Assembly: GCA_964369245.1 (NCBI GenBank)
Contig: CAYJEL010000001.1
Location: 1 to 47,126, forward strand
DNA: 47,126 bases
Direction: 5' to 3'
Source: an uncultured Muribaculaceae bacterium
GTDB lineage: Bacteria; Bacillota_I; Bacilli_A; RF39; UBA660
Made by a program: the position numbers and the translations under genes
The notes under the pieces: generated by a model
What the model saw: only the letters and a program-made list of their open reading frames with translations
Databases searched by the model: none
Told to the model about the DNA's origin: nothing
Shown here: positions 1-47,126 of the stretch, one piece after another
Layout of the letters: every line of letters begins with the position of its first letter
How positions within the stretch are numbered: the first letter of the stretch is position 1

Positions 1-2
1 TT

Positions 3-419
3 ATGATGTCTAGATTAATAAATAGATCATTTCCAGATGTTACAAAATTAATTCCAGATAATTTTAAAATCAAAGTTACTATACCAACTCAAGAATTTTA
101 TAGTTTACTTGATAGAGTATCTTTATTTTCATCTGAAGAGGAAAATAATAATATAAAATTAGAATGTATTGATGATACTTTAGTTGTAAAATCTAATATT
201 CCAGAAATTGGTAATGTTGAAGAAAAGTTAAGTATTAAAAAATCTGTTAATGAAAATTTCAGAATTGCTTTTAGTTCAAAATATATGATGGAAGCTATAA
301 AATCATTTAATAGTGATGAAATTGAATTTTCATTTAATGAGGAAATTAAACCTATTATATTAAAAAGTTGTGGTGATGATTCGTTATTACAACTAATTGT
401 TCCAATGAAAACTTACTAA
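3..419 (+). CDS. dnaN: DNA polymerase III beta sliding clamp, C-terminal part (5' end outside window)
   Basis: The ORF runs from the window edge. Its C-terminal sequence (…FRIAFSSKYMMEAIK…PIILKS…LQLIVPMKTY) is typical of DnaN domain III. It lies upstream of recF-gyrB-gyrA. Confidence 0.9.
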   Translation: MMSRLINRSFPDVTKLIPDNFKIKVTIPTQEFYSLLDRVSLFSSEEENNNIKLECIDDTLVVKSNIPEIGNVEEKLSIKKSVNENFRIAFSSKYMMEAIKSFNSDEIEFSFNEEIKPIILKSCGDDSLLQLIVPMKTY

Positions 420-430
420 TTGTAAGTTTT

Positions 431-460
431 TTTGTCGAATTTTGTCGAATTTTGTCGAAC
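431..460 (+). promoter_or_regulatory. Three tandem 10-bp repeats TTTGTCGAA(T/C), each with a perfect Spo0A 0A box TGTCGAA
   Basis: tttgtcgaat tttgtcgaat tttgtcgaac read directly. The 0A cores are at 433-439, 443-449 and 453-459, spaced at exactly one helical turn. Confidence 0.6.
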
Positions 461-487
461 GGAAAATGTTTCATTTAAAAAATTGTG

Positions 488-496
488 TGTTATTAT
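488..496 (+). promoter_or_regulatory. Extended -10 element (TGTTATTAT) upstream of the ComK-like gene
   Basis: TGnTATTAT match about 45 nt upstream of the ATG at 542, just downstream of the 0A-box triplet. Confidence 0.35.
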
Positions 497-541
497 ATAA
501 ACCACTTAGCGCAAATACTAAGTTAGTAAGGGGGTGTGTAT

Positions 542-988
542 ATGACTGAATATTATATTAATAAAGAAACATCTTTAATTATTCCTATTGATGAAAATCA
601 TACTAAAGTTATTGAAAATAATACTGAATATATAATCGATAGTAATTGTATGGATGTTGTAAATGAAAGTTGTATGTATTATGGAAGTAATTATCAGGGA
701 AGATATATGGGTAGTAAAAAGATTTTAAATATGAATTATAAGTTACCTATTGTATTGGATGAATATAATGAAATTATTATTTTTCCAACTTCTTCACCTC
801 GATTAAAAGGTTGTACTTGGTTAGTATTACAAAATATAGAAAACTATAGTAAATTTGAAGAAAAAACTTTAGTCACTTTAAAAAATGGAGTATCATTTAA
901 AGTAGAAATTTCTTATGGTTCTTTTGAATCTCAAATTTTTAGAGCTTCTATGTTGTTAATGCTTTTAAAAAAGAGAAAAAAGGTATAA
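542..988 (+). CDS. comK: ComK-family competence transcription factor-like protein
   Basis: Core …ESCMYYGSNYQGRYMGS…YKLPIVLDEYNEIIIFPTSSPRLKGCTWLVLQNI…ISYGSFESQIFRA resembles B. subtilis ComK (…SCRFFGSSYAGRKAGT…PPIMVD…IFLFPT…C.WI…ISYNSFENQVYR). The ATG at 542 lies 6 nt after AAGGGGG. The GTG at 536 in the ORF track overlaps that SD. Confidence 0.7.
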   Translation: MTEYYINKETSLIIPIDENHTKVIENNTEYIIDSNCMDVVNESCMYYGSNYQGRYMGSKKILNMNYKLPIVLDEYNEIIIFPTSSPRLKGCTWLVLQNIENYSKFEEKTLVTLKNGVSFKVEISYGSFESQIFRASMLLMLLKKRKKV

Positions 989-1013
989 AAAAATAGTATA
1001 TACTATTTTTTTT
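987..1013. terminator. AT-rich perfect palindrome A7-TAGTATATACTA-T8, possible weak bidirectional terminator
   Basis: Overlaps the comK-like stop codon by two bases and runs downstream. Only one G:C pair, so the hairpin is weak. Confidence 0.3.
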
Positions 1014-1118
1014 ATTGTTTTAAAGGCTATTTTTTGATATAATGTAAGAGTGTATATATCCCTATTTGAATTATATTTTATTAAAAAAAGTGATATAAAA
1101 TAAGCTGAGGTGATTTTT

Positions 1119-2234
1119 TTGATCATAGATAAACTAAAATTAGTTAATTATAGGAATTATGAATCATTAGATTTAAAGTTTAATTCTAATATTAACATAT
1201 TTTATGGCAATAATGCTCAAGGAAAAACTAATATCTTAGAGAGTATATACTTAATATCCACAGCAAATTCACATAGATTAAGTGAAAATTCACAAATTAT
1301 AAAAAATGATTGCAGCAAATCTAAAGTAACAGCTTTTATTAAGTCAAGTAATTTTAAAAATAGATTTGAAATTATTTTATCAGCTAATGAAAAAATATTG
1401 AAAAATAATGGAAATGATATAAAAAAAATAAGTGAATATTTATATTCATCTATTGATGTTATTATTTTTACTCCAGATGATTTAGATTTAATTAAAGGTT
1501 CTCCTAGTGGAAGGAGGAATTTTATTAATAATGAGTTGTGTAAATTATCAGAAAATTATACAAAAATATTAAATGACTATAATAAGATACTTAAAATTAG
1601 AAATGATTATTTGAAAAAATTGGCTAATAATATTAATATAGATGAAAGTTATTTTAACATTATTTCAAATTATCTGGTTGATAAAGGTATTTTGATTTAT
1701 AGGATGAGGAAGAAATTTTTTGAAAAAATTAATGATAATGCTAATGATATATTTATTAAAATATTTGGAATGGAAAATTTTAAAGTTAAATATATTTGTA
1801 ATTTTTTTGATAATGAGGATGAAATGAAAAGATGTTTTCAAGAAAAGCTAGAAGTTAACAAAAAAAAGGAAATTCAAAATGGAATGACTTTATTTGGACC
1901 ACATAGGGATGATTTAGAGTTTTATTTAAACGATAAAAACTTAAAGGATTATGGTTCACAAGGTCAGCAACGAGCTTCAGTACTTTGTTTAAAACTATCG
2001 GAAATAGATATTTATAAAAATACTAAGTTTAGAAACCCTGTTGTATTACTAGATGATATTTTTAGTGAATTAGATGATATTAAAAAAAATAATATTTTAA
2101 AATTATTAAGTGATGATATACAAGTTTTCATAACTACAACTGATTTAAAAAATGTTAATAAGAGAAAATTGAATAAAGCTAATTACTATAAAATTAAAGA
2201 TGGTAAAATTATAAAGATAGAAGAGGAAAATTAA
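1119..2234 (+). CDS. recF: DNA replication and repair protein RecF
   Basis: N-terminal [12 protein letters not shown]…[14 protein letters not shown] (Walker A), GSQGQQR signature and [10 protein letters not shown] Walker B. The TTG at 1119 lies 5 nt after GAGGTGA. The track start at 1110 (GTG) sits inside that SD. Confidence 0.9.
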
Positions 2235-2235
2235 T

Positions 2236-4158
2236 ATGACAAATAATACTTATGATGAATCAAATATTCAGGTCTTAGAAGGGTTAGAAGCTGTTCGTAA
2301 AAGACCTGGTATGTACATTGGAACGACTAGTGGTAGAGGTTTACACCATTTAGTTTGGGAAATAGTAGATAATGCTATCGATGAAGCTTTAGCTGGTTAT
2401 TGTGATGATATAGAAATTATTATCAATAAAGATAACTCTATAACGGTAAAAGATGATGGTAGGGGTATTCCTACTGGAATTCATGCTAAAACAGGTTTAT
2501 CCACAGTAGAAACTGTTTATACTGTATTACATGCAGGTGGTAAATTTGGTGGAGGAGGCTATAAAGTCTCTGGAGGTTTACATGGTGTTGGTGCTTCTGT
2601 AGTTAATGCATTAAGTACTTATGTTGAAGTAACTGTTTATCAAAATTCTAAAATACATCAAATCAGATTTGAAAATGGTGGAAATACTGTTAAACCTCTA
2701 AGTATTATTGGAGATTGCGATTCAAATAGAACTGGAACAACAGTAACTTTTAAACCAGATTCTGAGATTTTTACTGAAACAACAGTTTATGACTATGATA
2801 TTTTAAAAAATAGAATAAGGGAATTAGCTTTTTTAAATAAAGGATTAAAAATCATTTTATGTGATGATAGAGGCTTAGAGTATAGAAAAGAAGAATTTTT
2901 TTATGAAGGTGGAATTAGTGCCTACATTGAGTTATTAAATAAAAATAAAACTCCAATTCATGAAAATATTATTCATTTAGAAGGTGAAAAGAATGATATT
3001 AATATTGAAATTGCTTTTCAATATAATTCAGGTTTTTCTGAAAATATTTATTCATTTACTAATAATATAAATACGCATGAAGGTGGTACACATGAAGATG
3101 GTGTAAAAAGAGCTTTAACTCGTATTATTAATAATTATGCAAAAAGTAATAAAATTTTAAAAGATAATGATGATTCTTTAACAGGTGAGGATGTTCGTGA
3201 AGGTTTAACAATGATAATTTCTTGTAAACATCCTGATCCACAATTTGAAGGTCAGACTAAAACTAAGTTGGGAAATAGTGAAGTAAGAAAAATTTCTGAT
3301 GATATTTTCAGTGAAGGTTTTGAAAGATTTCTTTTAGAAAATCCTGTCCAAGCTAAAATAATTATTGAAAAATCATTGACTGCTGCTAGAGCTCGTGTAG
3401 CTGCTAAAAAAGCCAGAGAATTAACTCGTAAAAAAACTGAGTCAGATTTTACTAGTGATTGGGGAAAATTAGCTAAATGTTCTTCTAAAAAGCCTGAAGA
3501 TTGTGAATTATTTATAGTCGAAGGGGATTCGGCTGCAGGTGCTGCAAAGCAAGGTAGAGATGCAATTACTCAAGCTATTTTACCACTTAGAGGAAAAATA
3601 TTGAATGTTGAAAAATCTAGATTGGATAAAATATTGGGAAATACTGAAATTAGAAGTTTAATAACGGCCTTAGGTACTGGTATAGGCGATGAATTTAATT
3701 TAGAAAATTGTAGATATCATAAAATTGTTATTATGACGGATGCCGATGTTGATGGTTCTCATATTAGAACTTTATTATTAACACTGTTTTATAGATTTTT
3801 TAAACCTGTTGTTCAAGCAGGGTACATTTATGCTGCTCAACCACCTTTATTTAAAGTTACGCATGGTAAGGTTGTTAAGTACTTCTTAACTGAAGAAGAG
3901 AAAAATGAGTATTTATTAACTTTTGAAGAAAATCAAAGAAAACCTCTAGTAGCTCGTATGAAAGGATTAGGGGAAATGGATAAAGATGAATTAAGTGATA
4001 CTACAATGCATATAGAAAATAGAGTACTTAGAAAAATTACTTTGGAAGATGCAATGTTGGCAGATGAAATATTTGAAATTCTTATGGGTGAAGAAGTTGA
4101 ACCAAGAAGAAATTTTATTGAAGAAAATGCTTTAAATGTAGAAAACTTGGATATATAG
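2236..4158 (+). CDS. gyrB: DNA gyrase subunit B
   Basis: [43 protein letters not shown], and Toprim motifs EGDSAGG and [12 protein letters not shown]. Confidence 0.97.
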
Positions 4159-4167
4159 GAGGACATC

Positions 4168-6639
4168 ATGGATAAATTAGAATTAATAAATATTGAAAAA
4201 GAGGTAAAAGATTCATTTTTACAATACTCAATGAGTGTTATTGTGTCTAGAGCATTACCTGATTTAAGAGATGGTTTGAAGCCTGTTCATAGACGTATAT
4301 TATATGCAATGTTTGAGGATGGGTATACACCAGATAAGCAATATGTTAAAAGTGCTAAAACTGTCGGAAATGTTATGGGGAAATACCACCCTCATGGTGA
4401 TTCTGCAATTTATGATTCAATGGTTAGAATGGCTCAAGATTTTAGTTATAGACATATTTTAGTAGATGGTCATGGAAATTTTGGTTTTATAGATGGTTCA
4501 ACAGCTGCTGCATCTCGTTATACAGAAGCTAGGTTGTCTAAAATTTCTATGGAAATGCTAAGAGATATTGATAAAGAAACTATTGATATGGTTGATAATT
4601 ATGATGCTAGTGAAAAAGAACCGGTTGTTCTACCTAGTAGATATCCTAACATTTTAGTTAATGGTACTACGGGTATAGCTGTTGGAATGGCAACCAATAT
4701 TCCGCCACATAATTTATGCGAGGTTATTGATGCCTGTGTTGCTTATATTGATAATAATGATATTGAATTATCTGAATTGATGGAATTTATTAAAGGACCA
4801 GATTTTCCTACTGGTGGAACTATATTAGGTAATGCTGGTATAAGAAAAGCATATGAAACAGGTAGGGGTTCAATTGCAATAAGAGGTAAGGCTGAAATAG
4901 TTGAAGAAAAAAATAAAACTTTAATTGTTATAACTGAAGTTCCATATCAAACTAATACGTCGTCATTACAGATGAAAATAGCTGAATTAGTGCGTGATAA
5001 GGTATTAAGTGGTATTTCAGATTTAAGAGATGAAACTTCGCTTAAAAATGGCTTTAAATTAGTTGTAGAGCTTAAGCGCGAAGCTAATGCTAATGTTGTT
5101 TTAAATAATTTATATAAATATACTCAATTGCAGTCATCGTTCGGTATAAACTTATTGATGTTACATAATGGTAGGCCTCATACTTTTGGTTTAAAAGAAA
5201 TTTTAGTTCATTATACTGAGTATCAAAAGGAAATTATATATAGAAGAACTAAATATATTCTTAGAAAATCTGAAGAAAGATATCATATTTTATTAGGATT
5301 AAAGATAGCTTTAGATAATATTGATGAAGTTATTAAAATAATTAAAGAATCTAAAACAGAGCAAATAGCAAAAGATGTTTTAATGGAAAAATTTGGATTG
5401 GATGTTATTCAATCAACAGCTATTCTTGATATGAGATTAAGAAGATTAACAGGTTTAGAAAAAGATAAGATTGTTAATGAACTACAACAATTAGAAACTT
5501 TAATAAATGATTTAAAAGATATTTTATCTAATGAATTTAGAATTTTATCTATTATTAAAGATGAAATGTTAGAAATTAAACGTAAATTTGGTAATGAACG
5601 TAAAACGGATATTGACATGACAGCAATTGATTATATTGATGATGAATCTTTGATTCCTGTACAAGATATAGTTATTACGTTAACTAATAAAGGTTATATC
5701 AAAAGAATGGATACTGATAATTATAGAACGCAAAATCGTGGTGGTGTTGGTATTAAAGGTATGGCAACAAATGAGGAAGATTTTGTTGAAAACATAATTT
5801 CTATGTCAACTCATGATTATTTATTGATATTTACTAATAAAGGAAAAGTTTACCGAATGAAAGGGTATGAAATTCCATTGTTTAGTAGACAATCAAAAGG
5901 TTTACCAATTGTAAATTTATTACCGATTGATAAAGAAGAAAATGTTAGTGCAATGCTTAAAGTTGAACAAGAAGATGTCAATAAATATATTGTATTTTGT
6001 ACACAAAATGGTTTAGTTAAAAGGACTTTAATATCAGAATTTGATAATATTAGATCTAATGGAAAAATAGCTATTGGTTTAAAAGAAGATGATGAATTAA
6101 TTTCTGTTAAGAAAACTCAAGGTGATTCTGAAATAGTAATTGGAGCTTCTAATGGTAGAATGGTTAGATTTTCGGAAGATGAAATTAGAGTTATGGGAAG
6201 AACTGCTTCTGGAGTTAAAGGTATCAATATGGGTGTTGGTAAGGTTGTAGGATGTGAGATTTCAACAACAGATTCTAAGATACTTGTTGTTACAGAAAAT
6301 GGATATGGTAAGAAAACTTCAGTTGATGAATATAGAGTTACTCATCGTGGTAGTAAAGGTGTTAAAGCACTTAACATCACTGAGAAAAATGGTAACATAA
6401 TTTCGTTTAAAATTATTAATGATGATGATGATTTAATGATTATTACAAATAATGGTATAATTATTAGAATATCAATTGATCAAGTTTCATCTACGGGTAG
6501 AGTTGCTCAAGGAGTAAAACTTATTAACTTAAAAGAAGGTCAAAAGGTTTCAACAATAGCATTGATTAAGAAAATTGATGTTGAAGAAGAAATTGGCGAA
6601 GAAATTGTAAATGAAAATAGTACTGATGTACAAAATTAG
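4168..6639 (+). CDS. gyrA: DNA gyrase subunit A
   Basis: [29 protein letters not shown] and [11 protein letters not shown] (active-site Tyr region), plus C-terminal beta-pinwheel repeats. Confidence 0.97.
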
Positions 6640-6644
6640 AAAAA

Positions 6645-6668
6645 GGGTTTTATTTGAAACTCTTTTTT
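6645..6668 (+). terminator. Rho-independent terminator after gyrA
   Basis: GGGTTT (6645-6650) pairs with AAACTC (6657-6662, one G:U), a 6-nt loop, then TTTTTT. Confidence 0.6.
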
Positions 6669-6670
6669 CA

Positions 6671-6697
6671 ATGTTTCACGTGAAACATTGTGGATAA
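6671..6697. promoter_or_regulatory. Composite site 1: parS palindrome 6671-6688 abutting a perfect DnaA box TGTGGATAA 6689-6697
   Basis: Direct read. The inner 16 bp TGTTTCACGTGAAACA is the parS consensus. The box reads TTATCCACA on the minus strand. Confidence 0.8.
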
Positions 6698-6800
6698 AAA
6701 ATATAATTATAGTTATTTTAATACTATTTAACTTCCTTTTATATAGAATAGCACTATTTATAATTTTTTTACATTTCCCAACTTTAAATTAATATAAACT

Positions 6801-6827
6801 ATGTTTCACGTGAAACATAGTGGAAAA
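6801..6827. promoter_or_regulatory. Composite site 2: parS palindrome 6801-6818 abutting the degenerate box AGTGGAAAA 6819-6827
   Basis: Direct read. The box is TTTTCCACT on the minus strand, with the last base off consensus. Confidence 0.7.
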
Positions 6828-7009
6828 CTTTTATTTATTTTATATTGCAAATATTGGTAAAAAACATGTTGATAAATATAAATAGTATAGCACTATAGTT
6901 AATCTATTACTCAGATCACATTTATATTAAGATTAGTTTGATATTTTAACTATTTACTATTTTAAATATTGTACGTTTGTAATCAGTATATTCGTATCAT
7001 TTAAATTTC

Positions 7010-7036
7010 ATGTTTCACGTGAAACATTGTGGATAA
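7010..7036. promoter_or_regulatory. Composite site 3: parS palindrome 7010-7027 abutting TGTGGATAA 7028-7036
   Basis: Direct read. Confidence 0.8.
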
Positions 7037-7140
7037 AAAAATAATTATAGTTATTTTCATACTATTTAATATTCTTTTATATAGAATGCTACTATTTATA
7101 AACTTTTTTTAAATTTTCTAATTTTTAATTAATATAAACT

Positions 7141-7167
7141 ATGTTTCACGTGAAACATAGTGGAAAA
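7141..7167. promoter_or_regulatory. Composite site 4: parS palindrome 7141-7158 abutting AGTGGAAAA 7159-7167
   Basis: Direct read. Confidence 0.7.
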
Positions 7168-7313
7168 CTTATATATATAATATTAAAATAATAAAAAAAC
7201 TCATTTGTAATGATAAACATTAGCCTATATTATAAATAAATTAATTATATACAGCCATTTTAACTATATATATATAAATTTTAATAGTAATATGAATTTA
7301 TTATGTAATATCA

Positions 7314-7345
7314 ATGTTTCACGTGAAACATAAAATTGTGGATAA
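7314..7345. promoter_or_regulatory. Composite site 5: parS palindrome 7314-7331, AAAAT spacer, TGTGGATAA 7337-7345
   Basis: Direct read. Confidence 0.8.
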
Positions 7346-7519
7346 ACTTTAATTAAGCCATTATGAATATGTTTTACAAATATAATATATTGGATTTATT
7401 TTTATAGTTATTTATTAATAAATCAATATAATACGATTTCAATGACATATGTGTTAATTATTTACTTTTTTTTAAATAGTTTATACTTATAAATAATATA
7501 TTTGTATTATTTATATAAT

Positions 7520-7546
7520 ATGTTTCACGTGAAACATAGTGGAAAA
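7520..7546. promoter_or_regulatory. Composite site 6: parS palindrome 7520-7537 abutting AGTGGAAAA 7538-7546
   Basis: Direct read. Confidence 0.7.
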
Positions 7547-7660
7547 CTTATTTATAATGATAAATAATAGCTTATTTTATAAATAAGTTGTTTATATATA
7601 GTCATTTTAGACTATTTATATGGTTTTTTAGTAATAAAATAGATGTATTACGTAATATCA

Positions 7661-7686
7661 ATGTTTCACGTGAAACATGTGGATAA
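7661..7686. promoter_or_regulatory. Composite site 7: parS palindrome 7661-7678 overlapping TGTGGATAA 7678-7686 by 1 nt
   Basis: Direct read. Confidence 0.8.
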
Positions 7687-7852
7687 TTAAATAAAATTAC
7701 AATAATCTCTTTTCATTTAATTATTGTTAAATTTTTTATTAAATATAAAGAAATAAGTATAGAAATTAGAAATATTTTATAAAATAATACTCATTAGTAA
7801 TTGTTTTATTAAGTTATTAATATACTTAATATGTAATATTCAATTTAATTCA

Positions 7853-7879
7853 ATGTTTCACGTGAAACATTGTGGATAA
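7853..7879. promoter_or_regulatory. Composite site 8: parS palindrome 7853-7870 abutting TGTGGATAA 7871-7879
   Basis: Direct read. Confidence 0.8.
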
Positions 7880-7955
7880 CTGTTAATAGTATAGATTAAT
7901 ATAATAGTTAAGTGGGGGATAATATATTTAATTGTAATTAATATAATAAAAATTC

Positions 7956-7981
7956 ATGTTTCACGTGAAACATGTGGATAA
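7956..7981. promoter_or_regulatory. Composite site 9: parS palindrome 7956-7973 overlapping TGTGGATAA 7973-7981 by 1 nt
   Basis: Direct read. Confidence 0.8.
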
Positions 7982-8050
7982 TAGGAATATCTGTTAAAAT
8001 AATCCTTATAATTTTAATAATTTATTTATTTTTAATAGAAATTATTTATA

Positions 8051-8082
8051 ATGTTTCACGTGAAACATAAAATTGTGGAAAA
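8051..8082. promoter_or_regulatory. Composite site 10: parS palindrome 8051-8068, AAAAT spacer, TGTGGAAAA 8074-8082
   Basis: Direct read. The box is TTTTCCACA on the minus strand, a common DnaA-box variant. Confidence 0.75.
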
Positions 8083-8085
8083 TAC

Positions 8086-8114
8086 TTGATATATTTATAA
8101 AAATATTATATATT
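8086..8114 (+). promoter_or_regulatory. Sigma-A-type promoter of the SRP RNA gene
   Basis: TTGATA (8086-8091), a 17-nt spacer, then TATATT (8109-8114). The G at 8121 is a plausible +1. Confidence 0.5.
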
Positions 8115-8120
8115 ATATAT

Positions 8121-8191
8121 GCACAACATTTACATTCGAACCAGGTCAGAGTCGGAAGACAGCAGCCTTAAGGGTCTCTGAATGTGTGTGC
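8121..8191 (+). ncRNA. ffs: Small (4.5S-type) signal recognition particle RNA
   Basis: AACCAGGTCAGAGTCGGAAGACAGCAGCC matches the conserved SRP domain IV (E. coli 4.5S ACCAGGUCAGGUCCGGAAGGAAGCAGCC, GGAA tetraloop). The termini GCACA…/…TGTGC and CATTC/GAATG pair, followed by a T9 run (8192-8200). Position next to tadA-dnaX matches B. subtilis scr. Confidence 0.85.
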
Positions 8192-8211
8192 TTTTTTTTT
8201 AGGAGAATTTT

Positions 8212-8622
8212 ATGGAAAAATATATGAAACTAGCTATAATTGAAGCTAAGAAAGCTTATAAAAAAGGAGATGTTCCTATTGGATGTGTTATTGTTTTGGG
8301 AAATAAAGTTATATCTAAAGCTCATAATACTAGAGAATATGACAATGTAAGTATAAATCATGCTGAAATGAATGCAATTAGAAAAGCTTGTAAAAGATTA
8401 AAAGGATGGCGTTTAAATGAATGTGAAATTTATGTTACAAAACAACCATGTCCAATGTGTATGAGTGCGATAGAGCAATCTAGGATAAAAAAGGTTTACT
8501 ATGGTACAGAAAATGATGAAAAAAGAGTTAATTATAATGTTGAAATGTTTGGGAAATTATTAGGAGATGAATGTGATGAAATTATAACTAATTTCTTTAA
8601 AGAAAGAAGAGTTAAAATTTAA
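8212..8622 (+). CDS. tadA: tRNA-specific adenosine deaminase
   Basis: HAEMNAI and PCPMC zinc-binding deaminase motifs. About 135 aa. SD AGGAGA 5 nt upstream. Confidence 0.9.
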   Translation: MEKYMKLAIIEAKKAYKKGDVPIGCVIVLGNKVISKAHNTREYDNVSINHAEMNAIRKACKRLKGWRLNECEIYVTKQPCPMCMSAIEQSRIKKVYYGTENDEKRVNYNVEMFGKLLGDECDEIITNFFKERRVKI

Positions 8623-8649
8623 TAAATTTAACAAATCTATATAATATCG

Positions 8650-8658
8650 TGATATAAT
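8650..8658 (+). promoter_or_regulatory. Extended -10 element (TGATATAAT) upstream of dnaX
   Basis: TGnTATAAT match in the tadA-dnaX spacer. Confidence 0.4.
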
Positions 8659-8676
8659 ATATAGTGAGGTGAAATC

Positions 8677-10353
8677 ATGTATCAAGCTTTATACAGAAAA
8701 TATAGACCTAATAATCTTGATGATGTTTTTGGTCAGGAAATTGCTATTAAAATATTAAATAATGCTATTTCTAGAGATTCTATTAATCACGCATATTTAT
8801 TTTTTGGTCCTAGAGGTTGTGGTAAGACTAGTGTTGCTAAAATTATAGCAAATACTATCAATTGTAATAGTTTAGTTGATAACAAACCATGCAATAAATG
8901 TGTATTTTGTACACTAAGTAATGATCAAAAAATAGATATTATTGAAATTGATGCTGCTTCAAATAATGGGGTAGATGAAATAAGAGAAATTAGAAATAAA
9001 GTTAATTTAGCTCCTTCAACCGGTAAATATAAAATATATATAATTGATGAGGTTCATATGTTAACTATTGGAGCTTTTAATGCTTTATTAAAAACGTTAG
9101 AAGAGCCACCTGGTCATATAATATTTATACTTGCAACTACAGATCCTCAGAAAATACCAGCGACGATACTTTCTAGATGTCAAAAGATTGAATTTAAGCC
9201 AATTAGTATTAACAATATAAAATTGGGTTTAAATAAAATAATTAAAGAAGAATCAATAAATATTGAAGATAAAGCTTTAAATGAAATATGCAGGCTATCT
9301 GATGGTGGGATGAGAGATGCTATTAATTTGCTAGATCAATTAAATTTATATTCAGATAATATAATTAAAATTGATGATGTTTATGAAGTTGTAGGAATTA
9401 TTTCATCAAAAGAAATAGAATATTTAATCAATAAATTAATATTGAAGGATTTAAAATCTGTTTTAGAATTAGTCACTAATTATATATCAATTGGAAAAAA
9501 TATGATTAAAATTGTTGAACAATTGATTTATGAGTTAAGAAATAGTATGTATAATAATTTATCTCAAACAGCAGATTATATTTATATAATAAATTCATTA
9601 TCTGGTTGTATTAGTGAAATGAGAAAAAATAGTAATTCTAACATTATTTTAGAAATAGCTTTAATTAAATTATTGGGAAATAACACTACATCTAATATTA
9701 TTAAGGAAGACAAAAATATAGCACTTCAGAAAAATGAGGTTAAAAAAACCCCTAATGTTGAAAAAGTAGAGTTTAACACTAATTTTACAGAAGAAGAAAA
9801 AAGTGTTGATATTAAAGTGGAAAACCCTATAGATGACAAAGTTTTACTGTATGACAAAGGTAAAGAAAATATTTCCCGGGAAATAGATGAAAGTATATAT
9901 GTGGATATGGTTGATAGAAGAGTATCAAATGCGTTGGCCACATTTTCTAAAAAATTAATGTCAGATATTAAAATTAAATTAAACGATGTTAATGATTACT
10001 TGTTAGATGATAAGTATAAAAAAATTATTCCATTTATTTTGGATTCAGAATTAAAAATTACTAGTGAAAATTATTTAGTATTTGTATGTGATACTGAATC
10101 TTCATCTATGTTATTTAATGAATTGTTATTTGAAATAGAGGAATTGATGAATTTAATCTTAAATAATAGTTTTAAAGTTATATCTATAGATAATAATAAA
10201 TGGGAAATAATAAAAAAAGAATTTAATAATAAAGAGAAAGAGTATATCTATATTCAAGAAGATGATACAACAAAAACTTATCTGAATCAAATCTTTATAA
10301 GAGATAAAGAACCAATGGAGAGTTTGTTTGGAAATATAATTGAATATAAGTAA
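8677..10353 (+). CDS. dnaX: DNA polymerase III subunit gamma/tau
   Basis: YRKYRP…F.DV.GQE, Walker A GPRGCGKTS, IIDEVHML, SRCQ sensor, and a variable C-terminal tau part. Confidence 0.93.
   Translation: MYQALYRKYRPNNLDDVFGQEIAIKILNNAISRDSINHAYLFFGPRGCGKTSVAKIIANTINCNSLVDNKPCNKCVFCTLSNDQKIDIIEIDAASNNGVDEIREIRNKVNLAPSTGKYKIYIIDEVHMLTIGAFNALLKTLEEPPGHIIFILATTDPQKIPATILSRCQKIEFKPISINNIKLGLNKIIKEESINIEDKALNEICRLSDGGMRDAINLLDQLNLYSDNIIKIDDVYEVVGIISSKEIEYLINKLILKDLKSVLELVTNYISIGKNMIKIVEQLIYELRNSMYNNLSQTADYIYIINSLSGCISEMRKNSNSNIILEIALIKLLGNNTTSNIIKEDKNIALQKNEVKKTPNVEKVEFNTNFTEEEKSVDIKVENPIDDKVLLYDKGKENISREIDESIYVDMVDRRVSNALATFSKKLMSDIKIKLNDVNDYLLDDKYKKIIPFILDSELKITSENYLVFVCDTESSSMLFNELLFEIEELMNLILNNSFKVISIDNNKWEIIKKEFNNKEKEYIYIQEDDTTKTYLNQIFIRDKEPMESLFGNIIEYK
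9870..9885. promoter_or_regulatory. Perfect 16-bp Noc-binding-site (NBS) palindrome TATTTCCCGGGAAATA inside dnaX
   Basis: Direct read. Identical to the B. subtilis NBS consensus. Encodes I-S-R-E-I using TCC and CGG codons. Confidence 0.6.
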
Positions 10354-10366
10354 TAGGAGGAAAAAA

Positions 10367-10663
10367 ATGAATATACAAGCAATGATGAAACAAGCACAAA
10401 AATTACAAGGTGACATGATGAAAGCCAAAAAGGAAATAGATGGTACTATATTTGAACATAGTAAATCATTTATTGATATATCAGCTACAGGAGATAAAAA
10501 AATTAAATCTATTAAAATTAATATGGATGTAGTAGAAAAAGATGATTTGGAAACAATTGAAGATTTATTAATGGTATCTGTTAATGAATTAATGGATTCT
10601 ATTGATAAAGAAACTGAAAGTAAAATGGGTAAATTTTCAGGTGGTATGCCGGGGTTATTTTAA
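10367..10663 (+). CDS. ybaB: Nucleoid-associated protein YbaB/EbfC (YaaK)
   Basis: MNIQAMMKQAQKLQ…MGKFSGGMPGLF is the typical family sequence. The ATG at 10367 lies 7 nt after AGGAGG. Sits between dnaX and recR. Confidence 0.9.
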   Translation: MNIQAMMKQAQKLQGDMMKAKKEIDGTIFEHSKSFIDISATGDKKIKSIKINMDVVEKDDLETIEDLLMVSVNELMDSIDKETESKMGKFSGGMPGLF

Positions 10664-11268
10664 TGTACCCAAAGGACCTTCAAAATTTAATTGAATGTTT
10701 TAAGCAATTACCTGGAATAGGTGAAAAAACTGCTGAAAGACTATCTTTATATTGTTTGGATTTAGATCAAGATGTAATTGGTCTTTTTTCTGAATCTGTT
10801 AAAAAAATTAAAACTAATATAAAAAGATGTACAATATGTAATAATATAAGTGATACATCAATTTGTAATATATGTTCAGATGAAAATAGGGCTAAGAATA
10901 TAATATGCGTTGTTGAAGAGCCTAAAAATGTTTTTCAATTAGAAAAATTAGGTAGTTTTAAAGGACAATATCACGTATTAGATGGTTTAATTAGTCCTTT
11001 GGATAATAAAAATCCTGAGGATTTAAAAATTAAAGAGTTAAAAAATAGAATTGAAAGTGGAAATGTTGAAGAAATTATTTTAGCGATTAAACCTAGTATT
11101 GAAGGTGAAACAACGGCATTATATATTTCTAGTATATTAAAGGATAATGATGTTAGAGTTTCTAAAATTGCTCATGGTATACCTTTAGGTGCTGAAATGG
11201 AATATATTGATTCATTAACATTAGAAATAGCTTTTGATGAAAGAAAAATAATTAGTAATAATAATTAA
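10663..11268 (+). CDS. recR: Recombination protein RecR
   Basis: LPGIGEKTAERL helix-hairpin-helix, C4 zinc finger CTICNN…CNICSD, and a Toprim region. TAATG overlap with ybaB. Confidence 0.93.
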   Translation: MYPKDLQNLIECFKQLPGIGEKTAERLSLYCLDLDQDVIGLFSESVKKIKTNIKRCTICNNISDTSICNICSDENRAKNIICVVEEPKNVFQLEKLGSFKGQYHVLDGLISPLDNKNPEDLKIKELKNRIESGNVEEIILAIKPSIEGETTALYISSILKDNDVRVSKIAHGIPLGAEMEYIDSLTLEIAFDERKIISNNN

Positions 11269-11298
11269 TTTTTATCATACTTTTTAGTGGTGATAATC

Positions 11299-11484
11299 AT
11301 GAAAAAAATATTTAGTATTTTAAAGAAAGTAGTATTGAGTGCATTTTTGTTATATGGTTATAATTTAATTGCTGCTCCAATGGGTATTATAATTCCAATT
11401 AATGTATTTACGATAATGATTTTATCATTTTTTGGTATTCCTTCTATTTTTTCGTTAATAGCTATTATTATCTTATTATATTGA
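11299..11484 (+). CDS. bofA: Small membrane protein, BofA-like (pro-sigma-K processing inhibitor family)
   Basis: Two hydrophobic helices with …PMGIIIPINVFTIMILSFFGIPSIF…, resembling BofA …LGLHVPINLVTTAISGILGIPGIA…. Same position after recR as in B. subtilis. Confidence 0.55.
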   Translation: MKKIFSILKKVVLSAFLLYGYNLIAAPMGIIIPINVFTIMILSFFGIPSIFSLIAIIILLY

Positions 11485-11497
11485 AATGGGGATTTTT

Positions 11498-12424
11498 ATG
11501 AATTATGATGTTTTAATAAAAGAACAGTCTTTTATATTTAAATTTTTGAATAAACTAAATGTAAATAATTTTTCACATGCTTATTTGATAGAAACAAATA
11601 ATAATAGTGATGGTGCTTTGATTGCTAAGTTGTTAGCATATAAAATATTATTTGATAAAGTGCCAAGTGATTTAAATGAAGTTAAACTGTTAGATAATCA
11701 TTTGGATTTTAGTTTTGTTACTTCTATGGGAAATAATATAAAAAAAGAACAAATACTTGAATTACAGGAAAAATTTAATAAAAAATCTTTAGATGGTTCT
11801 AAGAAAGTTTATATTTTAAATGAAGCTGAAAAATTGAATTTAACTTCTGCTAATACGATTTTAAAATTTTTAGAGGAACCAGCTGATGGTGTTACAGCTA
11901 TATTGGTAGTTAATAATAGATATCAATTATTGGAAACAATTATTTCCCGATGTCAATTGTTATCTTTAAATGTTATTAAAAGAAATGGATGTAGTACTTT
12001 AGAAAATATTTTAAACAATGTTAGTAATAAAGTTGAATATGAAACATTTTTAAACGAAAATAGTGATTATTTGTTGCATATATATGATTTTTTAACTGAT
12101 TATGAATTAAATAATATAGATATGTTTGTTTACAGTGGGAAATATATTCATAGTAAGTTTAAAGATAAATTATGTATAAAGTATTTTATTTATATTTTAA
12201 TTTTATTTTATAAGGATTGTTTAAATAAAAAGATTGGTTTAAATTGTATTATATTTATAGATAATATAGATATTTTGGATGATGTTATTTATAAAAACAC
12301 AACTGATATGCTTATTAATAAAATAAAATGTTTAAATGTTTGTTTGGATAACCTAAATAGTAATTGTAATTTGAGTTTATTAATCGATAGATTACTAATA
12401 GAAATGGAGAAAAATAATGATTGA
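11498..12424 (+). CDS. holB: DNA polymerase III subunit delta'
   Basis: …SHAYLIE…, KKVYILNEAEKL, LKFLEEP and SRCQ. Followed by ricT as in Bacillus. Confidence 0.8.
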   Translation: MNYDVLIKEQSFIFKFLNKLNVNNFSHAYLIETNNNSDGALIAKLLAYKILFDKVPSDLNEVKLLDNHLDFSFVTSMGNNIKKEQILELQEKFNKKSLDGSKKVYILNEAEKLNLTSANTILKFLEEPADGVTAILVVNNRYQLLETIISRCQLLSLNVIKRNGCSTLENILNNVSNKVEYETFLNENSDYLLHIYDFLTDYELNNIDMFVYSGKYIHSKFKDKLCIKYFIYILILFYKDCLNKKIGLNCIIFIDNIDILDDVIYKNTTDMLINKIKCLNVCLDNLNSNCNLSLLIDRLLIEMEKNND

Positions 12425-13184
12425 TGTTATTGGAGTTAGTTTAAATGGTGGAATTTTAGAATATTTTAGTGTCGAAGATAAAATTAATAGAAATACTTAT
12501 GTAATTGTCGATAGTGATAAAGGATTACAGTTTGGACAAGTAGTATTTCCTAATTTTAAGATGGATAAAAATAATGTTGGTATTAAAAATAAGTTTGTAA
12601 GAATAGCAACTAAAAAAGATAATCAAAAAAACATTAATATTTTGAATGAATCAGAAGAAGCTTTAAAATATTGTAAAAGTTTAGTAATAGATTTTAAATT
12701 AAATATGAATATTTTATCTTGTATGTATAATTTTGATAAGTCTCAATTATTGTTTAAATTTACTTCGGAAACTAGAGTTGATTTTCGTGAATTAGCAAAA
12801 AAATTAGCTAATTTTTATAAGACTAGGATTGAATTAAGACAAATTGGTGTTAGGGATAAAGCGAAAGAAATTGGTGGTTATGGTTCTTGTGGTCAAAAAT
12901 TGTGTTGTGCTAGGTTTAATTCTGAATTTGCTTCTGTTTCTATAAATATGGCTAAAAATCAAAATATTTCATTAAATCCGTCTAAAATAAACGGTGTATG
13001 TGGTAGATTGTTATGTTGTTTAAAATATGAAGATGATAATTATAAAGAATGCCGTAAATCTTTACCTAAGATTAATAGTATTGTTAAAACTGATAAAGGT
13101 GAAGGTAAGGTTATTGGTCTTGATATATTAAATGGGAAATATAGAGTTATTGTTAAGAATGAAATTATTGAAATGAGTGTATAA
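12417..13184 (+). CDS. ricT: PSP1-domain protein RicT (YaaT, stage 0 sporulation protein)
   Basis: PSP1 C-terminal domain with Cys clusters (GSCGQKLCCARF, GVCGRLLCCLKYE). Conserved position after holB. Confidence 0.85.
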   Translation: MIDVIGVSLNGGILEYFSVEDKINRNTYVIVDSDKGLQFGQVVFPNFKMDKNNVGIKNKFVRIATKKDNQKNINILNESEEALKYCKSLVIDFKLNMNILSCMYNFDKSQLLFKFTSETRVDFRELAKKLANFYKTRIELRQIGVRDKAKEIGGYGSCGQKLCCARFNSEFASVSINMAKNQNISLNPSKINGVCGRLLCCLKYEDDNYKECRKSLPKINSIVKTDKGEGKVIGLDILNGKYRVIVKNEIIEMSV

Positions 13185-13904
13185 ATGGAAGTATTAAATG
13201 ATTTAATTGGTTATAGTAATTTAAAAATATATCAAAATACGGACATGTTTAATTTTTCGCTTGATTCTATATTGTTGCCAAATTTTATGACGATTAAAAA
13301 AAATTGTAAATATATTTTAGATATTGGAACAGGAAATGCTCCAATTCCTTTAGTTTTATCTAGATTGACTAATGCCTTTATTTATGGTGTTGAGATTCAA
13401 AAAGAATCGTTTAGGTTAGCACAAAAGAATATTGAAATAAATAATCTTGGTGATCGAATTAAAATAATTAATGGAGATATAAATGAAGTTTGTGAAGAAT
13501 TTGAAAATGAGTTTTTTGATTCAATAGTTTGTAATCCACCCTTTTTTAAAGTTTTTGAGCATTCTAGACTAAATTCAAATGAAGAAAAAACTATTGCAAG
13601 GCATGAAATCAAGTTGAACTTAGATCAATTATTTGCTATTTGTAAAAGAAAATTAAAATCAAATGGGAATGTAGCTATTGTTCATAGACCTGAAAGATTA
13701 GTGGATATCATAGAAAGTATGAAAAAATATAGTATTGAGCCTAAAATAATTCGTTTTGTTTTTCCTAAAGATGGAGAAAATGCTAATTGTGTTTTAATAG
13801 AAGGTTTTAAAAATGGTAAAAGTGGATTAAAAGTTTTAAATCCTTTAATTGTGCATTATGATAATGGAGAATACACAGATGAAGTTAAGGAGTATTTTAA
13901 TTAG
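13185..13904 (+). CDS. SAM-dependent methyltransferase, YabB / tRNA1(Val) m6A37 (TrmN6)-like
   Basis: ILDIGTGNAPIP SAM motif and the NPPFF catalytic motif. Conserved position before rsmI. Confidence 0.75.
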   Translation: MEVLNDLIGYSNLKIYQNTDMFNFSLDSILLPNFMTIKKNCKYILDIGTGNAPIPLVLSRLTNAFIYGVEIQKESFRLAQKNIEINNLGDRIKIINGDINEVCEEFENEFFDSIVCNPPFFKVFEHSRLNSNEEKTIARHEIKLNLDQLFAICKRKLKSNGNVAIVHRPERLVDIIESMKKYSIEPKIIRFVFPKDGENANCVLIEGFKNGKSGLKVLNPLIVHYDNGEYTDEVKEYFN

Positions 13905-13914
13905 GAGGTAAGTT

Positions 13915-14757
13915 ATGTCACAAAAAAGTTATGATGGAAAACCATCTTTATATTTAATTCCGACGCCTATTGGTAATATGGAAGATATTACTCTTAGAAG
14001 TATAAATATTTTAAAAGAAGTTGAAGTAATATTTTCAGAAGATACTAGAGTTACAGGACAATTGTTAAATTATTTAAATATTAGTAAAAAGTTAATTTCT
14101 AATCATAAATATAATGAAATTGATAATAAAAATAAATTAATATCATATTTAGATAATGGTTATTCTGTTGGTTTAGTTTCAGACCGTGGTACTCCTGTAA
14201 TAAGTGATCCGGGTTATTTTTTAGCTGAACATGCTATTTCTTGTGGTTACAATGTTATTTCCCTACCTGGAGCTACAGCATTTGTATGTGCACTTATTAA
14301 TTCTGGTATAAACGCTGACAGATTTACTTTTTATGGTTTTTTGAATAGTAAAGGTTCTAAAAGAAAAAAAGAATTGCAAGAACTTGTTAATGTAAAAAAT
14401 ACATTGATATTTTATGAGTCTACGCATAGAATCATTGAAATGCTTAATGATATTAAGGAAGTACTGGGGAATCGTCGTTGTTCAATTTCCCGGGAAATAA
14501 CAAAAAAATATGAAGAAATATATCGCGGGGAAATAAATTTTGTCTTGAATGAATTAGATAATATAAAGGGAGAATTTGTAGTTGTTGTTGAAGGAAATCA
14601 GAATGAAATTTCATATGATGATATTTCTATAAAAGAACATATTGAACTTTATATGTCAAATGGTATGAGTTCAAAAGATGCTATTAAAGCTGTATCTAAG
14701 GAAAGAAATATGAATAAAAATGAAGTTTACATGGATTTTCACGGAGGTAATGAATGA
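13915..14757 (+). CDS. rsmI: 16S rRNA (cytidine1402-2'-O)-methyltransferase
   Basis: LYLIPTPIGN…D.T.R, SDRGTPVISDPG and PG.TA… tetrapyrrole-methylase-fold motifs. Confidence 0.88.
   Translation: MSQKSYDGKPSLYLIPTPIGNMEDITLRSINILKEVEVIFSEDTRVTGQLLNYLNISKKLISNHKYNEIDNKNKLISYLDNGYSVGLVSDRGTPVISDPGYFLAEHAISCGYNVISLPGATAFVCALINSGINADRFTFYGFLNSKGSKRKKELQELVNVKNTLIFYESTHRIIEMLNDIKEVLGNRRCSISREITKKYEEIYRGEINFVLNELDNIKGEFVVVVEGNQNEISYDDISIKEHIELYMSNGMSSKDAIKAVSKERNMNKNEVYMDFHGGNE
14485..14498. promoter_or_regulatory. Perfect 14-bp NBS core ATTTCCCGGGAAAT inside rsmI
   Basis: Direct read. Again in frame as att-tcc-cgg-gaa-ata (I-S-R-E-I). Confidence 0.55.
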
Positions 14758-15305
14758 AATTAGTAGTTGGTTTAGGAAATCCAGGGAAAGAGTATAATAA
14801 TACTAGACATAATATTGGATTTCACATTATTGAAAAATATGTTGGTAGTAAAAATTTTATTTTTAATAAAGAGAAGTTTAATGGACTTTACACTGAAATT
14901 AATATAAATGGTGAGAAAATAATTTTTTTGAAACCTCAATCTTATATGAATAATTCAGGTATTGTTATAAAAAAATACATTGATTATTTTAAAATAAGTG
15001 TAGATGATACACTTATAATTTATGATGACATGGATTTAGAAATTGGAAATTATAAACTAAAAACTAATTCTGGTTCGGCTGGTCATAATGGATTAAAAAG
15101 TATTGAACAAAATTTAAAAACCAAGAACTATAAACGCTTAAAGGTAGGAATTTCGAAAAATAACATAGAAAAGTCTTTATATGTTTTAGGCAAGTTTAGC
15201 TTGGAGAATCAAAAAGTAATTAAAAGTATAGAGTCTGAATTATTCAATATAATTGATGATTTTTTTGTATTGACTTTTGAAAAATTAATGACAAAATATA
15301 ATTAG
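14754..15305 (+). CDS. pth: Peptidyl-tRNA hydrolase
   Basis: VGLGNPG..Y..TRHN.GF, YMN.SG and GHNGL motifs. ATGA overlap with rsmI. Confidence 0.93.
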   Translation: MKLVVGLGNPGKEYNNTRHNIGFHIIEKYVGSKNFIFNKEKFNGLYTEININGEKIIFLKPQSYMNNSGIVIKKYIDYFKISVDDTLIIYDDMDLEIGNYKLKTNSGSAGHNGLKSIEQNLKTKNYKRLKVGISKNNIEKSLYVLGKFSLENQKVIKSIESELFNIIDDFFVLTFEKLMTKYN

Positions 15306-15313
15306 GTGAGATT

Positions 15314-18300
15314 ATGAAATTAGAAAATTATAGTAATATTTGTGGTATTTGTGATGAGCTTAAAAGTGGTTATATTTATGAAACTTTTAATAATGGTGAT
15401 AAAACTATTTTAATCGTTTGTAATACACTGTATGATGCTACTAAGTTTTATAACAGTTTAAAGAACTATACAGAAAATGTATGGTTTTTTCCAATGGATG
15501 ATTTTTTAACAGGAGAAATTGTAGCTTTAAGTCCTGAACTTCAAATTACCAGACTTGAGTTATTACATAATTTAGATAATTCTAAAAAAATTATAATAAC
15601 TAATTTAATGGGCTATTTAAAATTGTTACCTGATAGAGATTCTTATTATGATAGTTATATTAAATTGAATATTGGTGATGAATGGGAAATAAAATCTTTA
15701 ATTGAAAAATTTGTTAATTTAGGTTATTTAAAAGAGAGTGTTATATATAAAACTGGCGAAATAGCAGTTAGGGGTTGTATTTTTGATATATTTCCCATCG
15801 GTGCAGAAAATCCTTATAGAATTGAATTTTGGGGTAATACTATTGATTCTATTAGAACGTTTAATGTTGATAATCAATTAAAAATTAGTAATGTAGAAAG
15901 TATTACAATAACTCCAAATAATGATATGGGAAATAGTTGTAATATAAGAGATTATTTGCAAAATTTTAGTGTATATTTTAATGAGTATGATGATGTTACA
16001 TTTGGTTATGAAACATTATTAAATGAAATTAAGGATTATTGTTTAGAAACAAATAAACCATTAGATGTAAGATATATTTCAGATTTTGTTGTATCTGAAT
16101 CAGATATAAATTTGTCAAGAATAGATAGTAGTTTTAATAATAATAAAGTATTTTTAAATTCATTCCGTTTAGAAGAAAAATTTGATAGTCAAGATAATAT
16201 TGTTAAAATTTTGAATAAGTTTTTGAATAAATATGACTATACTATTGTTTGTGCTAGTAACAGATATGTTGTAAATAAAATAATGGATAATTTTGAAGAG
16301 ATAAATTTTGTATTCACCAATGAATCTAATCTTGTTACTAATAAAATAAATATAATTGTTAAAAAAATAAATGAAGGTTATATCTATAATAATTTTGTTT
16401 ATATAAGTGAAAATGATTTTTTTAATAGAGGTAAAAATATTGGTGTTTATAAATCTAATTTTAAATATGGGACTAAAATTAAGGATATCTCGAAATTAAG
16501 TTTAAATGATTATGTGGTTCATTCAATGTATGGAATTGGTAAGTATTTAGGAATAAAAACAATTACAAAAAATAATTTAAAAAAAGATTATTTACAGTTA
16601 GAATATTTTGGTGATGATAAACTATATATTCCAGTGGAAAATATTGAGTGTATAAGTAAATATAGTGGTTCTGAAGGTAGTTTGGTTAAATTAAATAAAC
16701 TTGGAACAAGTGATTGGCAAAAAACGAAGCAAAGAGCTATGAAAAGAGCTCATGATATGGCTGATGAATTACTTAAATTGTATGCAATTAGAGAACTTAA
16801 AAAAGGTTTTTCTTTTCCTAAAGATAATCATCTTCAGTTTGATTTTGAAAATGAATTTTCTTTTACTGAAACAAATGATCAGTTAAAGTCATTGTCTGAG
16901 ATTAAAAAAGATATGGAAAGTGATCACCCTATGGATAGGTTATTATGTGGTGATGTAGGTTATGGTAAAACTGAAGTTGCTTTTAGGGCAGCATTTAAAG
17001 CTATATTAGGTGGTAAACAAGTAGCACTTTTGTGTCCAACAACAATTTTATCATCACAACATTTTCAAAATGCTGTTGAAAGGTTTAAAAATTTTCCTGT
17101 TAATATTTGTCTAATTAATAGATTTGTATCAATTAAAAAGATGAATGAAAATATATCATTGATTAAAGAAGGTAAAATTGATTTGATTATAGGTACACAT
17201 AAATTATTAAATGATGAAATTGTTTATGCTGATTTAGGCTTATTGATTATTGATGAAGAGCAAAGATTTGGGGTTAAACAAAAAGAAAAAATTAAAAATA
17301 TAAAAGAAAATGTAGATGTTTTAACCTTGTCAGCAACTCCTATACCACGTACTTTAAATATGTCTTTGTCTGGATTAAGAGATTTATCGGTTATTGAAAC
17401 ACCTCCAGTAAATAGGTATCCTGTTCAAACTTATGTGTTAGGAGAAAATAATAAGTTAATTAAAGAGGCAATTACAAAAGAAATATCTCGTTTTGGTCAA
17501 GTGTTTATTTTATATAATTCAGTTGAACATATAGAATCTAAAGCTAAAGAAATTAGAGACTTAATACCTGAGATTGATGTTAGATTTGCTCACGGTAAAA
17601 TGGATAAAAAAGAATTAGAAGATATTATGTTTAAGTTTATTAATAATGAGTTTAGTGTATTAATATGTACAACGATAATTGAAACTGGTATTGATATTCC
17701 TAATGCTAATACTTTAATTATTTTAAATGCTGACAGACTAGGTTTATCACAATTATATCAATTAAGAGGTCGAGTAGGTAGAACTGATCGTTTAGCTTAT
17801 TGTTATTTAATGTATGATCAAAAAAGTATTTTAAAAGAATTAGCTGTAAAAAGACTTAATACTATTAAAGAATTTACAGAACTCGGAAGCGGTTTATCAA
17901 TTGCTATGAGAGATTTAGCTATTCGTGGAAGTGGAGATTTACTTGGTAGTGAACAAGCTGGATTTATTGATGCTGTAGGTATTGAATTATTTACAAGTAT
18001 GTTAAAAACTGAGATTGAAAAAATAAAAGGTAATATTAGTGCTGAAGAAAAAGAAAAGATTACACCTTTTATAAATGTTGAAACAAGCGTTGAGGATAGT
18101 TATGTATCCAATCAAAACTTAAAAATTGAAATTCATAAATTAATTAATACAATTGATAGTGGAGAGAAACTTGAAAAGGTTAAAATAGAATTAGAGGATA
18201 GATTTGGAAAAATAAGTGAGAATTTATTGATATATATGCATGAAGAATTATTTCAAGCTGTAGCTTTAAAAATTGGAATAGAAAAAATTAATCAAACTAA

Positions 18301-18514
18301 TAATTTTATTGATATATTTATTGATAAAGATTTGTTAGATAATGTAGATGGAAAAAATTTATTCTTAGATTTAATACATATTAATAAGAATTTTAAATTT
18401 AAAAATCAGTTTAATAAAGTTATAATAACGTTACCTCTAAATAAATTAGATAAGCATTTTATTTATTATATGGTAGATTTAGTGATGTTACTAGAAAGAT
18501 ATGTTGTATCGTAA
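15314..18514 (+). CDS. mfd: Transcription-repair coupling factor
   Basis: CarD-like domain (VH..YGIGKY), DEAD/DEAH helicase motifs (GDVGYGKTEVA, IIDEEQRFG), QLYQLRGRVGR and a TRCF C-terminal domain. Confidence 0.93.
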   Translation: MKLENYSNICGICDELKSGYIYETFNNGDKTILIVCNTLYDATKFYNSLKNYTENVWFFPMDDFLTGEIVALSPELQITRLELLHNLDNSKKIIITNLMGYLKLLPDRDSYYDSYIKLNIGDEWEIKSLIEKFVNLGYLKESVIYKTGEIAVRGCIFDIFPIGAENPYRIEFWGNTIDSIRTFNVDNQLKISNVESITITPNNDMGNSCNIRDYLQNFSVYFNEYDDVTFGYETLLNEIKDYCLETNKPLDVRYISDFVVSESDINLSRIDSSFNNNKVFLNSFRLEEKFDSQDNIVKILNKFLNKYDYTIVCASNRYVVNKIMDNFEEINFVFTNESNLVTNKINIIVKKINEGYIYNNFVYISENDFFNRGKNIGVYKSNFKYGTKIKDISKLSLNDYVVHSMYGIGKYLGIKTITKNNLKKDYLQLEYFGDDKLYIPVENIECISKYSGSEGSLVKLNKLGTSDWQKTKQRAMKRAHDMADELLKLYAIRELKKGFSFPKDNHLQFDFENEFSFTETNDQLKSLSEIKKDMESDHPMDRLLCGDVGYGKTEVAFRAAFKAILGGKQVALLCPTTILSSQHFQNAVERFKNFPVNICLINRFVSIKKMNENISLIKEGKIDLIIGTHKLLNDEIVYADLGLLIIDEEQRFGVKQKEKIKNIKENVDVLTLSATPIPRTLNMSLSGLRDLSVIETPPVNRYPVQTYVLGENNKLIKEAITKEISRFGQVFILYNSVEHIESKAKEIRDLIPEIDVRFAHGKMDKKELEDIMFKFINNEFSVLICTTIIETGIDIPNANTLIILNADRLGLSQLYQLRGRVGRTDRLAYCYLMYDQKSILKELAVKRLNTIKEFTELGSGLSIAMRDLAIRGSGDLLGSEQAGFIDAVGIELFTSMLKTEIEKIKGNISAEEKEKITPFINVETSVEDSYVSNQNLKIEIHKLINTIDSGEKLEKVKIELEDRFGKISENLLIYMHEELFQAVALKIGIEKINQTNNFIDIFIDKDLLDNVDGKNLFLDLIHINKNFKFKNQFNKVIITLPLNKLDKHFIYYMVDLVMLLERYVVS

Positions 18515-18610
18515 ATTAATGTAAATTGTCGTATTTTGTATTATTGTTTAGTTGAATAATTTTAAATTTTTATGTTATATTTAAATAGGAGTAGTTCTAA
18601 GGAGAAAAAT

Positions 18611-18793
18611 ATGGATAGAAAATATGAATTTACAGCGGTATTAGCTTTAACATTTTTACCAATTATTTTAGCTTTAAGTAGTTTTATAAGTAAAATTGAA
18701 ATTATTGAATTATCTTACTTAATGTTCACAATTTTTATTCTCAAAAGTTCAATACAAAAAAGACTTAATAACTCCAATGAAACAACTAATTAG
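18611..18793 (+). CDS. Hypothetical small membrane protein (60 aa)
   Basis: ATG 7 nt after AAGGAG, two hydrophobic segments, followed by a good terminator. No recognisable family. Confidence 0.4.
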   Translation: MDRKYEFTAVLALTFLPIILALSSFISKIEIIELSYLMFTIFILKSSIQKRLNNSNETTN

Positions 18794-18799
18794 AAATTT

Positions 18800-18825
18800 A
18801 CAAACCTTGTGGTTTGTTTTCTTTA
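18800..18825 (+). terminator. Rho-independent terminator
   Basis: ACAAACC-TTGT-GGTTTGT hairpin followed by TTTTCTTT. Confidence 0.7.
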
Positions 18826-18833
18826 TATATATA

Positions 18834-18842
18834 TGATATAAT
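18834..18842 (+). promoter_or_regulatory. Extended -10 element (TGATATAAT) upstream of tatD
   Basis: TGnTATAAT match 25 nt upstream of the ATG at 18867. Confidence 0.4.
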
Positions 18843-18866
18843 CTTTTTTTGTTAGGGGGAAATATA

Positions 18867-19610
18867 ATGATTGATTCTCATTGTCATATATTAAAAGAGT
18901 ATTATCCTGATGTTAATAATATAATTGAAAATATGTGTGGAAATAAAATGATAGTTAGTTCAACTGGAATTGATGATATAAAAGAAGTTATTTCTTTGGG
19001 AAATAAATATTCTAATGTTTATATTACTATAGGTGTTCATCCTACTGAGGTTGATAAGATTGATGAAGCTTTTTTAGTAGATATTGAGAAAGAAATAAGT
19101 AATAAAAAGGTTGTAGCTATCGGAGAAATAGGACTTGATTATCATTGGTCTACTGATAAAGAAAATCAGAAAAGATTTTTTATTAAGCAGTTGGATTTGG
19201 CCTCTAAATATAATTTGCCTGTTGTTATTCATTGTCGAGAGGCAATTTCTGATGTTTATGAGATTTTAAAAAATTATAGTAATTTAAAAATTGTATTTCA
19301 CTGTTATAGTGATAGTTTGGAAATGGCTAAATTGTTGTTAAAATTTAATGTTAAATTTGGAATTGGTGGGACGGTAACATTTAAAAATAATGTTAAAACA
19401 AAAAAAGTGGTTGAATTTTTACCACTTGAGAATATACTTTTAGAAACGGATAGTCCTTTTTTAACTCCAGAACCTTATCGAGGTAAAAAAAATGAACCTC
19501 GAAATGTTTATTATGTAGCACTTGAAATAGCGCGTTTAAAAAATATTTCGGTTGAAGAAGTTTTGGATATAACTACTAAAAATACTATTTCCCAATTTGA
19601 CTTAGATTAG
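18867..19610 (+). CDS. tatD: TatD-family metal-dependent DNase/hydrolase (YabD)
   Basis: MIDSHCHI start, GEIGLDYHW, VIHCR and LETDSPFL. SD AGGGGGA upstream. Confidence 0.9.
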   Translation: MIDSHCHILKEYYPDVNNIIENMCGNKMIVSSTGIDDIKEVISLGNKYSNVYITIGVHPTEVDKIDEAFLVDIEKEISNKKVVAIGEIGLDYHWSTDKENQKRFFIKQLDLASKYNLPVVIHCREAISDVYEILKNYSNLKIVFHCYSDSLEMAKLLLKFNVKFGIGGTVTFKNNVKTKKVVEFLPLENILLETDSPFLTPEPYRGKKNEPRNVYYVALEIARLKNISVEEVLDITTKNTISQFDLD

Positions 19611-19648
19611 AAAATGTGTTAAAATTTCTATGTGTTGAGGTGAAAAAA

Positions 19649-20350
19649 ATGAGTTCATATTTGGTAACCAGTATAGGAAAATTTTTGGAATTGGTTATTG
19701 TATTTACAGTTTCAACTTTTAATTTAGATATTGGTTACAATACAATTATTAAAGATCAAAATGTGTCACATGAGAATTCTACTGTTATTTCATCTGTTAT
19801 TAATTATGAAACTGTCTACAATTATCAAGCTAATATACCTAGTAATATTACTAAGGTTGTAGTACCTGGTGTTGATGGAATAAGTTTTATAGATAATATG
19901 GGAAATACTAGTGTTTTAAAAGCTCCAGTTAGTGAAGAAGTTCTTGTGGGAACTGGGGAAATAGGTCAGTATACTGGAATCATGACAGGTTATGGACCAG
20001 ATTGTAGTACGTGTGATGGTAGAGGATATACGGCATGCAATACATCAAATTTAGGTTGGTATAATATAATTGAACATGGTGTGTATTATGATGATGCTCA
20101 ATTTGGAGAAGCTAGAGTGTTAGCGGCTGCTTTATCAGAGTTCCCTTGTGGGACTATTATTGAGGTTGTTAGTAGTAATGCTGGTACATTTACAGGTATT
20201 GTACTCGATACTGGGTATGATATGAGAAAAAATTTGGAAAAAGGTATTATTCATTTTGATGTTGCTTATTTAACGGAGGAAGATCCAGAGTTACCTAAGA
20301 TTACTAATATGAATAGTGTTAATTATAATGTTCAAAGATGGGGATGGTAA
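19649..20350 (+). CDS. Secreted/membrane-anchored 3D-domain protein, YabE-like
   Basis: N-terminal hydrophobic anchor, then a C-terminal 3D-type region (…ARVLAA….PCGTIIEV…GIVLDTGYDM…FDV). Lies between tatD and rsmA, like B. subtilis yabE. Confidence 0.6.
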   Translation: MSSYLVTSIGKFLELVIVFTVSTFNLDIGYNTIIKDQNVSHENSTVISSVINYETVYNYQANIPSNITKVVVPGVDGISFIDNMGNTSVLKAPVSEEVLVGTGEIGQYTGIMTGYGPDCSTCDGRGYTACNTSNLGWYNIIEHGVYYDDAQFGEARVLAAALSEFPCGTIIEVVSSNAGTFTGIVLDTGYDMRKNLEKGIIHFDVAYLTEEDPELPKITNMNSVNYNVQRWGW

Positions 20351-20375
20351 TCCCTTTTTTTATAGGAGGTATAAA

Positions 20376-21197
20376 ATGGAATATTCACCAAAAAAAATGA
20401 AAGAATTTTTAAATGAAAATGAATTTAATTTTAAAAAGAAATTTGGTCAAAATTTTATTGTTGATGAAAATATTATTAATAGTATTATTGATAAATCTAA
20501 AATTGATGATGATACTTTGGTTATTGAAATAGGTCCAGGTGCTGGGTCTTTATCTTATAAATTGGCATCAAAAGCTAAAAATTTAATTTGTTATGAGATT
20601 GATACTACATTAAAAGGGATTATTGAAAGTACTTTAAGTGATTTTAGTAATGTAGAAATTATTTTTAATGATTTTTTAGAGGTTGATATTTTAGAAACTT
20701 TAAAAAAATATGATTATAAAAAATTATATGTTGTAGCTAATTTGCCATATTATATAACAACACCTATTATTATGAAAATAATTGACTCTGATATTCCTGT
20801 TGATAAAATTGTTATCATGGTTCAAAAAGAAGTTGGCGATAGGTTTAAAGCTAAACCAGGAACTAAAGAGTATGGGTCATTATCTGTATTTTTGAATTAT
20901 TATTTTAATATTAATAAATTAATTGATGTTAGTCGCAATGTTTTTATGCCTGTACCTAATGTTGATAGTATAGTAGTTGAATTTTCAAAAAAAGATAAAT
21001 TGAAAGTAAATGAAAAAATATTTTTTAAACTTGTTAAAGATTCTTTTGTTCAAAAAAGAAAAACTTTAAGAAATAATTTAAAAGGTTATGATTTGGATAA
21101 AATTCTTAAAGTGCTTTCTAAATATAACTTAGATTTATCTGTTAGAGCAGAAAAATTAACATTGGAACAATTTGTTGAAATAGCTAATAATTTATAG
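20376..21197 (+). CDS. rsmA: 16S rRNA (adenine1518/1519-N6)-dimethyltransferase
   Basis: KKKFGQNFIVD, EIGPGAGSLS and VANLPYYITTPI motifs. ATG 8 nt after AGGAGG. Confidence 0.93.
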   Translation: MEYSPKKMKEFLNENEFNFKKKFGQNFIVDENIINSIIDKSKIDDDTLVIEIGPGAGSLSYKLASKAKNLICYEIDTTLKGIIESTLSDFSNVEIIFNDFLEVDILETLKKYDYKKLYVVANLPYYITTPIIMKIIDSDIPVDKIVIMVQKEVGDRFKAKPGTKEYGSLSVFLNYYFNINKLIDVSRNVFMPVPNVDSIVVEFSKKDKLKVNEKIFFKLVKDSFVQKRKTLRNNLKGYDLDKILKVLSKYNLDLSVRAEKLTLEQFVEIANNL

Positions 21198-21239
21198 CTA
21201 TTTTTTATTTTAATTAATATAATTTAATAGGTGGAGTTA

Positions 21240-22475
21240 ATGATTAAAATAGTTGATAGTGTAATTTGGAGTTGTGCTTTAATCTTAATAGTTTTTTCTT
21301 GTTTTAAATTATCTATTTATTTAGGATTTGTACAATTTAGATTTGGTGATATATTTAAGAATATTAATGGAAAAACTTTTTCTTCTTTATTGTTATCTCT
21401 TGGAGGAAGAATTGGTGTTGGTAGTATTGCGGGTTGTGCTATTGCAATAAAATTTGGTGGAATTGGTTCTGTATTTTGGATGATGATAGTTGGTGTTTTA
21501 ACAACTCCTTTGTTATTTTCAGAAGTTGTTTTGGGAATGAAATATAAAGAAAATGGTGTAGGAGGTCCTGCTCATTATATATCAAAAGGATTAGGATTAA
21601 AAAAGCTGAGTGTAATTTTTGCTTTTTTAATGTTTTTTTGTTTTTTATTAGGAACTTTAAGTATTCAAGCAAATACAATTGTTATAACTTCATCTCATTT
21701 ATTTGATATAAATATTTATATATTAATAGGCTTATTGTGTTTAATTACATTTATTGTTATAAATGGTGGTATTAAGAAAATAATTAAATTTATGAATGTA
21801 ATTGTTCCTATTATGATTATTATTTATTTATTTTGTTTATTATATTTTTTAATTCTTCAGATAAATTGTATTGCTGACTCTTTAATTGATATTATTTCCA
21901 GTGCTTTTAATTTTAAATCATTTATGGTTGGTAGTGTTTTAGTAGGTGTACAAAGAGGTTTATTTGCTTGTGAAACTGGATTAGGAACAAGTGCTATTAC
22001 GGGAAGTTCAATTAATTATGATGTAGTTAAGCAGGGTTTTGTTCAAATGTTAAGTAGTTATTTCATTAGTTTTTTTGTTTGTTTTTTAACTGGTTTGGTA
22101 ATTGTGATTTATGGGGATATTTTAAATATTAATAATGGTGTAGATGTTATTTTAAATATTTTTTATAATAATATGGGAAATTTAGGAATATATTTATTTT
22201 TAATAATAATAGTTTTATTTGCTTTTTCTTCTATATTAACTGCATATTATAGTGCATTTAGTAATTCTAAGCTAATTTTTAATAAAAGCGTTAATATTAA
22301 GTATTTTGTATTAATAATTATAATTTTTGGAGGTTTGGTTAAAGCTGATATTTTATGGGAAATATTAAATATTATTAGTGGATTACTAGTAATTATAAAT
22401 GTCTTTGTTGTTTTTAAATTAAGAAAAAATGTTAAGAATGAATTGAACAAGTATGATAAAAATGGTAAGATGTAA
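21240..22475 (+). CDS. Alanine/glycine:cation symporter (AGCS) family transporter
   Basis: Polytopic membrane protein with GGPAHYISKGLG and GVQRGLFACETGLGTSAI, resembling AGCS motifs (…RG.FSNEAG.GS…). Confidence 0.7.
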   Translation: MIKIVDSVIWSCALILIVFSCFKLSIYLGFVQFRFGDIFKNINGKTFSSLLLSLGGRIGVGSIAGCAIAIKFGGIGSVFWMMIVGVLTTPLLFSEVVLGMKYKENGVGGPAHYISKGLGLKKLSVIFAFLMFFCFLLGTLSIQANTIVITSSHLFDINIYILIGLLCLITFIVINGGIKKIIKFMNVIVPIMIIIYLFCLLYFLILQINCIADSLIDIISSAFNFKSFMVGSVLVGVQRGLFACETGLGTSAITGSSINYDVVKQGFVQMLSSYFISFFVCFLTGLVIVIYGDILNINNGVDVILNIFYNNMGNLGIYLFLIIIVLFAFSSILTAYYSAFSNSKLIFNKSVNIKYFVLIIIIFGGLVKADILWEILNIISGLLVIINVFVVFKLRKNVKNELNKYDKNGKM

Positions 22476-22486
22476 TTGGTGATTTT

Positions 22487-23140
22487 ATGATTGGCAATAA
22501 ATGGGATGATATTTTAAAAGAAGAATATGAAAAAGAGTATTTTAAAGATTTGATGTCTTTTGTAAATTTGGAATATAAAAACAAAGTTTGTTTTCCACAA
22601 TATAATGACATTTTTAATGCTTTTAAGTTTACTGATTATGATGATATAAAAGTTGTAATATTAGGACAAGATCCTTATCATGGTGAGAGTGAAGCTCATG
22701 GATTATCTTTTTCCGTGTATAATAATATTAAGAATCCCCCATCTTTAAGAAATATATTTAAGGAATTGGAAAGTGATTTAGGTATTGTTAGAACAAATAG
22801 TGATTTAACAGGTTGGGCTTTACAAGGAGTTTTGTTGTTAAATGCTGTATTAACTGTTGAAAAAGATAAAGCTTTGTCCCATAAAAAAAAGGGTTGGGAA
22901 ATATTTACTGATTGTGTTATTAAAAAGATTAGTGAAAGAAATGATAAGGTTATATTTTTGTTGTGGGGTGGATTTGCACGTAGTAAAGCTAAGTTAATAG
23001 ATTCTAAACATTATATAATAGAATCTGTTCATCCATCGCCTTTATCTTCTTATAATGGTTTTTTTGGTAGTAAACCTTTTAGTAAAATTAATAATTATTT
23101 AATTGACGATGATAAGAAAATAATTGATTTTTCAAAGTAG
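22487..23140 (+). CDS. ung: Uracil-DNA glycosylase
   Basis: VVILGQDPYH, LLLN..LTV and HPSPLS motifs. Confidence 0.95.
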   Translation: MIGNKWDDILKEEYEKEYFKDLMSFVNLEYKNKVCFPQYNDIFNAFKFTDYDDIKVVILGQDPYHGESEAHGLSFSVYNNIKNPPSLRNIFKELESDLGIVRTNSDLTGWALQGVLLLNAVLTVEKDKALSHKKKGWEIFTDCVIKKISERNDKVIFLLWGGFARSKAKLIDSKHYIIESVHPSPLSSYNGFFGSKPFSKINNYLIDDDKKIIDFSK

Positions 23141-23183
23141 TATAAATATATAATCTGTTCATAATATAATATAGGAGGATATC

Positions 23184-23711
23184 ATGATTTCTATATTTTT
23201 TATTGCGTTATCTTTAAGTATGGATGCGTTTTCACTTTCGTTAGCTTACGGAACAGGAAATGTTAATCATAAAAATAAATTGTTGTTAGCTATACTAGTT
23301 GGTTTATTTCACTTTTTTATGCCTATGATTGGTTTAAATATTGGGACTTTTGTATTTAGTATTTTTCCTTTAAAGCCTAACTTAATTGTATTTTTAATTT
23401 TATTGTTTATAGGTCTTCAAATGATATTTGAGAGTAAGAAGAGTAAGGGTGAGAAAAAGTATTTAAATTTAATAGCAATGTTAATTTTTAGTTTTGCTGT
23501 TAGTGTTGATAGTTTATCTGTTGGTATAGGTCTTGGCAATATTACATCTTTTATATTCATGAGCTATGTTATTTTTAGTTTATGTAGTTGTTTTTTTACT
23601 TATCTTGGATTAAACCTTGGTAATGTTTTGAGTAATAAATTTGGTTTAATCTCTCCTATAATTGGTGGAATTACTTTAATTTGTATAGCATTTTACTATT
23701 TTTTTTCTTAA
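23184..23711 (+). CDS. mntP: Manganese efflux pump MntP family
   Basis: About 175 aa with six hydrophobic helices and the duplicated motif SMDAFS / SVDSLSVG. Confidence 0.8.
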   Translation: MISIFFIALSLSMDAFSLSLAYGTGNVNHKNKLLLAILVGLFHFFMPMIGLNIGTFVFSIFPLKPNLIVFLILLFIGLQMIFESKKSKGEKKYLNLIAMLIFSFAVSVDSLSVGIGLGNITSFIFMSYVIFSLCSCFFTYLGLNLGNVLSNKFGLISPIIGGITLICIAFYYFFS

Positions 23712-23716
23712 GTTTA

Positions 23717-23725
23717 TGTTATAAT
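23717..23725 (+). promoter_or_regulatory. Extended -10 element (TGTTATAAT) upstream of fba
   Basis: TGnTATAAT match in the mntP-fba spacer. Confidence 0.4.
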
Positions 23726-23771
23726 TATGGTGATAACGTCGATGCGTTAAATATAGTGAAGATGGTGAATT

Positions 23772-24623
23772 ATGTTAGTAAATATGAAGGATATGCTTAA
23801 TAAAGCAAAAATAGGTAAATATGCAGTTGGTCATTTTAATATTAATAATTTAGAGTGGGCTAAGTTTATTTTGGAAGCAGGAGAAGAAATGAAATCTCCA
23901 ATAATTTTAGGTGTTAGTGAAGGTGCGGCACGTTATATGGGTGGTTATAAAACAATCGCTAATATGGTTAGAGGGTTAGTTAGTGACTTAAGTTTAACAA
24001 TTCCAGTAGCTCTTCATTTAGATCATGGAAGTTCTTTTGAGGTATGTAAGGAAGCTATAGATGCTGGTTTTTCATCAGTAATGATTGATGCTTCTAAAAA
24101 AGATTTGGATGTAAATATTAAAATTACCAATGAAGTTATTGAATATGCTAAAAAATTTAATGTTTCAGTTGAAACAGAAGTTGGGGCTATTGGTGGACAA
24201 GAAGATGATGTAGTAGCTGATTTAGCTTATGCTAAAGTTGAAGATGCTTTGAAAATGGTTGTAGAAACAAATGTTGATTTTTTAACGCCTGCTTTAGGAA
24301 GTGTACATGGTTTATATAAAGGTGAACCTAAGTTAGACTTTGGTAAAATGATTGAAATTAGTGAAAAGTCTAATGTTCCTTTGGTTTTACACGGAGGTTC
24401 AGGTATTCCAGATGATTTAATGAAAAAATCAATTGAATGTGGTATTTGTAAAATCAATTTAAACACTGAATTACAAATTGTATGGTCTTTAGAAGTAAGA
24501 AAATTTTTAAATAGTGATGAATTAGCTTATGATCCTAGAAAAATCATAAAAAGTGGTGAATTTGCTCTTAAAAAATTAGTTAAAGATAAAATCATATTAT
24601 TCGGTTCAAATAACAAAATATAA
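23772..24623 (+). CDS. fba: Class II fructose-1,6-bisphosphate aldolase
   Basis: YAVG.FN.NN.E, HLDHG, E.G.IGG.ED, LVLHGGSG and KIN.NTE motifs. Confidence 0.93.
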   Translation: MLVNMKDMLNKAKIGKYAVGHFNINNLEWAKFILEAGEEMKSPIILGVSEGAARYMGGYKTIANMVRGLVSDLSLTIPVALHLDHGSSFEVCKEAIDAGFSSVMIDASKKDLDVNIKITNEVIEYAKKFNVSVETEVGAIGGQEDDVVADLAYAKVEDALKMVVETNVDFLTPALGSVHGLYKGEPKLDFGKMIEISEKSNVPLVLHGGSGIPDDLMKKSIECGICKINLNTELQIVWSLEVRKFLNSDELAYDPRKIIKSGEFALKKLVKDKIILFGSNNKI

Positions 24624-24653
24624 CAATATGCATAATTTATAGTGGAGGATATT

Positions 24654-25907
24654 ATGGAAAAAATAATTATAAATGGTGGAAAAAAATTAAGTGGTGTAAT
24701 CGAGATTAGTGGAGCAAAAAATAGTGCTGTTGCATTATTACCGGCAGCAATTTTATCAGAAGATGAAATTGTAATTAAAAATGTTCCAAATATTTCAGAT
24801 ATAGATTCATTGATAGAAATTTTAACATTTTTAGAAGCAGATGTTAAACATGAAAATGATGTTATAACTATAAATTGTAAAAATATTAAAAATAAAAAAA
24901 TTCCTGAAAATATTTCTAGTAAATTACGAGCATCATATTATTTTATGTCTTCTTTATTAGGTCGTTTTAATGAAGTTGAAATGTATTTTCCTGGAGGATG
25001 TAATATAGGAGCTCGTCCAATTGATATTACTTTAGATGCTTTTGAAAAATTAGGAGCTGAGGTTATTGAAGAAGATAATTTCTTTAAAATTAAAGCTTCA
25101 TTATTAACGGGAAATGAGATTAATTTAAGATTTCCATCTGTAGGAGCAACTATTAATGCAATGTTAGTAGCAGTTAAATCTCAAGGTAGAACTGTTATTA
25201 ATAATGCAGCAAGAGAACCTGAAATAGTAAATGTGGCAACTTTGTTAAATAATATGGGAGCTAAAATATCAGGGTGTGGTAGTAGTGTTATTGAAATAGA
25301 AGGTGTTACTGAATTATTAAAAGCTGAAATTTCTGTTATACCTGATCGAATCGAAGCTGGAACATATGTTATTTTAGGAGCATTAATGGGAGAAAAATTA
25401 AATATTAATAATTTAGAACCTTTGCATATGGAAGCTTTGATAAGTTATCTTTGTAAAATGGGTTGTGAGCTTGAAGTTAATGATACTAATATTGTTATCA
25501 GTAAAGGGAATTATTTAAATCCTATCAATGTTAAAACTGAAGGTTATCCTGGATTTCCAACTGATTTACAACAACCTTTAACTGTTTTATTAACTCAATC
25601 TTTAGGTGTTTCCACTTTAGAAGAAACTATATATGAAAATAGATTTCAAAATGTTGTTTATATGAATAAAATGGGTTGTGATATTAAAATAAGTGATAAA
25701 ATCATCACAATTAATGGTGGTTTAAGTTTAAAAGGTGCTGATGTTGTAGCTACAGATTTAAGGGCTGGAGCTAGTTTAATTTTAGCTGGAATTATTGCTG
25801 ATGGGACTACTACAATAACTGAAGTTAAGCATATTTTAAGAGGATATGAAAATATAATTTCAAAATTAAAAAATGTTGGTGCTGATATTGAATTAGTAAA
25901 TGAATAA
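24654..25907 (+). CDS. murA: UDP-N-acetylglucosamine 1-carboxyvinyltransferase
   Basis: ISGAKNSA, the active-site loop PGGCNIGARPID, and GFPTDLQ. ATG after GGAGGA. Confidence 0.93.
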   Translation: MEKIIINGGKKLSGVIEISGAKNSAVALLPAAILSEDEIVIKNVPNISDIDSLIEILTFLEADVKHENDVITINCKNIKNKKIPENISSKLRASYYFMSSLLGRFNEVEMYFPGGCNIGARPIDITLDAFEKLGAEVIEEDNFFKIKASLLTGNEINLRFPSVGATINAMLVAVKSQGRTVINNAAREPEIVNVATLLNNMGAKISGCGSSVIEIEGVTELLKAEISVIPDRIEAGTYVILGALMGEKLNINNLEPLHMEALISYLCKMGCELEVNDTNIVISKGNYLNPINVKTEGYPGFPTDLQQPLTVLLTQSLGVSTLEETIYENRFQNVVYMNKMGCDIKISDKIITINGGLSLKGADVVATDLRAGASLILAGIIADGTTTITEVKHILRGYENIISKLKNVGADIELVNE

Positions 25908-25971
25908 CATAAATTTTATTTTATTTCATAAAATTAAGTAAGTTAAATTACTTTTTTTATTGGGGGAATTT

Positions 25972-26625
25972 ATGATAAAGAAAATTTTATCTTTATGTGT
26001 TTTGTTTTTTTCAATATTTTTAATATATTTGGGTATTAGAGATGATAAAATATATTTTTTAACTTTAGGGGATTTTTCTTCTAATAGTTTTAATGGTAAT
26101 ATTAAAGATCACCTGATTAATACAAAAAAATTAGAAGTATATTATGATAATTTTGTTGATGAGGATTATAGAGCTACGGACATTATTAATTTTATAAAAA
26201 ACAATGAATCGGTAACTGATTTGGTAACTATACAAAATAATTTAATTAAGGCTGATTTATTAACTTTGTCAGTTGGTAAAAATGATTTTATAGATAATTT
26301 AAATTTTAGTTATGAATTTTCTATGGATGATTTATATAAAAAATTTCAGGAATTTTATTTTGATTTGGATTTATTATTTACTTATTTAAGGAAATACTGT
26401 AAAGAAACAATTGTATTTATAGGATTTTATAATAGTTATTATGATGATTCCTTAAATGATTTTTATAGTTATGTAAATAAAACTTTGGAGTCGTTAAGTC
26501 ATAATTATAATATTAAATACATTGATTTAGAGCTATTGTTAGATGCTGATGATTATATTGACGGTGTTATTAATGAAAATGGTAATAAAAAAATCACAAA
26601 AGAAATATTAAAAATAATTGAATAA
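25972..26625 (+). CDS. Membrane-anchored SGNH/GDSL-fold-like protein, catalytic residues apparently substituted
   Basis: N-terminal TM segment. Block-I-like LTLGDFSS, block-III-like SVGKNDF and block-V-like DGVINENGNKKI. See finding. Confidence 0.45.
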   Translation: MIKKILSLCVLFFSIFLIYLGIRDDKIYFLTLGDFSSNSFNGNIKDHLINTKKLEVYYDNFVDEDYRATDIINFIKNNESVTDLVTIQNNLIKADLLTLSVGKNDFIDNLNFSYEFSMDDLYKKFQEFYFDLDLLFTYLRKYCKETIVFIGFYNSYYDDSLNDFYSYVNKTLESLSHNYNIKYIDLELLLDADDYIDGVINENGNKKITKEILKIIE

Positions 26626-26628
26626 GAC

Positions 26629-26658
26629 TTGATTTTTTTAATTTTTTTTTGCTATAAT
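26629..26658 (+). promoter_or_regulatory. Sigma-A promoter of rpmE (TTGATT - 18 nt - TGcTATAAT)
   Basis: -35 at 26629-26634 and extended -10 at 26650-26658. A short ATGACA/TGTCAT leader hairpin follows. Confidence 0.55.
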
Positions 26659-26712
26659 ATAAAGGCAAGAAATTTCTATGACATTTTTTTGTCATGGCGG
26701 AAGGAGATAGTT

Positions 26713-26928
26713 ATGAAAAAAAATATTCATCCAACTTATTTAGATACTAATGTTGAATGCGCTTGTGGTAACAAATTTACTGTAAAATCTAATAAAGAAT
26801 CTTTACAATTAGAAGTTTGTAATGAGTGTCATCCATTTTTTACTGGGAAACAAGGTACTGTTTCTAAAACTGGTAAAGTTGATAAATTTAATCGTAAATA
26901 TGGTATTGAAACAAAAGAAGCTGCTTAG
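26713..26928 (+). CDS. rpmE: 50S ribosomal protein L31 (zinc-binding type)
   Basis: MKKNIHP…, C.C…C..CHPFFTG and …KF.RKYG. ATG 7 nt after GGAAGGAG. The longer track ORF from 26629 is an artefactual extension. Confidence 0.93.
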   Translation: MKKNIHPTYLDTNVECACGNKFTVKSNKESLQLEVCNECHPFFTGKQGTVSKTGKVDKFNRKYGIETKEAA

Positions 26929-26942
26929 TTTCTTTTTTTTTG

Positions 26943-26951
26943 TGATATAAT
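26943..26951 (+). promoter_or_regulatory. Extended -10 element (TGATATAAT) upstream of rpiB
   Basis: TGnTATAAT match 20 nt upstream of the ATG at 26971. Confidence 0.4.
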
Positions 26952-26970
26952 ATTTATTATGGAGGGTAAT

Positions 26971-27393
26971 ATGAATATTGGAATTGGAAATGATCATAAA
27001 GGTTGTGAATTAAAACATAATTTGACAAATTATTTATTAAATAAGGGTTATAATGTAATTGACTATGGGGATAATAATGAGGGAAATGATTATCCTGATG
27101 TTGCTATTTCTTTGGGAAATGATATTGGAAATAAGATTGATATGGGGATATTGATTTGTGGTACTGGTATTGGTATGAGTATAGCTTGTAATAAGGTAAA
27201 AGGAATTAGATGTGCTAAAGTTAGTAGTGTAGAAGAAGCAATTTTAGCTAGAAGTCATAATGACTCTCAAGTCATAGCTTTAGGTAGTAATGTATTAAAT
27301 GTAAATTCAATTGTTGAATCTTTTTTAGAAACTAAGTTCTCTCAGGAAGAAAGACATATTAGAAGAATTAATAAAATTAAAAATTATGAATAA
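26971..27393 (+). CDS. rpiB: Ribose-5-phosphate isomerase B (RpiB/LacA/LacB family)
   Basis: IGNDHKG, ILICGTGIGMSIA.NK, IR.A and ARSHND motifs. Confidence 0.9.
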   Translation: MNIGIGNDHKGCELKHNLTNYLLNKGYNVIDYGDNNEGNDYPDVAISLGNDIGNKIDMGILICGTGIGMSIACNKVKGIRCAKVSSVEEAILARSHNDSQVIALGSNVLNVNSIVESFLETKFSQEERHIRRINKIKNYE

Positions 27394-27431
27394 AAAATTG
27401 TTTAAGTAGTATTTTATAGTGAGGTGATTTC

Positions 27432-28340
27432 ATGAAAAAAGTATTACTTTTAATTTTGGTTATTATTATAGTTCCATATTTAATTATTGATACTTTTATT
27501 AAAAAAGATGATATAAATTTCATCTATACTAGTAATATGTATATTAGTGTTTATCGTGAAGAAATAAATGAAATTGAAAAGGTATATTTTGAAGAATATA
27601 TAATTGGAGTTTTAGCTGGTGAAATGCCTATTAGTTTTGAAATGGAAGCTTTAAAAGCACAAGCTGTTGCTGCAAGGAGTTATGTTTTAAAACAAATGGA
27701 ATATAATAATGAACTTGAATATGATGTTGTAGATACTGTTAAAAATCAAGTGTATTTGGATGATAATTATCTAAAAGATGTTTGGGGAGAAAAGTATAAT
27801 GAATATATTTTGAAGTTAAAAAAAGCAGTAAATGATACGGCATATGAATATTTAGAATATAATGGTAATGTTGCTGAGGCTTTATTTTTTTCAACAAGTG
27901 TTGGATATACTGAAAATAGTGAGGAAGTTTTTTCTTCTTCGGTTCCCTATTTAAGAAGTGTTAGTTCTAGTTGGGATGAAATTTCTCCATCATATGAAAT
28001 TGAGAAAGTATTTAGTAAAAATGAGTTTTTTTCGTTATTAAATTTAGAAGTTAATGATTTAGAAGTTGAAATTATAGATCAAACTAGCACGGGGAGAATT
28101 AATGAGCTTTTAATCAACGATTCATTATATACTGATAGTGAAATCATTGCTCTTTTTGGTTTAAAATCTAATCATATTACTTTTGAAGAAGTTAATGATA
28201 ATATACATATTACAACAAAAGGGTATGGTCATGGAGTGGGGATGAGCCAATATGGAGCTCAAGGTTTAGCTTTAGAAGGTTATGATTATAAGTATATATT
28301 AAATCACTATTATAATGGTACTACTTTAAAAAAATTGTAA
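27432..28340 (+). CDS. spoIID: Stage II sporulation protein D (SpoIID/LytB-domain lytic transglycosylase)
   Basis: N-terminal anchor plus EALKAQAVAARSY, FFSTSVGYTE and GYGHGVGMSQYGA. Confidence 0.85.
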   Translation: MKKVLLLILVIIIVPYLIIDTFIKKDDINFIYTSNMYISVYREEINEIEKVYFEEYIIGVLAGEMPISFEMEALKAQAVAARSYVLKQMEYNNELEYDVVDTVKNQVYLDDNYLKDVWGEKYNEYILKLKKAVNDTAYEYLEYNGNVAEALFFSTSVGYTENSEEVFSSSVPYLRSVSSSWDEISPSYEIEKVFSKNEFFSLLNLEVNDLEVEIIDQTSTGRINELLINDSLYTDSEIIALFGLKSNHITFEEVNDNIHITTKGYGHGVGMSQYGAQGLALEGYDYKYILNHYYNGTTLKKL

Positions 28341-28391
28341 TTTATGTATATTTTTTAAATATTCATCCAAAATGTTTGTAGAGGTGGATGA

Positions 28392-29015
28392 ATGAAAAAA
28401 TTAAAATTTAAGAAATCTGTAATTTATGCATTTTATGGATTAGCTGTAGTAATGTTGTTTGGAACTATTTATTTAGTAGGAATTATTTCTACTCCTTTAG
28501 CAGATGATGACTTGGATTATGTTGATGATTTGGAATTGGAAAGAGAAATACCAGTTGTATCAGAAGTTGATAAATTAATTAGACCATATGTTTCCAGTAA
28601 TGTATCTTTAGCTCGTAATTTTTATGATTATTTAGATACTATGGAAATACAGAGTAATGCATTGATTTATTATGATGGAACATATATACCTAACTCAGGT
28701 GTTGATTACAAAAGTGATGAAATATTTGATGTCGTTGCTGTTTATGATGGTGTAGTTAGTAAAATTACTGAAAATACATTACTAGGTAAAATCATTGAGA
28801 TAACTCATGAAAATAATTTAATAACTGTTTATCAAAGTTTAAGTGAAACTAGTGTTGTTGAAGGTGATAATGTTTTACAAGGACAAGCTATTGGTAAAAG
28901 TGGAAGTGCAAATATATCTCCTGATTTAGGAAATCATTTACACTTTGAAGTTATTTTAAATGGAATTAATATTAATCCAGAAAATATTTTCGATAAAACA
29001 TTAGAAGAGTTGTAA
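28392..29015 (+). CDS. Membrane-anchored LytM/M23-domain protein, SpoIIQ-like
   Basis: N-terminal TM segment and a C-terminal M23 domain (…NSGVDY…G.V…TVYQSLS…QGQAIGKSG…GNHLHFEV). Lies between spoIID and spoIIID, as in clostridial spoIIQ loci. Confidence 0.6.
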   Translation: MKKLKFKKSVIYAFYGLAVVMLFGTIYLVGIISTPLADDDLDYVDDLELEREIPVVSEVDKLIRPYVSSNVSLARNFYDYLDTMEIQSNALIYYDGTYIPNSGVDYKSDEIFDVVAVYDGVVSKITENTLLGKIIEITHENNLITVYQSLSETSVVEGDNVLQGQAIGKSGSANISPDLGNHLHFEVILNGININPENIFDKTLEEL

Positions 29016-29026
29016 TACTCTTTTTT
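29005..29026 (+). terminator. Rho-independent terminator overlapping the stop codon
   Basis: AAGAGT-tgtaat-ACTCTT followed by TTTT. Confidence 0.5.
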
Positions 29027-29072
29027 GGTATAAAGTTAGCCCCTTTTTATATAATTTAATAAGAGGTGCTAA

Positions 29073-29321
29073 GTGAATAAAAAAATAATTGATAGAATAA
29101 ATTTGGAAGTAAATCATATTTTAAATACCCATGAGACTTTAAGAGAAATGGCTAAAATTTTTAAAATATCTAAAAGTACAGTTCATAAAGATTTACATGA
29201 ACGATTAAAAGAAATTGATGAAGAAAAGTATTTATTGGTGGATGAAATTTTATCATATCATAAGGAAGTAAGACACATCAGAGGTGGGGAATCAACAAAG
29301 AAAAAATATTTAAAATTATAG
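29073..29321 (+). CDS. spoIIID: Sporulation transcriptional regulator SpoIIID
   Basis: …SKSTVHKDL.ERL..I……EIL.YHK..RH.RGGE.TK.KY closely parallels B. subtilis SpoIIID. GTG start after AGAGGTG. Confidence 0.88.
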   Translation: MNKKIIDRINLEVNHILNTHETLREMAKIFKISKSTVHKDLHERLKEIDEEKYLLVDEILSYHKEVRHIRGGESTKKKYLKL

Positions 29322-29371
29322 ATATTTTCATCAATAATATGTTATAATGATTAAGAAGAGATGGTGATATA

Positions 29372-30361
29372 ATGTTTGCTAAAGATATAGGAATTGATTT
29401 AGGAACTGCTAATGTTTTAATATATATTAAAGGTGAAGGAGTAGTTTTAAATGAACCTAGTGTTGTAGCTATTGATGTGGAAACAAAAAGGGCAGTTGCA
29501 GTAGGTAGTGAAGCAAGGGAAATGCTTGGGAGAACTCCTGGTTCTGTTGTAGCAATTAGACCTATGAAAGATGGAGTTATTGCTGATTTTGAAGTTACTG
29601 AGATAATGTTAAATCACTTTATAAGAAAAATTAATGGAAGGGGTTTTTTCTCTCGTCCACGTATTTTAATATGTTGCCCATCTAATATAACTCAAGTTGA
29701 AAAAAATGCTATAAAAGAAGCTGCTGAAAGAACTGGAGCTAAAAAGGTATTTTTAGAAGAAGAGCCTAAAGTTGCAGCTGTTGGTGCTGGAATGGATATT
29801 TCTAAACCTAGTGGTAATATGGTTATAGATGTTGGTGGTGGAACTACTGATATCGCGGTATTATCGATGGGTGGAATTGTTACAAGTGCTTCAATTAAAA
29901 TAGCAGGTAATGTTTTTGATTTAGATATAATTAAATATATTAAAGATAAGTATAAATTATTAATTGGTGATAGAACTGCTGAAGAGATTAAGACTACAGT
30001 TGGAACAGTTTTTATTGGTAATAAAAAAGAAAAAATGAAAGTAAGAGGTCGTGATTTAGTTACTGGTTTACCTCATACGGTTACAATATCTTCTGATGAG
30101 GTTGAAGAAGCTTTAAGAGAAAGTATTTATGTTTTAATTCAAAATGCTAAAGCTGTTTTAGAACAAACGCCTCCAGAGCTATCGGCTGATATTATTGATA
30201 AAGGTATTGTTATTACTGGTGGTGGTGCTTTAATTGATGGGTTTGATAAGTTGCTTGCTCATGAATTAAAAGTTCCGGTATTTGTTGCTGAAAGTCCTTT
30301 AACTTGTGTAGCTGAGGGAACTGGTATTTTATTAGATAATTTGCACTTAATTGATAAATAA
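29372..30361 (+). CDS. mreB: Rod-shape-determining actin homologue, MreB/Mbl family
   Basis: DIGIDLGTANVL, MKDGVIADF, IDVGGGTTD and ITGGGAL. Its position after spoIIID matches B. subtilis mbl. Confidence 0.92.
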   Translation: MFAKDIGIDLGTANVLIYIKGEGVVLNEPSVVAIDVETKRAVAVGSEAREMLGRTPGSVVAIRPMKDGVIADFEVTEIMLNHFIRKINGRGFFSRPRILICCPSNITQVEKNAIKEAAERTGAKKVFLEEEPKVAAVGAGMDISKPSGNMVIDVGGGTTDIAVLSMGGIVTSASIKIAGNVFDLDIIKYIKDKYKLLIGDRTAEEIKTTVGTVFIGNKKEKMKVRGRDLVTGLPHTVTISSDEVEEALRESIYVLIQNAKAVLEQTPPELSADIIDKGIVITGGGALIDGFDKLLAHELKVPVFVAESPLTCVAEGTGILLDNLHLIDK

Positions 30362-30409
30362 CATTTTATATGTTATTTTTTTGTGTTATACTTATTATGG
30401 TGAAGTAAA

Positions 30410-30838
30410 ATGAAAAGAGAATTTTGTGCCTCTGTATTTGTTGTAAATCCTGTGGATAAAAAAATATTATTATGTTTTCATAAGGATTTTCAAAAATGGG
30501 TTCAACCAGGTGGACATATCGATAAAGATGAATTACCAGAAGAAACTGCTATTAGAGAAGCTTATGAAGAAACTGGTATTAGAATTAAGTTAATTGGAGA
30601 AAGATTTCCTCGTGAGGATGATTTTTTAAGACCTTTAGCTATTCAAAAAAATAGAAGCAGTGAAGTTATTCATGTTGATATCACATATGTTGGTGTACCT
30701 TTGAATCAAGATGTTGTTAAAATTGATGATGAGATATTAAAATATAGATGGTTTACTCGTGAAGAGTTAGATGAATATGATGTATTTCAAGATATAAAAA
30801 TAAGTTATGATTATATTGTTAAAAATATAATTAAATAA
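30410..30838 (+). CDS. NUDIX hydrolase
   Basis: Nudix box GGHIDKDELPEETAIREAYEETGI. Confidence 0.85.
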   Translation: MKREFCASVFVVNPVDKKILLCFHKDFQKWVQPGGHIDKDELPEETAIREAYEETGIRIKLIGERFPREDDFLRPLAIQKNRSSEVIHVDITYVGVPLNQDVVKIDDEILKYRWFTREELDEYDVFQDIKISYDYIVKNIIK

Positions 30839-30851
30839 CTTTTTTTTATTT

Positions 30852-30883
30852 GTCATAATAAAGTCACTTTTAATTGTTATAAT
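30852..30883 (+). promoter_or_regulatory. Activator-type promoter of the ABC/FtsX operon: direct repeat GTCA-N7-GTCA replacing the -35, plus extended -10 TGTTATAAT
   Basis: GTCA at 30852 and 30863 (11-bp period). TGnTATAAT at 30875-30883. No recognisable -35 hexamer. Confidence 0.35.
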
Positions 30884-30902
30884 GTTAATGAGGAGAGATT
30901 TT

Positions 30903-31592
30903 ATGGAAATATTGAAAGTAAAAAATTTAGTTAAAACTTATGGTGAGGGAGATAATTGTGTTAGAGCAGTTGATGATATTTCTTTTACTGTGGATAAGGG
31001 TGAATTCGTAGCCATTGTAGGAGCTTCTGGGAGTGGTAAGTCAACTTTATTACATTTAATTGGTGGTGTGGATAAACCTACAGGTGGAAAAGTATTTATT
31101 GATGGAACTGATATTTATAATTTGAAGCAAGATAAATTAGCAATTTTTAGAAGAAGACAAGTTGGTTTGATTTATCAGTTTTATAATTTGATTCCTATAT
31201 TAACTGTTTTGGAAAATATAACTTTACCTGCGGATTTAGATGGAAAAGAAATGGATTTATCTAATCTATCTGAAATCTTAAAAACTTTGGATTTAGAAAA
31301 TAGAAAAAATCATTTACCTAATCAGTTATCTGGTGGACAACAACAAAGAGTTTCGATTGGTAGGGCTTTAATTAATAATCCGGCTATAGTTTTAGCTGAT
31401 GAGCCGACTGGTAATTTGGATAGTAAAAATTCAGAAGAAATTGTAACTTTACTAAAAATGTCTAATAAAAAGTATAAGCAAACAATAATTATGATAACTC
31501 ATGATATGGAAATAGCTTCAGTAGCTGATAGAATTATTACAATTGATGATGGTAAAATAGTTAAGGATAGTAAATATGAAGATATTAAGTAA
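30903..31592 (+). CDS. ABC transporter ATP-binding protein (MacB/BceA-type)
   Basis: GASGSGKSTL, LSGGQQQRV, LADEPTGNLD and ITHD. ATG 6 nt after GAGGAGAG. Confidence 0.92.
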   Translation: MEILKVKNLVKTYGEGDNCVRAVDDISFTVDKGEFVAIVGASGSGKSTLLHLIGGVDKPTGGKVFIDGTDIYNLKQDKLAIFRRRQVGLIYQFYNLIPILTVLENITLPADLDGKEMDLSNLSEILKTLDLENRKNHLPNQLSGGQQQRVSIGRALINNPAIVLADEPTGNLDSKNSEEIVTLLKMSNKKYKQTIIMITHDMEIASVADRIITIDDGKIVKDSKYEDIK

Positions 31593-34068
31593 GTTAACTG
31601 TTAAAAATTTAAAATTGAATAAAACAAGAACAATTGTAACGATTGTTGGTATTATGTTATCTTGTGCTTTAATAACTGGTTTAGCTGGTTTAATTACAAG
31701 TTTTTTAGAAACTTCGGTGCAAGCGGCAATTAATGATTATGGACATCGTCATGTTACTTTTTATGATGTTCCTAAGGATGAATTAAAATATATTATGAAT
31801 CATAATGATGTTGAAAGTTTTTATTTGACTGAAAATTTAGGTTATAGTATTTTAGAAAATTCAAATAATTATTATAAACCTTATTTAAATTTAGTTGGTA
31901 TGAATAGTGATAGTTTAAATTCTGTTGTAAAGTTAATAGATGGAAGATTACCACTTAATTCTAATGAAATTGTAATTAGTGAGCATATTTCTTATGATGC
32001 TTTAGTTGATTATAAGATCGGTGATGTTATTACTTTAAATTTAGGTAATAGATATTTGGATGATGAGATTATTAATCAAAAAGATTTGTATACTGATTTA
32101 GAAGTTTTTGTTGGAGATAAGAGTAATTCTTATACTGTTGTAGGAATTATGGAAAGATCTTATATTGAAGATTATTCAGCACCTGGATATACTATTGTAA
32201 CTAAAAGTGATGATGTTGTTAGAGGGGCAGATATATCTGTTTATTATAAAAATTCTAATGATTTTATGGAAGTAACTATGCAAATTAATGAAATGAAAAA
32301 TGATAGTGATGATGGTAAGTATGAGACTAGTTATAATAGTACTTTACTTGATTATCAAGGTAGTGGTTTATCTTCATCAACAATGAAGTCAATATACTTT
32401 GTTGGTGGAATAATTGCTTTTATTATTATTGTTACAAGTGTATTTTGTATTAGAAATTCATTTGCTATTTCAATAACTGAAAAAATTAAACAGTATGGGA
32501 TGTTAGCTAGTATGGGAGCTACAACGAAACAAATAAGAAAAAATGTTTTGTTTGAAGGTTTAATTTTAGGAATAATTGGAATTACTTTGGGGATTATTTT
32601 TGGGGTATTAGCTTGTTATATATTGATAATTATAGTTAATTCTTTATTGGCTATGAATCTTAATACAGAAATGATTTTTAGTGTTTCTTATGAGGCTATT
32701 GTAATTAGTGTTTTATTATCACTTGTTACTATTTACTTATCTTGTATTTCATCTGCTTATAAAGCTTCTAAAATAACTGAAATTGAAGCAATTAGGTCAA
32801 GTTCTGAAATTAAGTATAAAAAAATAAAAGCTCCTAAATTTATAAAAAAAATATTTGGAGTTTCTGCTTTAATTTCTTATAAAAATATGAAAAGAAATAA
32901 AAAGAAATTTAGAATTACAATTATTTCTTTAACTGTTAGTATTGCTACATTTATTTCTTTATTTTCTTTTTTAGATATTGGTTTTGGTACTATTGGTGAT
33001 TATTATAAAGATTTAGATTATAATATAATTGTATCTGAAACGGGTTTAACTGATGTTGATTCAAAATTATATGAAGGTATTTTAAATTCAGCGCATATTG
33101 AGAGTTATTCTTATATAAATGAGAAAGCATTCGAAGTTTCTGAAAAGTATTTTACTGTTGAAACTAGTGATGGTATGGAAAGTAGAATAACTATGATTAA
33201 TAGTGTTGGTGAGGAAGAATATTTGAGATATATTTCTTTACTTGGTTACTCATATGATGAAATAAAGGATAAAGGGATATTAATAAATACTGATGCTTTT
33301 GATAATACTGGAAAGCTTTTAGAAGGTATTAAGAATATCAAAGATGATGTTTATTATGTAGATGGATTTGTTAAAGAAGAACATTATCAATTAGAATTAG
33401 TAAAAACAGAAAAAGTTCCGATGGGAATGGAAGATAGGTATAATTCTAATTCACAAATTATTGTTAGTGATGAATTATTTTCTAAGATGAATAGTTCAAT
33501 TGAAATTGGTAATGGTGATATGTATATTAATTCTAGTAATGTAACGGAAACGGTTAAAATGATTAATACTTATGGTACTGATAATGAAATTGATCTTTAC
33601 GTTGTTAATATTGATGATGTTGTAAAAGAGATGAATTCGGTTATTTTAGTTGTATCTATTTTCTTATATGGATTTATAACAGTTATTACTTTAATTGGTT
33701 TAACAAGTATATTTAATACTATTACAACTAATATGAATTTAAGAAAAAATGAATTTGCGATGTTAAAATCAATTGGTATGAGTAAAAAAGAATTTAATAA
33801 AATGATTTTATTTGAAAGTAGTTTATATGGTTTAAAATCATTATTATATGGTTTACCACTTGGTTTATTAGGTGGATATTTAATGTTTATGGCTACTAAT
33901 GTTAATTCTGGAACTAGTGCAATTGCGACTGTTTATAGTTTTCCATTATTAGCGGTAATGATTTGTATAATTGGAGTATTTATTATTGTATTTGTGATTA
34001 TGAAATTTTCGATGAGTAGAATTAATAAACAAAATATTATTGAAACAATTAGAAATGAAAATGTTTAA
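31576..34068 (+). CDS. FtsX-family ABC permease with duplicated FtsX domains and large extracytoplasmic regions (BceB/YxdM-like)
   Basis: 830 aa. Two blocks of four hydrophobic helices, each preceded by a long hydrophilic segment. Overlaps the ATPase gene. Confidence 0.85.
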   Translation: MKILSKLTVKNLKLNKTRTIVTIVGIMLSCALITGLAGLITSFLETSVQAAINDYGHRHVTFYDVPKDELKYIMNHNDVESFYLTENLGYSILENSNNYYKPYLNLVGMNSDSLNSVVKLIDGRLPLNSNEIVISEHISYDALVDYKIGDVITLNLGNRYLDDEIINQKDLYTDLEVFVGDKSNSYTVVGIMERSYIEDYSAPGYTIVTKSDDVVRGADISVYYKNSNDFMEVTMQINEMKNDSDDGKYETSYNSTLLDYQGSGLSSSTMKSIYFVGGIIAFIIIVTSVFCIRNSFAISITEKIKQYGMLASMGATTKQIRKNVLFEGLILGIIGITLGIIFGVLACYILIIIVNSLLAMNLNTEMIFSVSYEAIVISVLLSLVTIYLSCISSAYKASKITEIEAIRSSSEIKYKKIKAPKFIKKIFGVSALISYKNMKRNKKKFRITIISLTVSIATFISLFSFLDIGFGTIGDYYKDLDYNIIVSETGLTDVDSKLYEGILNSAHIESYSYINEKAFEVSEKYFTVETSDGMESRITMINSVGEEEYLRYISLLGYSYDEIKDKGILINTDAFDNTGKLLEGIKNIKDDVYYVDGFVKEEHYQLELVKTEKVPMGMEDRYNSNSQIIVSDELFSKMNSSIEIGNGDMYINSSNVTETVKMINTYGTDNEIDLYVVNIDDVVKEMNSVILVVSIFLYGFITVITLIGLTSIFNTITTNMNLRKNEFAMLKSIGMSKKEFNKMILFESSLYGLKSLLYGLPLGLLGGYLMFMATNVNSGTSAIATVYSFPLLAVMICIIGVFIIVFVIMKFSMSRINKQNIIETIRNENV

Positions 34069-34088
34069 GAAGCTTACGGCTTCTTTTA
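34068..34088 (+). terminator. Hairpin AGAAGC-ttacg-GCTTCT plus short T run after the permease gene
   Basis: Direct read. Overlaps the TAA stop. Confidence 0.5.
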
Positions 34089-34097
34089 TGTTATAAT
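34089..34097 (+). promoter_or_regulatory. Extended -10 element (TGTTATAAT) upstream of the response regulator
   Basis: TGnTATAAT immediately after the hairpin, 16 nt before the ATG at 34114. Confidence 0.45.
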
Positions 34098-34113
34098 TTA
34101 GGTAGGTGATTTG

Positions 34114-34740
34114 ATGAAAAAAATATTACTTGTAGAAGATAATGAATCAATAGTTAAGGGATTAAAGTATTTACTTCAGAAGAATTATGTTTTTGATAGT
34201 GTTTTAAATTATGAAGATGCTTTAACTAAAATTAATAATAATTATGATTTGGTTATTTTAGATATTTCTTTACCTGATGGTAATGGTCTTGATTTAGCTA
34301 AATTAATTAAAACGCCGATATTATTTTTAAGTGCGAATGATTTAGAGGAAAATATAGTAAGGGGTTTAGAATTAGGTGAGGATTATTTGTTAAAACCTTT
34401 TCGTAATCAGGAATTATTAATGAGAATAGAAAAAATATTAAAAAGAAATGAAAGTAGTAAATTAATTTTTAAAGATTATGTTTTAGATAATGAGAAAATG
34501 AAATTATTTAAAGGTAGTGAAGAATTTTTTATAACACCTTTGGAATTTAAAATTATTAGTTTATTTTTTAATAATATTGGTAAGGTGGTAACAAGGGATA
34601 AAATTTTTTATATGATTAGTGTTGATAAATTTATTGAGGATAATACTTTAACTGTTTATGTAAAAAGAATTAGAAATAAGTTTGGTTTAGATGATATAAA
34701 AACTGTGAAAGGAATTGGGTATATTTTAGATGAAAATTAA
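34114..34740 (+). CDS. OmpR/PhoB-family response regulator
   Basis: Receiver domain (ILLVEDN, DLVILDISLPDG, LLKPF) and a winged-helix output domain (LTP.EFKI…, V..IR.K, GIGY). Confidence 0.9.
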   Translation: MKKILLVEDNESIVKGLKYLLQKNYVFDSVLNYEDALTKINNNYDLVILDISLPDGNGLDLAKLIKTPILFLSANDLEENIVRGLELGEDYLLKPFRNQELLMRIEKILKRNESSKLIFKDYVLDNEKMKLFKGSEEFFITPLEFKIISLFFNNIGKVVTRDKIFYMISVDKFIEDNTLTVYVKRIRNKFGLDDIKTVKGIGYILDEN

Positions 34741-35905
34741 ATATTTAGTGGTAATGATAATTTTTTGTTTATTAAATATAATAGTAACCTTTATAAATTA
34801 TGTAAATTATACTGAAACTTATAATGAGAAAATAATTGGTATCATTGATAAGGTTTTAACTTTTAATCCAGAACTTGATAGTTTAGAATTAATTAATATT
34901 TTACAAAGTGAAGATGTTATTGATGAAGATGTTTTGTCTAAGTACGGTTTTACAAAAGATGATTTAAATTTACTTAATAGTAATGTGTTTTCTGAAGTTA
35001 TAACTTTGAATTTTGTAATTTTTGTTATTGTGATAATGGTTATTTTTATATATGACATAAATAAAAGAAAAAGTCTTAAAAAAAATATAGATGAAATAAC
35101 TAATTATTTAAAAGAAATTAATAAAATGAATTATAAGTTAGAACTTAATACTAATTCTGAAGATGACTTTTCTAAATTAAAAAATGAAATATATAAAACG
35201 ACTATTAAATTAAAAGAGAGTTCTGAAATTTTGAAGGAAGATAAGATTTTATTAAAAAATAATATAGTTGATATTTCACATCAACTTAAAACTCCTTTAA
35301 CTTCTATTTCAATTATGTTAGATAATATAATTGATGATAAAGATATGGAAGAGAGTATAAGAGCAGAGTTTTTAAAAGATATAAAAGAAAAGATTATTAA
35401 TATAAATTTTTTAGTTTTAAATTTATTAAAATTATCTAAGTTTGATGCTAATGTTATTGAAATGAAAAAAGATAAAGTATTAGTGAGTGATATAATTGAT
35501 TGTTGTTTAAATAATTTAGAATTTTTAATATTTGAAAAAAATATTAAAATAGTTAAATCAGTTACTAAAGATATAGTTATTAATGTTGATTTTAATTGGC
35601 AAGTAGAGGCTTTAACTAATATTTTAAAAAATGCTATTGAACACTCATTTGCTGATGGTGTTATTGAAACTATAGTTAATGATAATAATTTTTATACTAA
35701 AGTGATTATTAAAGATAATGGTAGTGGAATTGAGAAAAAAGAATTGAAAAAAGTATTTAATAGGTTTTATAAGGGGAATAGTTCTAACAGTATTGGTGTT
35801 GGTCTTAATTTAGCGCAAACTATAATTAATAAGGATAATGGATTCATAAGTGTTCAATCTGATATAAATAAATGTACTAGTTTTGAGATAAAATATATGA
35901 AATAG
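34730..35905 (+). CDS. Sensor histidine kinase
   Basis: Two TM helices flank a loop of about 70 aa. H-box ISHQLKTPLT, N-box LKNAIEHS, and DNGSGI and GVGLNLA (G boxes). Confidence 0.88.
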   Translation: MKIKYLVVMIIFCLLNIIVTFINYVNYTETYNEKIIGIIDKVLTFNPELDSLELINILQSEDVIDEDVLSKYGFTKDDLNLLNSNVFSEVITLNFVIFVIVIMVIFIYDINKRKSLKKNIDEITNYLKEINKMNYKLELNTNSEDDFSKLKNEIYKTTIKLKESSEILKEDKILLKNNIVDISHQLKTPLTSISIMLDNIIDDKDMEESIRAEFLKDIKEKIININFLVLNLLKLSKFDANVIEMKKDKVLVSDIIDCCLNNLEFLIFEKNIKIVKSVTKDIVINVDFNWQVEALTNILKNAIEHSFADGVIETIVNDNNFYTKVIIKDNGSGIEKKELKKVFNRFYKGNSSNSIGVGLNLAQTIINKDNGFISVQSDINKCTSFEIKYMK

Positions 35906-35906
35906 T

Positions 35907-35934
35907 TTGAATATTTATAAAAGTGTGATAAAAT
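35907..35934 (+). promoter_or_regulatory. Promoter of the SPFH/zinc-ribbon operon (TTGAAT - 16 nt - TGaTAAAAT)
   Basis: -35 at 35907-35912 and extended -10 at 35926-35934. A leader hairpin ACATAA/TTATGT follows. Confidence 0.45.
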
Positions 35935-35981
35935 TAAATTGTAGACATAATATGGTTTATGTATAAGGAAAGAGGTTATTT

Positions 35982-37148
35982 ATGGGATTTATTAAAGCGT
36001 TTACAGGTTCTTTAGGTGGAACTTTCGCTGATCAATGGAAAGATTTTTATCAACCAAAAGTAGGAATTACAGCTACAACAGCAGTTTTTCCTGCAGTTCC
36101 AAATGGAACAAACAATGGTAGAGGAGAAAATACTAAGGGTTCAGAAAATATTATTTCTAATGGAAGTAAAATCGTTGTACCTGAAGGAACAGCTCTTGTT
36201 ACTATGCAAGATGGAGCGATAACAGGATTTATTGCTGAACCAGGAGGATTTATTTTTAATAGTGAAGATCCTAATTCACAATCGTTTTTTGGTGGTGATG
36301 GAATTATTGCTCCATTATTTAAACAAACTTGGGAAAGATTTAAGTTTGGTGGGCAACCAGGCTCTCAACAATTAGCATTTTATGTTAATTTAAAAGAAAT
36401 TCCAAATAATAGATTTGGAACTCAAGCAGAAATTTATTGGGATGATGCATTTTTAGGTACACAAGCAGGAGCAGTTACTCGTGGGACATATACTTTAAAA
36501 ATTGTTGACCCTATGTTATTTCTTAAACAATTTGTACCAGCACAATATTTAGTAGTTGATGCACCTATGTTTGATTTTGCGGACATGGATAATCCTGCTG
36601 GAACTCAATTGTTTAATGAAGTTGTTGGTAGTTTAGCACCGGCATTTTCTAATTATACTAATGATCCTTCTAAAGGAAATAGAATAGCTAAAATTCAAGG
36701 TGACCAAATTGGATTTGCTGCTTCTTTATCGCAAGCAGTTGAAGATGCTTATAAATGGAAATCAGATCGTGGTTTAGTAATTGAAAAAGTTGCAATTCAA
36801 GCTATAGAGTACGATGAAGTAACTAAAGCAATTTTAGCAGATGTTCAAAAAGCAGATGCTTTAATGGGAGCGAGAGGTAATTCATTTATGCAACAATCAG
36901 TTGCTCGTGGTTTTGAAGCAGCTGGATCAAATCCTAATGGCGGTGGAGCTATGGGAATGGGATTCATGGGAATGGGTATGAATGCTACTGGTGGAGCTAT
37001 GGGAGCTTTTCAACAACCAACGCAACAAGCAGCACCTGCTGAAGATCCATATGCAAAATTAGAAAAAATGAAAAAACTTTTAGATGCTGGAGTTATTACT
37101 CAAGAAGATTTCGATAAAGAAAAAGCAGAGGTTTTAGGTAATATTTAA
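35982..37148 (+). CDS. SPFH-fold protein of the YdjI / 'virion core protein-like' (COG4260) type with Gly/Met-rich linker and C-terminal SHOCT motif
   Basis: The N-terminus MGFIKAFTG… and the central region resemble the YdjI family. GGGAMGMGFMGMGMNATGGAMG is a low-complexity stretch, as in YdjI. The tail LEKMKKLLDAGVITQEDFDKEKAEVL is SHOCT-like. Confidence 0.6.
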   Translation: MGFIKAFTGSLGGTFADQWKDFYQPKVGITATTAVFPAVPNGTNNGRGENTKGSENIISNGSKIVVPEGTALVTMQDGAITGFIAEPGGFIFNSEDPNSQSFFGGDGIIAPLFKQTWERFKFGGQPGSQQLAFYVNLKEIPNNRFGTQAEIYWDDAFLGTQAGAVTRGTYTLKIVDPMLFLKQFVPAQYLVVDAPMFDFADMDNPAGTQLFNEVVGSLAPAFSNYTNDPSKGNRIAKIQGDQIGFAASLSQAVEDAYKWKSDRGLVIEKVAIQAIEYDEVTKAILADVQKADALMGARGNSFMQQSVARGFEAAGSNPNGGGAMGMGFMGMGMNATGGAMGAFQQPTQQAAPAEDPYAKLEKMKKLLDAGVITQEDFDKEKAEVLGNI

Positions 37149-38605
37149 TGAGTAATGATGTAGTTAAAAAAGAAGAAACTACTGTTAATATTAATGAAAA
37201 AAAAATATTGAATAGTCATGAAGGGCTTAAGGATGGTCAAAGTAAATGTCCTAAATGTGGTTCTACTGATATAAAACACAATTTAAAAAATGGTAACTTA
37301 CAATGTAATTTTTGTAGACATAGTTTTAAAGCTGAATTAAGTAATGAAATAGATGATATTTCACAGCTTAAAGGAAAAATTGTAGGTACAGGTGCTAGTG
37401 ATATTGTTGCTGATTCTAAAGATTTAATTACTTTTAAGTGTACTAGTTGTGGTGCAGAGGTTGTAATTGATACAAATGAATCATTACAAGCAAGATGTCA
37501 TTGGTGCCGTAATACTTTATCTATTAACCAACAAATTCCTAATGGTGCAGTACCAGATATGATTTTACCTTTTGGAATAGAAAAAGAAGAAGCTAAAGTA
37601 AATATTGAGCAGTTTGTTAAGAAAAGAAATTTTTATGCTCATCCTAAATTTAAAGCTGAGTTTGAGAGTAATAATGTAATTGGTGTTTATTTACCGTATA
37701 TGGTTGTTGATATTAATGCCAATGCTTCATTTAATGGTAAAGGTGAAATTTTAATCCGAAAATATTCAGTAGGTACAGGTGAAGATAGAAGAACATATTA
37801 TGATGCTGATTTATATGAAGTTAAAAGAGATTTTGATATTACAATTGATGATTTAACAATTGAATCTAACAAAGATAAATTAGATGTTAAAAATAAGTAT
37901 AAAACTACTAATATAATTAATTCTATTTTACCTTTTGATACTGAAAATTGTGTTAAATGGGATGCTAATTATTTAAAAGGATTTAATTCTGAAAAAAGAG
38001 ATGTAAACATTGAACAGTTAGATGGAATTTTAGAAGCACAAAGTATTGATATAGCTAAATTTAAAGCTAATGCTAGTTTAACAAAATATAATCGTGGAGT
38101 TAAGTGGGAAAATCAAAAAATTGATATTACAGGTCAAAAATGGAAAGCTACTTATTTACCTGTTTGGTTATACAGTTATCAAGAAATTAAAGGTAGTAAA
38201 AAAGTTTTACATTATGTAGCTGTGAATGCGCGAACTAAAGAAACTATGGGAAGTGTTCCTGTATATGTACCTAAGTTGGTATTTGTATCAATCTTAGTTG
38301 AAATTATGGGGTTAATAGCTATGTTATTTATTGATTTTGATTATAATTTCATATTTTTAATAGCTGGTTTTGTTTATTACTATGTAATATATGCAGGTTA
38401 TCGTAATGATAGTGCTAGACATATTCATGAATCAGATACTAGAGCAGATATAAAAAATTTGGTTACTTATGATAATTTAATTAAACATCAGAAAGGTTTA
38501 TCAAATTCTAGAATAAGTGGACAAAACAATACTTCATTTGGAAATCGAAATGATAAGTTTAAAGTAATAAGTGATTCGTTTGTTAAAAATGATGATAATG
38601 TTTAA
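37148..38605 (+). CDS. Double zinc-ribbon protein with C-terminal transmembrane hairpin (YdjG-like)
   Basis: CPKCGS…CNFCRH and CTSCGA…CHWCRN ribbons, a central globular region, and hydrophobic helices at about aa 365-410. TAATG start/stop overlap with the SPFH gene. Confidence 0.5.
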   Translation: MSNDVVKKEETTVNINEKKILNSHEGLKDGQSKCPKCGSTDIKHNLKNGNLQCNFCRHSFKAELSNEIDDISQLKGKIVGTGASDIVADSKDLITFKCTSCGAEVVIDTNESLQARCHWCRNTLSINQQIPNGAVPDMILPFGIEKEEAKVNIEQFVKKRNFYAHPKFKAEFESNNVIGVYLPYMVVDINANASFNGKGEILIRKYSVGTGEDRRTYYDADLYEVKRDFDITIDDLTIESNKDKLDVKNKYKTTNIINSILPFDTENCVKWDANYLKGFNSEKRDVNIEQLDGILEAQSIDIAKFKANASLTKYNRGVKWENQKIDITGQKWKATYLPVWLYSYQEIKGSKKVLHYVAVNARTKETMGSVPVYVPKLVFVSILVEIMGLIAMLFIDFDYNFIFLIAGFVYYYVIYAGYRNDSARHIHESDTRADIKNLVTYDNLIKHQKGLSNSRISGQNNTSFGNRNDKFKVISDSFVKNDDNV

Positions 38606-38630
38606 AAGATATTTATTTATCTTTTTTTTT
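38604..38630 (+). terminator. Rho-independent terminator after the zinc-ribbon gene
   Basis: AAGATA-tttatt-TATCTT followed by T7. Confidence 0.55.
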
Positions 38631-38641
38631 ATACTGTAAAG

Positions 38642-38650
38642 TGGTAAAAT
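38642..38650 (+). promoter_or_regulatory. Extended -10 element (TGGTAAAAT) upstream of the first ABC exporter pair
   Basis: TGnTAAAAT 20 nt upstream of the ATG at 38671. Confidence 0.35.
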
Positions 38651-38670
38651 ATATATAGGATGGTAGAAAA

Positions 38671-40314
38671 ATGGAAGATATAAATTTAAGTAAAAAATTG
38701 GTAAAAAGTACTTTATTAAAATCATTAAAAGAAATAATTTTACACTTTATGGCTAATATTTTTTATCGCGGGATTTTCTTACTTATTCCTGTTATAATTG
38801 GTATTATAGTCGATTATGTTAACAGTAATAATTATGAAATGGCAATTAAATATTCAATTATAGGAGTAATTTTAGCGTTTTTTTCTCAGTTTATTTCTGT
38901 TTTCAAAACCTTTACATGGCATTATTTGTATAATAAATTGTTTAGAATTATTACAAATGAAAGTTTAAAAAAAACTTATAGTAATTCTTTATATAGTTTA
39001 TCACGTTTTAATTCTAGTAGTTTTATTAATATTATGAGTAATGATATTAATTTAATTTGTTCGTTTGTTTGCGATGTTATGAGTAGGATTGTATATATTG
39101 TAGAAATTTTCGTTGTAATTGGTTATTTTTATTATTTAAATATTTATATTGGTTTTATTTCAAGTATTGTCTTGATTGTGATTATGTTAATGATTTATTT
39201 TTCAAAAAATAAAAATGAGATGTTAAATTCTAAAAAATTAGCTAAATTAGATGAGAGAAATGGTGTTTTTAATGAGGTTTTGACATGTATGAAAGAAATT
39301 AAATCTTTTAATTTGTTTTTACCTACATTAAATAGGGTTAATGATGCAACTTTTAATTACACTAATTCTTTTGTGGAATTAAAAGATCAAGAATCTTTAA
39401 TTAAAGATATTACAATTTTACTTGTTAATATTCAAAGATGGGTATTGTTATTAGCTGGGTTATTATTAATTACACATGGGAATATGATGTTAGGAACTAT
39501 TGTTGTTATTTATAATTATCACGGTGAATTATTAACTTCGTATTCTGAATTAATTTTGTATTTTCAAAATTTAAAAATTTTTAGTGTTTCAGCTAAAAGA
39601 TTAAGTCGTTTATTGATTTATAGTCACGAAGTAAGTGTACTTAGTAATAAAAAGAAGGTTGATATAAACGGTGATTTAATTTTTAAAAATATTATATATG
39701 GTGATAGAAAAACTCCGTATTTAAATGATGTTAGTTTTGTTTTAAAGAGAGGATTAATAACGGGATTAACTGGGAAAGAAGGCAGTGGTAAAAGTTCGGT
39801 ATTGGATTTGATATTAAAATTAAATTGTCAACATGAAGGTAATATTTGTATAAATAATACTGATATTTATGATATACCTAATTCAGATTATTTTTATTTA
39901 ATATCAACAATTGGCAAAGATCCGATATTTCTTAATTTATCTATAAAGGAAAATTTAAGTGCTAATAGTGAGAATTTTGATGAGATAATTAATGTTTGTC
40001 GAGAATTAGATATTCATAAAGAAATAGTTAATTTACCAAATGGATATGATACTAATTTGAGTGAATGTCGAAATAAGTTATCTACTAGTACAAAAACTAT
40101 GTTAATATTTGCGCGTATTTTAAGTGTTAAATCGAAAATTATTTTAATAGATGAGTCTTTTATTCATTTAAATAAGAAAGAAAAAGATGTTATTATTAAT
40201 AAATTAATTCAATTAAAAGAAAATAAAATTATAATTATTGTTTCAAGTGAAAAAAGTATTTTAAGCAAATGTGATGAAATAATTACTTTTGAAGATGGTA
40301 AAGTTAGGGGGTAA
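38671..40314 (+). CDS. ABC exporter half-transporter (TMD-NBD) with degenerate Q-loop, signature and H-loop
   Basis: About 300 aa of N-terminal TM helices. Walker A GKEGSGKSS and Walker B IILIDES are present, but the Q-loop is IGKDP, the signature is LSTSTK, and the H-loop position reads VSSEKS. Confidence 0.8.
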   Translation: MEDINLSKKLVKSTLLKSLKEIILHFMANIFYRGIFLLIPVIIGIIVDYVNSNNYEMAIKYSIIGVILAFFSQFISVFKTFTWHYLYNKLFRIITNESLKKTYSNSLYSLSRFNSSSFINIMSNDINLICSFVCDVMSRIVYIVEIFVVIGYFYYLNIYIGFISSIVLIVIMLMIYFSKNKNEMLNSKKLAKLDERNGVFNEVLTCMKEIKSFNLFLPTLNRVNDATFNYTNSFVELKDQESLIKDITILLVNIQRWVLLLAGLLLITHGNMMLGTIVVIYNYHGELLTSYSELILYFQNLKIFSVSAKRLSRLLIYSHEVSVLSNKKKVDINGDLIFKNIIYGDRKTPYLNDVSFVLKRGLITGLTGKEGSGKSSVLDLILKLNCQHEGNICINNTDIYDIPNSDYFYLISTIGKDPIFLNLSIKENLSANSENFDEIINVCRELDIHKEIVNLPNGYDTNLSECRNKLSTSTKTMLIFARILSVKSKIILIDESFIHLNKKEKDVIINKLIQLKENKIIIIVSSEKSILSKCDEIITFEDGKVRG

Positions 40315-40319
40315 TTATT

Positions 40320-42011
40320 ATGGAGTTAAAATCAATTAATGATTTAAAAAAATTGGTATTTAAAAAAAATAGATTTATATATTGTGTTAGAATTTTTTGT
40401 ATTACTATAATTATGGCTGTTATGCTTGTTTTACCTTTATTATTTAGTGAGGTTATAGATTTATTGGCAGAAAATAAATATAATGAAGCTATTGTAATTA
40501 TATTGATTGGAATTTTATTGGTGATTATTTATAGAACTTTAGGGTATGTTAAAAATCACTTATGGCATGTATCTTATAAAAATATATATGATTTGTTAAG
40601 TGATATACTAATAAAAAAAACTATGAGTAATTCTTTATTTTCTTTATCACGATTTAGTGTTGGGGAATATATTAATTTAATGCATACAGACTTGAATATA
40701 ATTTGTAATAATACTTGTAATATTTTTTATAAAGTTTTATCTTTTTTAAGTCAAGTATTTGTTTTATTGTATTTTTTCTTAATTGACTTTTATGTTGGAG
40801 TTATTGGGGTAATCTCCATTACTTTATTGTTATTGGTGATGTTTTTCACTCAAAAGCATATTTTAAAAGTAAACTTGGTTAAATCTAAAAATGATGATTA
40901 TAAAAATAATTTGTTGGATGAGTTTTTAATTAATATTAAAGAAATAAAATCTAATAATGTGTTTAATTTAACATATAATAGAACTAAAAAAGCAACTAAA
41001 AAGTATTTAGGTTCTTTTATGAAACAGAGAGTTATTGAAGATTTTTATAAACATTTGATGTTATTTATGATTGAGTTATTTAGATGGGGATTAATGATGT
41101 TTGGAATTTATTTAATTTCTGTTGGAGAGATGACCATAGGAACAATTTTAATAATTTATAATTATTATGCACAATTAATTGCTGGTAGTACTGAGCTTGT
41201 TATGTTGAGTAGGGAATTACTTCGTAGAAAAGTTGCCTATGAAAGAATTTTTAAACTATTTGAATATAGTAATGAATACAATTATAATCGTAAACATTCT
41301 GATTTAATTGTAAGTGGTACTATTTGTTTTAAAGATGTTTTATATGGTTATAAAGATGATCCAATGTTAAATGAATTTTCAATTGAGCTAAAATCTAAAA
41401 AAGTTTATGGTATTGTTGGCAAAGCTGGTAGTGGTAAATCGGCTATATTTCACTTGTTATTGAAATTAAATCGTCAACACCAAGGAACGGTAACAATTGA
41501 TGATATAGATATAAATGATTATATTTTAAGTGATTATTTAAAGTTGATGTATATTATTAGAGAGGAATCTAATTATTTAAATCTTAGTTTTCGAGATATT
41601 ATTAAAGATTCTCATGTTAAGTTTAGTAAAGTTGTTGAAAATTGTAAGTTGTTGAGTATTCATGATAAAATTACAAAATTTACTGATGGTTATGATTCTA
41701 TTTTAAATGATTGTAATTTAAATCAAAGTGAGAAGGTTTTATTTAGTTTTGCCATTGCGTTTGCTTCTAAAGCAAGTATATATTTAATTGATATGGCTAT
41801 TGATATTTTTGATTATGATATTAAGATGGTTTTATTAGATAAAATTGTTGCTTTGAAGGAAGAAAAAAATATTATTATAATTACTAAGTCAGCGGATGTT
41901 TTAGAAAAAACTGACGATGTTATTTTTATGGAAAGTGGAAAAATAAAGTATTTTGATAATCACGATAATTTAATTGGAAATAAAGAGTATAATAGTATTA
42001 TCAATTTTTAA
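40320..42011 (+). CDS. ABC exporter half-transporter (TMD-NBD) with degenerate Q-loop, signature, Walker B and H-loop
   Basis: Walker A GKAGSGKSA is present, but the Q-loop is IREES, the signature is LNQSEK, Walker B is IYLIDMA (no catalytic Glu), and the H-loop position reads ITKSAD. Confidence 0.8.
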   Translation: MELKSINDLKKLVFKKNRFIYCVRIFCITIIMAVMLVLPLLFSEVIDLLAENKYNEAIVIILIGILLVIIYRTLGYVKNHLWHVSYKNIYDLLSDILIKKTMSNSLFSLSRFSVGEYINLMHTDLNIICNNTCNIFYKVLSFLSQVFVLLYFFLIDFYVGVIGVISITLLLLVMFFTQKHILKVNLVKSKNDDYKNNLLDEFLINIKEIKSNNVFNLTYNRTKKATKKYLGSFMKQRVIEDFYKHLMLFMIELFRWGLMMFGIYLISVGEMTIGTILIIYNYYAQLIAGSTELVMLSRELLRRKVAYERIFKLFEYSNEYNYNRKHSDLIVSGTICFKDVLYGYKDDPMLNEFSIELKSKKVYGIVGKAGSGKSAIFHLLLKLNRQHQGTVTIDDIDINDYILSDYLKLMYIIREESNYLNLSFRDIIKDSHVKFSKVVENCKLLSIHDKITKFTDGYDSILNDCNLNQSEKVLFSFAIAFASKASIYLIDMAIDIFDYDIKMVLLDKIVALKEEKNIIIITKSADVLEKTDDVIFMESGKIKYFDNHDNLIGNKEYNSIINF

Positions 42012-42082
42012 TGAAAATTTGGTGAAAGTATATTATTTTAGTTTGGTGTTGTGGTATCATTATTTATTGAAAGGAAAGATTT

Positions 42083-43831
42083 ATGTTTAAATTATTAAAA
42101 AGAATATCTAAAAAAGAATTGTTAATGATTATTCCTGTTATAGTTTTTGTAGTAGTTCAGGTTTGGTTAGATTTAAAATTACCTGATTTTATGTCTGAGA
42201 TGACTGCTGTTTTACAAACTCCTAATAGTAGTGTTAGTGATATACTAGAGCCAGGATTTTATATGTTATTATGTGCTTTGGGTAGTTTTGCAGCTGCAGT
42301 TATTACTGGTTATTTTGTTGCTTATATAGCGGCTTCATTTTCTCAAAGACAAAGAAAAGATTTATTTTATAGAGTAGAAGATTTAGGAATGGAAGAGATT
42401 AAGAAATTTTCTGTTAGTAGTTTAATTGTTAGAACTGGTAATGATATTTTAAATGTTCAACGATTTGTTGCAATGGGTTTACAGGTTATAATAAAAGCTC
42501 CTATTTTATCAATGTGGGCAGTTACTAAGATTGCTGGTAAAAGCATGACATGGTCTTCATATACTGGAATAGCAGTTTTAATTTTATTAGTAGTAGTTAT
42601 TATTCTGGTTGTATCTGTTTTACCAAAAACTAAAGTAATTCAAAAATTAACTGATAAATTAAATGGTGTTACTCGTGAAAATATTACTGGTATTAGAGTT
42701 ATAAAAGCTTTTAATGCTAAGGAGTATCAAGAAAATAAATTTGAGGAAAGTAATGAAAGTGTTACTAAAACTAATATATTTATAAATAAAGCTATGGCTG
42801 TTTTAATGCCGTTTATGACTTTAATTATGTCATCTTTGTCACTTGTTATTTATGTTACGGGAGCATTTATTATAAATGAAGCTATTATGGCTGATAGGCT
42901 TGTAATTTTTACTGATATGATTGTATTTTCTTCATATGCAGTTCAAGTAATTATGGCTTTTATGATGTTGGTAATAATAATAATTATATACCCAAGAGCT
43001 TCTGTTTCTGCATCAAGAATTAATGAAGTTTTAAGTACTGAGCCAAGAATAAAAAGTGGTAAGTATATAGATGATAAAAATTTAGGTACTATTGAATTTA
43101 GGAATGTTTTATTTAAATATCCTGATGCTGATGAGGCAATGTTAGAAAATATTAATTTTAAAGTTTTAAAAGGTGAAACTATTGCCTTTATTGGAGGTAC
43201 TGCTTCTGGTAAATCAACTTTAATTAATTTAATTCCAAGATTTTATGATGTTACAAAAGGTGAAATTTTAATTAATGATGTAAATGTTAAAAAATATGAT
43301 TTAGAAAGTTTATATAGTAAAATTGGATATGTACCACAAAGTTCAGTTATATTTAAAGGAACAATAAAATCAAATGTTGATTATGGTAGTGATATGATTA
43401 GTGAAAAAGATATTATTGAAGCTTTAGAAGTTGCTCAAGCTACTAATTTTGTTAGTAAAATGGAAGAGGGAATTAATTCTGAATTAGCTAGTAGAGGTAC
43501 TAATATTTCAGGAGGGCAGAAACAAAGGGTTTCTATTGCTAGAGCAGTTGCTCGCAAACCGGAGTTTTTTATTTTTGATGATTCATTTTCAGCTTTAGAT
43601 TATAAAACTGATTCGGTTTTAAGAAAAGCTTTAAAAACTTATACAAAAGATACGACAACTTTAATTGTAGGTCAAAGAGTTGGAACTATTATGCATGCTG
43701 ATAAAATTGTTGTACTTGATGAGGGTAAAATTATTGGAATTGGCACTCATAAAGAGTTACTTAAAAACTGTGATATATATAAAGAGATAGCTTTATCACA
43801 ATTATCAGAAAAGGAGCTTGAAAATGAATAG
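42083..43831 (+). CDS. Heterodimeric ABC multidrug-type exporter subunit carrying the degenerate site (BmrC/LmrC/YheI-like)
   Basis: GGTASGKST, VPQSSVIF, ISGGQKQRVSIARA, Walker B FIFDDS (Asp in place of the catalytic Glu), and IVGQRV in place of the H-loop His. Confidence 0.88.
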   Translation: MFKLLKRISKKELLMIIPVIVFVVVQVWLDLKLPDFMSEMTAVLQTPNSSVSDILEPGFYMLLCALGSFAAAVITGYFVAYIAASFSQRQRKDLFYRVEDLGMEEIKKFSVSSLIVRTGNDILNVQRFVAMGLQVIIKAPILSMWAVTKIAGKSMTWSSYTGIAVLILLVVVIILVVSVLPKTKVIQKLTDKLNGVTRENITGIRVIKAFNAKEYQENKFEESNESVTKTNIFINKAMAVLMPFMTLIMSSLSLVIYVTGAFIINEAIMADRLVIFTDMIVFSSYAVQVIMAFMMLVIIIIIYPRASVSASRINEVLSTEPRIKSGKYIDDKNLGTIEFRNVLFKYPDADEAMLENINFKVLKGETIAFIGGTASGKSTLINLIPRFYDVTKGEILINDVNVKKYDLESLYSKIGYVPQSSVIFKGTIKSNVDYGSDMISEKDIIEALEVAQATNFVSKMEEGINSELASRGTNISGGQKQRVSIARAVARKPEFFIFDDSFSALDYKTDSVLRKALKTYTKDTTTLIVGQRVGTIMHADKIVVLDEGKIIGIGTHKELLKNCDIYKEIALSQLSEKELENE

Positions 43832-45608
43832 AGGACCTGGAGCACCACAGGGTGTTGGTGAAAAACCTAAAGATTTTAAAAAATCTTTGAGAAAATTATT
43901 TTCTAGTATGGGCAAATATAAAGTAATACTTATTATTTCAATTATATTTGCTATAGCTGGTTCTATTTTGACTATAATTGGACCTAATCAAATTACAAAA
44001 ATAACTGACACTATAACTAGTGGTTTAATGACTGGTATTGATACAGATTATGTTTTAGAAATTGGTATAATTTTAATTATTATATATAGTTTAAGTTTTA
44101 TTTTTTCAACTATTCAAGGATTTATAACTGCCTCAGTTACACAAAAATATAGTCAGGATTTAAGAAGTAAAATTGTTAAAAAATTAAATAGGTTACCTTT
44201 AAAATATTTTGATAAAAACACGACTGGTGATATTTTATCACGTGTATCAAATGATGTGGATGTTGTATCACAATCTTTGAATCAAAGTATTGGTAGTTTA
44301 GTTTCAGCTATTGCTTTATTTATAGGTGTTACTGTTATGATGTTTTTAACTAATATTATAATGACTATTACTGCTATTGTTGCAAGTTTAATTGGTTTTA
44401 GTCTTGTTGGTATTATTTTAGGAAAATCTCAAAAGTATTTTTCTAGACAACAAGAAGAATTAGGTTTATTAAATGGTCATATTGAAGAAATTTATTCTTC
44501 TCATAATGTTGTTAAAATATATAATGCTACTGATGAAGCAAAAGAAAATTTTGATAAATATAATGACCAGTTATTTGAAAGTTCATTTAAGAGTCAATTT
44601 TTATCTGGATTAATGATGCCATTAATGATGTTTATTGGTAATTTTGGATATACTGCTGTTACAGTTGTAGGAGCATATCTTACTTTTGAGGGTCATATAA
44701 CTATAGGTGTAATTGTTGCTTATATGATTTATATAAGATTGTTTACACAACCTTTATCTACTATTGCACAGTCATTAAATAGTTTACAATCTGCTACAGC
44801 GGCATCAGAAAGAATATTTAAATTTTTAGACGAAAAAGAATTAGCTAATGAAGATGATAAAAAAGATGTTCTAGAAGTTAGTGAAGGTCATATTGAATTT
44901 AAAAATGTTAAATTTGGATATTCTAAGAATAAGGAAATTATTCATGATTTTTCTTTAAAAGTTAGTAAGGGTCAAAAAGTAGCTATTGTTGGACCTACTG
45001 GAGCAGGTAAAACTACATTAGTTAATTTATTAATGAGGTTTTATGAAATTAATTCTGGTAGTATTTTAATTGATGGCGTTGATATTAAAAATCTCGTTAG
45101 AGAAAATGTTTATGATTTATTTTGTATGGTTCTTCAAGATACTTGGTTATTTGAAGGAACTATAATGGAAAATATAAAATTTAATCAACTAAATGTTAGT
45201 GATAAAAGAGTAAAAGAAGTGTGCACTAGCATAGGTATTGATCATTTAATTAAAGCTTTACCAAATGGATATGACACTGTATTAAGTGACGCTGAAAGTT
45301 TATCTTCTGGTGAAAAACAGTTATTAACAATTGCTAGAGGAATGTTGCAAGTAACTCCATTTTTAATTTTGGATGAAGCTACTAGTAATGTTGATACTAG
45401 AACTGAAAAAATTGTTCAAAAAGCTATGGATAAATTATCAGAAGGTAAAACTTCATTTATAATTGCTCATAGATTATCTACTATTAAAAATGCTGATATT
45501 ATTTTAGTTTTAAAAGATGGAAATATTGTTGAACAGGGAAATCATGATGAATTATTAAAAGCTAAAGGTTTTTATAGTGAATTATATAATTCGCAATTTG
45601 AAGTATAA
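43824..45608 (+). CDS. Heterodimeric ABC multidrug-type exporter subunit carrying the consensus site (BmrD/LmrD/YheH-like)
   Basis: GPTGAGKTT, VLQDTWLF, LSSGEKQ (non-canonical signature that pairs with the partner's degenerate site), LILDEATS and IIAHRLS. ATG 7 nt after AAGGAG, overlapping the upstream stop. Confidence 0.9.
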   Translation: MNRGPGAPQGVGEKPKDFKKSLRKLFSSMGKYKVILIISIIFAIAGSILTIIGPNQITKITDTITSGLMTGIDTDYVLEIGIILIIIYSLSFIFSTIQGFITASVTQKYSQDLRSKIVKKLNRLPLKYFDKNTTGDILSRVSNDVDVVSQSLNQSIGSLVSAIALFIGVTVMMFLTNIIMTITAIVASLIGFSLVGIILGKSQKYFSRQQEELGLLNGHIEEIYSSHNVVKIYNATDEAKENFDKYNDQLFESSFKSQFLSGLMMPLMMFIGNFGYTAVTVVGAYLTFEGHITIGVIVAYMIYIRLFTQPLSTIAQSLNSLQSATAASERIFKFLDEKELANEDDKKDVLEVSEGHIEFKNVKFGYSKNKEIIHDFSLKVSKGQKVAIVGPTGAGKTTLVNLLMRFYEINSGSILIDGVDIKNLVRENVYDLFCMVLQDTWLFEGTIMENIKFNQLNVSDKRVKEVCTSIGIDHLIKALPNGYDTVLSDAESLSSGEKQLLTIARGMLQVTPFLILDEATSNVDTRTEKIVQKAMDKLSEGKTSFIIAHRLSTIKNADIILVLKDGNIVEQGNHDELLKAKGFYSELYNSQFEV

Positions 45609-45640
45609 AATATTGAGAAATCAATATTTTTTTTAAAAAA

Positions 45641-45662
45641 AACACACCATAATTGGTGTGTT
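45641..45662. terminator. Hairpin AACACACCA-taat-TGGTGTGTT between convergent genes, flanked by T8A8
   Basis: Direct read. A T run follows the hairpin on the minus-strand transcript. On the + strand the T run precedes it. Confidence 0.65.
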
Positions 45663-45665
45663 AAA

Positions 45666-47126
45666 TTACATTGTTAAAAACGCTTCAAAAATAGTTCCTT
45701 CTAAGTTAGTAATTATATTATTAATTATTGTATTTAGTTCTTCTTCTGTCAACGTGTTTACATCTTTAGCATTTGTTTTATCAAATGTTTCTATTGTTTC
45801 ATTAGTTGTAATTTTATTTTCTAAATTTACTTCTAAGTATATATCTTCGTTTGATGGATCTTCTATAGCTGCTTTAATAGATATATTAGTGTTTATTTCA
45901 TTTTCAGAAACTGTTTCATTTTTTAAATTTATTTCTAAAACAGCAGTTTGATTATTTTCAATAGTCGCTTCTAATCTGAAGTTGATATTTTCTTCTTCAA
46001 ATTTTATTACTATGTTACCATCATTGGTTTCAAATTTAATTTGATCTAAATCATAATAATAGCTTAATTCATAATCATCACCTGTTACTTGAATACCAAA
46101 TGGTGTAGATAATAAACCTTGTGTTAAAATATTAATTGAAAAAGTTTCTCCGTTAATATCTAAGTCACTTTTTGAATCTTCTAAGTTGTTAATTAGTTCA
46201 TCTTTGTCCATTTCAATGTATTTCGTTACTAAAATTAAAAATTCTTCATCATTTTTCATAGCATCAATAATAGACACTAACATTTTTTCTAATGTATCAG
46301 AGTCTACTTCATATTCATGTGAAGTAACTTTGTAATCTGTATCATCAATTGTAATTGTTTTATCTTCTTTAGTAAATTGTTCACTTATTAAAGAATTCGC
46401 TAGATAGCCACTTATTTTATTTAATAATAACTCTCTATCTTCTTTTGAAATAGTATTATTTTGGATATCTAAAGATTCCATATTTAAATCTAATTCATAA
46501 TCTAATTGGGCGAATAATTTTTCTGAGAAGACACCAGGTAAAGTAGCTACCACTTCATTATCTAATATATTAATCATTGCTCTTAATAAATCCTCATTAT
46601 TTTGAGTTAAGCCTAAATTAGTATATAGATTTGTATTTTTTGCATCTATTCCTATTTTATAATCGATTGCATATTCATTTATTTCTTCTAATCCTGGAAA
46701 GTTTGTATTTAAGCTTAATTTTCCATTTGAGAATAATGTATCTTCATCTACATTATAACTAAAAGTAAAGTTTTCTAAGTCGTCTAATGTATTATTAATA
46801 TTTTTGAATCCTTGTTCAATTGAAGATTTAAATATACTTTCTGATGACATAAATACTGTTTTAAAAATAAATATTCCACTAATTAAAAGCGCTATTGCTA
46901 TAACAACTATTACTATTAAAACCATGTTATTAGATTTTTTATTATTAGGTGTATTTGGATTAACTCCAGTATCATGTATTGTTGTTGTAGGTTGTACTAC
47001 TTCTGGATTAACTTGAGTTGTAGGTTGTACTACTTCTTGATTAACTTGAGTTGTAGGTTGTACTACTTCTTGATTAACTTGAGTTGTAGGTTGTACTACT
47101 TCTGGATTAACTTGAGTTGTAGGTTG
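45666..47126 (-). CDS. Hypothetical single-pass membrane protein with N-terminal 11-aa tandem repeats (5' end probably outside window)
   Basis: The track ORF starts at the ATG at 46925, but there is no SD upstream of it. The same frame stays open with no start or stop codon through 46926-47126. A TM helix (VLIVIVVIAIALLISGIFIF) follows KK, then about 395 aa of acidic Asn/Glu/Asp-rich domain with no recognisable family. Confidence 0.55.
   Translation of the reverse strand, partial: QPTTQVNPEVVQPTTQVNQEVVQPTTQVNQEVVQPTTQVNPEVVQPTTTIHDTGVNPNTPNNKKSNNMVLIVIVVIAIALLISGIFIFKTVFMSSESIFKSSIEQGFKNINNTLDDLENFTFSYNVDEDTLFSNGKLSLNTNFPGLEEINEYAIDYKIGIDAKNTNLYTNLGLTQNNEDLLRAMINILDNEVVATLPGVFSEKLFAQLDYELDLNMESLDIQNNTISKEDRELLLNKISGYLANSLISEQFTKEDKTITIDDTDYKVTSHEYEVDSDTLEKMLVSIIDAMKNDEEFLILVTKYIEMDKDELINNLEDSKSDLDINGETFSINILTQGLLSTPFGIQVTGDDYELSYYYDLDQIKFETNDGNIVIKFEEENINFRLEATIENNQTAVLEINLKNETVSENEINTNISIKAAIEDPSNEDIYLEVNLENKITTNETIETFDKTNAKDVNTLTEEELNTIINNIITNLEGTIFEAFLTM
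46984..47126 (-). repeat. 33-bp tandem repeat, about 4.3 copies, running off the window edge
   Basis: Units 46984-47016, 47017-47049, 47050-47082, 47083-47115, plus a partial unit. They differ only at one position (ctgg/cttg). On the minus strand they read in frame as QPTTQVN(P/Q)EVV. Confidence 0.9.

What the first reader, a model, noticed from the sequence alone, without database searches (positions are those of the whole stretch)
431..460. Three perfect, helically phased Spo0A boxes between dnaN and the ComK-like gene
tttgtcgaat/tttgtcgaat/tttgtcgaac is a 3 x 10-bp tandem repeat. Each unit carries the canonical 0A box TGTCGAA, with the extended TTTGTCGAA form. The triplet ends about 30 nt upstream of an extended -10 (TGTTATTAT, 488-496). 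This puts the boxes roughly from -70 to -45 relative to a likely start site, a position typical of Spo0A-activated promoters. The organism is clearly a spore former, since spoIID, spoIIID, bofA and a SpoIIQ-like gene are in this window. B. subtilis comK is itself gated by Spo0A boxes, and 0A boxes near oriC modulate replication. An array of three identical consensus boxes at exactly 10-bp phasing is cleaner than natural B. subtilis targets. It sits immediately next to the replication genes.
Basis: partly seen in the sequence, partly recalled or inferred. Interest (0 to 1): 0.6.

Follow-up and report, generated by a model that had tools for sequence, protein, structure and literature searches.

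The report
Spo0A-box array on comK-like promoter
Three perfect, evenly spaced binding sites for the sporulation master regulator Spo0A sit in front of a small competence-type (ComK) regulator gene in an uncultured small-genome gut bacterium; related species keep them, so they are very probably a real switch, of a kind already known from Bacillus subtilis.

Summary
Window 431-460 is a 3 x 10-bp tandem whose units each carry the Spo0A core TGTCGAA (433-439, 443-449, 453-459). It lies between the dnaN terminator and a promoter with an extended -10 (488-496) for a Pfam ComK-family gene (542-988). The genome encodes Spo0A with a recognition helix identical to the B. subtilis protein. The triplet recurs at this gene across the genus and in other genera of the family. 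Box cores are 92-94% identical between species, against 46-51% for adjoining DNA, and the distance to the -10 is fixed. Tandem boxes also mark spo0A itself (20 of 20 relatives examined), an orphan histidine kinase and a cold-shock gene. In a small sample they occur in genomes with Spo0A, with or without ComK.

New here: this genome and three relatives carry the array flipped and moved about two helical turns upstream (centres -47/-57/-67, against -28/-38/-48 elsewhere).

There is no sign of a replication role. Spo0A control of comK is known in B. subtilis, and this scan has already reported the same promoter in several related genomes. It is a new member of a known kind.

The parts
3..419 (+). 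3' part of dnaN (sliding clamp); the contig starts inside the gene
   Evidence: Pfam DNA_pol3_beta_3, E 2.5e-30
407..431 (+). Intrinsic terminator hairpin of dnaN (10-bp stem, 5-nt loop) running into a T-tract that merges with box 1
   Evidence: RNA fold -9.1 kcal/mol, z -4.6, 0 of 200 shuffles as good. An equivalent hairpin plus T-run is visible by eye in the relatives' upstream sequences but was not folded there.
433..439 (+). 0A box 1, TGTCGAA, centre about -67
443..449 (+). 0A box 2, TGTCGAA, centre about -57
453..459 (+). 0A box 3, TGTCGAA, centre about -47
460..487 (+). Spacer between the array and the -10 region. Its length is conserved (31-32 nt from box 3 to the hexamer) but its sequence is not (51% mean pairwise identity among the four forward-type species). 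No good -35 hexamer.
488..496 (+). Extended -10 element TGT-TATTAT (hexamer 491-496). The transcription start is inferred near 503.
   Evidence: Read from the sequence. TGn-TAT(C/T)AT is conserved in the three closest forward-type relatives. The simple sigma-70 scan did not list it because there is no -35.
530..534 (+). Shine-Dalgarno GGGGG, 7 nt before the ATG at 542
   Evidence: Sequence; a G-rich SD is conserved in relatives
542..988 (+). ComK-family gene (148 aa) in the dnaN-recF slot
   Evidence: Pfam ComK PF06338, E 9.3e-40, profile positions 2-151 of 152. Homologues in 27 of 29 genus genomes and 34 of 36 family genomes searched.
987..1012 (+). Terminator hairpin after the ComK-like gene, followed by a T-run
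   Evidence: RNA fold -6.8 kcal/mol, z -3.7
1110..2234 (+). recF, apparently with its own promoter (TGaTATAAT near 1034-1042, read by eye)
   Evidence: Pfam SMC_N / AAA_23; sequence

Best explanation
The three TGTCGAA repeats are a high-affinity binding array for phosphorylated Spo0A. They tie transcription of the monocistronic ComK-like gene to the Spo0A~P level.

Spo0A~P would bind head-to-tail on the 7+3-bp repeats, which is the spacing of footprinted Spo0A dimer sites. In this genome it would sit at about -44 to -73, just upstream of a promoter that has an extended -10 but no -35.

My preferred reading, at about 55-60%, is that it acts there as an upstream activator, as sites A1-A3 do at B. 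subtilis comK. The ComK-like regulator would then be switched on when the orphan kinase-Spo0A pathway fires.

Shown: the sequence, its conservation and fixed spacing, the presence of Spo0A with an unchanged recognition helix, and the same boxes at spo0A, at a kinase gene and at a SigF-type gene. Inferred: binding, the start site and the sign of regulation.
For: 1. Three exact matches to the Spo0A core, separated by 3 bp. PMC3485338 and PMC2731898 give TGTCGAA as the 0A box. PMC2731898 footprints Spo0A on two boxes separated by 3 bp.
2. spo0A is present. Its C-terminal domain aligns to B. subtilis Spo0A-DNA complex chain 1LQ1_A at E 6e-43, with the stretch SRVERAIRHAIEV identical.
3. Conservation. 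A triplet, or a degenerate triplet, lies between the dnaN terminator and the ComK-like gene in most genus genomes examined. It is also present in other genera of the family whose ComK proteins are only 33-45% identical.
4. Selection on the cores. Box cores are 92% (forward type) and 94% (reverse type) identical pairwise. Spacers are 66-75% identical and adjoining DNA 46-51%.
5. Fixed spacing to the -10: 31-32 nt in the four forward-type species, and 12 nt (19 genomes) or 11 nt (2 genomes) in 21 reverse-type genomes.
6. Genus-wide, the tandem pattern matches 60 times and the reversed control 0 times. The recurrent loci are the comK-like gene, an orphan membrane histidine kinase of about 384 aa, and a csp paralogue.
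7. A TTCGACA box followed by a second, weaker box lies at a fixed place upstream of spo0A in 20 of 20 relatives and in this genome. [quoted passage not shown]
8. A box lies upstream of a SigF-type sigma gene.
9. In five class-level relatives with Spo0A but no ComK hit below 1e-5 (four with none at all), the tandem pattern with up to 1 mismatch matches 14 times against 3 for the control. Two of the 14 lie just upstream of spo0A. In five relatives without Spo0A it matches once against 2 for the control.
10. Precedent: Spo0A~P acts directly at B. subtilis PcomK through five boxes (PMC3297582).
Against: - There is no binding or expression evidence.
- The sign of regulation is open. In most relatives the array is inverted and covers about -25 to -51 of an extended -10 promoter, a place where Spo0A could as well repress. 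The paired boxes at phage Nf/phi29 promoter A2c do repress (PMC2731898).
- An extended -10 promoter may not need an activator.
- Some classic Spo0A targets give no support here. No box with up to 1 mismatch lies upstream of spoIIGA. No SpoIIE or AbrB Pfam hit was found in this 90%-complete genome.
- The genome has about ten other response regulators, and some families of these also bind direct repeats.
- All 36 family genomes searched have Spo0A, so there is no clean presence/absence contrast within the family. The class-level contrast covers only ten related genomes.
Confidence: 0.75

Rival explanations
1. Spo0A~P does bind the array, but its main effect is repression or a shut-off gate on a constitutive extended -10 promoter. 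The ComK-like gene would then be turned off once cells commit to sporulation.
For: In 21 relatives the three boxes lie 11-12 nt upstream of the -10 hexamer, covering about -25 to -51. The orphan kinase promoter has the same layout, with the proximal box in the -35 position. Paired boxes overlapping a core promoter repress phage Nf/phi29 A2c (PMC2731898). Sites R1 and R2 repress B. subtilis comK (PMC3297582). The promoter has a TGn extended -10, which can work without a -35 (own knowledge).
Against: In this genome and three relatives the array lies wholly upstream of about -44, where it would not occlude RNA polymerase. Even so, the boxes and their 31-32 nt distance are maintained across species whose ComK proteins are only 54-77% identical. 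That is hard to explain by steric repression alone. No promoter in either layout has a -35 hexamer at 17 bp.
Confidence: 0.3
2. The repeats are bound by a different protein: the ComK-like protein itself (autoregulation), or another response regulator that recognises direct repeats. The match to the 0A box is coincidental.
For: The genome has about ten other receiver-domain proteins. OmpR/PhoB-type regulators bind direct repeats with a 10-11 bp period (own knowledge). One perfect box plus degenerate repeats lies upstream of a type IV pilin-like gene (C68), the sort of gene ComK controls in B. subtilis.
Against: The core is an exact 7 of 7 match to the 0A box, with the 3-bp spacer of footprinted Spo0A sites. 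The boxes are conserved upstream of spo0A itself in 20 of 20 relatives. Tandem boxes occur in Spo0A-positive genomes with no ComK-like hit, or only a very weak one, and are at background level in Spo0A-negative ones. The known ComK box, A4-N5-T4 (own knowledge), does not fit the repeat. The kinase that carries the same array is an orphan with no adjacent regulator gene.
Confidence: 0.1
3. The array serves chromosome replication or origin biology (Spo0A boxes near oriC that hold back initiation) rather than transcription of the neighbouring gene.
For: The array sits between dnaN and recF, and Spo0A boxes at origins can block replication (PMC2731898, introduction).
Against: No DnaA box with up to 1 mismatch lies within 1-1253. 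The array keeps a fixed distance to the -10 of the ComK-like gene in both layouts. In G036 the ComK-like gene does not follow dnaN and no consensus array is seen there, so no case exists of the array staying at dnaN-recF without the gene. The same arrays occur at kinase, csp and spo0A promoters far from this locus.
Confidence: 0.04
4. It is a chance or slippage-generated tandem repeat with no function, or part of an antisense promoter read on the minus strand (TCGACA, 18 nt, TACAAT at 448-419).
For: The three units are identical including their spacers, as expected after recent slippage. The promoter scan lists a 10-of-12 match on the minus strand.
Against: Relatives keep the cores while their spacers differ, so the array is old and the cores are under selection. 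The reversed control pattern gives 0 hits in 30 genomes. The minus-strand -10 is simply part of the dnaN terminator stem. Promoter-like hits in this region are not above shuffles (5 found against 6.7 expected).
Confidence: 0.02

Closest known systems
Direct Spo0A~P control of the Bacillus subtilis comK promoter ('temporal gate', Mirouze et al. 2012, PMC3297582)
   Same: A ComK-family regulator gene carries several Spo0A boxes in its promoter. Upstream boxes are proposed to activate, and boxes on the core promoter to repress. Both link competence-type regulation to the Spo0A~P level.
   Different: - B. subtilis has five imperfect boxes with 1-2 mismatches each, scattered among ComK and Rok sites. 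Here there are three perfect boxes in one strictly 10-bp phased block.
- Neither ComK boxes nor a Rok homologue were looked for here.
- The gene is short (148 aa) and sits between dnaN and recF.
- The function of this ComK-like protein is unknown.
Paired 0A boxes separated by 3 bp, footprinted by Spo0A (phage Nf/phi29 A2c site 0A-1, PMC2731898; abrB tandem boxes used for the Spo0A-DNA crystal structure 1LQ1, the latter from own knowledge)
   Same: The same 7-bp core and the same 3-bp spacer, which seats Spo0A protomers head-to-tail on one face of the helix.
   Different: Those sites have two boxes, often imperfect, and act as repressors. Here there are three perfect boxes, placed upstream of the core promoter in this genome.
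spoIIG-type Spo0A-activated sigma-A promoters of B. subtilis (own knowledge: 0A boxes around -40 and -50, and a -35-like element about 22 bp from the -10; Satola et al. 1992, cited in PMC2731898 but not held in the library)
   Same: In the reverse-type relatives the middle box, TTCGACA, lies 22 nt upstream of the -10 hexamer, and boxes are centred near -38 and -48.
   Different: This genome has the flipped layout, shifted upstream. The relatives have a third box at about -28. None of this is tested experimentally.
The same promoter in related uncultured Bacilli, reported earlier by this scan (e1-740515, e1-1262231, e1-1493822, e1-1179421, e1-1355865, e1-2844153)
   Same: A ComK-like gene between dnaN and recF behind three phased Spo0A boxes. 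The orphan kinase has the same promoter design.
   Different: Judging from their short summaries, those notes do not mention the inverted, upstream-shifted version. It is found here in G000, G019, G009 and G005.

Membership tests
Spo0A binding site (0A box array) | 7-bp core TGTCGAA | tested here: met
   Three exact cores at 433-439, 443-449 and 453-459. The consensus is as given in PMC3485338 and PMC2731898.
Spo0A binding site (0A box array) | Tandem boxes in the same orientation, 3 bp apart (10-bp period), as in footprinted Spo0A dimer sites | tested here: met
   TRF period 10, 100%. [quoted passage not shown]
Spo0A binding site (0A box array) | The genome encodes Spo0A with conserved DNA-contacting residues | tested here: met
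   PF08769 hit of 137.5 bits at C2:26946-27257. The alignment to 1LQ1_A has SRVERAIRHAIEV identical. Individual contact residues were not enumerated.
Spo0A binding site (0A box array) | Placed in a promoter at a fixed distance from core elements | tested here: met
   31-32 nt to the -10 in 4 forward-type species; 12 or 11 nt in 21 reverse-type genomes.
Spo0A binding site (0A box array) | Conserved in relatives with selection on the core bases | tested here: met
   Cores 92-94% identical against flanks 46-51%. Present across the genus and in other genera of the family.
Spo0A binding site (0A box array) | The same motif at hallmark Spo0A targets (spo0A itself, early sporulation genes) | tested here: inconclusive
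   Met for spo0A (20 of 20 relatives plus own genome) and for a SigF-type gene. Not met for spoIIGA. spoIIE and abrB were not found in the genome.
Spo0A binding site (0A box array) | The motif occurs in genomes that have spo0A and not in those that lack it | tested here: inconclusive
   14 against 3 control hits in five Spo0A-positive genomes; 1 against 2 in five Spo0A-negative genomes. The sample is small and the genomes are related. All family members have Spo0A.
Spo0A binding site (0A box array) | Physical binding by Spo0A~P and Spo0A-dependent transcription | not testable with these tools
ComK family transcription factor | Full-length match to the ComK domain | tested here: met
   PF06338, E 9.3e-40, residues 2-146 on profile positions 2-151 of 152. 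No NCBIfam model matched.
ComK family transcription factor | Acts as a competence master regulator (binds K-boxes, activates DNA-uptake genes, autoregulates) | not tested
   The only related evidence is that ComEC and a ComGA-type ATPase are encoded in the genome.
Origin-associated 0A boxes (replication control) | Boxes lie within a DnaA-box cluster or oriC | tested here: not met
   No DnaA box with up to 1 mismatch lies within 1-1253. The site lies between two terminators in a promoter.

The most novel reading that the evidence does not exclude
In these reduced-genome, uncultured Bacilli the consensus tandem arrays define a very small direct Spo0A regulon: spo0A, one orphan kinase, a csp paralogue and the ComK-like gene. 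The origin-side ComK-like regulator would be a principal developmental output of Spo0A. The flipped array, shifted by two helical turns in this genome's subclade, would be a natural experiment showing that Spo0A can drive the same promoter from either orientation and from either side of the -35 position. That would mean the promoter architecture was rewired without loss of control.
Probability: 0.2. Interest if true: 0.55.

Novelty: new member of a known kind. Interest (0 to 1): 0.33.

Why it matters
If the prediction holds, sporulation-type signalling (orphan kinase to Spo0A) in a widespread, uncultured, genome-reduced gut lineage feeds directly into a ComK-type regulator. That gives a simple, testable wiring diagram for organisms that cannot yet be grown.

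The unusually clean arrays (perfect cores, fixed phasing, two alternative layouts for the same gene) would also make convenient natural substrates for a specific question: how do box orientation and distance decide whether Spo0A activates or represses?

It does not reveal a new mechanism. Spo0A control of comK is established in B. subtilis, and this scan has already met the same promoter in related genomes.

Tried and rejected
- **5' UTR hairpin.** A short stem just before the ribosome-binding site seems to covary between species by eye. RNAalifold on a MAFFT alignment found no consensus pairs because the alignment was out of register. The G000 UTR folds no better than shuffles (z +1.0). I left it as an unconfirmed side note.
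- **Classic Spo0A targets.** spoIIGA has no box with up to 1 mismatch upstream. SpoIIE and AbrB gave no Pfam hits.
- **Organism name.** The genome-contig scan returned only one related locus, titled 'uncultured Bacillales bacterium', so the lineage name remains unknown to me.
- **spoIIG architecture.** Satola et al. 1992 (PMC206539) is not held, and a search for 'spoIIG' with '22 bp' found no paper containing the phrase '22 bp'. The spoIIG comparison therefore rests on my own knowledge.
- **Sigma-H promoter.** I looked by eye for one in the 460-490 gap. AGGA-like words occur in two relatives but there is no matching -10, so I rejected it.
- **ComK A4-N5-T4 boxes.** The repeat does not fit this pattern. 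I did not pursue it genome-wide because such words are common in 25% GC DNA.
- **Minus-strand promoter-like hit.** Rejected, because it coincides with the dnaN terminator stem.

Full report
**Observation**

Window 431-460 reads tttgtcgaat tttgtcgaat tttgtcgaac. Tandem Repeats Finder reports a 10-bp unit, 3.0 copies, 100% matches at 430-459. Each unit holds the 7-bp Spo0A core TGTCGAA, at 433-439, 443-449 and 453-459.

The core occurs 5 times in the window against 1.64 expected, and 49 times on both strands of the 1.12-Mb, 25.4% GC genome. Runs of boxes (up to 1 mismatch) at 9-11-bp steps occur at only two places in the genome: here, and at C58:4561-4577.

Across 30 genomes of the genus the pattern TGTCGAA-N3-TGTCGAA matches 60 times in 25 genomes. 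The same pattern read backwards matches nowhere.

**Anatomy of the locus**

- The contig begins inside dnaN (3-419; Pfam DNA_pol3_beta_3).
- dnaN ends in a good AT-rich terminator hairpin (407-431, -9.1 kcal/mol, z -4.6). Its T-tract runs straight into box 1, so the 'extended' TTT of box 1 doubles as terminator tail.
- After box 3 comes a 31-nt gap with no -35 hexamer. Then comes an extended -10, TGT-TATTAT (488-496), a G-rich ribosome-binding site (530-534), and an ATG at 542.
- The ORF 542-988 is a full-length ComK-family protein (PF06338, E 9.3e-40).
- It is followed by its own terminator (987-1012, -6.8 kcal/mol).
- recF (1110-2234) follows, behind what looks by eye like a separate promoter.

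The ComK-like gene is thus a monocistronic unit insulated on both sides, and the array belongs to its promoter. With the start inferred near 503, the box centres are at about -67, -57 and -47.

**Is Spo0A there, and would it read this sequence?**

The genome has one spo0A (C2:26526-27287; PF08769, 137.5 bits). Its C-terminal domain aligns with the B. subtilis Spo0A chain of the protein-DNA complex 1LQ1 at E 6e-43, and the stretch SRVERAIRHAIEV is identical.

PMC3485338 shows that even C. difficile Spo0A, with conserved contact residues, recognises the same TGTCGAA core, and that G2, C4 and G5 are the bases that matter. PMC2731898 footprints Spo0A on two boxes separated by 3 bp. The 7+3-bp repeat seen here is therefore the natural seat of head-to-tail Spo0A protomers.

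**Conservation**

ComK-like homologues were found in 27 of 29 other genus genomes and 34 of 36 family genomes searched. In all but a few loci examined (G036, G042 and G033 differ) the gene follows dnaN.

In most genus genomes the intergenic region carries three boxes 10 bp apart, in the opposite orientation (TTCGACA x3). Other genera of the family keep them as well:

- G032, whose ComK is 33% identical, has three perfect boxes.
- G030, G033, G035, G031 and the named MAG CAMVNW01 have two or three boxes, partly degenerate.

Among 19 reverse-type genus genomes the 21 core positions are 94% identical pairwise. The 3-bp spacers are 66% identical, and the 9 nt next to the array 46%. Core positions 4-7 (GACA) are almost invariant: two exceptions among 228 cells. 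That is a classic footprint of selection on the cores.

The last box ends 12 nt (19 genomes) or 11 nt (2 genomes) before a conserved TGn-TATAAG -10. This puts the box centres near -28, -38 and -48.

**What is particular to this window**

G000 and three relatives (G019, G009, G005) have the array in the forward orientation, with a 31-32-nt gap to a TGn-TAT(C/T)AT -10. Their ComK proteins are 77%, 54% and 54% identical to this one.

The gap sequences are only 51% identical, yet the gap length is constant and the cores are 92% identical. The array has therefore been flipped and displaced by 19-20 bp, about two helical turns.

On a ComK tree these four species form two pairs inside the genus, in an unresolved three-way split with the large reverse-type clade. 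The earliest genus branch and all other genera are reverse-type. Forward is therefore the derived state, arising once or twice.

In the same genome the orphan kinase promoter still has the ancestral layout: TATGACA-aaa-TTCGACA-aaa-TTCGACA, then 12 nt, then TATAAT.

**Other loci with the motif**

Three other kinds of locus recur.

- **Orphan kinase.** Across the genus, tandem boxes lie upstream of an orphan membrane histidine kinase of about 384 aa. In G000 this is C58:3376-4527, with no adjacent regulator gene. It matches generic histidine-kinase models only.
- **Cold-shock paralogue.** Tandem boxes also lie upstream of a cold-shock-protein paralogue in several genus genomes.
- **spo0A itself.** A TTCGACA box with a weaker second box 10 bp on sits at a fixed place upstream of spo0A in all 20 relatives examined and in G000. 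[quoted passage not shown]

In G000 one perfect box and one box with a single mismatch precede a SigF-type sigma gene, which is followed by ORFs that look like spoVA genes.

Class-level relatives give a small presence/absence contrast. In five genomes with Spo0A but no ComK hit below 1e-5 (four with none at all), the tandem pattern with up to 1 mismatch matches 14 times against 3 for the control. Two of the matches lie just upstream of spo0A (G045, G050). In five relatives without Spo0A it matches once against 2 for the control. The sample is small and the genomes are related, but the motif goes with Spo0A, not with ComK.

**Weak points**

- No box precedes spoIIGA.
- No SpoIIE or AbrB was found in this 90%-complete genome.
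- All family genomes have Spo0A, so there is no within-family contrast.
- About ten other response regulators are encoded.

**Mechanism**

Most likely (about 0.75), Spo0A~P binds the array cooperatively and sets the activity of the ComK-like promoter. The sign is inferred, not shown.

For this genome I lean to activation (55-60%), for three reasons:

- The array lies entirely upstream of about -44.
- There is no -35 hexamer.
- The boxes and their helical phase are maintained at this non-occluding position.

In B. subtilis the upstream sites A1-A3 are read as activation sites, and R1 (overlapping the -35) and R2 as repression sites that close the window (PMC3297582).

The reverse layout of the relatives, at -25 to -51, admits two readings. 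It could be a spoIIG-like activator arrangement: the middle box is a -35-like TTCGACA 22 nt from the -10, which matches the spoIIG architecture as I recall it (own knowledge; the source paper was not available). It could equally be a repressor arrangement, as at phage Nf/phi29 A2c (PMC2731898).

ComEC and a ComGA-type ATPase are encoded, as are many prepilin-type proteins. A DNA-uptake or pilus output for the ComK-like protein is therefore possible, but untested.

**Replication link**

No DnaA box with up to 1 mismatch lies within 1-1253. The array tracks the promoter of the gene, not the origin.

**Comparison and novelty**

The closest known system is direct Spo0A~P control of B. subtilis comK (PMC3297582). 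The present case differs in architecture: one block of three perfect, phased boxes; a short ComK; the dnaN-recF slot; two alternative layouts.

No held paper contains all four terms ComK, dnaN, recF and Spo0A. The paper on sporulation loss in RF39, RFN20 and ML615J-28 does not mention ComK or competence.

This scan has already reported the same promoter in several related genomes (e1-740515, e1-1262231, e1-1493822, e1-1179421, e1-1355865, e1-2844153). One of those notes also records the kinase promoter. My analysis reached the same reading independently before I consulted them. It adds three things: the flipped, upstream-shifted variant; the spo0A-upstream conservation; and the csp locus.

**Verdict**

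The feature is a new member of a known kind and of moderate-to-low interest.

Noticed in passing
window 497-541 and the equivalent 5' UTRs in L003-L027: Just before the ribosome-binding site most species have a short hairpin whose stem sequence changes between species while pairing seems kept by eye (CTTAG/CTAAG, ACCAA/TTGGT, GCCAA/TTGGC, AACTT/AAGTT). RNAalifold on a MAFFT alignment found nothing, and the G000 UTR folds no better than shuffles.
   Followed up: partly
G000 contig C58:3376-4527 (minus strand), boxes at C58:4561-4577: An orphan membrane histidine kinase (383 aa) has two perfect and one degenerate 0A box, then 12 nt, then TATAAT. The same arrangement recurs in many genus genomes. 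It is a candidate Spo0A kinase under Spo0A feedback.
   Followed up: partly
L034, L037, L039, L046, L047, L052, L057, L060 (relatives): Two forward-oriented 0A boxes recur between two cold-shock-protein (CspA-type) genes, upstream of the second one. No such pair was seen in G000.
   Followed up: no
G000 whole genome: No Pfam SpoIIE or AbrB/MazE-type hit was found. The SigF-type gene at C57:4276-4929 has no spoIIAA/spoIIAB-like ORFs directly upstream. This suggests a trimmed sporulation-initiation module, although the genome is only about 90% complete.
   Followed up: no
window 30451-31075: Three perfect DnaA boxes (TTATCCACA) lie on the minus strand within 625 bp, apart from the DnaA/parS array at 6689-8082.
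   Followed up: no
window 46984-47126: A 33-bp tandem repeat, 4.3 copies at 98% identity, runs off the end of the window and contig. It may be a repeat-containing coding region that broke the assembly.
   Followed up: no
G000 contigs C2, C24, C68, C79: There are many genes with prepilin-type N-termini (FTLIELLAV...), some very large. One perfect 0A box plus 10-bp-phased TTTGT repeats lies upstream of the 165-aa pilin gene at C68:3234-3731.
   Followed up: no

Follow-up and report, generated by a model that had tools for sequence, protein, structure and literature searches.

An origin-proximal parS array with adjoining DnaA-type boxes downstream of gyrA in uncultured gut Bacilli

Ten perfect copies of the chromosomal parS consensus lie within 1.4 kb of non-coding DNA downstream of gyrA in an uncultured gut bacterium, and each is joined by a 9-mer of the DnaA-box type. 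We are confident that the ten parS sites form an origin-proximal chromosome centromere and not an origin or a dispersed repeat, and, judging from the sequence, we favour a reading in which this centromere probably doubles as an oriC-proximal cluster of DnaA boxes, the binding of DnaA being a prediction. The question of how bacteria link the onset of replication to that of segregation is still open; the known links are formed by proteins (Soj/Spo0J and DnaA in B. subtilis) or by a few DnaA boxes in the centromere region of Caulobacter. New here is that consensus DnaA boxes repeatedly adjoin consensus ParB loading sites, at times together with a Noc site, in a compact array whose position is fixed across many uncultured gut bacteria. 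We found no description in the literature of such a box-per-parS arrangement recurring in this clade.

Ten parS sites and their adjoining 9-mers

The stretch of DNA analysed (the window) is a complete contig of 47,126 bp, with the oriC, dnaA and parAB of the genome outside it. Searches with the exact protein sequences of its GyrA, ComK and YbaB gave no match. All of its genes lie on the + strand, and by Pfam the order 5′ of the array is dnaN-comK-recF-gyrB-gyrA. The upstream anchor of the synteny is gyrA (4168–6639, + strand; Pfam DNA_topoisoIV and GyrA C-terminal repeats), while the downstream boundary is the gene for the small SRP RNA (ffs; 8110–8207, + strand; Rfam RF00169, 57.6 bits), followed by tadA, dnaX, ybaB, recR and bofA (Pfam). 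The spacer between them (6640–8109, 1.47 kb) has about 15–17% G+C. It holds no ORF longer than 34 aa, only AT-rich pseudo-ORFs of at most 34 aa, in keeping with the ORF-free gap described in an earlier note on this DNA, and the SRP RNA was the sole Rfam match (E≤1) in a search of the spacer. Reading by eye places a weak terminator-like hairpin (GGGTTT / AAACTC, then a T-run; 6640–6668, + strand) directly after gyrA; it was missed by the terminator scan, which needs at least three G-C pairs, whereas the three 'terminator-like' matches within the spacer are the parS palindromes themselves. The first parS begins 2 nt past the T-run of this hairpin, and in many relatives the first parS likewise stands directly 3′ of a 'ctttttt' run.

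The parS sites are ten exact copies of the 18-mer ATGTTTCACGTGAAACAT, whose inner 16 bp, TGTTTCACGTGAAACA, match the parS consensus TGTTNCACGTGAAACA in all ten copies. Chance would account for 0.01 copies of the 18-mer in the 47-kb window. No eleventh copy of ATGTTTCACGTGAAACAT was found there when up to two mismatches were allowed, and the next-best parS-like sites outside the spacer have two mismatches. The 9-mers all follow the palindrome on one side and share one orientation, with only three kinds of offset (abutting, 1-nt overlap or an AAAAT spacer). Six of the 9-mers are TGTGGATAA on the + strand, the perfect box TTATCCACA on the minus strand. These abut the palindrome in composites 1 (parS 6671–6688, box 6689–6697), 3 (7010–7027, 7028–7036) and 8 (7853–7870, 7871–7879), overlap it by 1 nt in composites 7 (7661–7678, 7678–7686) and 9 (7956–7973, 7973–7981), and follow AAAAT in composite 5 (7314–7331, 7337–7345). 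A single TGTGGAAAA on the + strand, one mismatch from consensus, follows AAAAT in composite 10 (8051–8068, 8074–8082). The remaining three, AGTGGAAAA on the + strand and TTTTCCACT on the minus strand, are two mismatches off the strict consensus and abut the palindromes of composites 2 (6801–6818, 6819–6827), 4 (7141–7158, 7159–7167) and 6 (7520–7537, 7538–7546), the first of these lying within a 24-bp palindrome (ACTATG..CATAGT). All ten composites read on the + strand. The counts, positions and offsets of both motifs are exactly those given in the earlier note, and the two motifs match the consensus sites that B. subtilis Spo0J and DnaA bind. By an estimate from local base composition, about 0.01 perfect boxes would be expected by chance in the 1.47-kb spacer, against six observed. 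Only one box in the spacer, a one-mismatch TTATCAACA on the minus strand (6867–6875), is unattached to any parS; it lies 49 nt from the second site. With several consensus-type DnaA boxes gathered in non-coding DNA outside oriC, the 1.4-kb region has the sequence features of a non-origin box cluster.

Successive parS sites are 130, 209, 131, 173, 206, 141, 192, 103 and 95 nt apart, with no fixed period, and TRF found no tandem array in the spacer; we rejected a simple tandem or sopC-like iteron array for the window on these grounds. Sequence identity among the flanks of the ten copies is close to random (0.42 and 0.39 on the two sides against 0.36 expected), so the 18-mer and its box stand out as conserved islands. 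Longer segments have nevertheless been duplicated, units 1–2 resembling units 3–4 and units 4–5 resembling units 6–7 at 84–87% identity. Since the copies arose through duplication, the presence of a box at ten of ten sites does not represent ten independent events. This raises an alternative in which the locus is a centromere only and the 9-mers are passengers of duplication that owe their uniformity to unequal crossing-over or gene conversion and are engaged in no consequential binding. Growth by segmental duplication speaks for such an account, but the boxes have persisted in flanks whose identity is otherwise no better than random, and they stand at three different offsets within this one window.

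We also considered whether DnaA acts through the boxes as a transcription factor on ffs-tadA-dnaX, their link to parS being incidental. Several B. subtilis genes are regulated by DnaA through box clusters, and composite 10 (8051–8082) lies directly upstream of the best promoter-like site (TTGATA-17-TATATT) beside the SRP RNA gene. However, nine of the ten boxes sit 100–1400 bp from that promoter, and in other lineages the boxes have the opposite orientation or are found on the gyrA side. The array has 27 promoter-like sites, no excess over the 23.2 found in shuffled sequences, which speaks against a transcriptional role, a very unlikely one in our view, and which also led us to reject a reading of the spacer as a promoter array.

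The array and its boxes in related lineages

The gyrA-downstream region of relatives, a comparison suggested by the earlier note, revealed an array conserved at exactly this position throughout a clade of uncultured, low-GC Bacilli from the gut ('Tenericutes/Mycoplasmatota' MAGs), probably RF39/RFN20-type lineages. Of 76 GyrA lineages left after dereplication, 74 have at least two parS sites (2–10) in the spacer downstream of gyrA. When loci were picked by GyrA similarity alone, with at least 500 nt downstream, nearly all had 2–10 parS directly 3′ of gyrA, while the rest of the 14 kb had none. A scan of whole assemblies returned about 60 low-GC loci of the clade, all of the form gyrA-[parS]n-tadA-dnaX, and the conserved order is gyrA-[parS array]-ffs-tadA-dnaX. 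In readable relatives there was no further parS within about 20 kb of oriC, and none in or beside parB. A dense run of parS after gyrA is thus a simple centromere marker for the clade.

These data also bear on whether the composites are a dispersed selfish repeat, for which the earlier note had considered REP/MITE-like scatter, or an artefact of assembly. The contig does come from a short-read MAG, and metagenome contigs often end here, just downstream of gyrA, which the dense parS array explains. Against a dispersed repeat, the composite occurs only in the spacer within the 47-kb contig, and across the roughly 60 loci of the whole-assembly scan its matches were confined to the gyrA–tadA locus in every clade assembly. 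Against an artefact, more than 100 independent assemblies reproduce the array in the same syntenic position, the copies are separated by unique sequence, and the repeats, at 27 nt or less, are below typical assembly k-mers. We find either explanation barely conceivable.

The boxes are less constant than the parS sites. In the sister species (L065; GyrA 93% identical) the spacers can no longer be aligned, but ten parS-like sites remain, nine of them with an abutting GTGGA-type box. The next-closest relatives (L171, L172 and L174; GyrA 78–81%) have parS arrays without boxes, as do several further lineages, so that box presence is patchy on the GyrA tree; the earlier note's 'fixed juxtaposition' was too strong in this respect, the geometry also differing between lineages. 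Adjacency of a box to parS is dispensable, as the boxless arrays of close relatives indicate. True tandem parS repeats do occur in relatives, with units of 35–37 bp in L171 and L174 and of 112 bp in L165.

Enrichment of boxes beside parS was quantified in two sets of sites. After removal of sites that matched the search pattern and were thereby ascertained, 21.5% of 209 parS-like sites had a box (≤1 mismatch) of one orientation no more than 18 nt away, compared with a background of 0.8% and with 1% in the opposite orientation. In a motif-unbiased set, 24% of 164 sites had a box with at most one mismatch in the other geometry. Pooled, 90 of 375 parS sites (∼24%) have a box beside them (≤1 mismatch, within 14–18 nt; background <1%). 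The adjacency exceeds background more than 25 times and recurs in separate lineages, in four geometries spread over the GyrA tree, with side, orientation and offset varying by lineage. About two dozen related loci carry tripartite sites in which a Noc-binding site is followed by a DnaA box and then by parS. The boxes vary at positions 3, 5 and 6 (T-T-[A/t]-T-[C/t/a]-[C/a]-A-C-A), of which 3 and 5 are degenerate positions in DnaA boxes, and the variants found beside parS (TTATCAACA, TTTTCCACA and TTATCCACT) also populate the clade's rpmH-dnaA and dnaA-dnaN spacers. In sequence terms, then, the 9-mers beside parS behave as genuine, if lineage-variable, DnaA boxes. The enrichment with ascertained sites removed and the sharing of variants with the clade's oriC support their identification as such in the earlier note.

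For the passenger explanation these comparisons cut both ways. Close relatives do well without boxes and box presence on the tree is patchy, but the sister species has kept its boxes despite unalignable spacers, separate lineages show the adjacency in four geometries with an excess of more than 25-fold over background, and the variation tracks DnaA-box degeneracy and the clade's oriC variants. On balance we judge it unlikely that the 9-mers are mere passengers.

A different possibility is that the 9-mer binds a factor other than DnaA, either as a third, degenerate ParB half-site or as the site of an unknown accessory protein. GTGGA[T/A]A shares five of seven bases with the half-site GTGAAAC, and at offsets 0–1 the 9-mer starts 10–11 bp, about one helical turn, after the start of the right half-site; P. 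aeruginosa ParB has been reported to bind a parS-related motif present in many copies (PMC5961200). The best-conserved positions of the box (its TTAT and CACA ends) are however other than those it has in common with the half-site, neither the common variant TTATCAACA nor the 'outward' geometry looks like a half-site, and the canonical oriC clusters of the clade are made of identical 9-mers. A factor other than DnaA is, to our mind, distinctly unlikely.

Relatives also show where the origin and the cognate proteins lie. They have a canonical bipartite oriC flanking dnaA, in which tandem boxes are followed by an AT-rich run, and dnaA with its box-rich oriC spacers lies 7–8 kb upstream of the array, which places the array, 3′ of dnaN-comK-recF-gyrB-gyrA, close to the origin. 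The parAB genes were located by way of MnmE in closer relatives with long contigs: at 78–81% GyrA identity, rsmG is followed by a Noc-like ParB paralogue, ParA and ParB. In L170, a relative at 65% identity, the DNA upstream of dnaA has been rearranged and does not contain parAB. No ParB was found among the ORFs of the 47-kb window, which is the whole contig; two perfect Noc-binding sites in it imply ParB-family proteins. DnaA, too, is encoded in relatives, so that the check for soj/spo0J and dnaA proposed in the earlier note gave, for relatives, ParA, ParB, the Noc-like protein and DnaA.

That note had also raised origin function, and the spacer might be a replication origin, or a third oriC module, with embedded parS, comparable to Deinococcus secondary replicons. 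Ten DnaA-type boxes in 1.4 kb at 15–17% G+C would suit an origin, and Deinococcus cisII/cisMP unites both functions. Yet GC skew runs from +0.26 to +0.34 on both sides of the array with no switch, the flanking genes are co-oriented, relatives have the canonical bipartite oriC at dnaA, many lineages have arrays without any box, and by eye the spacer holds no box pair with a trio-like or unwinding element. An origin here is highly improbable, and the suggestion did not hold up.

A centromere and its possible coupling to DnaA

We assign the array to an origin-proximal centromere because parS sites recur in the same spacer clade-wide, are otherwise absent near oriC, and are accompanied in relatives by ParA, ParB and Noc-like proteins and a canonical oriC; the parS identity given in the earlier note is borne out by the consensus match and the position. 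ParB would load on the ten sites as a CTP-dependent clamp, spread and build the partition complex, and would recruit SMC at the array, as in B. subtilis.

That DnaA binds the attached boxes we consider probable, on the strength of their sequence. In this species and its sister, a putative DnaA box stands 0–6 bp from each parS, and the locus very probably also serves as an oriC-proximal DnaA-box cluster, where some ten DnaA molecules would be kept next to the sites of ParB loading. Ten boxes make a small titration capacity. Because the locus should lie about 7–8 kb from oriC it would be duplicated almost at once after initiation, and this early duplication would double both the centromeres and the DnaA sinks.

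Any specific mechanism coupling DnaA to ParB is speculative, and we regard it as possible at best. Across lineages closeness alone is conserved, not side or orientation, so an interplay between the two proteins is likely to be based on proximity. DnaA and ParB might exclude each other sterically or act as a roadblock, or titrated DnaA might be co-localized with the ParB/ParA hub; at a spacing of 0–1 bp, co-occupancy by both proteins may be sterically impossible. A stereospecific ParB–DnaA contact is less likely than such a proximity-based interplay. A fixed docking geometry was rejected, side, orientation and offset all varying between lineages.

A bolder proposal, which we consider doubtful, is that the composites and the tripartite Noc/box/parS sites are a conserved cis-acting coupler of the initiator to CTP-dependent ParB-family clamps. 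With DnaA bound 0–8 bp away, the loading and sliding of ParB or Noc would be gated or blocked or, conversely, the clamps would evict DnaA as they load. The supply of DnaA at oriC and the assembly of the centromere would then control each other on the DNA and not via Soj, and such a coupler would have arisen several times, its geometry taking four forms, across a large clade of uncultured gut Bacilli.

Comparison with known systems

In B. subtilis, parS sites stand singly, for the most part within genes, across hundreds of kb. The array shares with them an origin-proximal position, the 16-bp consensus TGTTNCACGTGAAACA of chromosomal parS/Spo0J and the presumed roles in ParB loading and SMC recruitment, and the soj-spo0J pair downstream of rsmG in relatives is a further likeness to centromeres of the B. 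subtilis type in Firmicutes. It differs in packing ten perfect sites, about one per 140 bp, into 1.4 kb of non-coding DNA at a fixed syntenic position, and in having a DnaA box on each site. The F plasmid centromere sopC consists of 12 repeats of 43 bp and, like the array, gathers many ParB-type sites in one short non-coding region; here, however, the spacing is irregular (95–209 bp), the spacers are unrelated, and the sites are chromosomal with the chromosomal parS consensus. Clustering as such is less unusual than the earlier note supposed, since up to 20–23 parS sites cluster near the origin in some species (reviewed in PMC7333895).

Clusters of DnaA boxes close to oriC restrain initiation in B. 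subtilis together with Spo0J/Soj (PMC3245932). The array resembles these clusters and E. coli datA as an intergenic, non-origin cluster of consensus boxes near oriC. In B. subtilis, however, the clusters and parS are separate loci whose link is genetic and protein-mediated, whereas here box and parS are joined unit by unit.

The earlier note knew of no DnaA-box cluster built from fused parS-box units, but DnaA boxes at a centromere have two precedents. As reviewed in PMC6399470, which cites Mera et al. (2014), DnaA of Caulobacter crescentus binds boxes that lie near the origin within the parS region, and this binding is linked to the onset of segregation. Caulobacter belongs to another phylum and its boxes lie within the parS region, in contrast to the one-to-one repeated composites with perfect consensus boxes found here. 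Single parS-box composites were also seen in parS clusters of alphaproteobacterial MAGs. The other precedent is cisII/cisMP of Deinococcus radiodurans, in which 8–11 repeat units are overlapped by DnaA boxes and bind both DnaA and ParB (PMC7671480). Both loci are arrays of centromere-like units with DnaA-type boxes. The D. radiodurans iterons are, however, non-canonical 18-bp direct repeats with non-canonical boxes, whereas both motifs are canonical here; and the D. radiodurans arrays belong to secondary replicons, lie upstream of parAB and act as an origin, whereas the array downstream of gyrA belongs to the main chromosome and is set apart from oriC.

The composite array in the window

The gap that separates the gyrA stop codon (6639) from the SRP RNA gene ffs (8110-8207; Rfam RF00169) carries an array of parS sites, the binding sites of ParB. 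Searching the window for ATGTTTCACGTGAAACAT with up to two mismatches returned ten matches, all perfect, starting at 6671, 6801, 7010, 7141, 7314, 7520, 7661, 7853, 7956 and 8051, against 0.01 expected from dinucleotide shuffles; relaxing the search to the 16-mer with up to three mismatches added weak sites, the best of which (24161 and 40239) have two. On the + strand, a DnaA-box-type 9-mer comes after each palindrome: TGTGGATAA (a perfect TTATCCACA on the minus strand) at six copies, TGTGGAAAA at one and AGTGGAAAA at three. It overlaps parS by 1 nt, abuts it or follows an AAAAT spacer. The gyrA-ffs spacer has 17% G+C and contains no ORF longer than 34 aa and no tandem repeat, its parS sites lying 95-209 nt apart; with a threshold as loose as E<=1, Rfam gave no match besides the SRP RNA. 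The earlier note's description of ten exact palindromes, each with a box on the same side at one of three offsets in an ORF-free gap, was borne out, and the ten-copy observation is confirmed as far beyond chance. One lone box lies away from parS, at 6867; such boxes are rare inside arrays. Outside the 18-mer and its box, identity among the ten copies is at chance level (0.42 upstream and 0.39 downstream versus 0.36 expected), and recent segmental duplication can be recognised in only a few of them (84-87% identity). The boxes are unlikely to exert promoter control over ffs: just one unit, the last, lies close to a promoter, and the array shows no excess of promoter-like sites.

Elsewhere in the window, three perfect TTATCCACA boxes on the minus strand (30451-30459, 30989-30997 and 31067-31075) fall within 625 bp inside NUDIX and ABC-ATPase genes. 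By our estimate the whole window should hold roughly one perfect box by chance, and these three may form a second, intragenic DnaA-box cluster. Two perfect Noc-binding palindromes, ATTTCCCGGGAAAT, lie in dnaX (9871-9884) and in a TP_methylase gene (14485-14498), where 0.08 sites were expected in the window even allowing two mismatches; their presence implies a Noc-type ParB paralogue in this organism. The window's own array contains no Noc site.

Synteny of the array and its place beside the origin

The window is a complete MAG contig of 47,126 bp whose left end lies inside dnaN, followed by a ComK-family gene, recF, gyrB, gyrA, the array, ffs, tadA, dnaX, ybaB, recR, bofA, holB and onward. 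Almost all genes are on the + strand and GC skew is strongly positive to the left and right of the array without a switch. This puts the array on the leading strand, a short way downstream of an origin beyond the contig's left end. In relatives with 78-81% GyrA identity the order is mnmE-jag-yidC-rnpA-rpmH, then dnaA-dnaN-comK-recF-gyrB-gyrA-array-tadA, the classical Firmicutes origin region, with box-rich spacers on both sides of dnaA (11 perfect TTATCCACA boxes in the relative L174). That the gyrA-ffs spacer is itself a replication origin, a function the earlier note had entertained, is disfavoured by the unswitched skew and by the canonical oriC at dnaA in these relatives. The ComK-family gene (536-988; Pfam E=1e-39) keeps its place between dnaN and recF across the clade (L171-L176 and most relatives); in B. 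subtilis that position is occupied by yaaA. Sporulation-associated genes bofA, spoIID and spoIIID (11287-11484, 27432-28340 and 29073-29321) occur in this genome of ~24-25% GC, whose relatives are publicly labelled Tenericutes, Mycoplasmatota or Mollicutes.

To the left of MnmE the relatives at 78-81% GyrA identity encode mnmG, rsmG, a ParB-family protein at the noc position (473-530 aa), ParA (261 aa) and ParB (289-290 aa), both ParB-family proteins falling in the NCBIfam ParB/Spo0J domain family. The best model for the noc-position protein is Noc, at 278-290 bits against a cut-off of 315, and it covers only the first 210-225 residues, leaving a long C-terminal extension. The protein of L175 (14061-15482) and L176 (14048-15640) is unusually long next to B. 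subtilis Noc (283 aa). No parS-like site was found outside the gyrA-side array in the 21 kb covered in these relatives.

Scanning whole assemblies of representative genomes with the composite pattern (parS with its adjoining box) gave 89 loci, about 60 of them from MAGs of uncultured gut 'Bacilli/Tenericutes/Mycoplasma/Clostridium sp. CAG' of low GC (24-32%). All of these ~60 have their match in the interval from gyrA to tadA-dnaX and, since the scan took in assemblies in full, the composite in those genomes occupies that one locus only rather than being scattered like the REP/MITE element the earlier note had raised against its own reading. In a motif-independent sample of metagenome GyrA relatives (63-70% identity), nearly all loci with at least 500 nt 3' of gyrA carry 2-10 parS-like sites, the first ~30-420 nt from the gyrA stop, and nearly every one of these loci lacks further sites over as much as 14 kb. 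On a GyrA neighbour-joining tree, 74 of 76 dereplicated lineages have at least two parS-like sites after gyrA. The comparison of gyrA-downstream regions that the earlier note proposed thus reveals a syntenic, clade-wide parS array. A mobile repeat or an assembly artefact was ruled out by the synteny seen in more than 100 independent assemblies.

Array architecture differs by lineage, some arrays being dispersed as in the window and others true tandem repeats. L174 (12485-12817) and L171 (12576-12817) hold at least eight parS copies with a period of 35-37 bp, where the contig ends or has Ns, and L165 (8569-9145) has a period of 112 bp; these three resemble plasmid sopC-type centromeres. A large share of metagenome contigs with this gyrA (L090-L169) end 100-250 nt past its stop or inside the array; assemblies of these genomes thus break at the array systematically. 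The array parS of L005, L007, L011 and L019 sit within longer palindromes whose 5-8-bp outer arms vary by copy and are still complementary (as in gtatccaa/ttggatac, agccaa/ttggct and gcgataa/ttatcgc), with the DnaA box just beyond. Such arms suggest selection for extended dyad symmetry, possibly for cruciform or hairpin formation.

Probable DnaA recognition and the variable geometry of the boxes

The closest relative, the sister species L065 (CAYJJY010000033.1; GyrA 93%), has spacers that cannot be aligned with those of the window and has kept ten parS-like sites, at nine of which a GTGGA-type box (TGTGGATAA, TGTGGAAAA or TGTGGAAAG, for example) still abuts. It was deposited as 'uncultured Muribaculaceae' and, at 24% GC and with Firmicutes origin synteny, is probably mis-binned or mislabelled. 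We removed ascertainment by leaving out sites matching the search pattern; among the remaining 209 parS-like sites (61 loci), 21.5% have a box with at most one mismatch within 18 nt reading inward, that is with TTATCCACA towards parS; control positions in those spacers gave 0.8%, and the reverse orientation 1%. In the GyrA-selected, motif-unbiased set, 24% of 164 unique sites have such a box in the outward layout (parS, 3-5 nt, TTATC[C/A]ACA) and none has an inward one. Pooling non-ascertained unique sites gave 90 of 375 with a box at up to one mismatch. The logo of 153 boxes reads T-T-[A/t]-T-[C/t/a]-[C/a]-A-C-A, varying at positions 3, 5 and 6; DnaA boxes are degenerate at positions 3 and 5. 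Moreover, the parS-side variants TTATCAACA, TTTTCCACA and TTATCCACT are those that fill the oriC spacers on either side of dnaA in this clade; in L142 a textbook pair, TTTTCCACA-A-TATCCACA, precedes an AT-rich run. The conserved footprint, enrichment, motif-unbiased set, logo and oriC variants together argue that the association is real and best explained by DnaA recognition. The same five lines of evidence disfavour passenger boxes, and the logo, the outward geometry and the identity with oriC boxes speak against a third ParB half-site or a site for some other factor.

The fixed juxtaposition described in the earlier note holds within the window, on one side and strand at three offsets, but not across lineages. 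Boxes are absent from the arrays of the next-closest relatives L171, L172 and L174, and from those of L100/L170, L150, L165, L167 and L168; elsewhere they lie on the tadA or gyrA side, read towards or away from parS, and have an offset of 0-1, 3-5 or 7-8 nt. The different geometries are scattered over the GyrA tree and uniform within any one lineage, the latter being consistent with array growth by duplication. What is conserved is closeness (<=8 bp), which argues for repeated gain or frequent remodelling, and favours proximity-based interplay (steric exclusion, co-localisation or a roadblock) over a stereospecific contact between ParB and DnaA.

Some relatives carry tripartite composites of Noc site, AAT, DnaA box, A and parS, ATTTCCCGGGAAAT-AAT-TTATCCACA-A-TGTTTCACGTGAAACA, as in L009 (3997-4040), L026 (3187-3228), L086 (3402, 3919 and 4455), L083, L059 and L072. 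Noc-site density in relatives is very high (221 in 1.16 Mb); across 24 loci, 43 lie within 30 nt of parS, with a modal gap of 12-13 nt.

A probable centromere with DnaA boxes and its precedents

At the level of sequence, what has been shown is that consensus parS sites with consensus DnaA boxes form a conserved array close to the origin in a clade that encodes ParA, ParB, a Noc-like protein and DnaA. ParB would load on the ten sites to form a partition complex and DnaA would sit on the adjoining boxes, making the locus at once the probable centromere and an oriC-proximal DnaA-box cluster. More speculatively, DnaA might limit or direct ParB clamp movement or, alternatively, ParB occupancy might control release of DnaA, and the locus should replicate almost at once after initiation, which would double both functions. 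Since both motifs match the B. subtilis consensus sites, the system is directly testable.

Genomes carry from 1 to ~23 parS sites, and the cause of their clustering has been posed as a question (review PMC7333895). Outside the clade, L062 (a Dialister MAG, Negativicutes) is unusually dense, with 13 parS-like sites at up to one mismatch over 8 kb. The full-text literature searched yielded no description of repeated parS::DnaA-box composites or of a gyrA-downstream parS array. In B. subtilis, oriC-proximal DnaA-box clusters restrain initiation and are critical when Spo0J is missing (PMC3245932); in D. radiodurans cisII/cisMP, DnaA boxes overlap parS-like iterons and both proteins are bound (PMC7671480); in Caulobacter, DnaA binds boxes of the parS region, and a link ties this binding to the onset of segregation (review PMC6399470). 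Some MAG loci labelled alphaproteobacterial, Rickettsiales or Micavibrio (L037:5001-5026; L056:2416-2441; L039:7530-7555; L036:3009-3039; L057:5523-5548) have 2-4 exact parS, one with an abutting or nearby TTATCCACA-type box. This composite is shared by L037 and L056, which are near-identical, and is also kept in L039, which is more diverged; it is reminiscent of DnaA bound to the Caulobacter centromere. Each part is of a known kind (parS sites on chromosomes, DnaA-box clusters outside the origin, DnaA acting at a centromere); new here are the one-to-one fusion, the density, the fixed syntenic place and the recurrence across a whole uncultured clade.

Follow-up and report, generated by a model that had tools for sequence, protein, structure and literature searches.

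Why should a gene for a DNA polymerase subunit, in a genome of 25% GC, carry a perfect copy of the binding site of Noc, and is it there as a binding site at all? Noc and its target, the Noc-binding site (NBS), serve as a model for how a duplicate of ParB gains a new DNA specificity together with a new job, nucleoid occlusion. The question was raised by a sequence-only reading of the window (the whole stretch of DNA that was analysed, 47,126 nucleotides), and it was followed up here by comparison with the Noc–NBS system of Bacillus subtilis (Wu et al. 2009; Adams et al. 2015, PMC4331003; Jalal et al. 2020/2021, PMC7383237, PMC8429893).

Two perfect sites in the window

The reference for the comparison was the 14-16-bp palindrome ATTTCCCGGGAAAT / TATTTCCCGGGAAATA, with its sequence taken from PMC8429893, where the longer form makes up the 16-bp core of the oligonucleotide GGA-TATTTCCCGGGAAATA-TCC used in vitro with B. 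subtilis Noc. The palindrome in dnaX, termed here NBS-1, had been claimed to be identical to the B. subtilis site, and the claim is confirmed against this oligonucleotide by a match at 16 of 16 positions. A second site, NBS-2, was found in rsmI. The relevant features of the window are:

6672-8067: parS array of ten perfect TGTTTCACGTGAAACA sites, in the gyrA–SRP RNA gap
8677-10353, + strand: dnaX (DNA polymerase III gamma/tau; NCBIfam PRK05563 473.7 bits, TIGR02397 401.3 bits), which hosts NBS-1
9870-9885, read on the + strand: NBS-1, the palindrome TATTTCCCGGGAAATA, a perfect match to the 16-bp Noc-binding site within the dnaX open reading frame
13915-14757, + strand: rsmI (16S rRNA C1402 2'-O-methyltransferase; NCBIfam TIGR00096 262.7 bits), which hosts NBS-2
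14484-14499: NBS-2, AATTTCCCGGGAAATA, 15/16 overall with a perfect 14-bp core at 14485-14498, inside rsmI
14528-14535: extra NBS half-site GGGAAATA, inside rsmI, starting 36 bp past the 3' half-site of NBS-2

The codons of NBS-1 are ATT TCC CGG GAA ATA (I-S-R-E-I), preceded by AAT, at approximately residue 398 of the 558 residues of DnaX and beyond the protein's conserved N-terminal part. NBS-2 overlies the conserved I-S-R-E-I-T-K motif of rsmI in the same codon frame. The extra half-site may be accessory or may be there by chance; the genome holds 61 NBS half-sites. The parS array that had been reported in the window is real and constitutes the ParB centromere, with no perfect TGTTTCACGTGAAACA found elsewhere in the genome, and NBS-1 lies 1.8 kb and NBS-2 6.4 kb away from it.

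Over the whole 1.12-Mb genome two perfect 14-mers were observed, those in dnaX and rsmI, against 0.001-0.002 expected from Markov models of order 0 to 3, an approximately 1000-fold excess that is read from an assembly of 154 contigs, 90.6% complete, from which a few additional sites could be missing. Beyond these two, one site with two mismatches was found on contig C44, and the other matches at three or fewer mismatches were at chance level. When the window itself was subjected to 100 dinucleotide shuffles, a mean of 0.27 matches at three or fewer mismatches was obtained, and no shuffle reached three or more. The expectation of a genome-wide count above chance was thus borne out; that of a dispersed set depleted at the terminus was not, both perfect sites lying 11-16 kb from oriC.

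The codons of the palindrome are themselves rare, as the sequence-only reading had proposed for its Ser-Arg pair. In a set of 822 genes derived crudely from ORFs and comprising 288,128 codons, TCC makes up 1.9% of Ser codons (344 of 18,449) and CGG 0.3% of Arg codons (20 of 7,062), and the probability of TCC CGG given Ser Arg is ~5e-5. The idea that CGG is an unassigned codon was rejected, a tRNA-Arg(CCG) being among the 10 tRNAs recovered.

Conservation and turnover of the sites

The NBS within rsmI has been kept in 22 of the 24 rsmI genes recovered from the genus, and is shared by five further genera of the family and by a second family. It is not a general Firmicute feature, since a class-wide pattern search for rsmI-embedded sites was positive in only two families; no paper reporting an NBS in yabC/rsmI came up in a literature search. 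Among the 24 genus genes R193 is written CGG in 22, whereas the other invariant Arg columns use two to six codons, mostly AGA or CGT, and identical amino acids of 4-6-fold degeneracy share the same codon in a mean fraction of 0.52: the rare codons are conserved amid saturated synonymous divergence. Other genera write the rsmI (I)SREI(S/T)K motif with TCA/TCT and AGA/AGG, 3-6 mismatches away from the NBS, which shows directly, as had been proposed, that selection acts here at the DNA level. The comparison indicates that the rsmI site came from purely synonymous recoding of a pre-existing I-S-R-E-I motif.

The location of the sites is less constant than their presence. A dnaX site at the same place as NBS-1 occurs in three genomes of the same genus (G019, G005 and G015) and in one of another genus (G319). 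In G005 the rsmI site has decayed to GTT GCA AGA GAA ATT, yet the site in dnaX is perfect; in G009 a relic remains in rsmI (ATT TCC CGT GAG ATA, two mismatches), yet a perfect site lies beside the parS array. Sites therefore turn over, with at least one perfect site kept. In G015 the same 16-mer lies inside the noc gene in a different reading frame (F-P-G-N). The locus offers a clean example of a probable protein-binding site overlaid on conserved codons through synonymous recoding and retained throughout a genus, with turnover between alternative locations; when a genome of 25% GC is annotated, a CGG/TCC pair can point to overlays of this kind.

The sites co-occur with a gene for a Noc-like protein and cluster at the origin. 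Both the gene and a perfect NBS are present in 23 of the 24 other species of the genus, the exception being a genome 54% complete that has neither; in the other genera of the family the gene was found in 48 of 49 genomes and 1-10 perfect NBS in 42 of 49, counts in which related genomes are not independent samples. The family genome without the gene, G410, is also without an NBS. Other families with two ParB paralogues present the classical picture, with ~13-23 imperfect sites over many contigs. A scan of genome contigs with a Noc query gave only eight named relatives, among them Clostridium sp. CAG:710 and gut MAGs named 'uncultured Bacilli'. In relatives the gap between gyrA and the SRP RNA holds NBS sites or composite parS+NBS arrays, and in assemblies of few contigs each of the sites maps to the gyrA-to-dnaX stretch, 8-12 kb from dnaA; in G340 this stretch carries 11 composite units of parS, 10 bp and NBS. 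The two motifs differ in each half-site, the NBS having A, not G, at position 1 and C, not A, at position 6. A search of the literature on Noc, NBS and parS in uncultured bacteria found nothing describing origin-clustered NBS arrays.

A Noc-like ParB paralogue

A second ParB paralogue, to be sought according to the sequence-only reading in the neighbourhood of rsmG, is indeed encoded in the genome. It lies directly after mnmG-rsmG on contig C23, which also carries dnaA, in the order mnmG-rsmG-noc and ~7 kb from dnaA; in many relatives noc lies ~2 kb from parB. In this assembly an N-gap breaks the gene within its repeat region; an ungapped orthologue is 601 aa long. The solved structures closest to the protein are those of Noc (7NFU, 205.8 bits, 5e-60; 7NG0, 205.1 bits; 7OL9, 176.3 bits), with Spo0J (6SDK) scoring below them at 164.5 bits. 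It matches Pfam ParB_N (113.5 bits) and HTH_ParB (111.3 bits), and the CTP-binding motifs PNRFQPR, GERR and ENIQRE are visible in its sequence. Against the NCBIfam model TIGR04285, for which the curated Noc cut-off is 315 bits, the N-terminal part of the protein from this genome (G000) scores 266.8 bits and a full-length genus orthologue 289.5 bits, both below the cut-off; the true ParB of the genome scores 233.9 bits.

The residues that specify the NBS have been defined as Q173 and R201 in Caulobacter ParB numbering (Jalal et al. 2020, PMC7383237). Both are present in the Noc-like protein of this genome (GKSQSSIAN...ISERHAR) and in all 24 genus orthologues, and in the family orthologues that could be parsed Q173 occurs in 23 of 23 and R201 in 22, with K201 in the remaining one. 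The true ParB has R173 with a small residue at 201 (R-M-R-S), which is the parS-specific pattern, and it carries the LGRGL motif, the N-terminal ParA-interacting peptide, which the Noc-like protein does not have. Positions 179 and 184 have been described as 'permissive', with near-invariant lysines, and the QTAR combination is non-functional in the Caulobacter ParB scaffold (PMC7383237). In place of these lysines the genus has T179 (S in one orthologue) and N/S/T/G184; the other genera of the family keep K179, with N/S/T/A/Q at 184.

The protein also departs from B. subtilis Noc at its N-terminus and in its middle. It starts at a GTG codon behind a strong ribosome-binding site and has no N-terminal amphipathic helix; ~19 residues precede the QPR motif in all genus orthologues alike and 18-22 in most of those from the family, compared with ~45 in B. 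subtilis Noc. In B. subtilis the N-terminal amphipathic membrane-targeting helix (aa 1-15) is highly conserved and is needed for nucleoid occlusion (PMC4331003). A disordered insert of ~200-350 aa, built of Pro/acidic tandem repeats, separates the DNA-binding domain from the C-terminal domain, which is of the Noc type (ALNTIRE...EEIDFEDSYQVIFKIEK). The linker of the genus proteins contains a conserved K/R-F-F-x-F-F patch resembling the B. subtilis N-terminal peptide; a motif scan of the parsed orthologues from other genera gave no match, and that the patch is a relocated membrane peptide is a guess. MinD was not found in this genome, nor in 12 good genomes of the family. Taken from the sequences, the reading of the palindromes as part of a Noc–NBS system is supported, but the system is atypical, with a small number of perfect sites confined to the neighbourhood of the origin.

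Interpretation and known systems

On these comparisons it is probable that both palindromes are functional Noc-binding sites at which the Noc-like paralogue loads. They could also be conserved as protein-binding sites for some other protein, be it a ParB/Spo0J of relaxed specificity or an unrelated factor. A Noc-like protein without K179 and K184 may have lost recognition of the NBS, such QTAR-type variants being non-functional in the Caulobacter scaffold, and the sites adjoin parS and are fused with it in a single repeat unit in G340. Another binder is nonetheless unlikely, given the parS-specific residues of the genome's own ParB, the strict retention of the two bases per half-site that separate NBS from parS and are read by Q173 and R201, and the absence of the sites from the sole family genome that has no Noc-like gene. 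Selection could also be sought in the RNA. The dnaX gene of E. coli undergoes programmed frameshifting, and the two consecutive rare codons at the site would suit an mRNA hairpin through which translation of dnaX and rsmI is paused or regulated; yet there is no in-frame X XXY YYZ slippery heptamer at the dnaX site, the 14-nt perfect palindrome gives a 5-bp stem at most, and relatives carry the same 16-mer in non-coding tandem arrays, in intergenic gaps and, within the noc gene of G015, in another frame. A hairpin or frameshift signal was rejected on these grounds as very improbable.

Less probable again is the explanation that the sequence-only reading had itself held out as a competitor, namely a local restriction-modification or methylation system of SmaI/XmaI type with the CCCGGG core as its target. 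The hexamer is well known as a type II site, and a weak N4/N6 methyltransferase fragment was detected on contig C118 (24.5 bits, sub-threshold). Against this, no C5 DNA methyltransferase was found in the genome, profile searches with PF00145 and PF01555 returned nothing over the cut-off, and CCCGGG is neither depleted nor enriched, with four occurrences against 2.6-5.4 expected, two of the four being NBS-1 and NBS-2. Such a system would, moreover, not keep eight A/T flanking bases nor favour an intragenic site, and it was rejected. The least credible account is that of chance or of a need for I-S-R-E-I in the proteins, the codons being incidental. RsmI does conserve an R-E-I-(T/S)-K motif, but the use of common codons for the same peptide in other genera, the rarity of TCC CGG, the survival of the site amid scrambled synonymous sites and the minute number expected per genome effectively refute this explanation.

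If the palindromes do serve the Noc-like protein, we infer physical binding by Noc, CTP clamping, spreading and a cellular role along the following lines. The paralogue, encoded ~7 kb beyond dnaA on the other side, would load at NBS-1 and NBS-2, whereupon binding of CTP would close the clamp and allow it to slide outward over several kb, building a Noc–DNA domain over dnaX to rsmI, beside the ParB–parS centromere. Within this gut Bacilli lineage, whose genomes are of ~1 Mb, the system would have been reduced to 1-10 perfect sites near the origin, and would therefore mark the origin region, whereas in Staphylococcus aureus and B. subtilis it is the origin-proximal half or two-thirds of the chromosome that is marked. 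Most likely it would serve to tie division, and perhaps also the initiation of replication, to origin segregation in cells in which no MinD was found. As the protein has no N-terminal membrane helix, the downstream step might be membrane tethering or something mediated by the long disordered insert. As a more tentative proposal, which we put at somewhat less than an even chance, Noc may have been repurposed in this family from a chromosome-wide, membrane-tethering occlusion factor into a second clamp dedicated to the origin, loading at one or a few perfect NBS next to or interleaved with parS, so that the pair would make up a composite centromere, or origin mark, of two proteins, with the disordered insert replacing the helix and the NBS read by a Q-T-(N/S)-R set; that set being non-functional in the Caulobacter scaffold, alternative permissive substitutions would be implied.

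Several wider questions are touched by this arrangement. Perfect sites adjacent to parS, with the motifs fused in one relative, look like an intermediate between centromere and occlusion system, and the origin-near architecture bears on the ancestral role of Noc following duplication. The retention of Q173 and R201 without both permissive lysines, over a perfectly conserved target, predicts permissive routes beyond those seen by deep mutational scanning, and a helix-less Noc with a large disordered insert, in cells in which no MinD was found, bears on how, or whether, division is occluded.

Compared with known systems, the layout of NBS in this family is parS-like: ParB–parS centromeres likewise consist of few perfect palindromes, a few kb to tens of kb from oriC and sometimes in tandem arrays, at which a CTP-dependent clamp is loaded. 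The NBS differs from parS at the two diagnostic half-site positions, and the Noc-like protein differs from ParB in having no LGRGL peptide. With B. subtilis the system shares the identical 16-bp palindrome, a ParB-paralogue gene after rsmG (gidB), and a protein with ParB_N and HTH_ParB domains, CTP-binding motifs, Q173/R201 and a Noc-type C-terminal domain. In B. subtilis, however, the sites are scattered round the chromosome, whereas here they are few and beside the origin and parS; the protein here has no amphipathic helix, has T and N/S/T/G in place of K179 and K184, carries the ~200-350 aa disordered insert, and scores below the TIGR04285 cut-off. Noc of S. aureus binds 41 loci over ~1.4 Mb, within the chromosome's origin-proximal half (Pang et al. 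2017, PMC5540599); it associates with the membrane and also holds back the initiation of replication, and minor peaks surround dnaA (PMC5540599). The core consensus and the origin bias are common to both systems, although here one or two sites lie beside the centromere and the protein has no recognisable membrane helix, and in this comparison the system described here looks like an extreme form of the origin bias of S. aureus Noc.

Probable Noc-binding sites beside the origin

By their sequence, the palindromes found within dnaX and rsmI are textbook Noc-binding sites (NBS). The dnaX site, NBS-1, exactly matches the 16-bp core of GGATATTTCCCGGGAAATATCC, the duplex used as the NBS for B. subtilis Noc in vitro (PMC8429893), and the identity claimed for this palindrome in the sequence-only reading is thus confirmed. 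The rsmI site, NBS-2, was absent from that reading.

Features of the window around the two NBS
6672-8067, parS array of ten perfect sites, between gyrA and the SRP RNA
8110-8207, bacterial small SRP RNA (Rfam, 57.6 bits), directly 3' of the parS array
8677-10353, dnaX, a 558-aa ORF (PRK05563, 473.7 bits)
9870-9885, NBS-1, within dnaX, the 16-mer TATTTCCCGGGAAATA
13915-14757, rsmI (TIGR00096, 262.7 bits)
14484-14499, NBS-2, within rsmI, AATTTCCCGGGAAATA, perfect in its 14-bp core

The genes run in the order dnaN (only its C-terminal end, since the contig begins within the gene), an ORF, recF, gyrB and gyrA, then, beyond the parS array and SRP RNA, tadA, dnaX, ybaB, recR, holB, ricT, a TrmN-like methyltransferase gene, rsmI, pth, mfd and onward. 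The ten parS sites are the only perfect ones in the genome (G000), and most are followed within 1-6 bp by a DnaA-box-like motif, tgtggata(a), three of the ten being followed by the variant tagtggaaaa instead; by sequence, the window carries sites for both ParB-family systems, as had been proposed. The dnaA gene lies at the end of another contig, C23, together with mnmG-rsmG and the noc-like gene, which places NBS-1 at ~11 kb and NBS-2 at ~16 kb on one side of oriC and noc at ~7 kb on the other. Where the contigs of genus relatives are longer, a single one carries both noc and the rsmI NBS, separated by 22-28 kb. Elsewhere in the window, two GGGAAATA half-sites lie 56 bp apart (19900-19963) inside an ORF at 19616-20350, possibly by chance, and an L31-Firmicutes ribosomal leader (26676-26706) scored 33.4 bits in Rfam, barely above threshold.

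In the G000 assembly (1.12 Mb in 154 contigs, one of which is the whole window; 25.4% GC, 90.6% complete), NBS-1 and NBS-2 are the only perfect 14-mers, against an expectation of 0.001-0.002 under Markov models of order 0 to 3. The central CCCGGG occurs four times (2.6-5.4 expected), two of these being the NBS. In NBS-1 the codons AAT ATT TCC CGG GAA ATA encode N-I-S-R-E-I at dnaX residue ~398, and NBS-2 overlies the conserved I-S-R-E-I-T-K motif of rsmI in the same codon frame. The codons had been called rare, and usage counted over 822 crude ORF-derived genes agrees: TCC makes up 1.9% of Ser codons and CGG, the rarest Arg codon, 0.3% (20/7,062), so that TCC CGG would be chosen for Ser-Arg with a probability of ~5e-5. 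A tRNA-Arg(CCG) is present, and CGG is therefore decodable. Further matches in G000 with up to three mismatches are at chance level, with one exception: on C44, outside the window, a degenerate NBS with two mismatches, TATTTCCCGGTAAATT, is flanked by two further half-sites (2342-2415) in the gap separating a 150-aa ORF from one of 403 aa that resembles rarA on visual inspection only. It could be a third Noc site, a weak one, away from the origin.

Conservation and turnover of the sites

The genomes compared, here and across the family, are metagenome-assembled and mutually related and hence not independent samples. Of 24 other species in the genus, 23 contain a perfect 14-mer; the remaining one is 54% complete and also had no detected ParB-family gene. 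Most species have exactly one, at the same rsmI codons. Across all 24 recoverable genus rsmI genes, chosen regardless of site presence, 22 have ATT TCC CGG GAA ATA at the five codons, whilst other invariant Arg columns use 2-6 codons each, mainly AGA and CGT, and the codons flanking the NBS vary freely (mean same-codon fraction of 0.52 at identical 4-6-fold amino acids). In other genera and a sister family the same peptide is written in common codons, 3-6 mismatches from the NBS (for example ATA TCT AGA GAA ATT or ATA TCA AGG GAA ATA), and the RsmI protein therefore does not need TCC-CGG. For rsmI this upholds the proposal of selection at the DNA rather than the protein level: judged from these comparisons, the site overlies the coding sequence as a DNA-level feature, and synonymous changes alone would suffice to create it from the existing I-S-R-E-I motif.

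The location of the site changes between species. In G005 the rsmI site is lost (GTT GCA AGA GAA ATT) and a perfect NBS lies in dnaX; in G009 rsmI retains a 2-mismatch relic (ATT TCC CGT GAG ATA) and a perfect NBS directly adjoins the six-site parS array, 3' of gyrA. The dnaX NBS (residue ~385-398) is common to G000, G019, G005 and G015, and one occurs in another genus (G319, residue ~369). In G015, two perfect NBS also lie within noc itself, among its disordered repeats (L067; contig C3 14262-14479), where the reading frame differs and gives F-P-G-N. What is maintained appears to be at least one perfect NBS somewhere origin-proximal, rather than one fixed location.

In other genera of the family, 48 of 49 genomes encode a long Noc-like gene and ParB, and 42 contain 1-10 perfect NBS; the single genome lacking the Noc-like gene (G410) has no perfect NBS. 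The sites cluster on the noc-bearing contig, typically 10-25 kb from noc, and in some genomes form tandem arrays with 66-72-bp spacing. In five few-contig assemblies all NBS lie 8-12 kb from dnaA: between gyrA and tadA, G340 carries a tandem run of 11 composite units (L133 4141-6711; contig C1 204140-206710), each comprising the parS variant TGTTCCACGTGAAACA, a 10-bp spacer and the full 16-bp TATTTCCCGGGAAATA; in G221 six parS sites precede one NBS; in G319 two parS and one NBS lie 3' of gyrA, in addition to the dnaX site; G368 has a single NBS between tadA and dnaX; and G270 has one with a single mismatch. The NBS of the G340 unit occupies the place of the DnaA box in the window's own array. 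In G389 and G403 the NBS lies just beyond the rsmI stop codon.

The Noc-like protein

G000 encodes two ParB_N proteins. The first (294 aa) is downstream of soj and has an N-terminal LGRGL ParA-interaction peptide and the parS-specific pattern R-M-R-S at positions 173/179/184/201 (Caulobacter ParB numbering). The gene of the second directly follows mnmG-rsmG, the classical noc position. Its product has ParB_N, HTH_ParB and a Noc-type C-terminal domain, the CTP motifs PNRFQPR, GERR and ENIQRE, and as best solved relatives the Noc structures 7NFU (5e-60, 205.8 bits), 7NG0 and 7OL9, with Spo0J (6SDK) at 164.5 bits. Both residues that convert parS specificity into NBS specificity (PMC7383237), Q173 and R201, are present as well. 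The noc gene that the sequence-only reading proposed to look for was thus found, and by synteny, best match, C-terminal domain and specificity residues it is a Noc orthologue.

The protein is nonetheless atypical. Lysines at 179 and 184 are 'almost invariably' present in Noc, and the QTAR combination is non-functional in a Caulobacter scaffold (PMC7383237); the G000 protein has T179 and S184, and position 184 is N/S/T/G across the genus. At the four positions, the pattern is Q-K-x-R in the family's other genera and P-K-K-R or Q-K-K-R in a second family. From the GTG start of the G000 protein, preceded by a strong ribosome-binding site, only ~19 residues lie ahead of the QPR motif, and the N-terminal helix was likewise absent from all proteins examined from the other family genera and the second family. 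A disordered Pro/acidic tandem-repeat insert of ~200-350 aa, interrupted in G000 by an assembly N-gap, separates the DNA-binding and C-terminal domains; its repeats are species-specific and total length ranges from ~370 to ~640 aa (L002 2100-2977; orthologues L052, L055, L064). Scores against TIGR04285 were 266.8-289.5 bits, below the cut-off of 315. Within the insert region of the genus, a conserved K/R-F-F-x-F-F patch resembles the N-terminal membrane peptide of B. subtilis Noc.

Just upstream of noc, three half-sites (GGGAAATA, TATTTCCC and TATTTCCC) lie within ~100 bp (L002 1336-1450; C23 8615-8720), one of them in the 17-nt spacer between TTGCAT -35 and TATTAT -10 elements; the whole genome has only 61 half-sites. 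A perfect full NBS lies directly upstream of noc in G127, G249 and G305, and this arrangement suggests that Noc may autoregulate its own gene. In a sister family, the Noc-like paralogue of G025 (L151, contig C29) is degenerate (SGERR; ITNLHDTS at Box III in place of the expected ENLQRE; ISEGHAK). This genome has no perfect NBS, and its Noc system looks to be in decay.

Proposed role and comparison with known Noc systems

The best reading of this in silico analysis is that the Noc-like clamp would load onto DNA at the two NBS. Only one rival is serious, namely that something else binds them, for which the lack of K179 and K184 speaks; however, Q173 and R201 do not vary, both diagnostic NBS bases are strictly kept, and Noc-like gene and NBS co-occur. 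Other explanations are rejected or unlikely. Chance is at odds with the count of perfect 14-mers, and constraint on the peptide with its common-codon versions in other genera. CCCGGG as a restriction-modification target, raised in the sequence-only reading, finds no DNA methyltransferase above cut-off and no depletion of the hexamer, and the flanks of the motif are conserved too. An mRNA hairpin or frameshift signal is contradicted by relatives in which the motif is intergenic or in another frame, and no in-frame slippery site is present.

A Noc domain seeded at the two loading sites would abut the ParB-parS centromere beside oriC. MinD was not found above cut-off in G000 or in 12 good family genomes, which gave Soj-like matches only, and the family appears to be without a Min system. 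In B. subtilis, Spo0J acts together with Noc to prevent Z rings over origins that have yet to be replicated (PMC6852036). Because of these two points, an origin-focused role in coupling division and replication is plausible.

Genomes from other families of the class that encode two adjacent ParB paralogues have no perfect NBS and ~13-23 sites with up to two mismatches over many contigs (a reversed-pattern control gave 0-3 matches, in three of five genomes), which by motif search corresponds to the classical arrangement, with NBS both dispersed and degenerate. Published Noc maps agree with it (PMC5540599; PMC8429893): S. aureus has 41 Noc loci in the origin-proximal half (PMC5540599), and around each peak the bound region extends over 8-10 kb (PMC5540599; PMC8429893). 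Sites spread over the genome and depleted around the terminus, as the sequence-only reading expected, are not seen in G000, whose two perfect sites are both near oriC. No description of a minimal, origin-restricted Noc-NBS system was found in the searchable literature. Tested against the canonical features, the G000 system differs in its lack of a dispersed multi-site distribution, of an N-terminal membrane helix and of the permissive lysines, and its protein also misses the curated Noc HMM cut-off. It would thus represent a minimal, origin-restricted Noc, whose sites lie on top of housekeeping genes or, in the family, are fused with parS.

Follow-up and report, generated by a model that had tools for sequence, protein, structure and literature searches.

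An SPFH-SHOCT protein and a membrane-anchored double zinc-ribbon protein encoded by a conserved two-gene operon without pspA

THE LOCUS

Two adjoining genes, here called A and B, lie on the + strand of the stretch of DNA that was analysed (47,126 nt; the window), together with a few short candidate signals.

35907..35934, + strand: promoter-like motif, sigma-70-like (TTGAAT, 16 nt, TAAAAT, with TG upstream; 9/12 matches in a motif scan)
35966..35975, + strand: Shine-Dalgarno sequence AGGAAAGAGG, read from the sequence, 6 nt before the gene A ATG
35982..37148, + strand: gene A, soluble SPFH (Band_7_1) protein with a SHOCT tail, 388 aa, a relative of YdjI/SamI (ORF, Pfam)
37148..38605, + strand: gene B, membrane-anchored double zinc-ribbon protein, 485 aa, a long-form relative of YdjG/SamG (ORF, hhalign)
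38604..38630, + strand: weak terminator-like hairpin (8 A/U-only pairs, a 6-nt loop, then nine U)

The open reading frames are coupled by TAATG at 37146-37150, where the TAA of gene A and the ATG of gene B have one A in common. This overlap, noted in an earlier description made without database searches (the sequence-only reading), can be read directly, and the locus is a real, tightly coupled two-gene operon. The same description had the pair bracketed by a promoter and a terminator. A motif and a hairpin are indeed present and are plausible as signals, but neither exceeds chance. The promoter-like motif sits in the 76-nt gap between a kinase gene and gene A, and such motifs are not enriched in the AT-rich region (38 observed versus 41.1 in shuffles). 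The hairpin folds with a dG of -5.6 kcal/mol (z-score -1.26) and was missed by a scan requiring G-C pairs. Transcription of A and B may occur by read-through from the kinase gene.

THE PROTEIN ENCODED BY GENE A

SPFH proteins organise membranes in all domains of life. The one encoded here has the following parts.

36042..36926, + strand: SPFH domain and the helices that follow it, aa 21-315 (AlphaFold2, Foldseek)
36144-36542, + strand: Pfam Band_7_1 match, aa 55-187
36927..37040, + strand: Gly/Met-rich low-complexity linker, aa 316-353, containing the conserved MGFMGMGMNA (low pLDDT, alignment)
37056..37136, + strand: SHOCT domain of two short helices, aa 359-385 (PF09851, AlphaFold2)

Both domains pass their Pfam gathering cut-offs: Band_7_1 (PF13421) with 26.9 bits against 24, over profile positions 8-124 of 211, and SHOCT (PF09851) with 30.1 bits against 27, at aa 359-385 of 388. 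The Band_7_1 match is marginal, covering about half of the model and scoring 24.2 bits in the genome search. The AlphaFold2 model has a pLDDT of 70.7 overall, above 85 in the core and below 50 at aa 313-353; the two SHOCT helices (356-368 and 374-386) stand at 88-90. Searched with Foldseek, the model matches HflK/C, stomatin, erlin, prohibitin, QmcA, flotillin and major vault protein (E values down to 1.7e-7, probability 1.00), with 256-345 aligned columns among the ten best. The protein has no hydrophobic or transmembrane (TM) segment, its maximum 19-residue Kyte-Doolittle mean being 1.2. The soluble SPFH protein with Gly/Met-rich linker and SHOCT tail described from the sequence alone stands. 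By analogy with other SPFH proteins, it probably forms an oligomer, ring or cage under the membrane. Homologues at 75-78% identity number in the thousands and are called 'SPFH domain-containing protein' by NCBI; in the A-family alignment the MGFMGMGMNA segment of the linker is conserved and its Q/P-rich part varies in length.

The visibly richer G/C codons of gene A had been attributed, with some caution, to Gly and Ala content. Its G+C is 0.353 versus 0.253 +/- 0.033, and its GC3 of 0.113 matches that of its neighbours (0.129 +/- 0.024). The excess is therefore confined to codon positions 1 and 2 and reflects amino-acid composition, and recent horizontal transfer of the gene from a source of higher GC is ruled out. 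A second Band_7_1 match in the genome, on contig C40, was considered as a paralogue of gene A and rejected, as it appears to be a classical membrane-anchored SPFH protein of the stomatin type.

THE PROTEIN ENCODED BY GENE B

37247..37315, + strand: zinc ribbon 1 (C34, C37, C53, C56; homologue alignment, profile match)
37439..37507, + strand: zinc ribbon 2 (C98, C101, C117, C120; homologue alignment, profile match)
37532..38260, + strand: central alpha/beta domain, predicted to be cytoplasmic, aa 129-371 (AlphaFold2)
38267..38404, + strand: TM hairpin with a loop of ~5 residues, aa 374-419 (AlphaFold2, Kyte-Doolittle)
38399..38530, + strand: conserved C-terminal module, predicted to be cytoplasmic, YRN..ARH.YE..T...N...D (alignments, AlphaFold2)

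Two N-terminal C4 ribbons, a central domain of about 300 aa and a C-terminal TM hairpin had been proposed for this protein. Conserved cysteines and the AlphaFold2 model (pLDDT 85.5, pTM 0.83) bear this architecture out, with a central domain of ~245 aa for which pLDDT is mostly >90. Among 38 gene B homologues, C34, C37 and C56 of ribbon 1 are invariant and C53 nearly so, and all four cysteines of ribbon 2 are invariant. In comparisons made with the family profile, ribbon 1 matches the TFIIB ribbon 1pft (E 1.4e-4) and ribbon 2 matches RNA polymerase subunit P (E 1.6e-3).

The TM helices are predicted at 374-394 and 400-419, where the 19-residue Kyte-Doolittle mean rises to 2.75. The placing of K375 before the hairpin and of R419, R424 and H425 after it predicts that both ends are cytoplasmic. 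Beyond the hairpin, a strand at aa 432-451 (pLDDT 95-98) is predicted by AlphaFold2 to add to the central sheet; the C-terminal module to which it belongs is missing from the short YdjG-type proteins, which end at a single TM segment.

The central domain is modelled as two units, each of one helix packed on very long curved beta-hairpins. Conservation in it falls mainly on P, G, W, Y and F, and no catalytic set is evident. It is not covered by any Pfam or NCBIfam family, and a Foldseek comparison of the gene B model with the PDB gave nothing significant beyond the TFIIB ribbon, leaving this domain without a match; in BFVD it matches two giant-virus proteins (E 4e-8 and 1.7e-7). The fold of the corresponding domain of YdjG has been described as NTF2-like and YpeB-related (Ravi et al. 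2024), a description with which the two modelled units are compatible but which the PDB comparison does not confirm. Homologues of gene B fall into 3355 representative clusters at E<=1e-3, and the NCBI name for the family is 'hypothetical protein'.

Some gene B relatives of 605-617 aa, flagged with PF13421, were considered as A-B fusions or frameshift artefacts. They are neither, having an N-terminal domain of their own, with no BLASTP similarity to gene A, and a full A gene still upstream. The genome also carries a second gene B paralogue with no A gene beside it, which suggests that B may act alone as well.

RELATIONSHIP TO YdjI/SamI AND YdjG/SamG

For comparison, a B. subtilis-type pspA-ydjGHI locus was recovered by means of a ydjG primer from the literature. 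At its gene ends it agrees with the published primers for ydjG, ydjH and ydjI, and its pspA differs at residue 2. Aligned by hhalign, the B family matches YdjG with 99.9% probability (E 2.4e-32), in a collinear alignment of 312 columns that starts at ribbon 1 and stops just short of the TM segment, and the A family matches YdjI with 97.1% (E 6.3e-11, 257 columns). These alignments uphold the YdjI-like and YdjG-like assignments of the sequence-only reading. Pairwise BLASTP finds YdjG from gene B at 23% identity (E 4e-20) and YdjI from gene A at E 0.021 only. Alignments of long-form and short-form B proteins match each other with 100% (E 1.7e-56); a profile search with the short-form proteins returned unnamed or 'hypothetical' matches and no named B. 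subtilis YdjG.

The likeness extends to architecture. Gene A and YdjI each have a Band_7_1 SPFH domain, are without a membrane anchor and contain low-complexity linkers rich in Gly and Met that align with each other. Gene B resembles YdjG in its pair of N-terminal C4 ribbons, in all of the central domain and in the TM segment that comes next, and here as in B. subtilis both genes belong to one operon. The differences are considerable nonetheless, sequence identity to YdjI and YdjG being just 22-23%. Gene A has no cysteine pairs and ends in SHOCT, the exchange of tails that had been suggested, whereas YdjI ends in zinc ribbons (CPNCG...CPNCG); it also has an insertion of ~30 residues (aa 26-54) after the N-terminal motif. 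In place of the single TM segment and short tail of YdjG, gene B has a TM hairpin followed by a conserved C-terminal strand that is predicted to be cytoplasmic. Gene A comes first and is coupled directly to gene B, compared with the order G-H-I in B. subtilis, and neither the locus nor the assembly contains a pspA or a TPM gene (ydjH/samH).

Also comparable are the short-form YdjG/YdjI pairs of Erysipelotrichia-like and other small-genome Bacilli. They comprise the same two families, mostly in A-then-B order, and nearly all of the genomes concerned are without PspA. Their A-type proteins end in 2-6 CxxC motifs rather than SHOCT, and their B-type proteins, of ~350-400 aa, are tail-anchored by one TM segment and lack the hairpin and the extra C-terminal module. 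The Band_7_1 plus SHOCT architecture, exactly that of gene A, is the commonest SHOCT partner arrangement (Eberhardt et al. 2013, PMC3581485), although a conserved neighbour B, or any system, is absent from that description.

The SPFH-NfeD pairs (QmcA-YbbJ, FloT-YuaF, FloA-YqeZ) and HflK/C-FtsH also combine an SPFH oligomer with a dedicated membrane partner in a two-gene unit, and the gene A model superimposes on their SPFH subunits. Those SPFH proteins are self-anchored, however, and gene A is not; nor does gene B contain an NfeD domain, of which there is none in the genome, and its fold has no PDB match.

CONSERVATION OF THE PAIR AND ABSENCE OF PspA

A survey of how well the pair is conserved, as the sequence-only reading had proposed, was made on 80 public loci gathered with 10 closer B-family sequences, of which 79 could be assessed for A. 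Gene A lies directly upstream of gene B in all 79, with a gap of 1-5 nt in 70, so that A followed by B, alone, is a strictly conserved unit. The same holds for 8/8 long-form genomes of the class sample, and the short-form pairs are mostly adjacent as well. Identity to homologues is ~70-78% for A and ~56-63% for B. The module is present in three of six genomes of the family and 32 of 299 of the class; its distribution is patchy and the module hence dispensable.

That neither pspA nor ydjH is adjacent to the pair was correctly read, and the absence goes further. PspA_IM30 (PF04012) was found neither in the window nor in the whole assembly (90.6% complete), and the TPM domain of YdjH/SamH (PF04536) nowhere in that assembly. 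As the assembly is incomplete, the negative search for PspA falls short of proof. The lack of pspA had been thought noteworthy, a view that the class does not sustain. A true PspA occurs in 5 of 299 sampled class genomes and in two of the 32 with a B relative, so its absence here is the norm, and the pair without PspA is a common, highly conserved form, ordinary rather than exotic. In the genome of one relative, G119, pspA is followed by a YdjG-like gene and then a YdjI-like gene.

A PUTATIVE MEMBRANE SCAFFOLD

The reading that we favour, with a probability of roughly 0.6, is that the locus encodes a SHOCT/long-anchor variant of the YdjI/YdjG pair, a PspA-independent scaffold under the membrane in which B would anchor A. 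To our knowledge, the route to the membrane of the anchor-less Band_7_1 class is known only from SamGHI of B. subtilis. There, SamG and SamH bring soluble SamI, a predicted higher-order oligomer, to the membrane (PMC8581546; PMC13713150). In the variant the TM hairpin of gene B would hold the ribbons, the large beta-rich domain and the C-terminal strand on the cytoplasmic face; B would recruit the putative gene A oligomer by direct contact, as SamG does with SamH for SamI; and the complex would organise or monitor a membrane patch with neither PspA nor the TPM protein YdjH/SamH involved. A role in membrane integrity or envelope stress, as suggested earlier, is a reasonable inference.

Some observations sit less easily with such a scaffold. 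Two-hybrid analysis in B. subtilis found YdjI-YdjH and YdjG-YdjH interactions, with no direct G-I contact reported (PMC8581546), and YdjH is missing here. The isolated SHOCT domain did not oligomerise in the sole published test (PMC3581485), the module is patchy and the B paralogue has no A.

The variant to which the locus belongs is far commoner, is very strongly conserved and does without PspA and the TPM protein. If this variant is a self-contained scaffold, PspA recruitment is not the core job of the family, and the unannotated B family would merit a name of its own as well as a domain model and a structure. For the window itself the value lies mainly in correct annotation: its two genes are ordinary members of the variant, with no tie to the neighbouring genes for sensing and export.

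A wider proposal can be put forward tentatively. The pair may be a self-sufficient PspA-free SPFH system and the commonest YdjI/YdjG form, with B a new, NfeD-equivalent class of SPFH partner whose fold has no solved relative. The SHOCT tail of A might then dock on the C-terminal module found only in long-form B, the PspA and TPM links might be lineage-specific additions in Bacillus, and the scaffold might gather membrane proteins with N-terminal zinc ribbons.

ALTERNATIVE EXPLANATIONS

This last idea can be taken as an alternative in its own right, one that would refine the scaffold reading and is compatible with it. The A/B scaffold would be a docking platform that gathers or sorts membrane or surface proteins bearing a small N-terminal cytoplasmic zinc ribbon, its clients being unlinked in this genome. 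Among the 80 loci, 18 of 61 immediate same-strand downstream genes start with a CxxC...CxxC ribbon; among other genes the count is 21 of 638. The independence of this enrichment is overstated because the loci come from related genomes. One recurrent downstream family (cluster 6) is ribbon-led, and another contig of the genome carries a tandem of ribbon-led single-pass membrane proteins that resemble, in their ribbons only, large proteins with a leading ribbon whose genes lie after the pair in other genomes. The window, however, has no ribbon-led gene after the pair, the next gene encoding an ABC exporter; small zinc ribbons occur commonly in the membrane proteins of Firmicutes, and the binding of clients by A/B is putative. 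We regard the platform as rather unlikely.

The position of the pair, with a sensing module on one side and four ABC exporter genes on the other, had also been singled out. It invites the explanation that A and B are the output or effector of the adjacent two-component system and ABC transporters, a local regulon for peptide antibiotics or envelope stress that is co-transcribed or controlled by the regulator. On the same strand, 76 nt separate gene A from the end of the regulator and kinase genes, with no terminator in between, and the four ABC exporter genes follow gene B directly. The closest relative has these ABC genes after its pair too, but it is the only one to share the flanking two-component and ABC genes; two other genomes of the family have the pair with different neighbours. 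Elsewhere the neighbours are housekeeping genes such as tyrS, uvrB, whiA, serS and prfA, and across the 80 public loci no two-component or ABC family recurs beside the pair, the largest ABC cluster occurring in 6. A GTCA half-site direct repeat upstream of the ABC ATPase gene has, by eye, no copy upstream of gene A. The arrangement is thus not conserved, a functional link to the flanking genes as a conserved feature is ruled out, and a purely local regulon is improbable.

Less probable again is an accessory conflict system, either anti-phage (abortive infection) or a toxin-handling membrane chassis, in which the beta-hairpins of B would act on the membrane when triggered. The patchy distribution in family and class would fit, as would the very high conservation among MAGs whose labels place them in different classes and even phyla; this conservation suggests that the pair has spread horizontally. 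The best PDB matches to gene B, though not significant, include pore-forming MACPF proteins, but at a probability of 0.01-0.02. No PADLOC family matches either protein at E<=0.1, and PHROG matches are limited to the SHOCT tail and the ribbons, results on which the defence reading was rejected. The housekeeping neighbours elsewhere and a GC3 equal to that of the host also speak against it, and no mobile-element genes flank the pair in the window. Together, the GC3, the housekeeping neighbours and the lack of a PADLOC match point to a native, core-like setting for the pair.

Finally, it is very improbable that gene B encodes a membrane-tethered regulator whose TFIIB-like ribbons bind nucleic acid and whose release or activity is under the control of A: its ribbons do match TFIIB- and RpoP-type ribbons and DNA binding was raised for YdjG by Popp et al. 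(PMC9239133), but the matches are under the family cut-offs, such ribbons are generic protein- or nucleic-acid-binding modules, gene B contains neither a helix-turn-helix nor another kind of DNA-binding domain, the genes nearby encode no protease or means of release, and the largest and best conserved part of the protein is the beta-rich domain rather than the ribbons.

Gene layout and expression signals

The operon consists of two open reading frames, lying where the sequence-only reading had placed them, behind a promoter-like motif:

35907-35934, promoter-like motif: TTGAAT, 16 nt, then TAAAAT with TG
35982-37148, + strand, gene A: ORF of 388 aa, the soluble SPFH/SHOCT protein (P0001)
37148-38605, + strand, gene B: ORF of 485 aa, the double zinc-ribbon membrane protein (P0002)

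The two genes overlap as TAATG, the TAA of A and the ATG of B having one base in common, just as had been noticed, and a Shine-Dalgarno sequence of good quality, AGGAAAGAGG, stands ahead of gene A. The signals proposed for the ends of the operon are plausible but neither goes beyond chance. The promoter motif is present, but the AT-rich stretch around the operon contains 38 motifs of this kind, no more than the 41.1 expected from shuffled sequence. Likewise, the proposed terminator, an 8-bp A/U-only hairpin followed by nine U, exists but does not rise above chance (dG -5.6 kcal/mol, z-score -1.26). Gene A is not separated from the kinase gene by a terminator, so transcription may read through from the kinase gene into A.

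A G+C-containing terminator-like hairpin at 34067-34085, between the FtsX-type permease gene and the response-regulator gene, divides the module upstream of A into two units; the interval between the kinase gene and A has no comparable hairpin. Elsewhere in the window are a Small SRP RNA (8110-8207, 57.6 bits) and an L31-Firmicutes ribosomal leader (26676-26706, 33.4 bits, barely exceeding the threshold).

Architecture of the two proteins

Protein A passes the curated Pfam thresholds for both Band_7_1 (26.9 bits, threshold 24) and SHOCT (30.1 bits, threshold 27), a combination that is the commonest context of SHOCT (PMC3581485), and contains no hydrophobic segment. Conservation in its family is very strong: identity is 75-78% in the best 120 of 7693 matching database proteins, and the homologues carry the NCBI name 'SPFH domain-containing protein'. 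In an AlphaFold2 model built from 26 homologues the core of A is confidently predicted, with disorder in, among others, residues 1-14 and the Gly/Met-rich linker at 313-353. Foldseek matches this model to HflK/C, stomatin, erlin, prohibitin, QmcA, flotillin and the major vault protein (probability 1.00, E down to 1.7e-7, 256-345 columns in the best ten), and the predicted structure thus falls among the cage-forming SPFH proteins.

Protein B matches no Pfam or NCBIfam family, zinc-ribbon models scoring below threshold only, although its relatives form 3355 clusters at E<=1e-3 among the 1.84 billion representative proteins searched. Its family profile matches the ribbons of TFIIB and RpoP. When 38 diverse members are aligned, all but one of the eight ribbon cysteines are invariant, and even the exception is nearly invariant; elsewhere conservation falls mostly on P, G, W, Y and F, and an obvious set of catalytic residues is absent. 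The AlphaFold2 model is confident (pLDDT 85.5, pTM 0.83) and shows two ribbons followed by two units, each with a helix that packs against very long beta-hairpins, and then a TM hairpin (helices 374-394 and 400-419), past which a conserved C-terminal segment comes back as a beta-strand (432-451, pLDDT 95-98). Nearly all of B is predicted to be cytoplasmic because a loop of just some five residues joins the TM helices and the hairpin has basic residues on either side. The central domain resembles no solved structure in the PDB. A BFVD search with the B model found two giant-virus proteins with its fold, from Yasminevirus (A0A5K0UBJ7) and Edafosvirus (A0A3G4ZSZ8), with E-values of 4e-8 and 1.7e-7 and up to 330 columns aligned; both are annotated 'DnaJ-like subfamily C member 3'.

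Relationship to YdjI and YdjG

In published descriptions YdjG combines a pair of zinc ribbons with an uncharacterised domain and a TM segment, and YdjI is a Band-7 protein that ends in a zinc ribbon (PMC11237479; PMC8581546). Searching metagenome contigs with the forward primer published for ydjG gave a reference locus of the B. subtilis pspA-ydjGHI type. Its ydjG, ydjH and ydjI genes agree at their ends with the published primers; its pspA start differs from the published primer at residue 2, so the locus belongs to a close relative and not to strain 168. The B family profile aligns with YdjG over 312 collinear columns (hhalign 99.9%, E 2.4e-32), and P0002 itself finds YdjG by BLASTP (23% identity, E 4e-20). 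The A family profile aligns with YdjI over 257 columns (hhalign 97.1%, E 6.3e-11), BLASTP of P0001 giving E 0.021. The suspected likeness to YdjI and YdjG is therefore supported as homology, and strongly so in the case of B; for A the support is at the level of profiles.

The architecture of A is a published one and the relationship of the pair to YdjI/YdjG is recognisable. Set against the published PspA-SamGHI kind (SamG, SamH and SamI being YdjG, YdjH and YdjI), the locus is a variant that differs in having neither PspA nor a TPM protein, in the SHOCT tail of A and in the extended anchor of B. Within this variant it is an ordinary member.

Conservation of the pair and the missing PspA

The pair is kept as neighbours in other genomes. 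In 79 of 80 public loci the gene immediately preceding B is a homologue of A, the 80th locus ending at a contig edge, and 70 of these 79 pairs are separated by 1-5 nt. One locus with the long form, L108, comes from an isolate, Peptostreptococcaceae bacterium pGA-8. Among 299 scored genomes of the class, 32 have a relative of B; A is directly upstream in 8/8 cases of the long form, and most short-form pairs are adjacent.

The absence of pspA, on the other hand, had been singled out as notable, and it is the rule. True PspA, defined by a score above the Pfam cut-off, is present in just 5 of these 299, two of them among the 32 with a B relative; therefore its absence is no peculiarity of this locus. 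Only one of the 32 (G119) has pspA adjoining the pair, in an operon of pspA, a YdjG-like and a YdjI-like gene without a ydjH/TPM gene (L119:3914-6865). The genome-wide search for pspA that had been called for found no PspA in the window's own 90.6%-complete assembly, which also gave no TPM domain and no NfeD.

SPFH proteins are usually paired with NfeD. A gene that by eye is apparently a classical membrane-anchored stomatin-type SPFH gene lies on contig C40 of the same assembly (L001:636-1420, minus strand). In another genome (G173, L128:3477-5485) the gene for a short YdjG-like protein, which has a His-rich linker, is immediately preceded by one whose product is by appearance TPM-like (YdjH-like); no Band_7_1 gene adjoins them.

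Long and short forms

Across the class sample, B proteins of the short form (~350-400 aa, a single TM segment at the C-terminus) are paired with zinc-ribbon-tailed A proteins, as in B. subtilis, and long ones (TM hairpin plus C-terminal module) with SHOCT-tailed A proteins. Judged by their alignment (hhalign 100%, E 1.7e-56), the two forms of B are clearly homologous. The pairing suggests that the tail of A and the C-terminal part of B cooperate, though the forms represent lineages and not independent events. One exception, the intermediate form at L022:1513-4202 (G107), combines a B type with two TM segments and a tail with a ribbon-tailed A.

Some relatives of B (P0050 at L005:8001-9854, also P0044 and P0014) are 605-617 aa long, with an added N-terminal domain of ~130 aa that weakly matches Band_7_1; BLASTP finds no similarity between this extension and A, and a full A gene is still present upstream. 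Extra copies of B occur as a solo gene in G163 and as a second copy in locus L100.

Possible function

Beyond the homology, architecture and synteny of the pair, which are observed, we infer A-B contact, oligomerisation and function. In B. subtilis SamG and SamH recruit the soluble SamI (PMC8581546; PMC13713150), and because of this analogy B would most likely anchor an oligomer of A to the membrane on its cytoplasmic side; together they would act as a membrane scaffold or monitor independent of PspA. Three points count against this mechanism. The reported two-hybrid contacts of YdjI in B. subtilis are YdjH and PspA, not YdjG (PMC8581546); the isolated SHOCT domain gave no oligomerisation (PMC3581485); and the window's genome has a solo paralogue of B, 458 aa and 43% identical to gene B, on contig C37 (119-1495, minus strand; L118:119-1495). 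This paralogue is full length, with ribbons, TM hairpin and C-terminal module as in gene B, but has no A-type gene beside it, its upstream gene being divergent.

There is some support for the pair as a docking platform for zinc-ribbon-led membrane proteins. A zinc-ribbon start (a small CxxC...CxxC) is found in 18/61 (30%) of the genes directly downstream of B against 21/638 (3%) of the others in the public loci (L038-L117), which are, however, not independent of one another, and the window has no ribbon-led neighbour.

A regulon shared with the adjacent sensing and export genes, the setting emphasized by the sequence-only reading, is not conserved. The four ABC exporter genes after the pair are common to the closest relative only, the pair is set among different genes in two further genomes of the same family, and across the 80 public loci only A and B are constant, their neighbours often being housekeeping genes. 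Gene A is indeed richer in G+C (0.353), and amino-acid composition, the suspected cause, accounts for it: the excess lies wholly at codon positions 1 and 2, and GC3 (0.113) is at the neighbours' level. There is therefore no sign of recent transfer of gene A and no conserved tie of the pair to the two-component system.

That B is a membrane-tethered regulator has the generic ribbons as its sole basis. A defence or toxin system is unlikely, neither A nor B matching any such model and the neighbourhood being of the wrong kind. The A/B family as a whole is understudied and open to experiment, with anchoring of A by B as the preferred reading.

On contig C11 of the window's genome two single-pass membrane proteins that begin with a zinc ribbon are encoded in tandem (L126:1498-2673 and 2682-3065). 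Their N-terminal ribbons, and no other part of them, resemble those of the large ribbon-led proteins that other genomes encode downstream of the pair.
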